Of a DNA stretch of 64,000 bases, positions 1 through 64,000 are shown in pieces. The notes below the pieces were generated by a model, which was not told the origin of the DNA, searched no databases, and was given only the letters and a program-made list of their open reading frames with translations. Numbering within the stretch: the first letter of the stretch is position 1; every line of letters begins with the position of its first letter. The translations under genes and the position numbers were made by a program. The stretch is from Oculina patagonica (lineage: Eukaryota), in assembly GCF_052425735.1 (NCBI RefSeq), contig NC_135761.1, positions 39,990,001 through 40,054,000 of the forward strand, given 5' to 3'.

Positions 1-3000
1 CTTAAATTTGTTCGGCGTTCGATGGCTCGTTCGATGTTTTTCTTGTTGTGCACAAAGGAAAGACTGTAGCTATATCATTGTGATTCTTCCTCAACATGGA
101 CTTGATCGACCATGGAATAGAAATGCCTCATCATGTAATAATCTTTTTAGCTGTCTTCGAGACAAGATGGCTGCCCTCTGTGAAAGCTTTGATCACGTGA
201 CTCGAAGGCGCGGGTCACACACGCGTGCAACTCGTTCCTCGCGTTTTTTTTATCAAGAGGCTTTGGTTCAAAAAACCTGTTTTAACTGAGGAAGACTTCG
301 GCAACAAATTTCTGTGTGAAAACTGTAGCCACAATTTAAGCAAGTTACCGGGAGCGAACAGTCATCATCATCTAACAGACACTCTGTACTGTCACAGGCT
401 AACTGGGGATCCGGTTCCTGTCCACTCCAGGCATAGCCCAAAGGCAAGCTTCTTTGGTCTATGGTAGCATCAAGTGTTGGGAGGTAGTATGGCTAGAAAA
501 GAATGCATTTTATTGTCTGTCTTCTTGAAAAAATAAAGATACACATAGCAATTTGGAAAAAGTTTGAATATTTAGACCATGCCTAGACCTTTATACATGT
601 AGTATTACTGTAGGCTTGGTGATCCTGCATTGACCAAGTAATCAGATTAATTCTCTTACATCTTTCAACTTATGAACGAACTTGTATTGCATCATTCAAC
701 CTAATTCATAATAATTTTTTTTTTATTTCCTTTTTTCTTATTACCTGATACTTGCGACGGCCTTTTGGTATCTTTGAAGAATTTCCCAGGTTTTGCTGCA
801 CTGACACAAACAAGTTAATGAGAAAATCTGCTGCCCTGAAAGACAAATCCTCCAAATTCCGGTCTCCTTTACCCCTGGAGTTAGCGAGAAGGAACCAGGT
901 ACTGAAGTCTTCTTCATATCTGCTACCACTAATTGCCTTAGCAGTTTCTTGGACTTGAGCAGCTGTTGCATCAGGAGGTATAGCTCTAACAGAAAAAAAA
1001 ACATGGTACAACTTAATTTAAAATTGTGTTATACAAAGACCAGGGCACACAATAAAAAAATATTGTGAACTGACCAATCAAAACTTAAATGTTAAGTGAA
1101 ATTGCATAGGGTTATTTTTGCTTTTTCAGATATTTCTAGTTCAGTACATTGTACGTTGCTGGAGAATACAGTGTACATGTAATTGATCATTGCATAATTA
1201 ATTTTTAATGTACATGTTAGAAACTCAAATAGATAATAATTAATATGTACATTTACATGTTCAAGTAATTGTTTCTACTGCAATTGTGTGTTTGTACCTT
1301 CTAAGAATTGAGTGAAACACCTCAACCTTTTTTTCAGTTAACTCATTGAGGGCCTGCTCAAAGATTTCAGAAAAATGGGGCATAGCCAAGCTCTTGTGGT
1401 GTACAAGATCACTAAGCTGACAGAGTGTGGCCTTGTCATAATGGCGTCTACGCTGGATGATGAACATCAAAGCCAAGCGCATCATTGCTTCAAGCCACTT
1501 GTTATGATTCCCCCCCCCCCCCTCTGAATATCACTGAATAAAAGAAGAAGACCAGTGGCACTAATTCATCCAGAAGAAAAACAAGAAATATAAATTCAGG
1601 ATCCTTGCATTGTCCAAATGCAGGAAAAACAGCATCTTTGACATGAAGCCAACCACCAAAGGCAGTGATTATCAAGGTTGAAATCCAATATGGTCTTGGC
1701 TTTTTTGCTAGAACTTTTCTGGCACCAAACAAAGATTTATAGAGCTTCTCAAAAAAGCACCGGAAGTTAACCACCACATCTTCTTGGGAGTTGAGACAGA
1801 TATGGAAGGGTCCTTTCCAGGGCACGGCGGACAACAGAAAATCTGGATCAACATTGGGTCTCCACTGTTGAGTAGATGTAAGAAAAATGCATGTATTATT
1901 ATTGTTATCTCTAAAAAACTTTTACAATATTTTGCACAAAATTGTCCTCAAGGGGGCTTAGTCGCATAATATTTAGGTGTATAATTCCAGGCTTAAAGTC
2001 CAATTAGCTGTTTGAAGCATTCCTTGATTTAGATTATTATTGATTGTTGCTTTACTTAAGGCAGTTAAAGATCAACTGGAAATGCAAGCTAAGGGTATGG
2101 ACTGAATATCTTGAGGGAGAACAGTAGAGAGGGTAGCATTTCCAAAATTATTTTCAGCTTCTGTGATAATTCAGCTGATCGTGTCCTCTAACAAAAAATG
2201 TTAAAATTAAGGCCAAGTTTGCTTTAGTTTAGTAAATGGGTATTAATGTTTAACCTTAATTTTACACACAAAATGTTTAAAGGAAAGTTTCCACTTATAA
2301 ATAGTAATGCTATCTCAAAAAAGGAACCCACACAAATTTTATATTATTTATTTAACCACAAGATTTAATAATAACTAATAATTTAGCATTTTTTAATCTT
2401 TTTGTTGTAGTACCATGTTGGCTAGTCACCAGTCAAAAACAAGGGGTTCTTCTCCATATACCTACTCAGTGATGGGCATGTTTCCACCAAGTGCTTTGCG
2501 ATAGTCACCTTTACTGTGGAGAGACTGCTGGAACTCATCAATCAGCCAAGTATTTAAGAGTTTCTGACTGAGAGATCCAGGCAATATTGCAAAATGTCGG
2601 AAGAAGGGGGTCGACCGATCTCCACCATATTTATACGGTATGGAGGCCTTACCTAAATAGTAACCATGGTAACATTTTTTGATTGATTGACTTTATTGTT
2701 TTCGAGAACAGACCACCCCCCCAAAAATTGCCCCAGTGGGGTGACAAAAGTTGTGATTTTAGGTCAACTTTAGCAGCGTATATCTCTAGATTTATTCAAG
2801 CAACAGACTCCAATTTACATCAACATAACACTTGTCCTTTGGTTGTTTAAATGCATACTAGAACAAATCTTCTCTGTATATCATTCACGATCTGCATGCA
2901 AACAAAGAAGGCATGCTTCCCGACATTTTCAAAAGCCGCAAAACTAGGCATTTTCGAATTCCATTTTCTCAAGGGTCCGGGAAGATACAAATACAAAACA

Positions 3001-3646
3001 AACTGCAAGTTACTCACCATACATAGGAATATGTTTTAAGCCAGTGTTGAAATTGGACCCGCGAATATATTTTTTTTTAACGGTTCACTGTTTTTGCCGC
3101 TTCGGCCGATTTCACACTCTCAGGCCAGTACCAAAAAATTACGGTTTTTCTGCTGCTGTCGATATCATTATCCGGATTTCGCCATTTGAACGCCTTCGAT
3201 AAGTTTAAAAAACCAATAGCTATGGTTTATTGTCAAAGTATTTATGATTTGGCTGCAAGTTGTATTCCTTTTAAGCGAGAGCCCAGGTAACATTTTTCCG
3301 TAGATTGTGTGACAGCCATAGAACACGAAGCCTTCAGCGTAGCCATCAAACCAAACCAAAATATCGCGTTGATTAACAGAATGTTGCCTTTTCTTCATGA
3401 ATACTTGCTTCTGATCCATAAAAAGCTTTCAGACATCCCATGAAAGAGTCCAGAATTCAGTAAACAACAGGGAAAACATTGTCGATCTTCGTGTGTTTGT
3501 ATAAACACTTCTGGACATTGGCACTAATTTTCGTCACCTTAAAGCTTGGTTTTGGTCCGTTTATTCGCCTGATAATTACGATCAATGTTACTTAGTCGCA
3601 TTAAGAGGTGGATGGCATTTGCTCAGCCGTTATACTGCCATAAGTA

Positions 3647-3747
3647 TAGCCTACGTGTAGCCGTACCCCCCCCCCCCCCCGAGGAAAAGCGGGAGGGGAA
3701 GGAACGTCTACGAAAACCTGGCGCCAATCGTGTTATGTGACGTCACA
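3647..3747 (+). repeat. Left TIR of AcademH element
   Basis: Reverse complement of 12659-12754; contains CCAAT and a TGTGACGTCACA palindrome at its inner end. Confidence 0.95.
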
Positions 3748-3836
3748 GTAATTTATGCAAAATATGTAAATAAATTACTTTACCCGCGAACCATTGTACG
3801 TGTGTACTATTGTCTTTTGAACTCATTTGCAATTCA

Positions 3837-6800
3837 ATGTCCTCTTTCAATTGTATACTGTGTTTTAAAGAAATTACGAAGGATTACGAGCGATTTTTGG
3901 TGAACAGCAAGAAGAAGACGATCTTCGATGTAAACATCGCGCTCGCAAATTTGGATTTTCCAAGTGTACACGCTGTCAGAGTACATTTGTAGACAGTGCC
4001 ATGGCGTACTTAAGAAAAGACAAAATTTACAGCAGAGCTTGGACGAATTAAAAGAATCAATGAGGGTTAGTTATGCTGCAAATCTGGAGAGAACGGGACT
4101 TGTTTTCCAATCGAAGGAGCCGCCATCACAGATCGCTAATTCGCCGAAACGTCCAAGATTGGAAGACGATAACACACAACATGAACAATCTGCCGCTTTT
4201 GAACCATTCCCTTCGCCTCTGCTAGCTTCGACGCCGAAAAAGCGAGTAGATTCAAAGGCCAGCGACAAGCCTTCTTCGACATCAGTGCGTGTTCGAATAG
4301 AATGGCCATCCAATAAGCTCGATAGAAAAGTGCCAGAGCAGCTAGAATCCCTCGGAAAGATGCTTGTAAGGGGCACCTATAAGCAGATTGCCAATGCTGC
4401 CTGGCGATCGCCAAATTTAAAGAAAGAGTTGCAGCTTCTCGTGTTAAAGGATATCGACAAGGAGTGCACGTCGATGTGTTCTAAAAAGGAGCCAAGTTGT
4501 GTCAGGTCGCCTGATAAAAAAAAACTGTTAAATTTTACTTTTGAGAAATTTAACGATGAATTATCATCCAAAGCTCCATTTTTACACGCCGTTCTTCGGG
4601 TCAGTTCTGTCAACAGGCGTAAGGATAGTGTTTGGCAACAATCAGTTGGGATGGCAGTAGCTATTTGCTTAAGAAATCGATCGCAGTACATGAATGGAGT
4701 GCAGCTTCTTCTTAGCATATTTGGCTATCACTCCAATTGGATGGTAAGTGCATATTTTTAGGTTATTAAAGACAAGGTTGATAAGATTTCTTCGGGTTAA
4801 TTTTTTCAAAGTTTTGTGAAATTAATCAAGTTTCCCCAGATATAGAAATTATATCCTTTTGGCACTTACAGTGCAGATATATCATGCATCAATTGATCAC
4901 TTAATTTATGTAATTCCTCAAAGTCACCTTGTCAACCTTATTAAACAATTTTCCCAGCAATTTGTAATATAGCCTATGTGTGGCCGTACCCACCCCTATT
5001 TGAAATAATAATATCAACAACAATTACATGCTTTATTACCTGAAAAAAAAAAAAAAGAGATTTGAATTACAAACGGATATTAATACGAAAAAGTGATACT
5101 CAGTAAGTAACTAAAAAGCTAATTGAGCTGAGTAAAAATAAGTAACATGTTTGTTGGTAAGTTCTTAATCAAAAATCATGCATGTGTGTTGAATCTGTAT
5201 TTTTACTTATTTATTTCATCTAGGCCACAATGCAAAGACTAAGCCCCTTGCGTCTAATGACTTCCCACACTCATTTATACACAAAGCTGGATGAGTTTTC
5301 CACTGGCATTTCTTTGGAAGATCCACAACCCACCAATGGTTCTTCTGTGGGGCAAGTTAACCCACAACCTCCCACTAGTATTTCTTTGGGGCAGGGTAAC
5401 CCGCAACATACCACTGGCATTACTTTGGGACAGGGTAACCGACAACATCCCTCTGTTTTTGTTTTGGGACAGGGTAACCCCCATCCTCTCACTGGTTTTT
5501 ATTTAATACAGGGTAGCCCCCAACCTCCCACTGGCATTTCTTTGGGACCAGGTAATCCCCAACCTCCTAATTTTATTTCTTTGGGACAGGCGGGGAGCCC
5601 ACAACCTTCCACTGGCATTCCTTTGGTGGCAGTCAACCCCCATCCTCCAACTGGTGGTATTTCTTTGGGGCCAGTCAACCCCGGACCTCTATCTGGTGGT
5701 ATTTCTTTGGGGCCAGTCAACCCCCGACCTCCATCTGGTGGTATTTCTTTGGGGCCAGTCAACCCCCAACCTCCATCTGGTGGTATTTCTTTGGGGCCAG
5801 TCATCCCAACTCCAACTGGTGGTATTTCTTTGGGGCCAGTCATCCCAACTCCAACTGGTGGTATTTCTTTGGGGCCAGTCATCTCAACTCCAACTGGTGG
5901 TATTTCTTCGGGGCCAGTCATCCCAACTCCAACTGGTGGTATTTCTTTGGGGCCAGTCATCCCAACTCCAACTGGTGGTATTTCTTTGGGGCCAGTCATC
6001 CCAACTCCAACTGGTGGTATTTTGGGGGGGCAAGTCCACCCCCAACATCAAACTGGCGGTATTTATTTGGGGCCGGTTAATCCGCAACCTACCACCATTA
6101 GTTCCTCAGAGCAGGGTAACCCTTCACCTGTCACTACTACTTGTACTTCTTTGGAGCAGGGTCTCCACTCAGCACAAGCCACCACTGCCGCTGAGAATCC
6201 AAAACAAAATTTTCAAAACATTCAAGTGATACTCCAGCCTGATAAAGGGCGAAAGATCACATTTGACAATTTTGACATTTACCAGGTGGTTCACCACATG
6301 ACTGAACAGCATCAAAACAAAGATAAACACTATGTGACAGTCATGAGCACAGAAAACCGGATAAGTGGAGCACACCTCCGACGAATTGGACCTGTGGGTG
6401 ACATCTCTTTACTTGAGAATGGAAACTGTGTACCAAACCAAGCCGAGCACCAAAAGCAGAAAGAAAACTACATTAACTTGGTGGCGAGAATCATTACTGC
6501 AAATATACCATGTCTCAAACATCTTCAGGAAGTTGTGACAATGCACATACCCCATCGCTATCAAAAGGAAACAGCTCAAGCCACTGACACTGTAAGTAGC
6601 TAGCTACACATATACAGTCAACTCTGTTTATAGCGGACACGCTTGGGACTTCGTTTAGTGTACGTATTAGCTAGAGTCCGTAATAGCGGGAGTCATTTCC
6701 AGTCAAACCTCTATAGCCGGGGATCTGAATTTTGTCTGTGATAGCAAGTGTCCGTAATAGCAGGTGGTCCGCAAGGCAAGAGTTGACTGTAATTTAAATG

Positions 6801-8765
6801 TAGCACAGAGAAACTAAAACGTCCCAATACAGGATGAACAGGTTGAAAGGAGATTTATGATATGCAAATGACTTGGGGAAATCTTGGTACTGTAGCACCA
6901 AATGTTCTTTCTATTAATTTAATTTTTTTTTTCTTTTTGTAGACTTTCCTTGGTGTACTTTACCACAACGAAAATAGTGCGGACGGGATACTTGAAATTT
7001 TGAAAGAACTCCATAAGTATGTACCTTTTTCTGGTGACAATGAGCACAGGACTTATGATGATCAAGGGTTGGTTGGTGACCAACTAACTGTGGAGCGATC
7101 GGTAAATGGCCATGCATCCCTGAGTAATGGTTTCACACCTGAGGAACGTTTAGAGGGGCTGAACTTTCAAATTGCGGATTGGCATTCGAGTAATAAATTT
7201 CTCCAGGTAAATATCCAAGCACCGATCTACACTTGCCAATAAATTTCAACCCTCCAAGTTTATTTTTTTCCTTAGTGGCCATTTGGCCACCGACTGCTCG
7301 AGTTTGGTCGCCAGTGAAAAATTTCAATGCTTCATGCTTTCAATCCTTCTTCTCCATTTTAGTCGCCAGGCTGGCGACTTCGGTTGCAATTTAGTCGCCA
7401 GCTCCAAAATATTCGTCGCCATGGCAACTAAAAAGGTCTTAACTTGGAGGGTTGAATTTAATTTTTGAAAAGTTCAAAATTTTTTGTTGCACTTGGGAGT
7501 TTTTTGGTAAAATGTATATTCTACCTCAATAGTTTGCAGTTCTAACAGGTAGTTATTATTTGCATAAACTGGGAAAATAATGTTTGTTTATCTTGCTGCT
7601 CTCCCTGGAAATTTCTAATGACCTTGCACCGACATTGGGATAGGCATGGATACTTCTCAGAGCCTAACAATATTATTAATTTCATGATTAGCAATTTAGT
7701 TTTAGTATTTTCTTTTTGCAGCTTGCATTTGATCGTCTATACTCACAAGCTTCTTCAAGAGACAAATGCACACTATACAGCGATCGCAATCTTATCAACA
7801 GGCGAAATGTAAAGGCAAAGGTTGACTCTGCGGTGAAGCCAGCCCACAGCTTTTTTGACCTCTGCTTAAAAGCAAGAGTGGTTGCAGCTGCTCTAGAAAT
7901 AATGAATCTTGAATCCCTTGATGACACCTCTGAGGCAGTACCAAAGGCAGATGCTTCTAAGGTTGCCAAAAAGAGATACCTAGAAGAGCTTGCAGGTCAG
8001 ATTGTTAATGATTATGTGGTGAACACTGCTCGAAATCTTGAACTTTTTAACAGGATTGTTGGTGAACAGAGTCAAAATCAAAGTGCAGAGTCAGAGGATT
8101 CCAACCAGTGTGATGACATGCTTTCCTATCAAAAGGCTTTAATGGAGTATGGTCTTCTTCTTCTTAATTTTAAGGATGCAATCAGTGAAGGGGATGGGGA
8201 TAGGATTCTTCGCTGTTGGAAATTTTTCCTACCTCATCTGAGAAATGACAAGCATAGCACCAAGTATTCCCTTGAAGCATTATACCTGATGTTTCAAGTG
8301 TATGCTCTGTTAAGTCCCAAGGCAGCCCATGAACTGATATGGAATCGCTCAGCAAAGTCGAGGAATGGCATCGGTGGAAACATCCCTCTAGATTTGCTAC
8401 TAGAGTTCTTCAACAGGCTTTTGAAAGATGCTGTGAAGAAACTCGGACCAAATGCCTCCCAGAAGTCTATAGACAGGATATGTAAATCAATAACCATAAC
8501 AAAGGAACTCATGGACAAATTTGATGCAGAATTGCACATTCACAAGCGTTCTGGAAGGCATGTAGTCAAGTCTTCAGATGAAGATCTCAAGAAGGTAGTC
8601 AAGGACCTTGTAGACCACAAGGCCATGCGCCATATACCAGGAAGGGTCTACCACCAGTATCATGGCATAAAGCCTTCGTTTTTATGGGACTTTGACATAC
8701 AAAACATGCACAAGTGGATCAATGATCATAAGAAGTATATTGAAATCAAAAGAAGAGCCCGTTAA
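3837..8765 (+). CDS. Academ (DUF6589-like) DDE transposase, 4 exons (3837-4743, 5224-6591, 6943-7206, 7722-8765), ~1190 aa, one +1 frameshift near 3963
   Basis: All three introns are GT-AG, phase 0, and join the ORFs in frame. N-terminal CxxC...CxxC finger; motifs TFDNFD, GDQLT, ADWH, DAISEGDGDRILRCWK, KYSLEAL, NIPLDLLLEFFNR. Confidence 0.85.
5300..6090 (+). repeat. In-frame 39/42-bp coding minisatellite (GGISLGPVIPTPT-like, ~20 units) in transposase exon 2
   Basis: Six near-identical 39-bp units, three 42-bp units, and more diverged units upstream. Confidence 0.95.
6615..6789. mobile_element. Tc1/mariner-pogo-type MITE in transposase intron 2
   Basis: TIR CAGTCAACTCT...AGAGTTGACTG flanked by TA on both sides. 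Confidence 0.8.
7247..7454. mobile_element. MITE (hAT-like ends) in transposase intron 3
   Basis: 14-bp TIR CAACCCTCCAAGTT/AACTTGGAGGGTTG with internal GTCGCCA repeats; TSD not clean. Confidence 0.65.
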
Positions 8766-10054
8766 ATTATTTGTTTTTGTTGTCCTTCTTTAATTGTCTG
8801 AAAGAAGGCCTTGCCCCTTTAAGCCAGTGATCAATAACAAATTTCTCCTCACAGTATTGAAAACATAGTTCTCAGAAAATGATCTGAGAATTTAGAATAT
8901 ATCTCAAATGCAAAATTGCATAAGGTTTTTAAAAAGTTACCCAACATACTATAATGTATAGAAATCAGTTACAAGAATTTGTAAGTTGACCCCCACACTA
9001 ATCAACAGATTTGCAGTAATGTGTTGTGTAGATAATTAAGCTGCAGCCATTCCTTTGACAATGACATGTCTCCTAGGCAGTGCACACAATCCCATTAAAG
9101 AGTCCTGTCATGCAAACCTGATGCCTCTGTGGTATGTACTGATCTCAATGTGTGGTTCCAGAAAAGATTCATACACCATCTCATAGAAGGCATGATTTTT
9201 CCTAAGACCCACTCCTCTGGAAATTCCAATTAAGCTTCATACATTTCCTTAAAGATTTTGGGCTTTGAGATCCCCCTACCCAAGAAATAATACCTTCTGA
9301 GGAAGGAGTACTGACATTTTCTGGAACCACACAATACAGGATTGCTCAAAATAAATACAGTGATTCCTTTACTATTGGTTCCTATATACATAGGATTAGT
9401 TAAAGAATTAAAAAATATATGAATTTTAAATAATATGAAATAACAATCTATTTTAAGAGTAATTTTGATTCCTTTACGCACTGGGTGTCAAATATTATAA
9501 ACCAAGGAAAAATTTGTTATTAACACTGAAAAACAAGAACACTCAATGCTGTAAGAAGTGTAACATGTTGTGGCCTTTATGACAACTCTATTTTGAAAGA
9601 AATAACATGAACATAATCTATTATCAAACATACTTGAAAAACAAGCCATTTCAATTTCATCCCAACTTCTATGACTTGCTGACTGACATTTGAATGTAAC
9701 GAAAACAAACTCAAAAATAAATGTCAACGTGTCATGCAATATCTTAAACTGTCTTACCGCTACAATGTAACTAATTTAAACATCAGTAAATGATCATACT
9801 TTGAAATTTTAAAAGTATTTTTTTACTGCTCAGATATTGTTGCCCCAAATTGTGTTAATAAAATGCTAAAATCGCAGTCAGGGATATGCTTTACAAATTT
9901 TAAACTTGTCTGACACTGACTGAAGTACTGAATGTAATAAACAATGTTCACAAAGCAACTAAATCAAGACATTTTAACCGAGCATCTTCGGTCTTCATTG
10001 TTTATTATGTTCAGTGCTTCAGTCAGTGTAAGACCAGTTTTTAATTGACTTAAA

Positions 10055-12531
10055 TTATGGTAAATTGTTTACAATGCTCCCCAAAAAACTACTACTATTA
10101 AGACTTGTTGCTGCCATAAGGGTTTCATCACAGTAAGTGCTACCATCATCAAAACTTTCTGCCATATCCAGTAGGGTTGAATCATCCCTTAGTTCTTCCC
10201 AGTCCATGTCAATGTCAATATCTTCCATCAGCTCAACATCAAGTTCTGCCACTTTTTGGATGTCACCAAAACAACAACCGATAATGTCAAGGATGGCAAT
10301 TGCATGCTCTTTGCGCCACACTTCAACATATTTAAAAACATCTTGAACATTAAAAATTTTGTGGCAATTTTCCAGAACTTGATTAATGAAAAAGTCACCA
10401 AGTTCAAGCAGCACATTTGGACAATTAACTAACTGTTCAAGCTTGTCTGAATGTTTGCTGACTTCAGTTTTCCTGAAATTTTCAAGGGCAGTTTTCAAAT
10501 AGAGTTTGTTTTCTTTAGTGACTGCTCTCGTTGTCACATTTGAAGGGCCAGGAAGTTCTGCTGTTTGTGAGATGTCAAAATTAAATGCTTGGTCACAGTT
10601 AGCTGTGCCACAGGAACAATTTTTTGAACAATTGTCACAGCAATCGTGTATTGGGATGATTTCTTTTGGTTTCTCACCAAATGGAGCAAACAAGGCAGCT
10701 CTTCTACACTCCACTGTTGTGCAGTACTCTTTAATATCCTGTTCACAATGGTTTGATAGTATTCCATTGTAGAGAAGAACACAAACTGCAGGCATGCCAT
10801 CCCTTCCCCCTCTTCCACTTTCTTGCACGTAGCATTCCAGGTTTTTGGCTGGAGCCATGTGGTAAGTTTTCCTTACTTTCCTGCAGTTAACACCCATTCC
10901 AAACGCAACAGTTGTAATTAGGCAACGGATGTGGCCATCATCACATGAGATGTTTTCGACAATGTGTGTTTTTACAGCAGTTGGAGTGCCTGCATGATAC
11001 ATCTCTACGATTCGGTTTTTAGGATGTTTATCACCACAAAACATCTTTTCTCCTAAAAACAAAGTGAATGTTCTGAAGATTAAAGCACACTGCTTTCTTG
11101 TTTGACAATAAATCATTGACCTTTCTGCCATTTTGCCATGCTTCTTGAGTTCTTTGATGACTTCTCCAAAAATTTGTTCGAATGGTTGGCTCTTGCTGAT
11201 GTACATTGCACTGTACTTGAGGTTTGGACGATCAGGGCTTTTTTCAATAACAATGGTCTTGGGTCCAAGTTGGAGGGTTTGGAATATTTTCTGCCTCGTT
11301 GACTTTGTGGCAGTGGCAGTAACTACTAGCAATCTTGCTTCTTGTGGGATGAGAGACCTCAGCTCGCCAAGATTACCGAACCACTCTCGAAATGGAACAC
11401 TTCTCTCCCCAGGAAGACCCCTGTTAAAAACATGCAATAAACCAATATTGTATGACTTATTAAGCAGGGGTTTCAATAAGTTTTGGCACAAGTGGGTAGA
11501 ATATAAAAACAGGCGGGTATCAATGGAAGGCCCAAGGGGCCTTCCCCCCTAGGGGGGTCTGAGGGCATGCCCCCCCAGAAAATTTTGAAATTCTATACTC
11601 TCGTAGGTGCATTTTCCTTCATTTTGAGGGTACTTTTAAGATTGCTTTGTTGTATGTATGAAGTCAACCAGTTTAAACAGATCTTCAAGCGGGTAGTTGG
11701 CCCATCACAAGCGGGTAGATCTATATGTAAACTTACAACATAGACATCACACAATTTCAAAGGGAACAACAAACAATCCAAACTTTAGATAACCTACGTG
11801 TAGCTGGACTTTCAGGCTTAGAAACTAGAAGGTAAATTGCTGCTTGCTGATTGCTTTTGAATTATTAGCAAGGAATTTCACGTACAGCAAAACATAGTAC
11901 AGTGCCATATTTACCAGGGTATTGAAAAACAAAGATAATTGTGCTTTGTATTAAATGTTTGCCGTTTGCTCGATTTTTGCTCTTTTGCTCGTTAGCTCTT
12001 GGTTATGGAACTAAATATAACCAAAACAACATACCAATGACTGATACAGTGCGCCTCGTCTATAGCGACTCCAACCAGGCGTGTTTTGAACGTGGTGGCA
12101 TTGAACACATCTCTCCACGTGTCCGTTGCGAGAAAACTCTCAGGTGAGCCATAAACGTGTGAGTATTCCCCAATCATAACTCTTTCGAGTATACTGTCGT
12201 CAGATTGTTCCGAAAGCGCGATGGCTTTCAGTCCCAGACTGTTCAGGTACTTGACCTGGTCTTCCATCAGTGCCTTCAGTGGTGAGACGACGAAAATGGT
12301 GCAAGGTTTCTTCGAAATAATCGAGGCGATTACTGGAATCACCTGAAATATAACAGATTTTCCATAGCCGGTTGGTAAGGAAACGAAGACATCTTTACCC
12401 TCAAAAAACGTATCTAAAGCTTTCCGTTGCTCTTCGTGCAATGTCTGTACTCCAAATGTCGCACAAACTTGCTCTAAAGCTGCGGCATAGACCGTTTCAT
12501 TTTGACTCCTTTCCTCCGCAACGTCCGCCAT
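10055..12531 (-). CDS. RecQ-like superfamily-2 helicase of AcademH, 2 exons (12531-12035, 11420-10055), 620 aa, intact
   Basis: A phase-2 GT-AG intron rebuilds DEAHCISHWG...FR. Motifs LPTGYGKS, SPLKALMEDQ, TATAT, TVAFGMGVN, YVQESGRGGRDG and the RQC-type Zn site CRR...CCDNC are present; no HRDC evident. Confidence 0.92.
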
Positions 12532-12658
12532 CTTGCAATATCAGTTCCACTTAGGTCATGAAAATGAGGTAGAACTAATTTAAGCCAATCAGCAAACTCG
12601 AACGAATTGACCAGATGGTGAACCAATGAAAGGCCATTATACATTTTCATGCAAAAGG

Positions 12659-12754
12659 TGTCACGTCACATAACACGATTGGCGCCAGGTTTTCGTAGAC
12701 GTTCCTTCCCCTCCCGCTTTTCCTCGGGGGGTGGGTACGGCTACACGTAGGCTA
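12659..12754 (-). repeat. Right TIR of AcademH element
   Basis: Reverse complement of 3647-3747. Confidence 0.95.
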
Positions 12755-15700
12755 CCATAAGTAGCAACGATACTTTGGCGAAATCGTCACACAACCTCAT
12801 AAATCCTTGCGGGTAGACTGGGTATTAGAAAGGCCTGCCGAAATGAAGTGTTTGAAGGGGGGAGGGGGCGGTTGGGAAGCGGGGATGGCCTGCGGGCAGT
12901 GGCGGTGCTGATGTGTCACTTGTTTAAGTACAATTCTGATCTATATAATAATTTACAACAATTTTTCAAATTTTATAGTTTGTTGTTTATGAATTATCTT
13001 AACAATTTTTCATTGGCGACCTTTATTTCCTGTCTTCGATATGCTTGGCCTGCATCATAGCCAGTTTCCGAATAAAACTTTTAAAAATTGCTGATGAACG
13101 TAACACAATAGGCCTGGTTTTAAACTGCCCCATCTGGAAAAAAGGAATAGACTTTCCTTGCCATCAAATTATTCTTTTCTGTTTCTGATAGAGTGGTAAT
13201 TCAATAACCTGCAAACAGACAGGCTTATTTACTTTGTCGTGGGAATATGAGATGTTTCGCTTAGCTTCATAGAAGGAAAAACAAACAAAGGACCAGTGTT
13301 AACATATTGGAAAAGTACAAATGGATCAGCTAAGAACTGTTCCTGTTAGTTTGAAGAATAAATTTAAGTATTGGCATGGGGGTTAGAAGTCGCTTTGTAG
13401 CCTGACGTTCGTCTGAAGACGTACCTACATGTTATCAGGAAATTAAAACCAATTCGGAATTGACAACATTCACAAAATTAACAAAAAGCAGCCGCTACAA
13501 TGCAAGGTTAATAGGTACTTTGGGGAAGAGCTTCTGCGCAACTTCGAAATGGCCAATAATCAAGTCACTAAAAATAAAAAAAGCAGTTATAAATATTATC
13601 AAAATCGCATTTTACTAAAATTGACGTTTTGGGAAACGTCAAAATTAGTAAATAATTGTGCGATTTTTTATAACGTTTGTCACAGCTGTTTGTTTTATAT
13701 TTTTAACCAAGTTACGATGGCCTTAAACCAGGGGCCTTTTTGAAAATGACTACTTACGTTCATTTCAGTTAAACGTACTGAAGTTTATTGCGTGCGTTAC
13801 GCATAGTTTGTTGACATGTTTTTTTTTCACCAATTAGTGTCAAGGTTGGCCACAAGTTTTATCTCTGATTCTTGGGGAGGGGATACATTTACCCTTCTTT
13901 CAAATGTGGGGAGGTTCTGTCCCGAAGTCAAAAATCTTTTTTCTGTCATAAACCATTTTCAACAGGAAGAGTAATGCTACCGTATACCTTCGATAAAATC
14001 AATACCCTTTTTACAAACCTATAAAAGGAACAATGCATTTTTTGTCGTTTCTCAACTACATAGCCCCTTAAAACATCTTTAACAGATGAAACTACCTTTT
14101 GGTTAGTATGTTCCAGATATTTTGTATACTCATTACCTCATCGCATAAGATTAAATTATGGGAAGAGTTCGCGACTGCTGAGGCAATAGGCATGCAACGA
14201 GGATAAAACGTGAAATTCTGTCAACCGCCACCATGGGAGGTGGGTGGGTCGCAAAAGCTGGCCGTCGTGCCAGAGTACCGTTAAAATGACCACGTTTCAA
14301 GCGAAATGAGGAGATTTATACTCTTAGACCGCAAAGCATCAACACTGCAACAAGCATGCGCCGAAATGAAGAAATTCGGACATATAATTAACTTCTGCTA
14401 TGAACTAATTAATTATGCAGTAAGAATAGTGGCAGTCTTTGCTGCGCGTTTGTATACTCCGACCCGGGAAATGCCTACTCTTTAGGTAACATAATTACAG
14501 CCTCATAAAGGTACCCCTTTCGGGTGGAGCCTTTCTGTATAATCCATTATACCGTGCACCTACGTAGGCAATCCTAGAGGTCCTTTGTTTTTTACACGTG
14601 GAGGCTCCGTTTTCTTGAGGTCCAAATCCTTACCCTTTTTATACAATTTTTGACAGAAAAAGTAACCATTTTAACCTGCGGTTTATAATAGAAAATGGTA
14701 CCCCTTTCAAATACCTACAGGAAGGATACTGCATTCCTTTTTTTCTTTTGTTGTTGTTGTTTTTGTTGACGTTTTATAATGATATACTTCTTCAATGATT
14801 TATGTAATCGACGGAGATATTTTTGAAGGTCCTTTTATAAACTACACTAAAAGTTCTCTCTGCACTTTTATAATTGTAATTCCAACAGAAACGTATGTCC
14901 CTCCTGGAGCCTCCGTGTATCGTTTTCTGTAAAGAGTACCCCCCCAAGCCCCTCCAGTTTCCCAAAGGTAAACCTTCCGGTCACGTGGGAAACGTAACCA
15001 ATTGAAGGATAAAAATTCTCCTGAGGAAAAGCTAACAAAGCCTGTTTGTAAGTTTTGTAAATTGAATGAAATGGAAAATATAAGAAACTCATTTTTTGCC
15101 AGGAACGAAATTTAAAGTTGCTCTATTTCATTTCTCTACGTAAAGCATATACCGTACAATTGCTTACGTGACGCTGAGAACAACAGCTATTGTCCAAAAA
15201 GTTTTCCCCAAGTACCTGCTAAAGTTACGTTGCAGCGGCTGCTTTTTGATAATTTTGTAAAGGTTGACATCCGAATTACCTTTCTGATTACTTTACATGT
15301 AGGTACGTCATCAGACGAAAGACCGACTTCAAAGCAGCTGTAATTACCTTTCTTACCCACAATACTTGAACTTATTCTCTAAACTTACAGGAAAAGTTCT
15401 TAGCTGATCCACTGGTACTTTTCCAATTTGTTAACAACGGTACTTTGATTGTTTTTCTTCTTTGAATCTATTAAAAGCTAGACGAAAGGTCTGATATTCC
15501 AACGACAAAATAGACAAGCCTCTCTGTTTGCAGGTAATTGAATTACCACTCTATCACGAAACAGAAAAGAATAATTTGATGGCAAGGAAAGTCTATTCCT
15601 TTTTTCCAGATGGGGCGGTTTAAAACCAGGCCTATTGTGTTACGTTCATCAGCAATTTTAAAGTTTATTCGGAAACTGGCTATGATGCATGGCCAAGTAT

Positions 15701-16420
15701 ATCAAAACAGGAAATAAAGGTCGCCAATGAAAAATTGTTAAGATAAACAACAAAATATAAAATTTGAAAAATTGTTGTAAATTATTATATAGATCAGAAT
15801 TGTACTTAAACAAGTGACACATCAGCACCGCCACTGCCCGCAGGCCATCCCCGCTTCCCAACCGCCCCCTCCCCCTCCCCCCTTCAAACACTTCATTTCG
15901 GCAGGCCTTTCTAATACCCAGTCTACCCGCAAGAATTTATGAAGTTGTGTGTCGATTTCGCCAAAGTATCGTTGCTACTTATGGCAGTATAACGGCTGAG
16001 CAAATGCCATCCACCTCTTAATGTGACTTAGTAACATTGATCGTAATTATCAGGCGAATTAACGGACCAAAACCAAGCTTCAAGGTGACGAAAATTAGTG
16101 CCAATGTCCAGAAGTGTTTATACAAACATACGAAGATCGACAATATTTTCCCTGTTGTTTACTGAATTCTGGACTCTTTCATGGGAGGTCTGAAAGCTTT
16201 TTATGGATCAGGAGCAAGTATTCATGGAGAAAAGGCAACATTCTGTTAATCAATGCGATAATATTGGTTTGGTTTGATGGCTACGCTGAAGGCTTCGTGT
16301 TCTATGGCTGTCACGCAATCTACGGAAAAATGTTACCTGGGCTCTCGCTTAAAAGGAATACAACTTGCAGCCAAATCATAAATACTTTGACAAGAAACCA
16401 TAGCTATTGGTTTATAAAAA

Positions 16421-16620
16421 AATAAAGAAATAAGAAACGAACTTGTGTGCATTGTTGTGTTATATAAGCACTTAGGAATTTTTAAGAACACTCGAGAAGT
16501 GAACAAAGAAGCATTCGGCTGCGCCTATAGCTTCTCTTTGCACTTCTCTTGTGTTTTTAAAAGGCCTGTATGCTTATTTAACTCAACAATGCACACGGGC
16601 TCATTTTATATTTCTTTATT
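16421..16620. repeat. Palindromic (hairpin) non-autonomous repeat
   Basis: AATAAAGAAATAAG...TGTGCATTGTT...GAGAAGTG is mirrored by CACTTCTC...AACAATGCACA...TATTTCTTTATT. Confidence 0.7.
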
Positions 16621-17241
16621 ATCATAAAAAATGCTGTTTGTTTGATGATAACTTGGGTACTGCAACAGTTACCTTAATGGCATTTTGAACTATGGTGTCA
16701 ATGTTGCTGGTGCTTTTCAATGATCTTTTCTTCTTGTGGTTTAGGATGCTTCTAGGGTGGGTACTAAACCCCAGAAGTGCACCTGATGTTAAGGCATCTG
16801 CACTGGCACCATGTAGGGACAGATGAACTCCACAGTCTTGTTACAAGGGGTTGTTTTTTGTTTTACAAAGAATAGCATAATTAATGTCTAAATTTAGTTT
16901 TGGACTGCTACTATAATTACATTTTGATAATAAGTACAGGAAGTGAAAATAGCATTTACCTTGGGCAAGCAACTATCAAGTTTTGCCTCCTTAGGATACA
17001 TGTACTTTACCCTTTTCCTAACTTATTTTAATTAGAACACTTACAGAACTTACAGGTTAAATGTTCAATCATTTCACACACTGTCAAAGCATATAAAGAA
17101 ACAGGAGCCATGCATTACACTGTCATAAAAACTCTTGGATATATTTGAGAACACTTCAGAAATCTAGGAAACACCCACCCAGTCAATTGCTATATTTTAT
17201 GACTCTATAATACCTGGCTTTTGCTTCTTTATTTAACAAAT

Positions 17242-18171
17242 AAAGAAGCCTAAGCCATGTTTTATACTGTCATAAAACACGACGGGCATTTGAGAACACG
17301 AGGGAAATGTAGAAAACATGAGCCGCAGGCGAATGTTTTCTACATTTCTCGAGTGTTCTCAAATGCCCGGAGTGTTTTATGACAGTATAAAACATGGCTT
17401 AGGCTTCTTTCTTTGCTTTATGATATAGATTTTAGACACCGCGAGTGAAAAGTTTAATTAAAAATATGTACAACAAGAGCGAGTAAACAAAGATGAAAAG
17501 CAGAAAATAGTTTACGGGAAGACCAGAAAACTGACACAATTTCATTCAGTATTCGACGTAAAATAAGGCTAAGCATCATTTCAGGTAAGTTTGTTACCTT
17601 TTAATCTTGATCTTGTCTTTTTGAACTTCGATAAACTTCACCGACTGCACCGAGTGCAATTTCGTCTCAGCATAATATAGTAGTCTCGATGACATCCGTC
17701 CCTTGCTTCGTTCGACTTGAACAAGGCGTATAATTTCCAGAAAAGCTATTGCTTCGGATATTCCCGTAAACCTTAATTGTTGTCACAATCAAGTTCCAGC
17801 ATGAATAGACGATTTAAGAGGAGATTGTCGAAGAAAATCTTCGAAAGAAAACTCTCTCGCTCGCTTTCCTTGCGAGTTTCATTCAACTCAAGCAGTGGAC
17901 ACTGCGCCACAATTTTTCCCGCCTCACTTCGTTTACATCAAAATGAAATGTCCAGTGGATTTATACTTAAAAAGGAATTTAATAAAACAATTATTCCATT
18001 CGCCCTTGCTGGATACGAGTGGTTATAGCCAACGAACAGTCAACGACGCGCGAAGCACTCGAGGAAAGCTGACGAAAAACAATAAAACATGATTTTTCTA
18101 TGTTTTATACTCTGATAAAACATAGGTTTTTAGCCAATCAGAGCGCGCGTAGACTCCTATCTATATTATAA
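17242..18171 (-). mobile_element. Non-autonomous Crypton-type element with ~170-bp terminal hairpin
   Basis: Near-perfect palindrome 17242-17410; TTATGATATAGAT (17418) inverted to ATCTATATTATAA (18159-18171); third copy of the hairpin-arm palindrome at 18101-18122. Same layout as the YR-coding element at 33319-35308. Confidence 0.6.
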
Positions 18172-18825
18172 TATCAATTAAACTTTATTAATGTTTTATG
18201 TTCATACCTGATTTCTGAAGTAGGATAATTGGTGCAACAGTGCAACAACTCTCTGTTTTTGTGTATCTATTCTCTTGGAAGATATTTTACCCCTTTCATT
18301 ATTGCTGATAGTGGCCAGGAGCTCATCAAATAAGCCGGGGGCGTAGTTGTTGGAGAACTTTTCCATGATATCTGGTTTGTAAAGCCTTTGCCCACCACTC
18401 TGATAGTGTTTCGTTAAATTTGTATGGAAATCTAGGAATTTTTCATGCAAAGGTTTCTCTGAAAAATAAATAAAAGATAACTGTTTTTTTTTCTCATCAA
18501 GTGGAACCCTGTTAGAGACCCAGCATCATTCCTTGGCAAAGGCCATTTCCTGTTTGCTTAATGCGGAAGAGTCCACTGTGCTGCTGTTCAGACCACTGCA
18601 CTTTTCTTACTCATTTTATCTCATTACCATCTAAGATAGTGCAGATTAAGAAGTTTGCATTCATATTTCTTTGTAGCATTTATCTAAATTCTAGCTACAT
18701 TTTTTACCTTGGAAGTTTCTTTTAAGTAGGATGTGTTTTTTTTTAGTTTATTTTTCTTTTCCCTTTGATGTTTTTTGTCTTCCAACAAAATATTAAATAT
18801 CTGTTATTTAGAAATACTAGTACAG

Positions 18826-18996
18826 GTATCTCCGCTGCAGAGGCTGCATTATTGGTGGAAGGCGAAAAATGAAAAATAGGGGGAGTGCGGGGGTCCCTTT
18901 CGTTGCCATTCTCTCCAGGCTCCACTCGCTTACTTTTCACCTCTCCCCATTTCCCAGCTGCACTCAAAAAATAAGGGGCCTCTGCAGAGGAGATAG
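18826..18996. mobile_element. Short non-autonomous element with 9-bp TSD (AcademH-type MITE)
   Basis: TIR TATCTCC(G/T)CTGCAGAGGC; flanks CTAGTACAG (18817-18825) and CTAGTACAT (18997-19005). Confidence 0.6.
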
Positions 18997-20449
18997 CTAG
19001 TACATCATATACCTCTGTTTCTCTCTAAAAGAGTGTTATTCTAAGCTTTGACCTCGTCGATATGTTTTTTTTGCTGGGCATTTTTTTCTTCAAGCTCCTT
19101 GTTTTTCTGTTCAGTATCTGCAAATGGTTATTGCAATCCTTAATACTCGACACATTTGTCTTCTCTTAGGAAACTTTTTAGTAACATTAATAGCAATAAT
19201 AATAAAAAATTATAATTTGTATTTCCATTAGTAGTACCAGTCACTGGGTTTTCAATCATTCTTTTCAAGTGAAGTGTAAGGCTACATCTGAATTAAACAA
19301 CTGCAGTTTAAAATGGTGTTGCTATTTATTAAGCTTGAATATTTTTAATCTGGGTAACTGCTGAAACAACATCTTGAAAAAATTGCTTGGAAAACCATTT
19401 CATTGGGAAACCCATTTAAAAATAAAAAAGCCATTTGAATTCAACACACCTTTAATGCGGTCATTCAGGTTTGAATTTTCAATGCACAACTGGTTTGCTT
19501 TTTCCTCTTCAGTCTTGCATTTGATATATAAGTTTACATTTTCACGCTCCAGACTCTTGATGTGTTTTTGCAGTTCACTCCAGGTAGAGGGATCCTTTGG
19601 TGAACCCTTCACTGTTTGGGTGTCTTCGCTTTCACTTTTTGAACGTCAACGCTATTACAAAAAAATATTTTCTCGACTTTTGCCCTCTTGTAGAAAAAAG
19701 AACAAAATTTAAATGAATTTTACACAAAAGCGGACTCACCTTTCTGGGAGAAATATAGTTTATGTTTCCAGTTATGCGAGTGTCGTTGTCATTCTGAGTT
19801 AAATGTGTTTGACAAATATTTCGGCCTGACAATTTACCCGGACCAGCTAAATCCTCAAACACTGAAACAAAACGCTGTGGGCAAGTGGTGAATCTTCCAG
19901 AGCACTTGTCGTCGGGGGAACATATCGGAAAACAGCAAACATTTCGATTTTTCTGCCTCAGCTCTTCATGATGTCGTACACGGAGGTACACACTTTCTTG
20001 AAACCCGTAGTTTTAAGATTCTGTTTTAGCCACACAGGAAATTTTCCCCCAACAATAAATATTTTCGGGCCTTGTTATGAGATTTTCTTTGCTCCTCAAA
20101 GCTCTAGGAGCCTTCGCGCAGAACATATTTTAAGCCATGTAAACACAAAAATCTTGCGTTTGTGTTGCAGTTTAGCCGAAAACCGGCTAAATTGATATCG
20201 ACATTAGCGGCTACACGGCAAAAAGGCGGGAAAATCGTGAGGGAAGCCGGCACAAAATGGCCGTGTCGACGAATACAAGAACAACGACAAGAAATAACTT
20301 GAACTCACAAATGTTTATTCATACAAATTAATTCTAAATACAGAACACTGAGTACACTAGTTAAGAAAGCGCTTTTAGGAAACGAGCTATTTACAACAAT
20401 GAGAAAATCGATAACACAAACAACAGCCATCACGATAAACAAGATGAAC

Positions 20450-21583
20450 TGCTTACTGTTCGCTAAACTGCTCATCGAAAGGGAGTGAGGAGATGAAGAC
20501 AAGCGCCAATGCAGACTCCTTCGCCCATATTTGGATTTCCATCTTTCAAGGGCGTTTAAAAAAAGTCCTTGTAACGAAAAAAAAAGTCATATTTGATATG
20601 TTCTTTGACAATGTCCAAACTTTCGTCTATGGAGTTCCTGACCTTAACAATTCATGTAGGACCTTAACAAACGGGAAAAAACACGATCGATTGGGCTCCT
20701 GTTGTCATGTACAGCTGTCGCTTCAGTCCGATTGCCGTCAAAAATGGCCACCCGAAAGTCAAGTGATCGAACTTTGAAATGCAGTGAGAAGCCGCAGTCT
20801 CAAACTCATACGAGCGGCCGTAACTGGTCCCTAAATACATGGCAAAATGCTATTTGTCACCCTGCACCGTCCGACATTTTTAATTTGGAATTGGCGGGAT
20901 TTTGCACGCGCATGCTCAGCGGTTTTTCCGCCTTGTCTGTTTCACTCACCTTTCTGGTCTTTGTTCTGACCCAATTCTGTAAATGTGGAACTAGTCTGGG
21001 AGATGGATGATCCCGGAACAGTGTCTTTTTGTGAGTGGTGCCATTTTGTCCTTTCTCTATCCCGTGAGTCTGAGCGGGAACGGCGGCAACGTGACCGCTA
21101 TGCCCTCGAGGATGAACGGGACCTTTTCTTTTGTGATCGGGATTGTGACGTCTTGCGTGACCTTTTGCGACCTTTTTCCTGGTAATCGCGGCCTGAATCA
21201 CGGGAGGGTGAACCAGCATATTTGCTTTCTTCGCAAGCTTTTTTCAATCTTTTGTCCTTCTGTAGACGGGAGGAAGATTCTGACCCATGCTTTTGACTTG
21301 GTTTTGTTCGTTGTCTAAGCCTCTCTGTATCACTGTCGGAAGATGCCGTTCTGACACATGCCTGGACTTCTTTCGTTGTCTTCCCCTTTCTACATTATTG
21401 TCACTCTCGACGTCGCTAGTTGAACCCACAGAAGATAAGTTACTCTTGCTATGAGGATGCCTCGACACACTTGTCTTTCCACTGACTTTACCATGGTACA
21501 GACACGGACCGCTCAGAGTTCTCACTGTCGCTGCTGGAGCTAGAAGAGTCACTTGAGCCCGGGCTTGTGTTAGAACTCGACAT
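20450..21583 (-). pseudogene. Frameshifted Ser/Arg-rich protein gene remnant, unknown family
   Basis: MSSSNTSPGSSDSSSSSSDSE and RKRSRKTSQSRSQKKRSRSSSR lie in shifting frames with stops. Confidence 0.4.
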
Positions 21584-21932
21584 GACACTACATTTTATCT
21601 TTAGATCGTTTAAACTAACTCCCTGTCTATATGAACGTGGTGGCCAAAGTAAAACAAGCAACTCTCGCAATTGAACAGAAAACACTCTAGCTTCACATTG
21701 TCAGTTCTGCTTCACGTGCAAACTACTTGTAGTTCCTCCTGTCCTGTGGTTTTTCCAACAGCAAACCCTGATATAATTGGCCAATAGAAATATCTTTTAA
21801 TAACTTGAGACGCGAAATGTTTGCTTTCAATGCAAAGCGCTTTGTGATGAATAACAGTGTCTTATTCATTACAAAACAGCAGGAGTGTGAGAAGTCCGGA
21901 GAAGCTCAGAGAGCGTGAGAACTCGTGAGAGA

Positions 21933-22915
21933 ATGTCTCATCATATGCGCAGCAATTTTCTTAGTGGTTTGAAATTTTTTTTCGTCACCAAGAAACTTGG
22001 CAGAGTCCAACACAAAATTATCCTGGATAAAATTACGAGGTTTGGAGGAGCGGTTAGCGATTGTGTCAACGAAAGCACCACTCACGTACTATTTCCACGT
22101 GGTGTTGACTAACAAGAGTGGTTTGGACTCATTGAAATCAACTGCACTGCCAGATTCAGTCACCACTGTCGGGATTGATTGGTTGCCAGAGTGCAATGTG
22201 GCAAGAAAACTTGTCCCAAAAACTGAATTCGAGGTAAGTGTAGTTAAAACCATCAATAATGTTGTAGCTTCTGGTCTCGCGCCCGGGTCTAGCGCGAACT
22301 TGAAAATTCGCTTGGGAGACCCTCGGGATCAAAGCGGTAATTCGGGAAACGCGCGGAGACTGGCAACGAGCTTCATTGTAAGGAATGCTGGGTAAACAAA
22401 ATGGTAGCGTGTGGTCTTGTTTTAGGCAAGTTCTGAAAAAGGAACTAATTTTACATATGACATTGGTATAAACTTAACTGTGTTATCTCAATTTATTACA
22501 GGTTAGACACTGCCCAGTGCAAACTGAATTGCTGCCAAGTTTCGAAGAAAAGAGGGATTGTGAGCCAGCGAATTCAAAGGCAGCTGTACAATTGCAAAGG
22601 AGAAATATTATTAGATTCAATGTTAGCGGTACATCAAAGTTCCCGGCGGCAAAAGAGGCAGTTGGCTTGACGCAAAAAGAAGTATCCGTGAGGAGGACAT
22701 TAGCATACGGTACTAAGTATGGTATCGGAATATTTTGCATGTTCAATTCTGGAGAAGAACAGATTGGTTGGGTTCCAGAGAAACATGGAGAATTTCAGAA
22801 ACTAGAAAAACTGTGTGACAAAACAAACTTTCGGGCTGTGATCACAACAACAAATTGCACATTATTAGGAGATAAATTCTCTAAAGTAACAATTTCAATA
22901 ACTTGTGATTTTTGA
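21933..22915 (+). pseudogene. BRCT + HIRAN-like two-exon gene (21933-22233, 22502-22915) with frameshift near 22110
   Basis: BRCT pattern FLSGLKFFFV..LG....I..FGGAV....TTHV...DWLPEC..ARKLVP. Phase-0 GT-AG intron joins in frame to FNVSGTSKF...IGIF...EQIGWVP (HIRAN-like). Confidence 0.6.
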
Positions 22916-23045
22916 TTGATCTTTTTCTGATGTGCATATAGCTTGGACAAACCGATATTATTGTATAATTTGTGAAACACAAATTGACTAAGTTGTAGAG
23001 TTGCTCAGGAATGGAAATACTTTGCCTTAAGATTATTATAATATG

Positions 23046-23190
23046 CAGTCAAACCCCTATTAAGTGGCCACCCTTGGGGAAATGGCAAGTGGCTGCTTAA
23101 TAGGGGTTGGCCATTTAATATGAGTTTAATTTACAGTATTATACTGATGTTGGGACTTTGGTAGCTGGCCACTTGATAGGGGTTCAACTG
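23046..23190. mobile_element. Tc1/mariner-pogo-type MITE
   Basis: CAGTCAAACCCCTATTAAGTGGCCA...TGGCCACTTGATAGGGGTTCAACTG followed by TA. Confidence 0.65.
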
Positions 23191-23784
23191 TACTTACATA
23201 ATTTGTGTGTTTTAGATATATTTTATGTAGTGATTGTTTGTGTTACGTTATTCCACTATTAATATTGATTCATCCCTATCCTATTTGTTATTTGAAAATG
23301 TTTCATGAAGTATGTTCATTGATTGAGTTATAGTGCCCTGATGACTTTTATTTTGTGAGGTTTAGATTTGCAAATTGTTTGCTAAGTAGCTAGTTAAAAT
23401 TTCACTGGAAACATTTTTCTTTATGCATTAAAGCATGCAGATAATAATGTTACCATTTTGTTTCAACGCGTCCAATTTTCATGAATCTGTGAATTGCAAA
23501 ATCAACGAAAGTAAAACCTCGCAAAGACAAAGTATTAGGAAAGATCTCTTTTATAGTAAATCAATCCAGTTAGGCATTGGTAACCAGGATTGTTACTAAT
23601 ATCCTTAATAATAATCCTTATAAATTAATTTATTGTAAATCAGGCCTTCAAAATAAAATAGATACATAGATTGATATTGTTATTTTTGAGTACTTGTATA
23701 TCATAATAGTAACCAGAGGTATTCCTTATAAGGGTGGTGATGTTATTGGGAATACTTCCTATAATTTTCTGTTTAATTTCCTGT

Positions 23785-23915
23785 TAAATCGCCTAAAATC
23801 GCACTAAATAGCCTTAAATCCCTTTAAATAGCTAAAAATCGCCATAATTTTCTGACGAATTTTGCCTAAATCGCCTAAAATCGCCTTAAATCGCATTAAA
23901 CCGCCCATAAATACG
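23785..23915. repeat. Degenerate ~11-bp tandem repeat (AAATCGCCTT/AA)
   Basis: About ten imperfect units; probably a subterminal transposon array. Confidence 0.7.
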
Positions 23916-23921
23916 GCGATT

Positions 23922-24257
23922 TTATGGCCCAGAGTAAGCCTTCCTTTTGGTCTGCTCCATTTTCTGCGTTTCTTCGAAGCTGGGCCTCTTTAAAATTCTG
24001 CATGGAACATGCGATTTCGTCCAAGGAAAAATTGAAGGCAAGTGGGTTCTGCTTAATTTTTCCCCACCTTCGTAATGAGCAGAGCAAATACACGTACATT
24101 CCTTGTCTAATTTCAACGTTTCGTTTCTAATGAGGACTACGTACTGTTTCCGTATAGCAGGCTCTTTAGGAATTCTGTAGTAGTGAAGTTCAGGTGCATT
24201 TCTAAAACTGTTATTGCACAGAGGAACACAACAGTTGTAGTGAGACTGAGAGGCCAT
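23922..24257 (-). CDS. THAP (C2CH) zinc-finger ORF, probably transposon-derived and truncated
   Basis: MASQSHYNCCVPLCNN...YYRIPKEP..RKQY....R......CICSAHY.......LPSIFPW. Confidence 0.75.
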   Translation of the reverse strand: MASQSHYNCCVPLCNNSFRNAPELHYYRIPKEPAIRKQYVVLIRNETLKLDKECTCICSAHYEGGEKLSRTHLPSIFPWTKSHVPCRILKRPSFEETQKMEQTKRKAYSGP

Positions 24258-25869
24258 GTTTGTTTCTCTTCGCTGTCCCTCCAAACGATCCCAAGCGGCT
24301 TCGCGGGCGCAATTCGTACCCAGATTACCGCTCGTTTTGAACATGGCGAATTGCCAGGAGACATCGTTGCAGCATCCTAGAGACTTCAAATGCAGTGATC
24401 AAACTGCCATATAGTTTATTTGTTGGATGCAAGTAGCACAACAAACAGATAAAAAATAATGGCGGTAAAGTTTTATAGCTCCCAGAGCACATATCACAAC
24501 CCCTCAAACTAAGGGGAGCTTAAAAACAAAGAAACCATTGCTCGCAATGCTAAGAGACTGCAGTAGCCTTTAAAAGACTCGGATCTTAGATCCTTGCAAC
24601 CGTGGTAACGAAACATTATCATACGAACTAACTGCCACTTCAGATATGCGAGTTGACAGTTAGAAATCCACTAAACTGATACACAATATAGACTACAGCA
24701 TTCCTTTAAAGGCTATTAAGCCACAGAGTTAGCAAACACAATGGCATAAAGATCATCACTGAAATGGCTCAAGAGAGCGATAATTAAATCCTCCGTTAAC
24801 AGACTGAAGGCTAACATTCTAACATTTGTCTCTTTTTCTAATAGCACAAAGGGAACATCCACTTACTTCCTTTTTTCGCCATCTTCGATTTGAGGTATCA
24901 CATGATGAGTTTGGCAGAAATTTACGATGATCCGACTTTTTTGGATCCAATCCGGATTTTGTCAATCCGGTCGGGTCCGATCTGATCCGATCTGGGTTTT
25001 GTTAACGCCCAATATTATGTACAACTGCAATTAATATGTACTTACATTTATTTCTTCAGCTGAACTGGGAAATGCAATCTAGTCGCTTTTTATACTGCAC
25101 AAACACTCCGCAACAGCATAGACACAGCGACTCACACTCGCCCATTGTATCGCCAATCACCTTCAAAAACTTCTGCTGGAAAAGTATCTTAATGCCGTAA
25201 GGACCTAAAAAAGATTGTAAACCACTCTTTATTCCATTAAATTAATGATGATGATATCATGACCAATCGTGATAACAAATTGTGTCCAATATTAAGTGAG
25301 CGAACAAAAAAGAAATCGCTCACCAGTGTTTCCGCGCTTAGGGGAAAGTTTCTGTCAGTGTTACGGCTGATTTTCTTTAAATTTATCTACAAGCCAGGCA
25401 ATCCTTTCAGGAGACAGCCTGTATCTCTCAATAAAAGTTAGCTCCAGTAAATTTTCGGGGGGAAATGACATGATTTTTTTCGGGGCCGAAATTTTCGGGT
25501 GTTTTGAGAAACACGCAGAATACTTTTCAGAAGCTTTACGGGACCGTTTTCAGGACCTTTGAGAAACGCATGACTGGGGTGTTATGGGCAGTGGGCGCCA
25601 GGTTGTTCAGATATCGATCGATATCGATCGATCAGATATTAATACCTTTATTCATAACTCATACAGGATACTTTTAAATTTTATAATGAAGCCAAGTGTA
25701 TATTTGATCCGAAACATGAGTTGTCTTTAAAGACGTGGTGTTAAATCTTTTATTTTCTTTTTGGGGGGAGGGGGATTTTACTGTTTTTATTCATATTTTA
25801 TATATATATCTGATTAACTTCATCAGGAATGTTTTGGAGGATTGAAAACAAATTAATTAAGAGTGATTA

Positions 25870-26460
25870 CAAGACTGACTTGAAATTTCAAGCAATGTGT
25901 CCTTTTGTGGCCACTGAACATAATTCGCTGATTCCTGACTGGGCGTGCAATAGGTCTTGCTGTCCCATCAATAAAACCCAGCACTGATTGAGTGGTGACC
26001 CTTTATTGTGTATAGCTTGAGAGAAAAGCTCAGGGTCAAACCACACTAGATCCAAGTTATCTTGTAGGTGTTTGAATCGGTCATAAAGGTCATCCACTAT
26101 CTAGAAATGTATAATTTATTTATCATTTATTTAGTGATTAATTGATCTATTCTGCAAGTAGTTGTGGGCCGGGTGTGGGTCATGAGCCTCGTCTTAATGC
26201 AGAATGCAGATGTAACAGCTCAGGATTTGCAATTCAGTAAAGAGACGTTGCATGTTGTGTTTTTGAAACGTGACAGTTAAATAAGTAGCTTTACGTTTTT
26301 GTCATCCTTTAATAACAAAAAATACATTGTCGCCTTTTTTGATTTAACAGGAAAGAAAACTAACCAGAACATCGTTTCACAATGAATTGCACTCAGGTCT
26401 TCGATGTTCGGTGGTAAATAGTCGAGTTTGGTGGTTGTAGGAAACATGGTGTCAACAGTA
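25870..26460 (-). pseudogene. Harbinger (HARBI1-like, DDE_Tnp_4) transposase fragment
   Basis: AIHNKGSPLNQCW, then after a frameshift GFIDGTARPIARPVRNQRIMFSGHKRTHCLKFQ. Confidence 0.75.
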
Positions 26461-26867
26461 AGAAAATCAAGGTGGTATTTAACACTCAAATTGCTATAAC
26501 TGCTGTAATAAAATAATGTCACTGTCTGTGTGTCCTGTAAATCACGCCTACGGCATAGAGGAAATCAAATTCTTTTTCTTTTTTTCTGATAAATGATAGT
26601 TTAGGGACAAAAAACATTCTGAAAAATTTTAAATTTCCAAAGCCAACCTTGAAACAGCCGCCATTTTTAGCTGGATTTAGCCACAATTTATTTAGGGTTG
26701 CTCAGGGGATGGTTCGCGTCCTAGGTCCTTCCTTCTTACGTGACACTGAACGAGTGAAGACATGTATCAGCGAGCTCCATTAAAGTTTGATTCCAATTTA
26801 TTATCGCATTTACTGTCGTAAATCCGCTAGTTTTCTTAGCATATACAGATGATTATCTGGTTATAGG

Positions 26868-27400
26868 TGAAGGGGATCATATGTTGATATACATATTTGT
26901 AGTTTTTTTATTGTTGGGCACTGTACTGCAAATATCTGTCGCAGTTAAACACCTGATAAGCAAAGCTTCTCCGCATTGCTAAATTTTACAAAATCGACTG
27001 CTATATCTATTTGATATGTTTCCAGAGTTTCCTAATGTGGTACATATCCTTGCAGATATACCTGCTACATCGTGTTCTGCAAAATCATTCATATCAGTGC
27101 ATTTCTCAGATTGAAAACGTACCTCTGCAGCACCTTATGGGGCAACAGCATGTCAGTAAATTATTACGTGTCATCGCACTTATTAGCATTGAAAGGACAC
27201 TTTTCAACTCTGTAGTAAACAATGACATGGATCGCATTGTTGATATCTTTGGCCATCAAATGGCAGACAGCTATTTTTTGATAGATTTTTATGTAAGAAT
27301 TTTTCACTTCATATGTAGGCCTATGTTAGTGCATCGTATGACCCTTGTTTCTTTCAGACTGTTTTGTAAAACTGCCCCCCTGGCAAAAAAGTTGCCCATA
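26868..27400 (+). pseudogene. hAT C-terminal dimerisation-domain remnant; second copy at ~36183-37170
   Basis: FPNV..IPATSCSA..LKTYL.ST MGQQ..LISIER..DMDRIVDIFG pieces; homologous to 36183-37170. Confidence 0.55.
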
Positions 27401-27760
27401 CGCCTTTGAAGCATTGTTTTGTACCCATACTTTGCACCACGCGTTCGCCCAACAGTTAATACTGAGGTCTGTTACCTTGAAGACAGCGGCTTGGAGTTTG
27501 AGCAACGTATTACAGTTTTTACTCTTCTGTTGGTGCTTACAGCTCATCTAAAACTCTCAACCAGTGGCAGAGACAGGAATGCCTTTCCATCGACCGGCTG
27601 GAACGGCTCTCCTTGCGTCATAGCGGATAATTTACCGAGTTACATTTCACAACGCGTTTTGATGACCATCTTGTCGGCGGGAAATTCAAAGTTATTACAA
27701 AGAAGGCAGACTAAAATGTTTGTTTCACAACTGGATATGTACCTGCAGAAACTGGCAGGA

Positions 27761-30137
27761 TTTATTAACCGGGCGGGGAGACTGGGCCGGCCCGGTTCAT
27801 AAATCGCCCGGAATTTTTTCGTCGTAGTAGTGGTAGTAGTAGTAGTAGTCTTGTCGGTAAATCGTTCCAGACCCGCTCGGCCACTTTCTTGGCCAGGATT
27901 CAAATCACGCACCCTTGAAGTTTACTCGGCAGAAGCTATTAAATCACTCTCCTATTTTAAATTTTATCTAATACCCTCAATTCTCTTAAGCGTGAAATAT
28001 ATATTTTTGTGTTATTCAAGCGTTTGAGTACTGGTTTGCGAAACCGGTGATTTTTTTGACACGTCCAAGCAATTATTTTTTTTTTTGAAAACTGCTACGT
28101 CCGTCACGCAATGATTTTGCAGCAAGCTTCACGCATAACTGCTTTTAAAAAAAGGGCTGGTAGCCAGAGAATTTTTGAGCCGGAATACTTTGAAGATGCT
28201 CTCCATTTAATAGAAAAAATTGTGTCCATTTTCATCCGTGTACAGTTGAGCCGGCAATGTCGCGTATCAGAGACGATTGAATGTTTGCACAGCGAAATAA
28301 TTGTTCTTGATGTAAAAGCTTTACTTACACACTTCCCAAGACTTCAGTCAACAAAATGGTAATGTATAGTATTTCTACGAACTATGATGGTATTTGTGAA
28401 GGGATCCGCAAAGCCAGCAAGTAAAACAAATGGTCTACAAAATGAAAATGAAATCTTGGCGCGGGTAATTTATACATGTAATTAAATTCTACCACGGCAT
28501 GCAAAATTTCACGTTTTTGAAATTTTCTAAATCTTTTTGCCTTTTAAAATGTTTCTTGACCCCATCTTGAATAAAATTTCATCTAAAACGTTTTCATGTT
28601 TCTTTTTTATTTTTTCACGTTTGTATTTAATAGTTGCCTTTTTAGGCTTTTGAAACGAACACGGCACCATGTTGATGTTTATTTGCGTTATTTGTCGTAG
28701 TAGTTCACTCGGCCGCTTTCTTGGCCAGGATTCAGATCCCGCACTTTTGATATTTACTCAGCAGGAGCAATTAAAATTTTATCTAATACCCCGATTTCTG
28801 TTAAACGTGAAAGATATATTTTTATGTTTTTATTCAAGCTTTCGACTCAAGCGAGTACTGGAGTCCGAAACCGGTGATTGTTTCGACAGGTCGCTGAGGT
28901 CGAAGCTTTTTTTACATCAGTCACGCAATGTTTTTGCAGCAAGCTCCTGCATTTAAAAACGGCTCCAGACTCTACTTTTAAGATGCTTTTCATTTAGCAA
29001 GAATTGTGTCCATTTTGTCTATTTCCATCCGTGTACAGTTGGGCCGACAAAGTCGTGTGTCACAGACGAATTGAATGTTTACACAACAAAAGAACCTTAT
29101 TTTGTTCTTGATGTAAAAACTTTACTTGCACACTTTTCAAGAACTCATAAAACAAAATGGAAATGCAAAGTAATAATATAATAATTTCTTCAAACTAGAA
29201 TGAAATAATAGACGGCAAAAATGAAAACGTGCCCTTCGGCGCGTATAATTAATTAAATTTTATCACGGCATCAGTATTTTCACGGCTTTTAAGGATTCAA
29301 AATTTTTAATGCAATTCAAATGTTTCTTCGTCTCATCTTGAATCTTTTTTTCACATTTAGTTGAGATTTTTAACAGCATCTGTTATCTAATACATGTGGT
29401 CTAATGCATGGCCTTTTTTAGTCTTTTTATTTTCTTTTGTAATTTTGTTTAGAAATTTTTCTGTTATTCTTGATATTTGACTCGTTTTATTCGGGTTTTT
29501 TTTTATTATTTATGTTACTCGTTTTATTCGAGCAGGAGCCAATACTGTAATTTTCTGGTTACTTCGCTCTTTTTAGCGAGGAATATAAAATATATATTTT
29601 TTGTTTTTCATTCAAGGGTTTTGAGTTTCAGTCGGAACCAAACGGCGATGGAGAAATGACCTGCAATGAATCACGCAATCAAGAACTTGCCTTTGGGTGA
29701 CTGCTTCCCAAAATTGACTTGAGGAGCTATCATGTTTGAAAGCTGAAAAGCTTTCTTATCTTGTTCTTATTCCCATTTTTTTGGTGTGGTACATTTTTAA
29801 AAATGTTTACATGTAAAAACACGTCTTAGTTTTAAACGAAATTGTTTGTTTGTTTCGGTCGGAGATCATTTGTACTGCCATTTAACTGGTTTGAGTTCAT
29901 TTATTCAAGATTGCACACAAAACGTTTTCAATACCTAGGTTATTCAGTATTCGGAAGAAAAATAAAAATTTGAAAGCCTAAGCAGGAATTTGTCCAAGCA
30001 TGGACAAGCAATTCACAGACTTGCGTGTTACTCAATATAAATTAAATGGTATTTTAAAAGTTTTTGCTGTACTTGTCTAATGAAGTAGTTAAACATCAAC
30101 CGCCCGGTTTTAAGCATTAAGCTTTAGGCGTCTTGTT
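27761..30137 (+). mobile_element. Non-autonomous Helentron-like (HINE/DINE-type) element with internal ~830-bp diverged tandem units
   Basis: 5' subTIR AACCGGGCGG with a nearby inverted copy, (GTA)n microsatellite, repeated units at ~27875, ~28705 and ~29520, 3' subTIR CCGCCCGGTT (30100-30109), then a short stem-loop and CTTGTT end. Confidence 0.65.
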
Positions 30138-30464
30138 AAGTCTCAATTGCAGGAGAAAGGATTTACTAACACTAAGAAAGTTGAGAAAGTCAAGAGACAC
30201 TTCTATATCACACAGAAGACATCACCATCTACACAATCAACATCCACACCATCACCATCGCCATCTCCATCACCCACTAACCTCAATGCAAGAGTAATAC
30301 CATGGGGTGACAGACAATGATTCAGAGCAGAACTGTCACTCTAATAAACACCTGTCCAATTGATAACTTTTTTAAGAGTCACCAAGGATAAAAGCCTACT
30401 TAAACAACAGCAGTGAACAAGTGGTACAAACTCTGTGTAGGTAATTGCAAGTGGGTTATTGTCG

Positions 30465-31195
30465 TTATCAGCCGCCTTTCGTGCTCCGATCCACTTGCTG
30501 CGTTTAGAGAGGAGAACAGTCTGCGATTTACAAACAGAAATTCCATACTGATGATGTAAATCTCGACTTGCTAATTTTGCATAATTTAAGTTGTGAAACC
30601 AACACGCTGCATAAATTATCATTCCGTTTCAAGATGACGGGTTTTTTTGTGGGATTGTGTGGGATCGCGAATGATGAATATGTGTAAGGAAAAATCGAAA
30701 CTTGCATCCTTTGTAGAACAGGAGCTGGGAAGGGAGACAGATATTATGTTAGACCCGACATCAAGTCAATTGTTGGTGATCTTCTCAGTAAGATTTTGGA
30801 TATCCGGCAAATTCAATTTTCTGCAGTCAAATTCTGCTTCCATGTTGTTTGCTTCGAATGCCCCATTTTGCTGCCGGACATGCAAAAAACTTCCCGAGAA
30901 GCGACAGAAGCAAGGAGACAACTTGGCATCAGGGGAAAATGATATCCGAAATCGTGGAAAACTTGGTTCTTCAGTCGGGAGCCTTTCGTTCGTGGAATAT
31001 ATTAGCAGTGTGGGTGAACCTCTTGCAAGCAGTCCCATGCTATCGGCACATAAAAAAAACAAACCTTATCTGCGACCTATCACCGATTATGGCTCGACCT
31101 ACCACTTGTACTTCTTTACCAAACATAACCCACTTGCATCTGAGACAGGGAGACCTAGCAAAACGGACGAACCGCCAGAACTTGGTGTTAAGGTG
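30465..31195 (+). mobile_element. Truncated Academ-like 5' end (degenerate terminus + first exon with CxxC finger)
   Basis: CCRTCKKL and PPELGVK|GTGAG resemble exon 1 of the 3837 transposase; no partner TIR found. Confidence 0.35.
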
Positions 31196-32129
31196 AGCTT
31201 ATCTTGAAATAAACTTATGTACGTTCTAGGCTACAACTAAGACCTTAAGTGTACACATGCATAAGAAGTGCAAATATTTCTACACTGATCGTAGTGTAGA
31301 TCACGACCCGTGCAGCAAAAGTTTGGGTGGGAGCAGGGAAGGGTCGAGTTCAAGGGCATGCTATCCAGGCAAATTTGCACCCCAAATACTCTTAATAAAA
31401 TAATATTAAACATTAGAATCTGACCATTACATCTGGTTTCATTTTCTTTTGATTACCAAATTTAAGTTCTATACTAAACAAGATAATCTGTTCTTACAGT
31501 CATTATCCTTATTTTAATTTTGTGTATGAACACATCATCAGTCAAACTGAAATTAATAATGTTCTGTTCTTTTCTTTCTTATAACTATTTGATAATGGTA
31601 GGCAGTTAACGAAACTGTTATCACTGGCTTCTGTATTGGCATTCCTAAATGTAATTTTTTCATTAGTTATGTTTTCTAAAATACATTTTTCATTTCTTGT
31701 TTTACTTTTTATAGCCCTAGCTTCTTCACTCCAGCCCCAGCTTTTACTAGATATTGGTAGTCTAATGATTCAGTTGTTCAAGTGTGTGGACAAAGTAGAA
31801 TACCTAAGCAAGAAGAAGGGTTTTTTGGCCAAATGTCAACTGCAACAAGGGTTTCATGGGCAACACTTGTCATTTTTATCCGGTGTTCCGGTCTACAGTA
31901 AGTAGAGTTTATATTTCTTGGATTAATTTCAAGATCTGTGGTGAAGACCTGCCACCAGAGCCCACCAAGAAATGGTACGAGAGAGTCCAGGCCTTGAAAT
32001 TGATAAGCGATTGAAATTTACAAGAGCTGAAAGACAGAATAGTCTAGAAAAAATGCAATGACCTTTTCTTGTTACCTGAGATTGAACTGATGATCGGTGA
32101 TAGCCTTGGTTATAATATTTCAATCCTTG

Positions 32130-35100
32130 GATGGAACCTGCCAGAGGATCATGATCTGTATACCAACAATTTAAGGTCAGTCACCAAACCACGGTCTCTG
32201 ATCTTGTCAAGGATTTGGAGATAAGTTACATTTGCACTGGAGTTAAGCCAACAGAAAGATGTCATTATGTGCTTCCACATATCATTCCAAAAGTTCCTGG
32301 AGATCCACTGTTTGAGGATCCAGGCCCTTCCTTTCCACATAAGGAATTTTGGAGGACCAGTGATTGTGTAGTTTTGCTGGGGGAGAAAGATCAACAGTGT
32401 GACAGTTGCTCCAAATATTCCCATCAATCACAACTGGCTCAAAGTGCAAGAAGAAGAGGAACCTTGATAAACCACCTCACATTAATTCAGCGATCTCTCA
32501 AACACCACCGGATCGAATCAAACTGACACAGCAGATTTGGAGGCTGAAGTTTGCTGAACTGGAAAGGCAACTTAAAGAAATGCAGGATGAAATTCAAAAG
32601 TCAAGCATTGAAGTTGACCATGAACTAATTAAAGACATGTTGACTATATTTGGACAGACTGACAAAGTCACTCCATTTATGAGTCTCTTTTGGCAGGAGC
32701 AGAAAAAGTTCTTGTCGAACCCCAAAACTGGAGTCAGGTATTTCCCCATGCTTATTCGGTACTGTTTGTCCTTTGGAGCCAAATTGCCATCTTGTTATGA
32801 AGAGTTGAGAAACAGCAACATTCTGGTGTTGCCGAGCCAGAGAACACTAAGAGACTACAAGAACTTCATTCGGCCGAAAAGGGGATTCCATGATCATGCA
32901 GTGGAAGAGTTGCAAAAATTGACTAACGTGTACTTTGATGTACGTTACGTTGTCTTTTTTTTTCTTCAACCTGGTTTTCGACAAAGTTACAGGCAAGTTG
33001 ATTGGCTATGTGGATCTTAGCGAACCCGATATAGACTATGCAACTCTGGATAAGATTGATGAGATTGCAACTCATGCCCTGGTATTTTTTATTAGATGTG
33101 TAGCACAGAGCTAAAATTCAGCCTTGTACACTTTGCAACTGATGGAGTCACTGCTGATCAGCTGATGCCATTGTTTTGGGAGGCCGTGGCCATGTTGGAG
33201 ATCTCTTGTAACCTGTGGGTGATTGCAGCCACGTCTGATAGAGCTTCTCCTAACAGAAGATTCTACCGGATGCACAAGGATCTTGATGACAACTCAGGCA
33301 AAAATGTGTATTATCGCATTTTATACCATAGCCGAGAGAATTTGCACGCACTGATTTGTGGAAATTTATGGTCGACGAGAGTATAGACCATGAAAATGAC
33401 GTAACATGTAACGCAATTCAAGGCAAATCAATTTTTTTCACTGAAAAAATTTTTTCAAAAGAATTATCTTGAATTTGAGCTAAAATGGAGACTGAGGAGT
33501 TCCCAAACGACTGGAAGGGGGAATTTCCGATAAAGAACTCTTAGAAGCTGTAAAAAGTGAGCATAACCCTGAAGGAAAATCCCGTTTTTGCATCCTTGGA
33601 AGAGGATGACCTGACTGAAATAGTCGCCGGTGCTGAGGCAAAAAGCACGAAGAAAAACACAAAATGGGTTAAGAAATCGATTAAAGGTAATACACAAACA
33701 CAAATTTGACATCTTTTTCCATTTTAATTCGATGTTTAGTTACAAGAAATTCAAAGAGCAAAGCAAATTCCTTTTCTTTAAGTAATTGCAGATTGGTGTC
33801 ATAAACAGCAAATTACAAAGCCATTGTTGCAAATGGTGGAGTTTGAGTTAAACGATGCTCTCCGACGGTTTTAAGCTGAAAGGAGCAACAAGAAAGGCGA
33901 CTAGTACAGCAGGTCTTCTCTCCTTGGGTTCTGTAACGCTGTTGAGAGGCATTTTGCAGCCAATATTGTCACCTTGAAGCTGACGAAAAATCGAAGTCCT
34001 CAAACAAAACGTTGGAGTGTAAACTGAAAGTAAACAGATGCGAGGGAAAAGACGCCCAACACAAACCAGTAATACAAGCTGCTGACATCCAAAAGTTAAA
34101 AGAAAGTCCATTCTTGAATTACGAAAATGCTGCTGGTCTCATTCAACAAGTTTGGTTCATAGTCGCCCTCTACTGGTGCCACTTTGGTTTTAAGATGCAA
34201 CGGCAACTCTGTCGTGGCAGCTTCTCCTTTCACAAATACGCAGATGGAAGGGAATTTGCAACTATGAGCCACAACGAGGCATCCAAGAACCATCAAGGGG
34301 GGTTCGCCGACAAACCAACCTATGAAAAACAGACGAGGTTGTATTCAACGGGTCAAAAAGTACATCTCCCTGCTGAATCCAAAGCAAAAGGCCTTTTTCC
34401 AGAAAACAAAGCCAAAAGTCAGTAATGGCGATGACATCTGGTATGAGAATAAACCAATTGCTTCAAACAAGCTGTCATCTATGATGAAGGAAATCTCTCT
34501 TGGAGATGGTTTTTCCAAAACCTACACAAATCACTGTGTTTGTGCGACCGCCATCACCATGTGGTCAGATGCCAAACTCCCAGGCAACATATCAGGCGAT
34601 GCTAACGAGCAAAGTTTAACAAGCTTTAACATGAGGCTATCAGTTAATCAGCTTGAGAAGTGCTCTGATATCCTTTCAAGCGCCTTGAAAACCCCTGAAA
34701 GAAGAGTACAGCAAGACGTTCAGCAGCGTGCAGTTACCCAGACCAGTACATCTTCTTGTTCTACCCTTGCAGCATCATATGCAGTGATGTTTTCGGCATC
34801 AACGTCTAACACAGCCCTACCAAACGCAATATTCCACAGATGCACCATTGGCAATGCCAATGTTTTTATTCTTAACCAAAATGACGGTCGATTTTCTAAA
34901 AAAAACATTACGAATTTCGTATTTATTTTGAACGAACACAAAATCTTTTGATCAGTTTTTTACGTGAACTATTTTTAGGTTGCTCGAAAACGTATTTGAA
35001 CATCAATCATTCATGGCCAATCAGAAGGGATCATTTTGTAAAATGTCATAAATAGACCAATGAAATCTTTGCTGAATTTGAAGTTGATTGATGGCGCAAT

Positions 35101-35400
35101 CTTTCGCTCTGTCACGCTGTAACGCACATGTAATTTCCCAGCGAATTTTCCCGACAGTTTTGGAGATAAATTTCCCGTGTTATGGTATAAAACAAATCGA
35201 CCTCATTTTTCCATGGTCCACACTCTTATAGACTATATAAATGATGCCATAAAATGTCCAATTGTCTACAAGAGTGTAGACCATGGAAAAATATGGCAAA
35301 TTTGTTTAAATATCAATTTGTATGCTCCACACAGATTCATCTACTTCTTTTCAGATGCTCTGCACCTGGTTTAAACTACCAGAAACTGCCTATATCATAT
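32130..35400 (+). pseudogene. P-element/THAP9-like transposase remnant, split by a Crypton insertion
   Basis: LFWQEQ..GVRYFPMLIRYCLS..YEELR..LPSQRTLRDY, LIGYVDL, ATHALVF, TSDRASPNRRF; the frame resumes at 35310 (INLYAPHRFIYFFSDALHLV*TTRNC). Confidence 0.8.
33319..35308 (+). mobile_element. Crypton (tyrosine recombinase, DUF3504-like) element, degenerate
   Basis: Frameshifted YR motifs: WYENKPI..NKLSSMMKEIS...YTNHCVCATAIT, ISG.ANEQSLTSF, ASKNHQGG. Terminal TTTTATACCATA/TATGGTATAAAA and hairpin 35190-35307; interrupts the P-element ORF with no evident TSD. Confidence 0.8.
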
Positions 35401-35589
35401 CATCCCCCTCTACTAACCATGTTTTATGTATCTCCATTTTAGTACTATTAATATTTGGTCTACACGTGATTAAATTGATAGAACCATGCCAGAAGACTTC
35501 TAAGCAAAATACCCCAAGACAAGAGTCATTCTTGCCTGTAAAGAATGTAACTGTCAACTGCCAAGTAGCTGGTTACTAAATACCGGAAG

Positions 35590-35960
35590 CAGGCTGTTCA
35601 GCTTCTACAAAAATCATACTACAGTCAAAGGCCTGGTTGGATTGGACCTTTCGCGGATTACAACCTTTTTTAGTCAGCTGTATAGTGGAAGTATTTGTGA
35701 GACTTGCCATTTGATGATGGCGATAGTGTGATGGCAGACAAAGGTTTTACCATTGAGGATTTACTTCCACTTGGTGTCTCTTTGGATATTCCTCCATTTC
35801 TTGGTCATTATGGACACCCGAGGATGTTTGTCGTCAAGACACAAGTCATTGCTGCCTTACGGATTCATGTTGGGCAAGCCATTAACAAAAATAAAAATTT
35901 CCACATTTGTGACCGAATAACACCCCTTTCCCTATTTCCTGTCTTAACCCAAATGTGGAC
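35590..35960 (+). pseudogene. ISL2EU/Harbinger-type DDE_Tnp_4 fragment
   Basis: YKNHTTVKGLVG, VMADKGFTIEDLL..GVSLDIPPFL, IAALRIHVGQAI. Confidence 0.75.
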
Positions 35961-36432
35961 ACAGTTTCTAGTTTTTCTGTTTAATGGGATGCAAAGGAGT
36001 TGGAAGCTTGATAAGTGTTACTGCATTATCTGTCAGAAATTAAGGTTCCGACACCAAGTTGAGAGGGCCTGGGGTGCCATGGCTTAAAATCGGAATGCCA
36101 ACAGATGTTTTTTTGCATGAAACAATTGCTCTAAAGGTGAACTGCACATGGTGAAGATTAATAATAATATCATGAATTATTAGTGAAGGAGATCATATGT
36201 TGATATACATTTTTGTAGTTTTTTTTATTGTTTTGCACTGCACTGCAAATATTTGTTACAGTGAAACACCTGATAAAGAAAGCTTATCTCACATTGCTAA
36301 ATTTGACAACGGCAAGATTCTAGAAGCTGAGCAGAAAAAGTAAACAAGTTTTAGTCGTGTGCATGTTTTAGTCTACATAACTGTTTCAGAAACGGAGACA
36401 ATGCAAGAGAATGATCTATTTGATAAGTTTAA

Positions 36433-36813
36433 AGGGACTATGTCATGGGGATTTCACAGTTTTTTGGTCAAAACTGTTCTGAAATAAATGGTAGGCAACT
36501 TAACCCATAAAAAACATTATCTTTGAACATCTAAAGGAAGATATAACCTTAATTTGCGGATAGAAATCAAGCTATGGCTAAAAATATCGCTTTTTGAAGA
36601 CGCGCGGAAGCAATTTGAAAACGTTTGCCTAACGTTTTCAAATTGCAATCCGTTTCCATCCTAGCCATCCGCAGCCAAAGATGCTAGTTAACAGATTCAG
36701 TGCTCTAATATAGCCATTTTTAATAAAATTGCACCATAATTTTTAGGTTTCATGCGACACAAATATAAATTTTGGCGGTTCAAAAATCTGGTGAAATCCG
36801 TGACATGGTCCCT
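36433..36813. mobile_element. Kolobok-type non-autonomous element
   Basis: AGGGACTATGTCA.../...TGACATGGTCCCT TIR with TTAA on both sides; interrupts the hAT remnant. Confidence 0.75.
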
Positions 36814-37199
36814 TTAAAGGGTTTCCAAATGTGGCATATGTCCTATCAGTGAAATCTGCTACATTGTGTTCTGCAGATCGATCATTCAGTGCATTGCACA
36901 GATTGAAATTTACCTCTGCAGCACCTGATGGGGCTACAACCTTTCAGTAAAATGGCATGGATTGTATCATTGATATCTTCGGCCGTCGAAATGGCAGAGA
37001 CAGCTATTACTTTTAACGTGTTTTATGAGTTCATATTATAGATTCATAGGTACAAATATTTTAACTTCATGTTAGTGCAACGTGTGACCCTTTTTTCTTT
37101 TTTGAAATTTGGGCAACTTGCGAGAAGTTTTTGGGCAAATGGTTCACCGCCCCCTGGCAAAAAATTGTCTGTACCCCGCTGTGAGACGGGCAATACAAG

Positions 37200-37460
37200 T
37201 GACATCCAGGCTCTGGTTACAAACAATATATAAAGCATATGCTACACACAGGGAGGTCTACTTCTCAGCACTTAGGAACAGTTTATATTTACAGTTTCCA
37301 GATTTTCAACAGAGATATAAAAACCCTGGTCAAAAAGTTATTGCATCTTGCATTGCTCGAAATAACTTCTTGAAGGAAAATTTATACAAGAGCAGAATGT
37401 GTCAAATGACATCGGATCAGTGGCTCAGTTGTGACCATACTTTAGTATCAGCGAACACTT
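37200..37460 (+). pseudogene. Possible DDE transposase fragment (WLSCDHT motif)
   Basis: Short motif resemblance only. Confidence 0.3.
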
Positions 37461-40387
37461 CCACAAAGAAAGCAAGGGGAACATTAATTGTGTATATTAA
37501 TCTTAATAATTAATAAACCTCTTTACCTAGGCAAAACTGCCTCAAATAATATCTTGCAGTATTACTCAATAACAGTAAAAGTGAGTCCGCTATGCGAACA
37601 TGTGTGGACTTTCATTTGAATAAAAGTTGACATTATGAATTAATCAATGAGTTACTGTAGCAGTCAACAACTTCAAGTTTCGAATCGAGTAATTCGAGAT
37701 ACAAGGCGAAAAACAAAGAACTTGTCAATCAATTTATTATTTACAAGACTGTTGGAAAAACAAAGTGTACTATTACTTGTCTTATGTACTACGCTTCAAG
37801 AAACAAACGTTACCATTGCCGCTTGGGATGTCACGCAATGTGAAGGAGCGTGGTGTGACCCTTTGTCACGTCGTTCACGACAAATGCCTTTTTTCATGCA
37901 AATAAAAACCTAGAATCCTACAAGAACAGCAGTTATTAGACCAAAAGCCTTTCCTTACCGCTAGCAAGATAGGATACTATTTTCATTTAAAAAAGAAATG
38001 TTGCGTAGAGCGCGTGAACTGTCTCGCATCGCTTGTTTACACAACCCTTACTTTTTGTGTAAAGCTTGTGTAAACAACTAATCGAAAAACTTATTTTCTT
38101 TCAATGAGTTCTTTTTTAACCTTTTTGGAATAAGAACTTTTCAATAAGCTTTCACAAATAATTTCTTAGTAGCTTGCGTAGAAAGGCAGAGAAATATATT
38201 TTTCTGTTTACGAAATATTCACCTGAAGTCGGTGTTTTGAGAGGCGGCGAAGGACGTTATTTGAACCGACCATTAAATTATTTTGTCGCACGGTTTGGAT
38301 ATATGCATATTCTACGGTTCGATGTTATTTTTATTCTTTTCATGACAATGTTTTAGTTCAGTTCTGAATTCGACATCGGTCTTTTGTTAAATATACTACT
38401 TGAGAGAAATGGAGCTGGTCAATTATATCCCGGAGTCCAAGACAAGTAAAACAACATGATCAGCGAACTTGTTTTGATACAACTCGTTGTGCATTCATTG
38501 TGTTTGGCAAAGCTGAAATAAATAAATAACCAGACATTTGATTCGTTTTAATATGCCCATCAAAAATGCTCAAGCCGCACAGAGAAACAAAAACTATGGA
38601 AAGTGTGAAAAACAAGAAACGTGACCTATGACCACAGTTGTTCAGCTCATTAGATATGAAGATTTCAGCCCTCGTGATTGTTATTTCACTTTTCATCTAC
38701 GCCACCGCTGCCTTTGAAGTTGTTCCTTGATGTATATTTTCCAGCCACTACACGTTCTTCGAAAGCTGTGTCAAAAAAGGCTTCTAGATTCAAGAATAAA
38801 GTGCGACCTACTCGATACTGATCGAATTTCTGGGTTTACTGCCTTGGCTGCCCATCTCACCGAAACTTCGGATTCTCCGATCACTGTCGAAAACTTCCGA
38901 AAGCACTAACCCGAGTTATCACGGAAAGTGACCCCCCAATCGGAAAAAACTGCATGACAACAATGTGTAGACTTTAAAGTCCACACAAAAATGCTGAAGA
39001 ACACCTCTATATCTCTCGCTTGCTGACACAACTGAGCAAACTGTTATTATGTTATCACGGATGTGTTTAGTTTGCGTATATGATCATCGTCCCATTAAAA
39101 ACGTTGAGGTTGTGTGGTACCCGAAGTAAATAGAGGGGCAGGGGCGGAAGGTCAGAGTGGAAACGTCTCTGGCTTTTAAGGGGACCCTCCACTACATCTG
39201 CCACTGCAAAGGGGACAGATCTATTCATAACATGTTATTGTGCAACCTCAAACCATTCTGACTTTGAACTCACAAACATCTCCATTTCCATATGCAGGTA
39301 ACCACTCCAGAAAGTATACACCTAATTGAAAAAAGATTGACCCTGTGAAAAGCTTTCAACCATGAACGATAAGACCGAAGGGCATTCTGGGAGGGCAGCA
39401 TTGGTGCGCTGAGAAATATTCCATTTATTGGTAATCAAGATATTTTCTTCTTTTTGAACCTTTAGAGCGTGATTAATGCAACCTGTCATATCAAAATGTT
39501 TATTCCGTCACAGATGGGGATGATTTTTTCAGATTTCCCAGTAAACATTTGGGTCGCATCGTTCATGGTTTATGCTTTTCACAGGTCAACGTTTCTTCAA
39601 TCAGGTATATACAAGGAAGTCGAGCCATAGAAGATAAGACAGAAAATCCTACTGTTCCCATTGCCATTCTGTCCTAGCAAGCTGCTCTTCACTGAATTAA
39701 AGGTCCAAGCAGCCACCATTCACGAGGTGATGAGGACGTTAGAAGAAGGGCCGGGACACGTTTATCCTTGTGGGAACGAGACTATCTTCTCCAAGGTTGT
39801 CCCCAGCACAGTGGACGAAGAAAAGTTAAAAGGCTTTAACGTGGATAGTGCCTTCAAGAAGCATCTGCTGAGGGCAGCATTGCTGTGACGAGTCCAAGAG
39901 TGACTGAGAACAACGTGGCCACGCAGACTCCAAGATTGACACAGAACGTGGCTGTGCAGACAATGCCTATGACACCAAAACATTCGGCAAACGACGAAGT
40001 CAGCCTTATAAAACTCCAGCTGGAAGAAAGGAGCAGGGCTTGTGACATTCTCACCACCAAAGTGGAAGAACTACACGAGGACAATCATCTTGCAGCTGAG
40101 AAACATCTACTTGTCAGTAAAAAAATTTTTCAAGGTGAGTGCAAACCATGGCGTAATTGATAACTAACCTGGAATTGAGAACTGTAAATAAACCACCCTA
40201 GCGAATTTTTAAAAGCTGAAAAATTTACGCTCGGAATGTCAGCTTTTCAAAATTTGTTAATACGGTTTATTCACAATTATTATCATTATAACATAGAGGG
40301 CAGAATTACTGAATGCTGATTGGCTGAGACAGAGGGCATTTTACTAGGTTGATATGTCAACCTAGTAAAATGGCCCAGCTCACAACA

Positions 40388-40500
40388 AGTCTGTCGTAGC
40401 TCAGTTGGTTAGAGCGCCCAACCGGTATCTGGGAGGCCATGGGTTCGATTCCCGTCGGGGACTCAGAATTTTTTCTTTGTCCCATGCTCGTGTCATGTAG
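40388..40500 (+). mobile_element. tRNA-derived repeat (SINE-like), not a functional tRNA
   Basis: A box TAGCTCAGTTGG (40397), B box GGTTCGATTCC (40442); imperfect acceptor stem; T-run and repeat tail. Confidence 0.7.
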
Positions 40501-41110
40501 AACCTCTTATCTTTATTCTTTAAGTAATCACATGTGTCCTCGTAAAATTAAGGATTAATATTACTTGTGTTTTCAGAAGTTGTAGAAATTGCCAGAGTCG
40601 CGAACGGAAAGTGGAAGAAAGGTCAAAGCTTTCGAAAATGGAAGAATTCAAAGATTCTAGTCAAAACTCGGATCTGGGAACAGAAGAATTGGATAAAATC
40701 GAAGCACAAGCTTAGGCCGAAAATACCAAAAGAGCCACTTCTTGGGGTATAAGGAAATTCGAGTAATGGTGCGAGAACACAAAGCTCAATGTCGATCTGA
40801 ATTCCGTTACTTCCGCCAAACAGATTTGACTCACTACATTTCTCAAACTTCAAGTGCACAAAAAAGGCATTGCTCCAGGCTCTTGCAAGAAGCGTTTGAT
40901 GGACATTCGGCCTCAGAAACCTCCCAAGAGTCGGACCGCTCAATAACAAATCCGAAAGCAGCAACATCGCCAGTGCTAGTGCAATCACTTCAGTTTCTCA
41001 GTTGCTGCAGGGTCAGTTACTCTCGCTAGCCCAGCCCTATCCAAACTGCACACAGCAAATCAGAACTTTGAACATCTATCAGAGAGCAGGTCCTTCTCAT
41101 TCAACAGAAA

Positions 41111-41397
41111 AAAGCTAAAAAAAGGTAAAGTCTGCTTCGAGCCTAGTGGCCCATACAGGTCGGAGCTTATCCCGGTTTCCATAGCATTAAGCGACTAGGA
41201 GTATTGCTACTCCCCCCTGGATGGGATGCTAGTCCATTGCAGGGTTACCCCCCAGAAGTAAATTCGCCGGTACCCATTTATACACCTGGGTGGAGAGGGG
41301 CACTGTGAGAGTAAAGTGTCTTGCCCAAGAACACAACACAGCGCCCCGGCCAGGCCTCGAACCCGGGCCGTATGACGCGGAGGCGAGCGCAAGCACA
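41111..41397 (-). mobile_element. tRNA-derived SINE (5'-truncated)
   Basis: B box GGTTCGAGGCC, body CTTGGGCAAGACACTT...CCCAGGTGTATAAATGGGTACC; 13-bp TSD CATTCAACAGAAA at 41098-41110 and 41398-41410. Confidence 0.85.
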
Positions 41398-41983
41398 CAT
41401 TCAACAGAAAGCGAAACCGTAAAACGGCGCCGAGTAGTAATCGAAAGTGACAGTGATTAGAAACGTGTACTGACTAAGTGGTTATCCTTGTATTTTCCAT
41501 CATTGTATCTTGTATTGTCTATTGCTGGATTTTTCTCGAGACTTTTAGCTGTTTTCAGCCTATTTTCTTTCAAACACAGCTAATTTATTGGATTAAATGC
41601 AAAGTTAACTTGCACCGGCAGTTAGATAAATTTGAGTTTATTTGAAGTCAACTTATTCAGAGCAAATTATTTATTTATTAAAAGCCTTATTAAATTTGTC
41701 AGTTTTCTTAATATCATTTGGCCTTGTTTATTGATAATAAAATGCCTTTTTCAGGAATACTGTTTATTTGCACCCGTGAAGTGTCATTTGTGGCCCTTGC
41801 ACTTCCTTGCCCTTGCACCCCTCAAAAAGGCATTTTATTCCCTTATTATCGACCTTCCGTTGATAATCAACTTAGTGTTTCACCTGCCCTTCAATGCATC
41901 ACAACTATTTCTTTAGAAATCGACAAATGTTAAGTTTCGCCATAACACACTGATTCCTAATAATTATTGTCAATATTTTGCAG

Positions 41984-42720
41984 GTAGTGGAGAAAGTAGA
42001 ACGTGCGATCGTGTTAATGGAAGGCAAAACGACTGCTGCATTGGAAAGAATTGAGGAACGCCTAGATCGGCTAGAAGCAGCTTCAATCATGACAGATCCC
42101 ACTCCTTTTGAAAATGTAAGCGTCAATTAGAAGTTATACTTTGCTGAGAATAACTCTCATTTGTCATTTTATCTATAACTTGCTTTATTGACTGAAATCA
42201 GTCTAACGTATATCTATATTAGTGCAAATCATTCGCCTTGAAAAAAAAATAGTAAAGTAGTTGAATCAGTCACTTCTGTTTATAATAAAATTATGTTAAT
42301 ACTGTAAGTGATCCCTTTTTCTTCTCTGTTTTTTTTCTTTAGTCGCTGAGAACCCACCATCCACTTGCAGGATCATAGATGAATCTGCAGACCTGCATAC
42401 AATCGACACAGAGGCACTCAGTAGACTACATGAGGTCTTGCAACCAATCAGTCCAGTCGTTCCGAATGTTGAGCCACAGCACTCTGCTTCCAGCAGCCCT
42501 GGTCCATCTGGGCCCATAATAGATGAACTCAACAAGAGCTGTGTAACACCCAGAAAAGTAGCACCCGTCTGCCAGGCTCTTGAGGGTAAAAACAAACACC
42601 ACAGATGCGCCATCAAGCTACTGCCCTTCTTCTTTACAAACTAGGAGCTTGCACCGGGAAACACAGATGGAAGCCACAACAAAAGCCCGCTTGACTGGAC
42701 TAAACTTTATTCACTTAAAG
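41984..42720 (+). pseudogene. BEN-domain protein remnant (coiled-coil exon + BEN exon)
   Basis: ALERIEERLDRLE exon; LLPFFFTN*ELAPGNTDG..NKSPLDWTKLYSLK with a stop, then a GT donor. Confidence 0.6.
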
Positions 42721-43520
42721 GTAAATTGCTCTCGATATCTTATATTAACTTAAACAAGCCACTAACTGTCAACCATGTCACAATAGTTAGAAAACCGACT
42801 GCTTTTAACACTCAAGAACAGAAACTTTGCCGTTAAGAGTTGTTTCAGCCAATAGTTTACGAAGCCGTAATTACCGCAAAAGGTTACAATGAAGCAATTC
42901 TGATTTTGTTTGCGATTTAGTAGAAAATGAGCAGTCCCACTTTTTTGTTTAGACTGTCGAGCATGCAAAAAGCACTTTTTTCACTTCATGCTCGATGGAC
43001 TAAGGCAAAAGGGACTGCTTTTTGTCTTGACATAAAGCGTTTCTTAATAAATTTTTATCTTCTTTTTCAGTTTTAATCTTCACAAAGTTTCCTGTTACAC
43101 CCGGTAAGGATGAACTTAAATGTTGTAGAGAAGTAAAAGGAAAGATAAATTCAAGATGTAGAGCGTAAAATTTGCAAACCGTGCCAATGTGGAAAATTTG
43201 CATTCAATCTGACTTGTAAATAATGATTTTCATTAGATATGTAAAGTTAAAAAGACATTGTAAACAATAACAATAAAGTTTTATGTGTACCAGAACTGTG
43301 CATTGAGAACTGCCTGCAGGGGGTTGACTGGGATAGTGGGACCTGGGGCCAAGCAATCGGTTCCTATGACAATGTGTCCTGGGCACAAAGTTGCTTCGCT
43401 TCGCAGACCTTGGACGTTGCCAAAATGTTACTCCCAAAATAATTTTACAGTTTAAGACTTTTTAATGCTAAAGTTAAGAAGAAAACACTAAAAAAATTTT
43501 ATCGCAATGCATGTCTTTAA

Positions 43521-45165
43521 AGGCGCTATGTCATGACCTGCTCATGTGCGAGATTTCAAATGCATCCGCCATTTTGAATTAAGCGAACTCGCCGAATTTT
43601 TTGTAAAATAAGGGCTTCTACGTCTAAATTACGTGGTTTTGCTTTGTTTGTGAAATGCTTTTCGTCGGTGCGATTTGTTATATTTTAGAATCGAAATTAT
43701 GCACGCAGATTAGGCAAGAGAGGATGTAGTGGTAAGTTTCCTTCAATGTCGATTAGGTGACAGACTCTAACTTGTGACATGTCGAAACAAGGTGAGATTC
43801 TGTTGATTTATGAACTTTATTGGTTTGTATTTTTGTATGTAGATCGTGGATGCTGGACGCGAATTGAACAACAAGAGTCATTTATGTAGGCCATGTTTTG
43901 TTTATGTTCAGTTATAATTCAGTGCTTATTTCACGTGCACTACAGTTCTCTTGTTCATTGAGATAAATATACGCGCAAACATCATTCTAAACATTTAGAA
44001 GTTTCGCCTTTGTTGTATTTTTGGATGCCTTTTCCATGAGCTGAAAGGTTTTCTAAGAGAGCTGATTTAGATTCAATCTTTCATGTCACTTTAAGTTGAC
44101 ATGTATCAGTCATTCACTGAGAACCCTTTCTTTCTATCAAGCCTGGTGCAAGTACAACGAGAAGGGTAGGATCACAGAGGCGGCCCAGCCATATCAGTTG
44201 GAAACTAGACCAAGCGAAGAAGAAGAGTGAATATAAGAGAACAATGATGTAAAGGTGAGGTTTCATAATTTATAAGATTTTTATATTTTTGGCACCTAAG
44301 CAAAATACATACAGTATAGCTGACCAATTCAAGAGTATTGCAGTTTCACATGATGCCACTACTTGGTTACAACAGCTGGTCAAACAAGATTTGTTTTGTG
44401 GCAACACTGGATGATTCAAATTTCCAGCCTCACTTTTTTGGACCAAACACTAATGCAGCCTATCAATATACACCTTGAACACAGCTGTAACTCAATCCAA
44501 AATAAACCATTCACACTGTATATAACCTCCGCAAACTACTATATTTTTAATGGTGTTATTTTTGCATGTTCTTTTAGGAATTCATTCATACACTTGATGA
44601 GTCAATGGTGCGAAAATTATGCATCAGAAGCCTTCGGAGGGGAGTGGGAAGTATGGACTACATTCACGGTCTCCTAATTATGGAAGATGACCTCGAGGAT
44701 GAGCCATCGAATAGCAGTGACATAACTCCCACCCCTGGCACTTCAACAGGAGAGCAGCTTACAAGCGTAGAAGGAACTCCTGGTCCTACACCTCCATCTG
44801 GGAGCAGCACCGTACCATGGTGCAAGTGTGGCATGTGCCAAATCAAATCAAATCATGCCACAGGACATTGAAAATAAATGTTGCTCACAAAGGAGATGTG
44901 TAACCATACACAGTAGGTTTTCCAAGCTTTGTTTGGACCCTGATGTGCTTCAGTTGGCCATCAGAAACAGTGTTATATCAGAAATGATCGAGATGACAAT
45001 AGCACTCGTGCCTTTAGGAAGGCAGCCTACCGACAGTTTGTCCTAGACAGGTATGGCTATTTGGGTAAGAGCAACCGTAAGGTGTGTCCTTCCTGTGTAG
45101 TTTTAGTTATCCAACGCCAATATCCCTCACAGACAAGCGTCTATTTGGGATTTAGGGCCAAATGA
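43521..45165 (+). mobile_element. Truncated KolobokP-like element: TTAA-AGG left end + P2X7-ballast-like Cys-rich nuclease remnant
   Basis: TTAA|AGGCGCTATGTCA terminus; frameshifted WCKCGMC..MP..IENKCC..CVT..FSKLCL..RKAAYRQF..GYLGKSNRKVCPSCVV..YP...YLGF at ~44815-45165. Confidence 0.6.
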
Positions 45166-46333
45166 AAAATAAAAAATTCAATAACAAGCTTGCCCCTACT
45201 TCAAAATTGCAGTTGGAACCAAAAAGAATCCTAGAAATAGAAGCGGGTTGGCGGTGTAGGTTTATGGAAAGTTGTCAAATCTATTATTATTGCCACAATT
45301 GCTAGGATAGGTAATCCTCACTAAATGCGGGTCAGCTGTTATATGTTTGATCAGCTTGTACATGTTTTTGTTAGTGTAGTAATTTCCCAAAAAAACAATG
45401 CTTCTTGGAATTTTACAATGCATGTACTTTTATAACACAGCTAATAGATCATTTTCAATGTTTAGAATCCATTGTAAAAAAATGGCAGTTGAACATTTCA
45501 CCACAATAACTGTTGGAGATTAAACAGCCAGTAGAAACTTTGTCCCATTTCAAACAGCATTGTTTGTGGTAAGTTTGAATTTTTTCGAACTTCTATTTGC
45601 AGTTCTATAAGTTTATTTAGATTTTTTGTGTGTTGCGAATTATGGGTAAATGTATTATAGCATTATACCAAGGCTTAGGGGACAAGAGCAAAAGAATAAT
45701 TTTACGCTACTTATGTTGTCTTAGTCCTCTCTGCCCCACATAGCAATTCGGATTCTATGAAATATGTCTATCGGCCAGTTGCCATAAGAATTTTTTGTTG
45801 CACCAGTGTTGCATACGATATCAGGCCCCAAACGACAACATACGATAAATTAAGAAAAGTCAGGGGTTTTTTTTTTTTTCGAAAAAAGTTGTTATCGGCT
45901 GTTTCTTTCATCTTGTCAGACATCTCCTGGACTGAATGTGCTAATATTTACTTCTCAATTTATCAATTAAATTATTTCATTGATTAATTTATTGATATAT
46001 TAAAAAAAGTTCCTTCTTTATTTTTTTTTTTTTATTTGGTATTCGCATTTTGTCATCCACCTTTTCTTATCCGCCTTTTATCATCCGCCATCTACCATCC
46101 GGTCCGCTTTTTACAGAGACCCCACATCACGGTCACTTTAAAGTAAAGTATTGCTACTATACGATGAATTGAAAAGAAGTTTTGCCAATGAAACAGAACC
46201 TCGTAATTTAAATTTAGCTGGTGTTTTGCGGTCGTAAAAGAAGAAAAACTTTCCTGCCAAAACTAAACTTGAGCGCGCTCGCCAATTGCGCGATGTTTGC
46301 GGACGAGTACTGAGACATTCAAACTGAAACAAT

Positions 46334-46766
46334 GGCTGTTTTTATGCTAGAGACGATAATGTCGTCAGACGACTTTAACATCTAAGACGCTAAAGGCGTC
46401 TGTTATAAAAACGGGACGCGTTTAGTAGACAGCTTTTCTGAAAAAAATAAAAAAAAGACTGGGTTCGACACTCGGAGGACACTGGACACGAAGACGTAAA
46501 GCCATCAGACATTAAAGGCGTCTGTCTTATTTACTGTTTTTATACTTGTTAACGACGTCCCATTTTTATACTAGACGGCTTTAACGTCTGAGACGTTAAA
46601 GCTGTCCGATAAGAGCGTCATTTAGACGCTCTTACGAAAAGACGTTAAAGCCATCAGACGTTAAAGGCATCTGTCTTATTTACCGTTTTTATACTAGACA
46701 TTAATGTCGTCTCGAGACAGCTTTAACATCTAAGACAGCTTTAACGTCTCTAGCATAAAAACGGCC
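46334..46766. mobile_element. PIF/Harbinger-type MITE with internal AGACGTTAAAG repeats
   Basis: 22-bp TIR GGC(T/C)GTTTTTATGCTAGAGACG and 3-bp AAT TSD on both sides. Confidence 0.8.
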
Positions 46767-46938
46767 AATGGAGTCAGAATTTCCACATTTTTCGCTCAGT
46801 TTGGATTTTGAAAATTTAGAGAATGAAACTTCAAACAAACGAGCAGAAAAAAGGCAGAAGAGGAACTTGTTAACAGTGTTGAAGACCAAAACAGTATCAA
46901 TACAAGCTGGTCAACACAATTTGTATTACGCACCTGGC

Positions 46939-48241
46939 CAACCTTGTTCCCAGGGCTTCTCCCTTGGCGATTTGGCACGGGCGGGAAAAGACCCTGACAT
47001 CGGCTGGTTATGTGAGTATCTTAAATATTCCGCAGGACTGTAATTTATGCAAGTAATGATAAATCCTCTCTCCTCATTGATTGGTGGAATTCCCTGCAAA
47101 AATATAAAAATAAATTAGTTTAGCGGGTTTTGAGCTTTTAATGCAAGTCAGTTTATCTGTCGAAGATGTGAGTCGAATCGTTTCTTAAGATTATGGAGCA
47201 GTTAACTCCCAAAAAAATACACGCTCGGAACTCAGTGTGTAGGCTTTGTGGCTGTGCTTACGAAAGCCGCCGTATGCTTTGCGTTTTTGGCAAAAGTGGC
47301 TTGGACAAAAACCTTACGGAGAAAATTTTCGATACCTGCCATGTTGTGATCTGCGAGGAAGATTGCTTTTCAAAGTTGGTTTGCAAGAAGTGTGAAGCAT
47401 TTGTCTCCAAGGTGAGCGATTTCAAACAAAAGAGCAAAAATATTCAAATTGTACTTGAAGAGGAACAAAAGTGTTCAGTGAAGCGTTGCACCGAATTATC
47501 GCCATCTTCCAAACAGCCATCGAAGTGTGCGGCAACTGAGGTGTGTAGAAAACAATACTCCGCGAAACAGCTCATGTTTGAGGAAAATCCAACACAGAAT
47601 AACCAAGGTAATCGTAAGGAGCCAAAGAACAAGGATTCTTCGTCCAATCCTTCGCCAATAAATTCCAAAGAGTTAACCAAACGACCTGTGCAAGAGCTCC
47701 TAATCGATGTTGACCAAACTGTAAGGGCAGTTAATTCAATGTCGCCGTCCTCTTTTGCAGTAATCATCAAGGAACAGTGCCCAAATGTGCTTTCGGCGCT
47801 GAAAATTCTTATCAGTGAGCAGTTGAGTTCAGCTTGCAAGAAGCTTTGTCGTGTCGGAAGGGCATACATAGTTGTTGCAGCCTTTAGCTTCTTTGGTATG
47901 GCAAGTATCGATGATGTTCCAACCGTTAACAGGTTTCCACTTTACTTTTCCCATAAACAGAGGAAAACAAGACAAAATATTTTGATGATGTCTTTGCTAA
48001 ATTCATTGATGAGTATCTCCTACAAAACAATTTCAATGTGATTGGGGATGAGGAAGATCATGTCACTAATTATGCCCTTTGTTTTATCTTTCTCACCATC
48101 CTCATTTTACAACTGAAAGACACTGCAGCAGAGGCAGATGGTGAAAGAAATCTTGTCAATCAGAAATTACTGCTCTCTGTCTTCAAATCGATGGGTGCAT
48201 ACAGCAAAATCGCCAAGGGAAAAGCCCTGGGAACGAGGTTG
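46939..48241 (+). mobile_element. Internally deleted AcademH derivative (CAA...TTG ends)
   Basis: ~35-bp TIR CAACCT(T/C)GTTCCCAGGGC; perfect 9-bp TSD GCACCTGGC (46930-46938, 48242-48250). ORF has a zf-AD-like N-terminus fused to RAYIVVAAFSFFGM and DHVTNYA..LKDTAAEADGER, homologous to the 3837 transposase. Confidence 0.88.
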
Positions 48242-48679
48242 GCACCTGGCAAGCATAGCTTAAACAGAGCAAAAAATATAACGGGATTTCTGGCTGTATT
48301 TGGGTACTGCGTCTCGCCAAAATACGAACCATGGCTCGACCAAACTCGCCTGATATGCTGCCGAAGCGTACCAAAAAGGTATGATTAGGTATAAATATTA
48401 AGCCCCCGGGGTCTGGGGAAGGTTCCCCTATTAAAAATTTAAAAATCTGAAGTTGCTAAGACGCGTTTTACAGCCATGTCGCCTGTCAGAATTTACCCAT
48501 GACAGAGCCTGGTACCACCAACTGCAGCCAACTCTAGTTATAGTGGACACGATCAGGCATCGTTTTGTGACCGTAAAGCCTGGTTTTCGCCACAGGCAGA
48601 CAAGTCCGCATGACGTAAGCGTCAGTTGACTCAAGCCGAAGTCAATCGTAACAAATTACAGCGACGTATGGGATCAAAT

Positions 48680-49032
48680 AACTACATCAACACATCAATT
48701 GCGAGAAATCGTGACGGCAGTTTCAATGCAAAATTCCCCTGGAAGGAGGACTGCCCAACACTTACATCACAACAAATTACATCACATGTGAAAGGCGCAC
48801 CTGTTCTATGGTTTGTTGTCTTACTGCCACACCCTAACTCTTGACTACCTATGGGAACATTATAGCTAAGCAAGAAGCACGCGGTTTCATTGAGAGAGTT
48901 GATGATGCACAGCCTTCGGACTATGCACACTATATCCCTCACCACGCAGTAAAGAAAAACTCAGCTACAACACCAATCAGAATCGTTTATGACTGCAGCT
49001 TCCACTCTTCAACCAACAACCCCAGCCTAAAT
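48680..49032 (+). pseudogene. BEL/Pao LTR-retrotransposon pol fragment
   Basis: FPWKED, YGNIIAKQEARGFIERV, HYIPHHAVKKNSATTPIRIVYDCS..PSLN. Confidence 0.8.
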
Positions 49033-49664
49033 TATGTTATGACATTTAGGATAGAACCTGTATGTAGAGCACATGGTTAGTTTTTCGCTCGTGTGAAGTT
49101 TAGGCCGCCATTACTACAGTTGTTGTTCTTTATTTGGTGCAATTTCTACGGCTTGAAGCATTACAGTATTATTCTTGTCGTACACTCTATTTACGACTCA
49201 TGTCTATGCAACACCTTTAGTGTTTCTCAACAGAAATAAAGTAAATCAACATAAAGCAGAAAAATAAACAAGATGACAACAGGAGAGAATAACAGCCTTG
49301 AAACAAAGAAAAAAGTCAAAGCTTCTTAAACCAGGGTAAACCAGAGTAACAGTAATGTTATGGTTTGACTTTAAAATTTCAGAAAGCTGTGGGAGGTTAT
49401 AAATAAGACTATAGATGGCACGACAGAGGATGATATGCCACAAGAATTGGTATTGTTTGCTTATAAAGAACTAGCCTTACATTGTAGATTTGTTTTTCAG
49501 CTTTAGCAAATTGGTTTGGTTACATTTTTAACCATTAAAATCCCAAACAAATGTTGCTACATTTTCTGTAAGTAGAATTGACTGAATTTATAATACAAAT
49601 AGATAACCACAAAAGTAACACACTATTTATTACAATTTTACTTATCATACCAATTTTGTGCAGG

Positions 49665-50330
49665 CACTGAGTTGGGGAAAAGAAATGGTGGCCATGTCCG
49701 GAAGTGGTCCAGGGTACTGCCAGAAAGTCAATATCACGCCATACATGCACTGCTTGATTTACCACGTGCTTGTAATGACGAAAAGACATGGAAGTTTGGT
49801 ACGCTTTAGTGGCCAAGGTATGTTTTAACCCCTTTCACTTTGGAAAAACTGGAACATGCTTAACTGCTTTTCTGGGAAATAGAGATCTGAAACCTAGTCT
49901 TGACTAGCCTTATAAAGTAGGGTACAATATTGAAACCACATGGTCAGGCTTCAAAACTTTCTTAGACAGGTTGACTTTCATTTTAAGGAAGTTCCATACC
50001 TTTGGTCCGTGAAAGCGAAAATTGAATGAAAGTAAGAGTAGTTTGCTGTAAATCCCAAATCAGGGTTAAAATGTTTTCAAAATCTGTTGATTCGTTTTCC
50101 TATTCATCCCCTCCATGATTAAAATGGGCAAATTCTTATTTCTTATAGGAGTGGAGAAAATCAATCGGTGGGATGCTGCAATAAATCTACTTCTTGACGA
50201 AAAAAGACAAGAGGTTTTGAGGGACAAGCAGCGCAACAAGTGCTCGTATGAGAACAAGGATTCGTCATTTAGGATTGAGGGAGGAAAACAAGAATCAGCA
50301 AGAAAAGTGCTGTGCATCTCAAAAATTTCA
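49665..50330 (+). pseudogene. Transib/RAG1/Chapaev-like transposase C-terminal remnant
   Basis: ITPYMHCLIYHV...HGSLVRFSGQG spliced to VEKIN (HxxxxH zinc motif followed by a candidate catalytic Glu). Confidence 0.5.
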
Positions 50331-53300
50331 GAAACCGAATCGACACAACTCTCCACACTTGCACAAACTGACGACGAAATACTAAACGAAGACACTAAGA
50401 AAGAGGAAAGTTCTTGAACTTTGGCTTGGTTCTTGAACTTTGAATTGGCTACCTCTGGCTGGAAGACGTCTTTCTCACTGATGTACAGCTGTACAAAATG
50501 CAATCAAAGGAGACATTCCGCAACATTTTGAAAGTTTTAAATGGACACTAAGAAGTAACGATACAAATCAAATATATAATCAATCACTGGTAACTAAGTG
50601 CAGCAGAGCCAACGTGATTTCCAAATAACTTACCATGGGGCAGGAGTTTTCATAATAACATACATACTTTAATAAGGCTTTGCATGGTTAATCTTTCATT
50701 GCAGAGGCATTGGTATGCTGTTTCATATAATCTGTAAATAAAATTTATCGGCTGCCATGTTTTCAGCACCACAAACAGGGAAGCTAACGACTTAGGTTCA
50801 AAGCATGGAAGCATTCAATCTTTGTTTAAATCCTCTCTTGTTGCTCTAGTTGCTTTTATTAACAAGATGTTTCTCACCACTTTACCATGACAAACATTCT
50901 ACATTCTCTTCTAACTATGCAATATTGAAATTATTATTTTTTTCTTTAAAACAACTTTGACCACCATTTCATACTACTGGCCTTAACACTATAATACCAC
51001 TGGAAGAAAGCAGCAACTGATGTCAAGGTTTGTAAGCTTCTGCATTTATATTTTATATTATATTTTAAAAAAAGTTTCAAAGCCATGTTAAGATTGCCTA
51101 CGTTATAACAGGTGTCCAAAGCCCCACACTTTTCCCGGAAGTCAGATCCATTGACCAATAAAGGATCTGGGTCGGTTACTAGGAAGATAGTTGAAATGGC
51201 AAAATTTGTGTCAGGAGCTTCTTGTGCATGGTGTATGGACGAAGTTTCTGATGAAATTCTGTGCAAAGAAGCCTTCAAAGCCCTCACTGCTATCACTCAT
51301 TGCCAGGAACAAGTTGGTGTTTGTGCAATTGCATCTCTTTTGCCGTTTTTTTTTGCCCAATTTCCTTATTCAATGTTTTGGTTTTTTCTCAGATTTGATG
51401 CGCCTGAAGGACTACTCCATCAGTTGAGGACATTTTAGCTAAAACCAGGCAAGAGCCCTGAGGAAAAGTGCATCTAAAAACAAAGTTTTGGACAGCATGT
51501 ATAAATTCAAAGGTAACAATTGATTGAGCCTTTAATTGGTTGTGCTTGTACCTGAATAAACAAACCTGCAATAAACATTTTTTTGCAAAAATACAAAGCT
51601 GTATGTTCGATCCATTTTTTTGTTGTACTGTTCAGTTCCAAAAAATCCATACCCACCCCATGGAAGGAAATGAAAGTATGGATCTTAACTCAAATTTTGG
51701 AAACACAAAATTCCATGGAATTTCACAAAACCTTATTTGAGAGGGATATGAACATTTTCTCGAACAACATATGGAAGAGCTTATATGCCTGTGCTCCATC
51801 TGTACTTTTTTGTACATTGATTGATTTTAATTCATAAATGTACCTCTTGTTTTGTTGACACGATGGTTAAAAGTGGTTCATTTTAGGTGTTAGATCCACA
51901 AATACGTAGGAGAGTTTTCACCATCCTTAAGGTCAATTTTCCTACGTTAGCTACTGCAGAAGAGCATTATAACTTGATATTGAGCAACTGTCTGGAGGAG
52001 TTGGAGGCTTCCATAAGTAGTGCCGAGACTGTTAAATCTCCACATAGACTTGTAGACAAAAACACCCAGACTCCAGCCCTTCTCAACACAGCAGGTTCGA
52101 TGAGTGGAACTTATCTTGCAGAAACAACATCCAGCCATGGTATTTCTAAGATTTCATCTCTAGATTGGCAAAAATTGAGTGAACTTACTGACCTGGCATT
52201 TCTTGAGCTCGCAAAAAGAATGGGGATTGAGTCAAATCCTGCAGATTTTGCGTCATTAGCTGTAGAAGGAATGTAAAGACTTCAAGAACAAAAGAAAGGA
52301 AACCTGATTTACAAGTTTGCAATGTGTATTGGAAAAAAACCAGCCAGGAACACAACAGTCGCTGTTTCCACTTGATCGAATGCCATTTGGAGTTGTAGAG
52401 TACCAGATAGAGTTCTTTTCAGCAACCAATATTATGGGGGCAAGTCTTGCTGTGAAAAGTATATCTGAATTCCATGGTATCTGGAGGACCCTTATCTCCA
52501 ATACTTTTCAAAGTTTTTCATGACCACACTTTGACTATTTTGCTTGGAAAGTTTCAAAAAATTGTCTTGATTTGGGGCACATTTCCACCCTTTCTTCACA
52601 AAAACCTGCCTAAACCAGGTTTACATGATCAGTGGAACAGAATATTCATTCGAACTTTTTTTCAGCTCAAACATGCTGACGGAGGTGTGCTCAAGGCCAG
52701 ATGTTTGTGGGGCAACATTAAAACTCCATTTCAAGAATAGAAAAAAAGATCTACATGAGGAAAAAGCTAGGTACAATGGAGTAAAACTATAAATATTATC
52801 GCTCCAAAAACCCCACAAGAAATCGATTTGTTTGAATGATTGGTTTTCGTTTGTTCCCAAAGCTTATGTTCGGCAATCAAAGGTCGCTCTCAATTAACAA
52901 ACAGCTGGGCCAATAGGATAGGATTCCATTTTGTTCGGTAATCACATTAGAGTGAGATTTCTTGTTGACTGCTTTTAAAAATACACTATTTTAAGCAAAG
53001 CATGCAATAAAGTCCCGCTTATCGGCATGAATACCAACCGAAAAAAAAAAAACAACATCAGATTGAATTCCAGTTAATTGTATACTCAATTGGCCCCACG
53101 ACGCAACAAAAACTGGCAAAAAGTGGTGAAGAGTACTACTTTTGCTGTACATCAAAATAGAATCCCCTGTTGATCCTAGTTCCAGTCTGGATGAAACGAC
53201 TCGTGTCCAACAATGCGTATCCAAAGGTTATCAGGAATGTTTGTTTGACATGTCAATTGGTGAAACTTTCCTTGCTGAGAAGAAAATTGGTGACAAAGGC

Positions 53301-54291
53301 AGTGCATTCAAGCTAACTGTCCCCAAGAGAGGTCAACTGGGATATATTCAAATATTTTGACATTTTTAAACTTTTTTACCTTTTTAAATTTTTAAAATCT
53401 TACAGGACCCCTAAGATAACAGTACTCTCAAGTACTGATGGGTTAATTCTGTTAAAATATTCGTTTATTATTATTATTATTATTAGCCCGCGAATAGGGA
53501 ATCAAGTTCTTGTGAGACATCTACAGACGATGATGACAAATGTAACAAAGTGGCGTTATGGGATGACATTGCTTTTGAAAATGAATGCCGATACGATGAT
53601 CGAAGAAAGACCATACTGACTGGCACAGGTGCTATGAAAAGCCAATTAAATTGTTAGTTCAGCCATTCATGTTGTTGAGAGATCAAAAGTTTGTGAGAGC
53701 CAGTTCGACTGAAGAAGTCAATATTTCAGATGTTATTTCTCTAGTCAGTCTGATGCGCAAAGGAGACGTCTCCAGGTTTTCACTAGCCAACACAACATTC
53801 CTGGAAGCCTACTGTGTCAGGAACTTAAGTGTTAATCTTGTTGCTTTTCCAGACAGTAATTAGTTTGCTGTGATTCAAGATTATAGAACCTTTAGTTTTG
53901 TTTTACGCCAGCAGTTTTCGCCATTCACACTCATCATCCTCTGCCCCGATGGTAGGACCATGTGCTTTTATAAAATGGTGTTGTTGTGTTATGGCGCTTG
54001 TATTTTTGTCTGAGATCTTTGCTCAAGTTTATCTTAGTTTTCACGGGACAGTGTCAATGTTCAGAATGGCAAGAACGAGCAACAACGTATGTATGGACAG
54101 CGTGAACTTTAATTTCTCTTGCTTCTTGTATTTTTCATGTTGCTCGCTTCGTATGGTTACAAAACATTATGTTATTTTTGTCACCTAGGTTTTACCTACT
54201 TACATTGTATCTACGAATAAATGGAGTTGAACCGTCTGTTGTGTACCTTGGATCGATGCTGTTACAGTAAAACATTGTTGAAGTCTTCGAT

Positions 54292-54556
54292 TTGCCAGCC
54301 AACTGGGAGATTGAAAGTGTGTTTTCAAGTTCTCTTCGAACTCTGTTACCTTGAAATTTGTTTTCTCCAAGTTGCCAGCCAACTGGGAGATTGAAAGTGT
54401 GTTTTCAAGTTGTCTTCGAACTCTGTTACCTTGAAATTTGTTCGCTCCAAGTTGCCAGCCAACCGGGAGATTAAAAGTGTGTTTTCAAGTTCTCTTCAAA
54501 CTCTGTTACCTTGAAATTTGTTCGCTCCAAGTTGCCAGTTAACCGGGAGATTGAAA
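54292..54556. repeat. 80-bp tandem repeat, ~3.3 copies
   Basis: TTGCCAG starts at 54292, 54372, 54452 and 54532. Confidence 0.95.
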
Positions 54557-56182
54557 ACTAAAGACCTACAGGACACAGCATCCAAATTTTTCTCAGAGCC
54601 GCAGCATCAGTTTGATGTTAAGATGACTGCTGCTTCGCCAAAAAGAAGAGGGGTCCGAAGACTAATCATAACCTGAAGGTCCACCATTGGGGGTACCCAA
54701 ATGGATAACCTCACTTGCGCTTTTCAGACCATGTGCAGCCTTGTAAATATCACCAGCGCCAGTGGTTTTTGCCCACCCTTTGTTGAAAGATTGTCCACTT
54801 TAAGAAATTGAGTTAAGCATCGTCTAACTGCGGTTGGATAGTGGATCTTTTCGTTTTGTTGTTTTGATTGTTGTCCTTTGTGCTGATGTTTTATATGTAT
54901 ATTGTTTTCATTTGCTGTGTGTCTGTTTGTTGGTCTGTCTTGCTGTTCGACTGCTTCTTTGTATGTCTTTCTTACCATGCCTTTTATTGGTTTTGTTGCC
55001 ATTTGGCTTTGTGTTTGAATGTTTGTGCATTTTTTTATGTTTATTTTCAATCATATGCAAGTATATTGTGATTTCCCTGTTTCAATAAGAAAAATTGTCA
55101 GGTGACTAAACTGCTAGTTATGTTCATCTGGAAAACATAATAACAATAGTGGCTATCATTAAAATATAACATCCAATCTAACTATTTGTATGTTTTGACA
55201 GGGTACTCTAAATGGACTTTTATAAATCAAAGCCCCTTAAACAAAGTTCTCTTTTGGCATTTTTAAACCACTAACAGCCAAATCAGGGGCTAAAAGAAAA
55301 TGTGATCACCCGACTGTTCTTCCAGAGAAGACAACTAAGAGAAGTGGAGAAAAAGGAAATGTTGATGAGAAAAAAGAAGTCACCCGAAAAAACCTCCACT
55401 AACAGAAAGTTCTTACCACAGTTGCAGGAACAGTTAAGCTGAGTATGCACACAAAATGACTTGTAAAATGTGTTGCGCTTTTTCCCACTTGGCAGGCAAA
55501 ACAGAATTTTTGTCAGGATGCCGCACAATTTTTGTCAGGATGCCGCATACTGTCTTATGGAATAGACAAAGAGTTGACTGCAGACTTATAGCCAGGATTT
55601 AAAAAGTGGGAGTCCAAAATTGTTACAAGGCCTGACTTATAAAAGGAGGGTCTGAGAAGTATGCAAGGTGTTTTTCTGCAGTTATGAGTGCAAAAGTATC
55701 CAAAAAGTTCCAGATTTCCTGGAGACCTCTGTTTACAATTATTCATATTAATTTTCTCTGAAAAGTGGCCGTCCAAAGGACCCCTGGACTCCCACCTTGC
55801 TAAAAGCCTGGTTGACTGTAATATAAATTCCATAACAATGTATTGGCAATTTAACTGAAGACAAAGTATTATATAAAGATGATTATTCTACCATGTTTCT
55901 ATAAATTTCAGATTTAAAATGTTATAAACACACCCACATGATGTATAAATTGATGGACCTGACAATCCACACACTTTATTTTGTTTTTATAAAAAGTGCA
56001 TTGTTTTGTGTTTATTGCTCTGTTTTGGGCACATTAAAAAATGTGAGAACTTTTAAATCTACTATACAGATTAGTCTCAACTCAAATTCGTTCCCAAACA
56101 GTTGCTGTAGACCTTGTCTGTTCAAATTTGTGACTTTCAGTTCTGGCAGAATTATAAATAATTTTGATTCCTTTTTTTACCC

Positions 56183-56904
56183 GGAAAAAGAATCAAAGGG
56201 TAAAAACCCTTAATTTTCCACATCTATAACAGTAGAAGAAAAGGAAAGATATCTTAAATTCATGGATGTTGACTACAAGTCATCCGAGCATTCCATGTAC
56301 GAGACATAGGAGAAAGAGAGGAATGGCTCGGGTTATGCAAGCCCAGATGTGGAAAGGCCAAGAAAAAAGGTGTTTTTCGTCAGCACACTTCCTTGGCGAA
56401 GTCCTGCACTGACGCAGGTTATGCACAGCCTGGACCATAAAGCCACTTGCAGGAGAAGTGCCAAAGGCACCAATATGTTAGTGCAAAGACGCCAGTCAGG
56501 CATCATCGCAAGCTGCCTTGCTCCTGATGATGCCTTTGCACTAGGAAAAAGAATTAAAGAATAAAAACCCTTAATTTTCCACATCTATAACAGTAGAAGA
56601 AAAGGAAAGATATCTTAAATTCATGGATGTTGACTACAAGTCATCCGAGCATTCCATGTCCGAGACATAGGAGGAAGAGAGGAATGGCTCGGGTTATGAA
56701 AGCCCAGATGAAGAAAGGCCAAGAAAAAAGGTGTTTTCTGTCAGCACACTTCCTTGGCGAAGTCCTGCACTGACGCAGGTTATGAACAGCCTGGACTATA
56801 AAGCCACTTGCAGGAGGAGTGCCAAAGGCACCAATATGTTAGTGCAAAGACGCCAGTCAGGCATCATCGCAAGCTGCCTTGCTCCTGATGATGCCTTTGC
56901 ACTA
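56183..56904 (+). repeat. 361-bp tandem duplication of a degenerate coding segment (LPWRS..L...LD motif)
   Basis: Units begin at 56183 and 56544 and are near-identical. Confidence 0.9.
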
Positions 56905-57000
56905 GCATAATGATGCCTTTTGTCCTGCTTTTGACGACTCTAGCTCTTATCCATAAGTACTTTTCAGTGTTAGTGTACGTGTAAAATAAAACATTCTTAA

Positions 57001-57357
57001 AGGGACACTATCACATGATTTTTATTCATTTTTTGCGTTCTTTGTAAAAAGTACTAAAATGTGCAAAGCCTGTACTCCCAGATGTACACAAAATGCACCT
57101 ACATTGTAGAACATCAAGGCGAAGGTATCAAATTGTATTCATGGGATAGAGACATCAAGTGCTTTTAGTTGTTTTCTTTGGGCACTAGGACAAAACTTGA
57201 AAGTAAGCCTTACCGCATACACAGATCATTGCAAACCTGCAGGACATCGGAACAAGCTTTTGGGCAGTGTTGCGCAGATAGATTTTATTAAGAGTTTTTG
57301 TGACGTCGTGCTCCAACATAGGCTAATTTTTGAAGTGAAATTTGTGGCAGTGTCCCT
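57001..57357. mobile_element. Kolobok-type non-autonomous element
   Basis: TTAA|AGGGACACT(A/G)..CACA TIR...AGTGTCCCT|TTAA. Confidence 0.75.
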
Positions 57358-58119
57358 TTAACAAGAATGGAAGGAATTTTGGTGAAAGGGTAACGAAACA
57401 GATCATTTGACAGGGTTGGAAAAACAGCCCGGGATTGGTAATTACCGATCAAATTCACCAGCCAAAAATGAAAAGAAAGATAATAATAATAATTAAATTT
57501 TAAAAATATATATATTAAAGTGCACAAAAATCACCCGTCAATCTGTTTTTCCTTAATTCCAACCCTGTTTGACCTGGACAGACAAGACTTTAGCAATTTA
57601 CCAGTTAGCAAAATACAAATAGTTGTTTTCACCTCTGCACTAAAACAGATGTACATAAACTAAGATTTAAGAATAAAAAAAAACACCCTTTCTTGTTTCA
57701 TGTCTTTTGAGGACTTTAGGTATTGAAGTTTAAATTAACTTGAAGCACGGATTAGCCACTAGGGGTACTATATAAAAATCCCGTTTAAGTGTCTTAAATT
57801 TTGTGTGATTTGAGCTGAATCATGAATAGCCTAATTGCAAATCAATTAACTATACACTTGCTTTTATATTGACTGCAACTCAGGTATAGAGGCGGTCTAC
57901 GATTAATTATTCTATAGCTATACATTACATGTATTTTATACAAGTTTTTCTTATTTTTTCTTAAAGAGTACTGTTTTAAAACTATCCATAGTTTATCTTT
58001 TTTGACATCGAGTCAAAAAAATGATGCATTGCTTGCGAAGCAAAAGGCGGTCCTAAAATTGCCCATCCTGCAGGGAGTGCAAAAAGAGGAAAAACCGTAC
58101 AACACAATGATTGCATCCT

Positions 58120-58860
58120 TCAGGTACCAGTGTCACTTCTTCGTGTAACAAATGAGCATTTGGCACGGTTTATGAATATGCTTCAGCATTCTGGGGTCAA
58201 GGATGAGCTTCAATTTCAAGGCATTACACTGAGAGGCTCGCTCGATAGCAATGTTGATGCTTGGCCAATGAGCACAAAGGACCTGATCGACTTTGGCAAC
58301 GAGAATATTGAACGCCTTATCAGCTAGTTTCAACCATTATTGCAGAAGGCTGGATGTGATGTTTTTCGATTGCCGAAGAGCGGTTCTCTCTTAAGGTTCT
58401 CGTCAATACTACAATGGGCGCCAAAAGTGTTGAGACAGTCCGCACTTTTTGAGTACCTTGGAAAAAATTTTACCCCTCACCCCTTCAATATTACCCCCTC
58501 CCCCCGAAACAATGTTGTATTTGCTATCTGCAAGACTTGCCTCGTTTGAGTACAACATTGAAAAGGGGGGAGGGGAGTGGTTCAGAAGGGGCAGCAGATT
58601 AAAGGTGAAAAAACGGGAATTTTAATTAGCATCAATTTCATCCAACTGTCTTAAGGACTTTTGACGCCCATTGTAGCTTAAGAGACAAGGACTATGCAAG
58701 TTTGTTGGAGACCCTCCTTATCAAGATGGCCTAAAAGAATACTTCAAATATGTTCTCCATCTTCTTGAAATCCTCCTTGTACTACCAATTTGTGCCACGC
58801 AGTGGGAAAGGGCAATTTCAGTGCAAAACCAAATCAAAAGCAGCTAACATGTCAGTCTCC
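58120..58860 (+). pseudogene. hAT (ZNF862-like) transposase remnant; acidic ORF 62463-62768 may be its C-terminal tail
   Basis: WP...LIDFGNENIERL..FQPLLQKAG; LHLLEILLVLPICATQWERAISVQNQIKS. Confidence 0.55.
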
Positions 58861-59981
58861 CCGTCTTTGTTGGAATATTTAATTCGAATTTCAGGTGAGG
58901 AGTTTGTACAATACTGAACCTGTGTAAGACAGACTTGAAGATGGCATGCCTCATAAATCTTGTTGTTGGTGGTGTAGTTAAATGCCGTATTTTAAACAGT
59001 ACAAAAAGAACAAAAGTGTTTCTATTGGCGAACAATTATCTCAATATTTTTTATTGTGGCCGCCGACTTACGTCGGGGACTGGATTGTTCAATAAAAAAG
59101 TGTGAGGGCCTCACACTAGCACATAAATTGTCATTGCATTTTTGTTCCGTTTTGGCAAAGAACAGATGCTTTAATTGCACACTTAGTTGAATCTAGATAT
59201 AGAAAGAAGGCCCTCGTATGTCTTATACACAAAACTTAACAGGATACCAGCATAGTTTCAACGATAAGAGAAAGAAATCCAAAGCCTTTGCAAGAACGTT
59301 GATAAACACACTCATTGAGATGAAGGACTCTGTTACTGCTACACGGTTTTTGTGAGTCTCTCCTTTAATAGATGTATTTGTGCCTTTGGCCACCAAAACC
59401 TTTTCATCTGGGGACCAAAATTCTTAGGTTAGTCGCCAGTTGACTCCCTAAGAAAAAAGTTCATTTCAAGCCCTAAGCACAGGTTGTTTACAGTAGAAGA
59501 AATAATGGTGCATTCTGCTTGGGGAAAAGCATCCAATTTCAAAATTGTAACAAAAACCATTGTGCTACTGGTGGGGGTGACTAAATGGTGACATCCGTGA
59601 TGCTGCTGGTTATGCATTATTATTTTCAATAAATATACAGCCTCATTGATGCTAGTATCTGCCAGTAGTTTCCCACTTACCCTCAGTTGGAAGATGGCTC
59701 AGTTCAAGAAATTGACTAAGCGTTGTCTACCTGGGGATGGAGTGTGGGTCTTTCTGTTAGGTATTGACCTTTTGACAAGACTTGCATCATTCGGTACCAA
59801 TCTGATGGTCAATGGGGTCAATACGTTAAAAATGAAAACATTAAGACCTTTATAAAGGTATTTCCTGTGGCTTCCTGAAAGTGAATGGCCTCAGCCCCGT
59901 ATGACCTGGACGATATATCAGTCAATGATCTTAACGTCAAGAAGGTCCAAGATTACAGTTATGTTTTTTATAAAATGACAG

Positions 59982-60160
59982 GTAAACTATTGTGGAAGAA
60001 GACTTGAAGGTTTTGGTTTGAATGATGGTGAAGTCATGGAACATTTGTGGTGTTATTTGAGACCAACTGCAAAATAACCAAGGAGAAGACACCCGCCAAC
60101 AGAGTAGATGCATTAACAGACTTACTTATGCACTATGCAAAGAAATCAATTTTAGCCATT
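59982..60160 (+). pseudogene. KDZ (Kyakuja-Dileera-Zisupton) transposase exon remnant
   Basis: AG-bounded exon reading RRLEGFGLNDGEVMEHLWCYL...TKEKTPANRVDAL (GxGLxDGExxExxWxxL motif). Confidence 0.65.
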
Positions 60161-63100
60161 GGTATGAGATGTTAGTTAGTCTAAATTCCTCTTATATGGT
60201 TTTTATATATCCTTTTTTTATAAATATGCATTCTGCAAGCGAGTGTCTATGTGACCATTTGAGGAAAGCCATTGATTTCCAGAAGGAAACTGAAGGACAG
60301 CTGAATTTGCTCCTGAGCAAATTGAATGAGACACGTTTGGTGTAAAATATATCGCTTACTTCAAGTTATTGAATAGACCTTTCAGCTACGCAACTATGTA
60401 AATTGCCCATTGTACATGTAGATTTTTTAACAATACTGATAGGAGTTTCTAAGTAGGTAATAACCAGGCAACGTACGTTTTAGAGACACGTTATTTTGCT
60501 ATTGAAATGATTACGTTACCTTCCATAAAAAAATCCCCATTTATCCACTAACTAGATACTTAGCTGTTCACTTCCTCACACGAAGTTTTGCAATTTTTTT
60601 GAAATGGTACTAATACTTATTTGCTATTGTCCATGCATGGTAAATGTTCTGACAGATGGTTTCTTCTGCAGTTGATGAAGAAGTATGCAGGTAATTTATC
60701 AAATAATTAATGGAGATTTGGCGGTAACAAAAACTCTAACATTCCAGGTGTTCTAACTAACCCTTGTTTTCTCTTTGGGGCAAAGTGAACTGTCCTTATA
60801 AAAGGTGTCCGAAAAGTTTTTATTAAAGGTGTCAGCGGTTATACCTTACTACTAATGTTTGGCTCGTTATTGTTTTTGGTAATATTGCATTGACCTACTA
60901 GCCTCATTAATGTTAATGTTGGGGATATCCAATCAATGAAAATCGATGATCGGAAAACCAATCAATATCAATCGATAAAATTAGTTAATTGGTATCGATT
61001 GGTATGGGTCAATCGATGATCAATCGATAATCACACAAAAACCGTTGACCAATTGCTATCGATTGGCACGTTAAACTCGAAAAAGACGTCATACACGCTA
61101 CATGTCCGATCATCCGCCATTTTTAGGAAGCTCTGGTCAGGAAATTGGTAAAAAATTTTGGCCCAGTCTTCTCAATGCAAAGAACAAACACCGCTGCACA
61201 TGTACTCGAATTACCCACTTGCCCGTCATTGCCTTTCCATTTCATTATGTCTACACAAGAAGTCCAGGAAGAGGCTCTACTGAATATATGATGCGTTGTC
61301 AAAGGCTATCATCTTTGCCGTTTTGAGGTGAATGTCGGTGAAGTGTTTACTGCTAACAAGAAGAGGGGAGAACGCGGAAACGCGTTTACGAGTACGTAGT
61401 TAACCATTGTGGACAGCTCGGCCACCTACAATCCGAGCTTGTCGATCCTCTTTGGCCACTTGTACAGCAAACACCTAAACTAAAATGACCCATCCCTTAC
61501 CACTATGATGAAAAAAAGGAACGTCTTTTTTATCTTTTGCTGCATATTTTATTTCTTTTAGACGCAATAGGCGTCTTCATTCATTTTTTTTAGTTTGCAT
61601 GTATGTGAACTTTGTTTTAAGCACGATTAGGTTTTGTATTATCAGGCTAGGTATTGCTGTTTTTTTAATTATTTTGCAACAACTCATGCTGCTGTTGTTG
61701 ACAATTTTATTGTTTGCTAAAGTTCAACTTACATTACCAGAATTTTTCTGTGCAGGGCACAATGCAACCACTTTCCGTTTTTAGAAATCTGTAGTTTTGA
61801 CCCATGTCTGCACGTATTAAATAGTTTTCCACTTTGGATAACGTTTTTAAACTTTTAAACGTTTCGGTTTCTGAGAGTATTGTTCTCCTGTTAAGGTTGA
61901 AAGCATTAAAATGAAATGTGTTTGCAATTACTGCATACAAAGATGTAATATTTATGTGTCGATTACGTCAGCTTTTAGATTTTGAAACATGACAGATTAC
62001 TAATGAATGCTTGCAACTATTTAACTTTATAAATGGACACATCTTCTAGCCAATCAGAGCCTGACCTTCCCACTTTCAACATCTCTTTTGGAAAAAACCC
62101 ACAGGAGACAACTAAATTTCATCTATTGCCTTTTTCATTGGTAACGGCTGCTCACCAGAATCTCAGTATGATGAGATCTTTTTTTTCCCCACATTTGCAA
62201 GCACAGTGCAAAAATCATCTCCGCAATGTCTTCATGTCCACTGCACAAGAGTGAATTTTGAGCAACACTTCTTTCAAATCAATTTGCTTATGTATGCTAT
62301 ATTTTAATAGCAATTCTTTACAAGATATATATTTTGTTATCCTTAAACGTTTCTTGCATTAGTATTATTTATTTACATTGTTCAATTATTTTAAATTGTG
62401 TGGCTATCAGTAATTAACCAGTATAAAAAGACCCATCTTCTACTAAATTTAGACTTTTTCACATGTCTTATCATCACAAAGTAGATAACTGGCTAAAACA
62501 GAAGCGAAGGAAAAAGTTGAAAAGAGCAACTATATCTCAGCCCAAAGTGAATTTGGAATCGTCCAAGCTCCAAGTGTCAAATGCAGAAACTCTGAATGAC
62601 CATGAAGAGTTAAATGAAGGTGACGATGGAGAACATGATGAGGACGGAGCTGAAGCTACTCCAGATGAAAGCGCCCAGGAGAATGAAGCGGCTCCTGCAG
62701 AGCCTGAGCCTGATAATGGTTATGACTCAGCATTTGAAAGTGATTATGGAAGTGACGATGAGTTTTGAGACTCCTTTTTGGCAGAAAATCATACTCCTTA
62801 TGTTGTTTTAATAAATTCTTTCTAGGAACATTGACATTGTTTGAAGTAATGAGTTACATTATGTTTGGTTAAAGAATATATTCATTATATGAGTAAAGTA
62901 ATTGTTGTTATCTAATTTTTAAAACAGCAGGTCTGTATCCCTAAAAATGATTCCTGCTTATCTAATTTCAAATTCAATGACAGATTGTTTTGATTGTTTT
63001 GATTTGTATTTCCTTAGCAGTGGCTCAATTACTTAACGAATAACTTGAGTGTCACAGTGAGGATTGTCAGAGTGAAAATGTTTTTCACTTGGCATGACCT

Positions 63101-64000
63101 TGTTACAAGACAATGCCGAACAACAGCAAGACCGTTTGGAAATGCACCAACTGCAAGAGAAGCAATGCAAAGCCATTACATGACAGTTCTGCAGTTCCAG
63201 TATCAACTACCACTTGTTCTTCTCAATCTCGTGATAGTGAACCTGAGGTAATTGAACTAGACATGTACAATGCACTCGATTCCTGACAGTGAAGAAAAAA
63301 GTGCTGATGGCATTGAAGTTACTATGGTTGCAACTTGTGAATCTGAAAATGCTATAGGGAGATTTTATTTTCAATTATTAAATGTATCTATAAACCGTGT
63401 TTATAGAGACATGTTTAAGAAATTTTGCTTCAATGCAAAACCTTTCCTCAAGTAATATCATTAATGTTTTTGTTATTGATGAAGCCCACCCCATTGATTC
63501 TTAAGGCTTTTATTTCCATATTTTTAGGCTCATCACAGAGAATTGCACAAAAGATAAAAAAATTCCATTTTCCTTTTTCAAATATCTGTTTTAGAATTTG
63601 TGATATTTAAGCTTAAAACGTTTGTAAAATATGCAAATTAGACGTTGAAGAGTCAAAAGGTGACAATTATTTTACATCTGCAGTAAATTTTTGTTTTGAT
63701 GTCTGCGAGATCTTTCCGTGAATGTTTTACAAACCCACTGTTTGCCTTTATGAACTTGGAACTTTTGGTTAGTAATTAATTATATTTACCACTCATTAAT
63801 TATTTTGGTGTTCTTCTGATAAGCAAGACAAGTTCTTAGACTGCTTATCGAACATCGTCCAATTTAATGCTCATTAAACTGGTTCAGTAAAGCATAGATG
63901 CAAGGCATAGATGTGTCTATCGAAAGGTGTAGTAAAGCAGAGTAAGTAATTAGGCCAACCCATTGGGGCGCTTTTGCAAATTATTCCAAATTGTATAGCA

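Follow-up and report, generated by a model that had tools for sequence, protein, structure and literature searches.

A probable recent AcademH-lineage insertion in Oculina patagonica, pairing a DDE transposase gene with a RecQ-like helicase gene

AcademH is one of several lineages of DNA transposons that carry a repair-type enzyme: AcademH and KolobokH have RecQ helicases, AcademX has an XPG nuclease, and other Kolobok lineages have exonucleases. To our knowledge, a function has been demonstrated for none of these transposon-borne enzymes. AcademH was described before as a lineage of the Academ superfamily (Kojima 2020, Mob DNA 11:15, as cited in PMC10045372 and PMC10799480), and element type, gene content and length of the target-site duplication (TSD) are already published: the relevant passage of PMC10045372, citing Kojima 2020, gives TSDs of 9-10 bp for AcademH and 3-4 bp for AcademX, and the text there states that this difference "seems related" to the helicase or the nuclease.

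The window analysed here is a stretch of 64,000 nucleotides from Oculina patagonica (NC_135761.1, positions 39,990,001 to 40,054,000), to which all coordinates below refer. It contains a transposon of 9,108 bp (9.1 kb) at 3647-12754, which is very probably a recent insertion of the AcademH lineage with two co-inherited genes, for a DDE transposase and an accessory RecQ helicase, and with a mechanism that we infer. An earlier note on this DNA had reported a perfect 9-bp TSD, and direct reading of the window bears this out: ccataagta lies on the plus strand at 3638..3646 (left) and 12755..12763 (right), identical at 9/9 positions. The terminal inverted repeats (TIRs), described in the same note as near-identical and about 100 bp long, lie at 3647..3747 (left, plus strand, 101 nt) and 12659..12754 (right, minus strand, 96 nt), and the two (3647-3747 vs 12754-12659) differ by two mismatches and one indel, a 5-nt difference in the length of a poly-C run. 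The left TIR begins with TAGCCTACGTGTAGCCGTAC, which the poly-C run follows, and has a CRE-like TGACGTCA at its end (3738-3745); the element termini are TAG..CTA, and 0.00 occurrences of the terminal 20-mer are expected in the shuffled window. The same 20-mer is also present internally, within two introns of the element, with one such copy at 11790.

Two convergent genes, each beginning ~190-225 bp inside a TIR, occupy the element. The earlier note had described them as spliced with clean introns, and GT-AG splice sites are indeed predicted in both. The transposase gene would comprise 1,193 codons in four predicted exons, with three introns that are all GT..AG and phase 0. Exon 1 (3837..4743, plus strand) encodes a CxxC...CxxC finger (CILC at 3852-3863 and CRQC at 3988-3999) and a conserved N-terminal region. 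Exon 2 (5224..6591, plus strand) encodes a Pro/Gly-rich, in-frame tandem repeat (39/42-bp unit, 5343-6074), outside which alone homologues are alignable, and the first catalytic D within FDNFD (6262-6276). The second catalytic D lies in GDQLT (7075-7089) in exon 3 (6943..7206, plus strand; weak DUF6589 match, E 3.7e-4), while exon 4 (7722..8765, plus strand; DUF6589 E 1.8e-34) encodes the helical insertion domain and the catalytic E within LDLLLEFFN (8388-8414), and ends with the stop codon at 8763-8765. Alignment to a 77% relative (L003) succeeds only within stretches whose limits match those of the exons, and the DDE motifs are kept in 24 homologues.

Relative to two other copies (L006 and L007), an extra C at 3960/3961 shifts the transposase frame at codon 42, where intact relatives (P0282 and P0271-P0276) read through LANLDF(Q/L)VYT without a break. 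Since the frame is broken here, the window copy is probably not autonomous. An assembly error may account for the extra C. A short intron at 3957-3964 (52 or 82 nt; donor 3930 or 3900; acceptor 3981) fits arithmetically in the window and in L003, yet was rejected, because the frame of the intact relatives continues across this point and L006 and L007 are shorter by just one C. Among the copies compared, none was fully intact: the transposase is frameshifted in the window copy, and differently in L006 and L003. "Near-intact", as the element had been called, is thus apt, with a 1-nt insertion in the transposase and an intact helicase.

The earlier note had named DUF6589, DEAD and Helicase_C as the Pfam families to look for, and all three matched: among the open reading frames of the element, the transposase gave DUF6589 and the helicase DEAD, Helicase_C and RecQ_Zn_bind. 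The transposase exon pieces matched only DUF6589 in Pfam at E up to 10, with MULE, DBD_Tnp_Mut, hAT and P-element domains absent. Evidence on the fold comes from an AF2 model (pLDDT 92) of a homologue (P0004) that is 46% identical to the window transposase. Its best structural matches were P-element transposase and Hermes (Z 10.7, ~300 aligned residues), followed by ISCth4 (IS256; Z 7.9), Transib and RAG1. Thus the modelled DUF6589 core would share with hAT (Hermes) and P-element transposases an RNase-H-like DDE fold split by a large helical insertion domain, whereas sequence identity is ~10% and there is no common Pfam family. Moreover, hAT and P elements have 8-bp TSDs and encode no helicase, in contrast to the 9-bp TSD and encoded helicase found here.

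The second gene encodes an intact RecQ-like helicase of 620 aa in two predicted exons (intron GTATGT..AACAG), uninterrupted as the earlier note had it. Exon 1 (12035..12531, minus strand; DEAD E 5.1e-18) carries motif 0, Walker A GYGKS (12355-12369) and DEAH (12049-12060). Exon 2 (10055..11420, minus strand; Helicase_C and RecQ_Zn_bind, the latter at E 4e-5) carries motifs III-VI, the Zn-binding cysteines, a helical C-terminal domain and an acidic tail. All of the RecQ motifs (0, I, Ia, II (DEAH) and III-VI) and the Zn-binding cysteines are present, the motif strings being GYGKS, DEAH, TATAT, IYCQTR, VAFGMGVN, QESGRGGRDG and CCDNCSKNCSC. The predicted structure has a RecQ fold (Z ~21 across RecA2 and the Zn domain), and its structural alignments end near residue 270. 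The protein is roughly equidistant in sequence from bacterial RecQ, WRN, RECQ5, BLM and RECQ1 (E 1e-22 to 1e-16), and its transposon-borne relatives match at E down to 1e-296.

The element helicase shares with cellular RecQs (E. coli RecQ, WRN, BLM, RECQ1 and RECQ5) all the helicase motifs as well as the Zn-binding module and the fold over RecA2 and Zn domain. In contrast to these, the element helicase is without a predicted RQC beta-hairpin domain or a Pfam HRDC domain, and has instead an all-helical domain (exon-2 residues 300-385), an acidic disordered tail and, in the aromatic-rich loop that follows DEAH...HW, six inserted residues. Many RecQs, but not all, have RQC winged-helix and HRDC domains. 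In the helicase model no beta structure follows the Zn domain where an RQC winged-helix would lie, and the C-terminal 165 aa gave no Pfam match to HRDC or other domains at E up to 10. In one loose alignment the model matches an HRDC-retaining BLM construct, a hint that its helical domain may resemble HRDC.

The convergent helicase-transposase pair is also found in five related loci (L003, L004, L006, L009 and L010), with helicase identities of 99%, 77% and ~42% and with recurring TAGCCT... termini and 8-9-bp TSDs. The named relatives are from Dendronephthya, Actinia, Montipora and Paramuricea. L003 has a 9-bp TSD and 97-nt TIRs, and L010 an 8-9-bp TSD (one base ambiguous) and 94-nt TIRs; the terminal motif is kept in both, and for L009 the repeat finder returned no TIRs. 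The nearest Atlas clusters are from Cnidaria and Basidiomycota, these taxa resting on few members with a record. An AcademH-type helicase beside giant-virus-like genes (L005) was considered as a viral gene and rejected: it is nested beside the L010 helicase in the tree and its match begins exactly at an AcademH TIR, so it is a truncated AcademH copy. Searches of the rest of the window by tblastn and blastn with the element proteins and DNA returned no matches.

Sister copies are 0.3-0.7% apart. One of them, L006, comes from a different locus of a public assembly, spans the full element and has only 62 mismatches over ~9.1 kb (0.7%; 10 nonsynonymous and 3 synonymous changes), and the family is therefore young. 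The earlier note had called the element young and the family recently or currently active: the young age is upheld by this sister copy and the perfect TSD, while current activity is not, the window copy and L006 each having a private transposase frameshift and the "empty site" being a paralogous repeat arm. Against the 77% relative, the helicase gave a dN/dS of 0.13-0.22 and the transposase one of 0.10-0.12, at similar dS. Both genes are thus under purifying selection, and they have been inherited together and kept by such selection across related families.

Outside the TSD copies there is a single further ccataagta, at 15976..15984 on the minus strand (read 15984-15976), with both flanks matching those of the element. 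In silico removal of 3647-12763 yields one seamless inverted repeat of 1,233 columns at 89.9% identity (arms 3204..13527 vs 16419..15204). The single-copy, unbroken target that the earlier note took for a pre-insertion site is therefore real, but it is a paralogous foldback arm, the other arm of a host inverted duplication, rather than an allelic empty site. The element inserted into one arm of a 1.2-kb inverted duplication that predates it, and the other arm has kept the target unbroken. Conversely, the element might predate the duplication and have been excised precisely from one arm later, in which case the "empty" arm would not represent the pre-insertion state. In favour of such a history, the arms are ~10% apart overall (range 1-19%), so that compared with the element the duplication is old. 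Against it, when a DDE element is excised by cut-and-paste, either a footprint or the TSD in duplicate is normally left behind, whereas the empty arm has a single 9-mer without any footprint; furthermore, the element is only 0.3-0.7% from a copy elsewhere while the arms are 1-19% apart, which argues that insertion postdates duplication. We therefore consider precise excision highly improbable and insertion into a pre-existing arm the preferred reading.

Assignment to another superfamily was weighed in the same manner. Long TIRs and 9-10-bp TSDs are also typical of MuDR, so the long TIRs and 9-bp TSD of the element would be compatible with a MuDR/MULE-like transposon that recruited a RecQ independently, as KolobokH did. 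ISCth4 (IS256) is among the fold matches (Z 7.9), and DNA transposons have recruited RecQ more than once (KolobokH and Kolobok-1_CCri; PMC9587614). Against this, Pfam gives DUF6589 alone, the top fold matches are the P element and Hermes (Z 10.7), and both architecture and TSD length match AcademH in the passage of PMC10045372 cited above; a MuDR-like origin is therefore very unlikely, and a Kolobok-type origin is opposed by the 4-bp TTAA TSD of Kolobok (PMC9587614) as against 9 bp here. It could also be argued that the helicase is a bona fide RecQ-family protein and that cut-and-paste elements sometimes capture host genes, so that a host RecQ gene or fragment was caught between the TIRs and travels as a passenger outside the transposition machinery. 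Such a capture is hardly credible, given that the convergent pair recurs in five loci at helicase identities of 42-99%, that the helicase evolves under a dN/dS of 0.13-0.22 with dS like that of the transposase, that no single cellular RecQ paralogue stands out as its nearest and no winged-helix domain is predicted in it, and that its nearest clusters are cnidarian and basidiomycete, which is the reported AcademH range.

For an AcademH element with an accessory helicase, we propose the following course of transposition. The N-terminal CxxC...CxxC finger of the transposase would bind the conserved TAGCCT...poly-C...AATCGTGTT end motifs; excision would proceed by DDE chemistry, on an RNase-H fold with a helical insertion domain as in hAT and P-element transposases; and integration would occur with a 9-bp stagger. 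The helicase, as an accessory factor that the element itself encodes, would be needed for transposition to be efficient and would fill the slot of the XPG nuclease in the sister lineage AcademX. Most likely it would unwind DNA at the transposon ends, the target or the donor break, either for processing of ends and flaps or to steer the donor break to homologous repair. This step of the helicase we infer beyond what the sequence says, and our literature search, which extended to sources other than the primary AcademH paper, returned no paper establishing a role for the AcademH helicase. A more radical and rather doubtful proposal makes the RecQ the mechanistic core, either setting the 9-10-bp stagger by melting the target or channelling the donor break into sister-chromatid homologous repair; were the homologous-repair route true, a formally cut-and-paste DDE element would be effectively replicative. 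Two features may have a bearing on this proposal: with a CRE-like site in each, the TIRs could co-drive transposase and helicase, and the internal copies of the terminal 20-mer could serve as alternative ends.

As a discovery the element is ordinary: it is a clean specimen of a known element, with an uninterrupted target site nearby. For experiment, it offers exact ends, a known target, a 9-bp TSD, an intact helicase and gene models backed by exon-only conservation. Moreover, since sister copies are 0.3-0.7% apart, an undamaged transposase can be chosen from natural copies. Therefore the function of a transposon-encoded RecQ becomes practically testable.

Among known systems, KolobokH and Kolobok-1_CCri are an independent case in which a DDE transposon has a RecQ helicase, and that of Kolobok-1_CCri is likewise encoded on the complementary strand (PMC9587614). 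They differ by a 4-bp TTAA TSD, RR..YY termini and another transposase family, and the KolobokH helicase is placed downstream of the transposase domain (PMC9587614); instead of the TTAA TSD and Kolobok transposase that mark KolobokH, the present element has the TSD ccataagta and the termini TAG..CTA. With AcademX it would share the transposase superfamily, and in both a DNA-processing accessory enzyme accompanies the transposase. AcademX, as described in that passage of PMC10045372, has an XPG nuclease and a 3-4-bp TSD, whereas the window element has a helicase and a 9-bp TSD, with no XPG or other nuclease domain matched by Pfam in any of its open reading frames. The AcademH architecture recognized in the earlier note is supported by a DUF6589 DDE transposase, a separate RecQ-like gene inside the TIRs, a 9-bp TSD and the recurrence of the pair in five loci, and the putative link between DUF6589 and Academ is supported by architecture, TSD length and taxon range. 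AcademH is matched in the combination of a DDE transposase and a separate RecQ-like SF2 helicase within one TIR-bounded unit, in a 9-bp TSD (9-10 reported) and in relatives from animals (Cnidaria) and Basidiomycota, on few records. Nothing defining sets the element apart from AcademH, and what is specific to this family lies within the lineage: a ~730-bp in-frame coding minisatellite in the transposase, an insertion domain without the C2H2 finger found in most DUF6589 homologues, and copies of the terminal 20-mer inside two introns.

The terminal inverted repeats (TIRs) located by the repeat finder at 3647-3747 (101 nt) and 12659-12754 (96 nt) differed on direct alignment by two mismatches and a single 5-nt difference in poly-C run length, in agreement with the near-identical ~100-bp TIRs claimed by the earlier note, and 0.00 occurrences of the terminal 20-mer TAGCCTACGTGTAGCCGTAC were expected from dinucleotide shuffles of the window. 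The sequence ccataagta lies immediately outside both ends (3638-3646 and 12755-12763), confirming a perfect 9-bp target-site duplication (TSD). The repeat finder placed the element flanks in one arm of an inverted duplication; ccataagta occurs once on the minus strand, at 15984-15976, where it is abutted by sequence matching both flanks. Moreover, in silico deletion of 3647-12763 restored a seamless inverted repeat of 1,233 columns (3204..13527 versus 16419..15204, 89.9% identity). Thus both ends of the element, its TSD and the empty site are genuine. The last is a single-copy 9-mer with abutting flanks, as claimed, but it lies in the paralogous arm of a ~4.1-kb foldback and is not an allele.

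The host foldback (3204-3646 and 12764-13527 versus 15204-16419) consists of two ~1.2-kb inverted arms with a 1.7-kb spacer between them. The arms were 95-99% identical at their outer ends, surroundings of the insertion site included, and 81-87% identical at the inner, spacer-adjoining ends. The foldback contained no ORF longer than 103 aa; it may represent an older, long-TIR transposon.

The transposase gene is encoded on the plus strand by four exons (3837-4743, 5224-6591, 6943-7206 with a weak DUF6589 match, and 7722-8765 with a DUF6589 match at E 1.8e-34), totaling 1,193 codons; each of the three introns is phase 0 and follows the GT..AG rule. On the minus strand, helicase exon 1 (12531-12035, ending ...DEAHCISHW) and exon 2 (11420-10055) are separated by a 614-nt intron (GTATGT..AACAG). 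Long homologues were collinear with the transposase exons, and the element at L003, a locus carrying a 77%-identical relative, could be aligned to the window at exons and ends only, while introns and spacer were not alignable. This supports the exon limits predicted for the two convergent spliced genes.

Within the transposase, the reading frame changes between the N-terminal ORF (MSSFNCILCF...) and the next ORF (...YICRQCHG...). A short intron at this break was arithmetically possible, but was ruled out by intact relatives, including the 99%-identical protein P0282, that are uninterrupted through LANLDFQVYTLSEYICRQC, and by copies L006 and L007, which have GATTTTCAAGTG in place of GATTTTCCAAGTG in the window. 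Therefore a single extra nucleotide in the window copy throws the transposase out of frame at codon 42, within a CxxC...CxxC finger; this 1-nt insertion may be an assembly error. The frame downstream is fully open, and "near-intact" is an apt description. Compared with the intact protein P0271, the L003 element has its own frame-breaking insertion at 17060-17080 (about 8 nt, CCTCGTAT-like), within a few bases of the window site; these are two independent breaks at the same spot of the N-terminal finger.

The transposase fold was derived from an AF2 model of homologue P0004 (46% identical, spanning the catalytic core; pLDDT 92, pTM 0.90), which best matched P-element transposase and Hermes (Z 10.7, about 300 residues), followed by ISCth4, Transib and RAG1 (Z 7-8). 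The model places the conserved D of FDNFD on strand 1, the D of GDQLT after strand 4 and the E of LDLLLEFFN on a late helix, the same placement as in RNase-H-fold transposases; all three residues are intact in the window copy. The transposase linker that joins the N-terminal region to the first catalytic D contains a coding minisatellite, an in-frame 39/42-bp tandem repeat (5343-6074, about 20 units, coding GGISLGPVIPTPT-like units). Unit number differs in L006 (+141, -39, -114 nt); in L003 the stretch is shorter by about 600 nt, and more distant homologues do not align there. The window family, like a few of the other homologues, lacks a feature at alignment columns 540-600 (exon 4, 7722-8765).

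The helicase product carries motif 0, GYGKS, DEAH, TATAT, IYCQTR, VAFGMGVN, QESGRGGRDG and a Cys cluster, and matched Pfam DEAD, Helicase_C and RecQ_Zn_bind, upholding the uninterrupted 620-aa RecQ-like helicase, here in two exons. The AF2 model of exon 2 (pLDDT 77) comprised the second RecA domain, a Zn module, an all-helical domain (residues 300-385) and a disordered acidic tail; because no strands followed the Zn module, the model predicts no winged-helix hairpin. BLM, WRN, RECQ1 and RecQ were matched structurally at Z about 21, but only over exon-2 residues 1-270.

No single cellular relative of the helicase stood out: bacterial RecQ, WRN, RECQ5, BLM and RECQ1 matched about equally (E 1e-22 to 1e-16). 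Element-borne relatives reached E 1e-296. When helicase relatives were traced to their contigs and neighboring genes inspected, a convergent DUF6589 gene with the exon order of the window adjoined the helicase in five loci: L003 (77% helicase identity), L004 from Dendronephthya gigantea (42%), L006 (99%), L009 (44%) and L010 (42%). TIRs of 97 nt with a perfect 9-bp TSD (ctttcaccc) bound L003, and 94-nt TIRs with an 8-9-bp TSD bound L010; the element ends share TAGCCT, C-run, GGGAACGTCT-like and AATCGTGTT motifs. A comparison of the window with L003 gave dN/dS of 0.13-0.22 (helicase) and 0.10-0.12 (transposase); dS was about 0.7-1.6 for both. The helicase is therefore an old part of the element that co-evolves with it, rather than a recently captured host gene. 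At a further locus, L005 (9842-11855 and 13587-18039, on a 1.3-Mb contig), a truncated AcademH copy has a left TIR and an intact 618-aa helicase, with no transposase within 10 kb of it; genes encoding Pox_VLTF3 and Pox_A32 domains are 1.7 kb away. That this helicase is a viral gene was rejected since it is sister to the helicase of the bona fide L010 element; the copy is thus a fragment of a transposon next to giant-virus-like DNA.

The family is young, as the earlier note proposed: L006 (GCA_044670265.1, contig JADOBR010015547.1), a full-length copy whose left flank is unlike the window's, aligned end-to-end with the window element (blastn) and differed by 62 substitutions in about 9.1 kb (0.28% in coding sequence with repeats left out, 0.74% in non-coding). 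The changes, 10 nonsynonymous and 3 synonymous, are roughly as expected of neutral decay after insertion. L006 carries frameshifts of its own, and its count of 39-bp repeat units is different; both copies keep an intact helicase, and the two proteins differ at five amino acids. Other public samples held further fragments at 91-95% identity, and among the copies examined none had both genes intact.

Internal copies of the terminal 20-mer, each with 2-3 mismatches, occur in transposase intron 1 (4970-4996) and the helicase intron (11790-11809), the latter delimiting with the right TIR a 965-bp unit that contains helicase exon 1. They are present in L006, L007 and L008, with an analogous copy in L010 (11926-11945), and absent from L003. 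Hairpin-like inverted repeats with 23-51-nt arms lie in transposase intron 3 (7238-7463) and in the spacer that separates the two stop codons (9149-9333 and 9896-10046). At least that at 9896-10046 has a recognizable L006 counterpart, and the three may represent old MITEs that inserted into the master copy of the family.

The element thus has defined ends, a 9-bp duplication, intact catalytic motifs and two genes co-inherited under selection. Excision and integration would proceed via DDE chemistry with a 9-bp stagger, the N-terminal finger of the transposase would recognize the element ends, and the helicase could be an accessory unwinding DNA at the ends, the target or the donor break. The 9-10-bp TSDs of AcademH and 3-4-bp TSDs of AcademX "seem related" to the helicase and nuclease respectively (PMC10045372), and RecQ or nucleases occur independently in Kolobok lineages (PMC9587614); neither paper reports an experiment on the helicase or nuclease role. 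Both genes start 190-225 bp inside the near-identical TIRs, each of which has a CRE-like (T)GACGT(C/G)A site at its inner edge: TGACGTCA on the left (3738-3745), which precedes the transposase ATG by about 95 nt, and TGACGTGA on the right (12661-12668), which precedes the helicase ATG by about 130 nt. The palindrome was also found in the L003 TIRs, and this arrangement suggests that the TIRs may act as twin promoters for the convergent genes.

The element is well suited as an experimental substrate and not surprising as a type; it is a further family of a described type, or possibly one already catalogued. Its features are not those of AcademX, KolobokH or MULE elements, while its helicase gene, 9-bp TSD, TIRs and taxon range all fit the features reported for AcademH and argue for the AcademH type that had been proposed at first reading.
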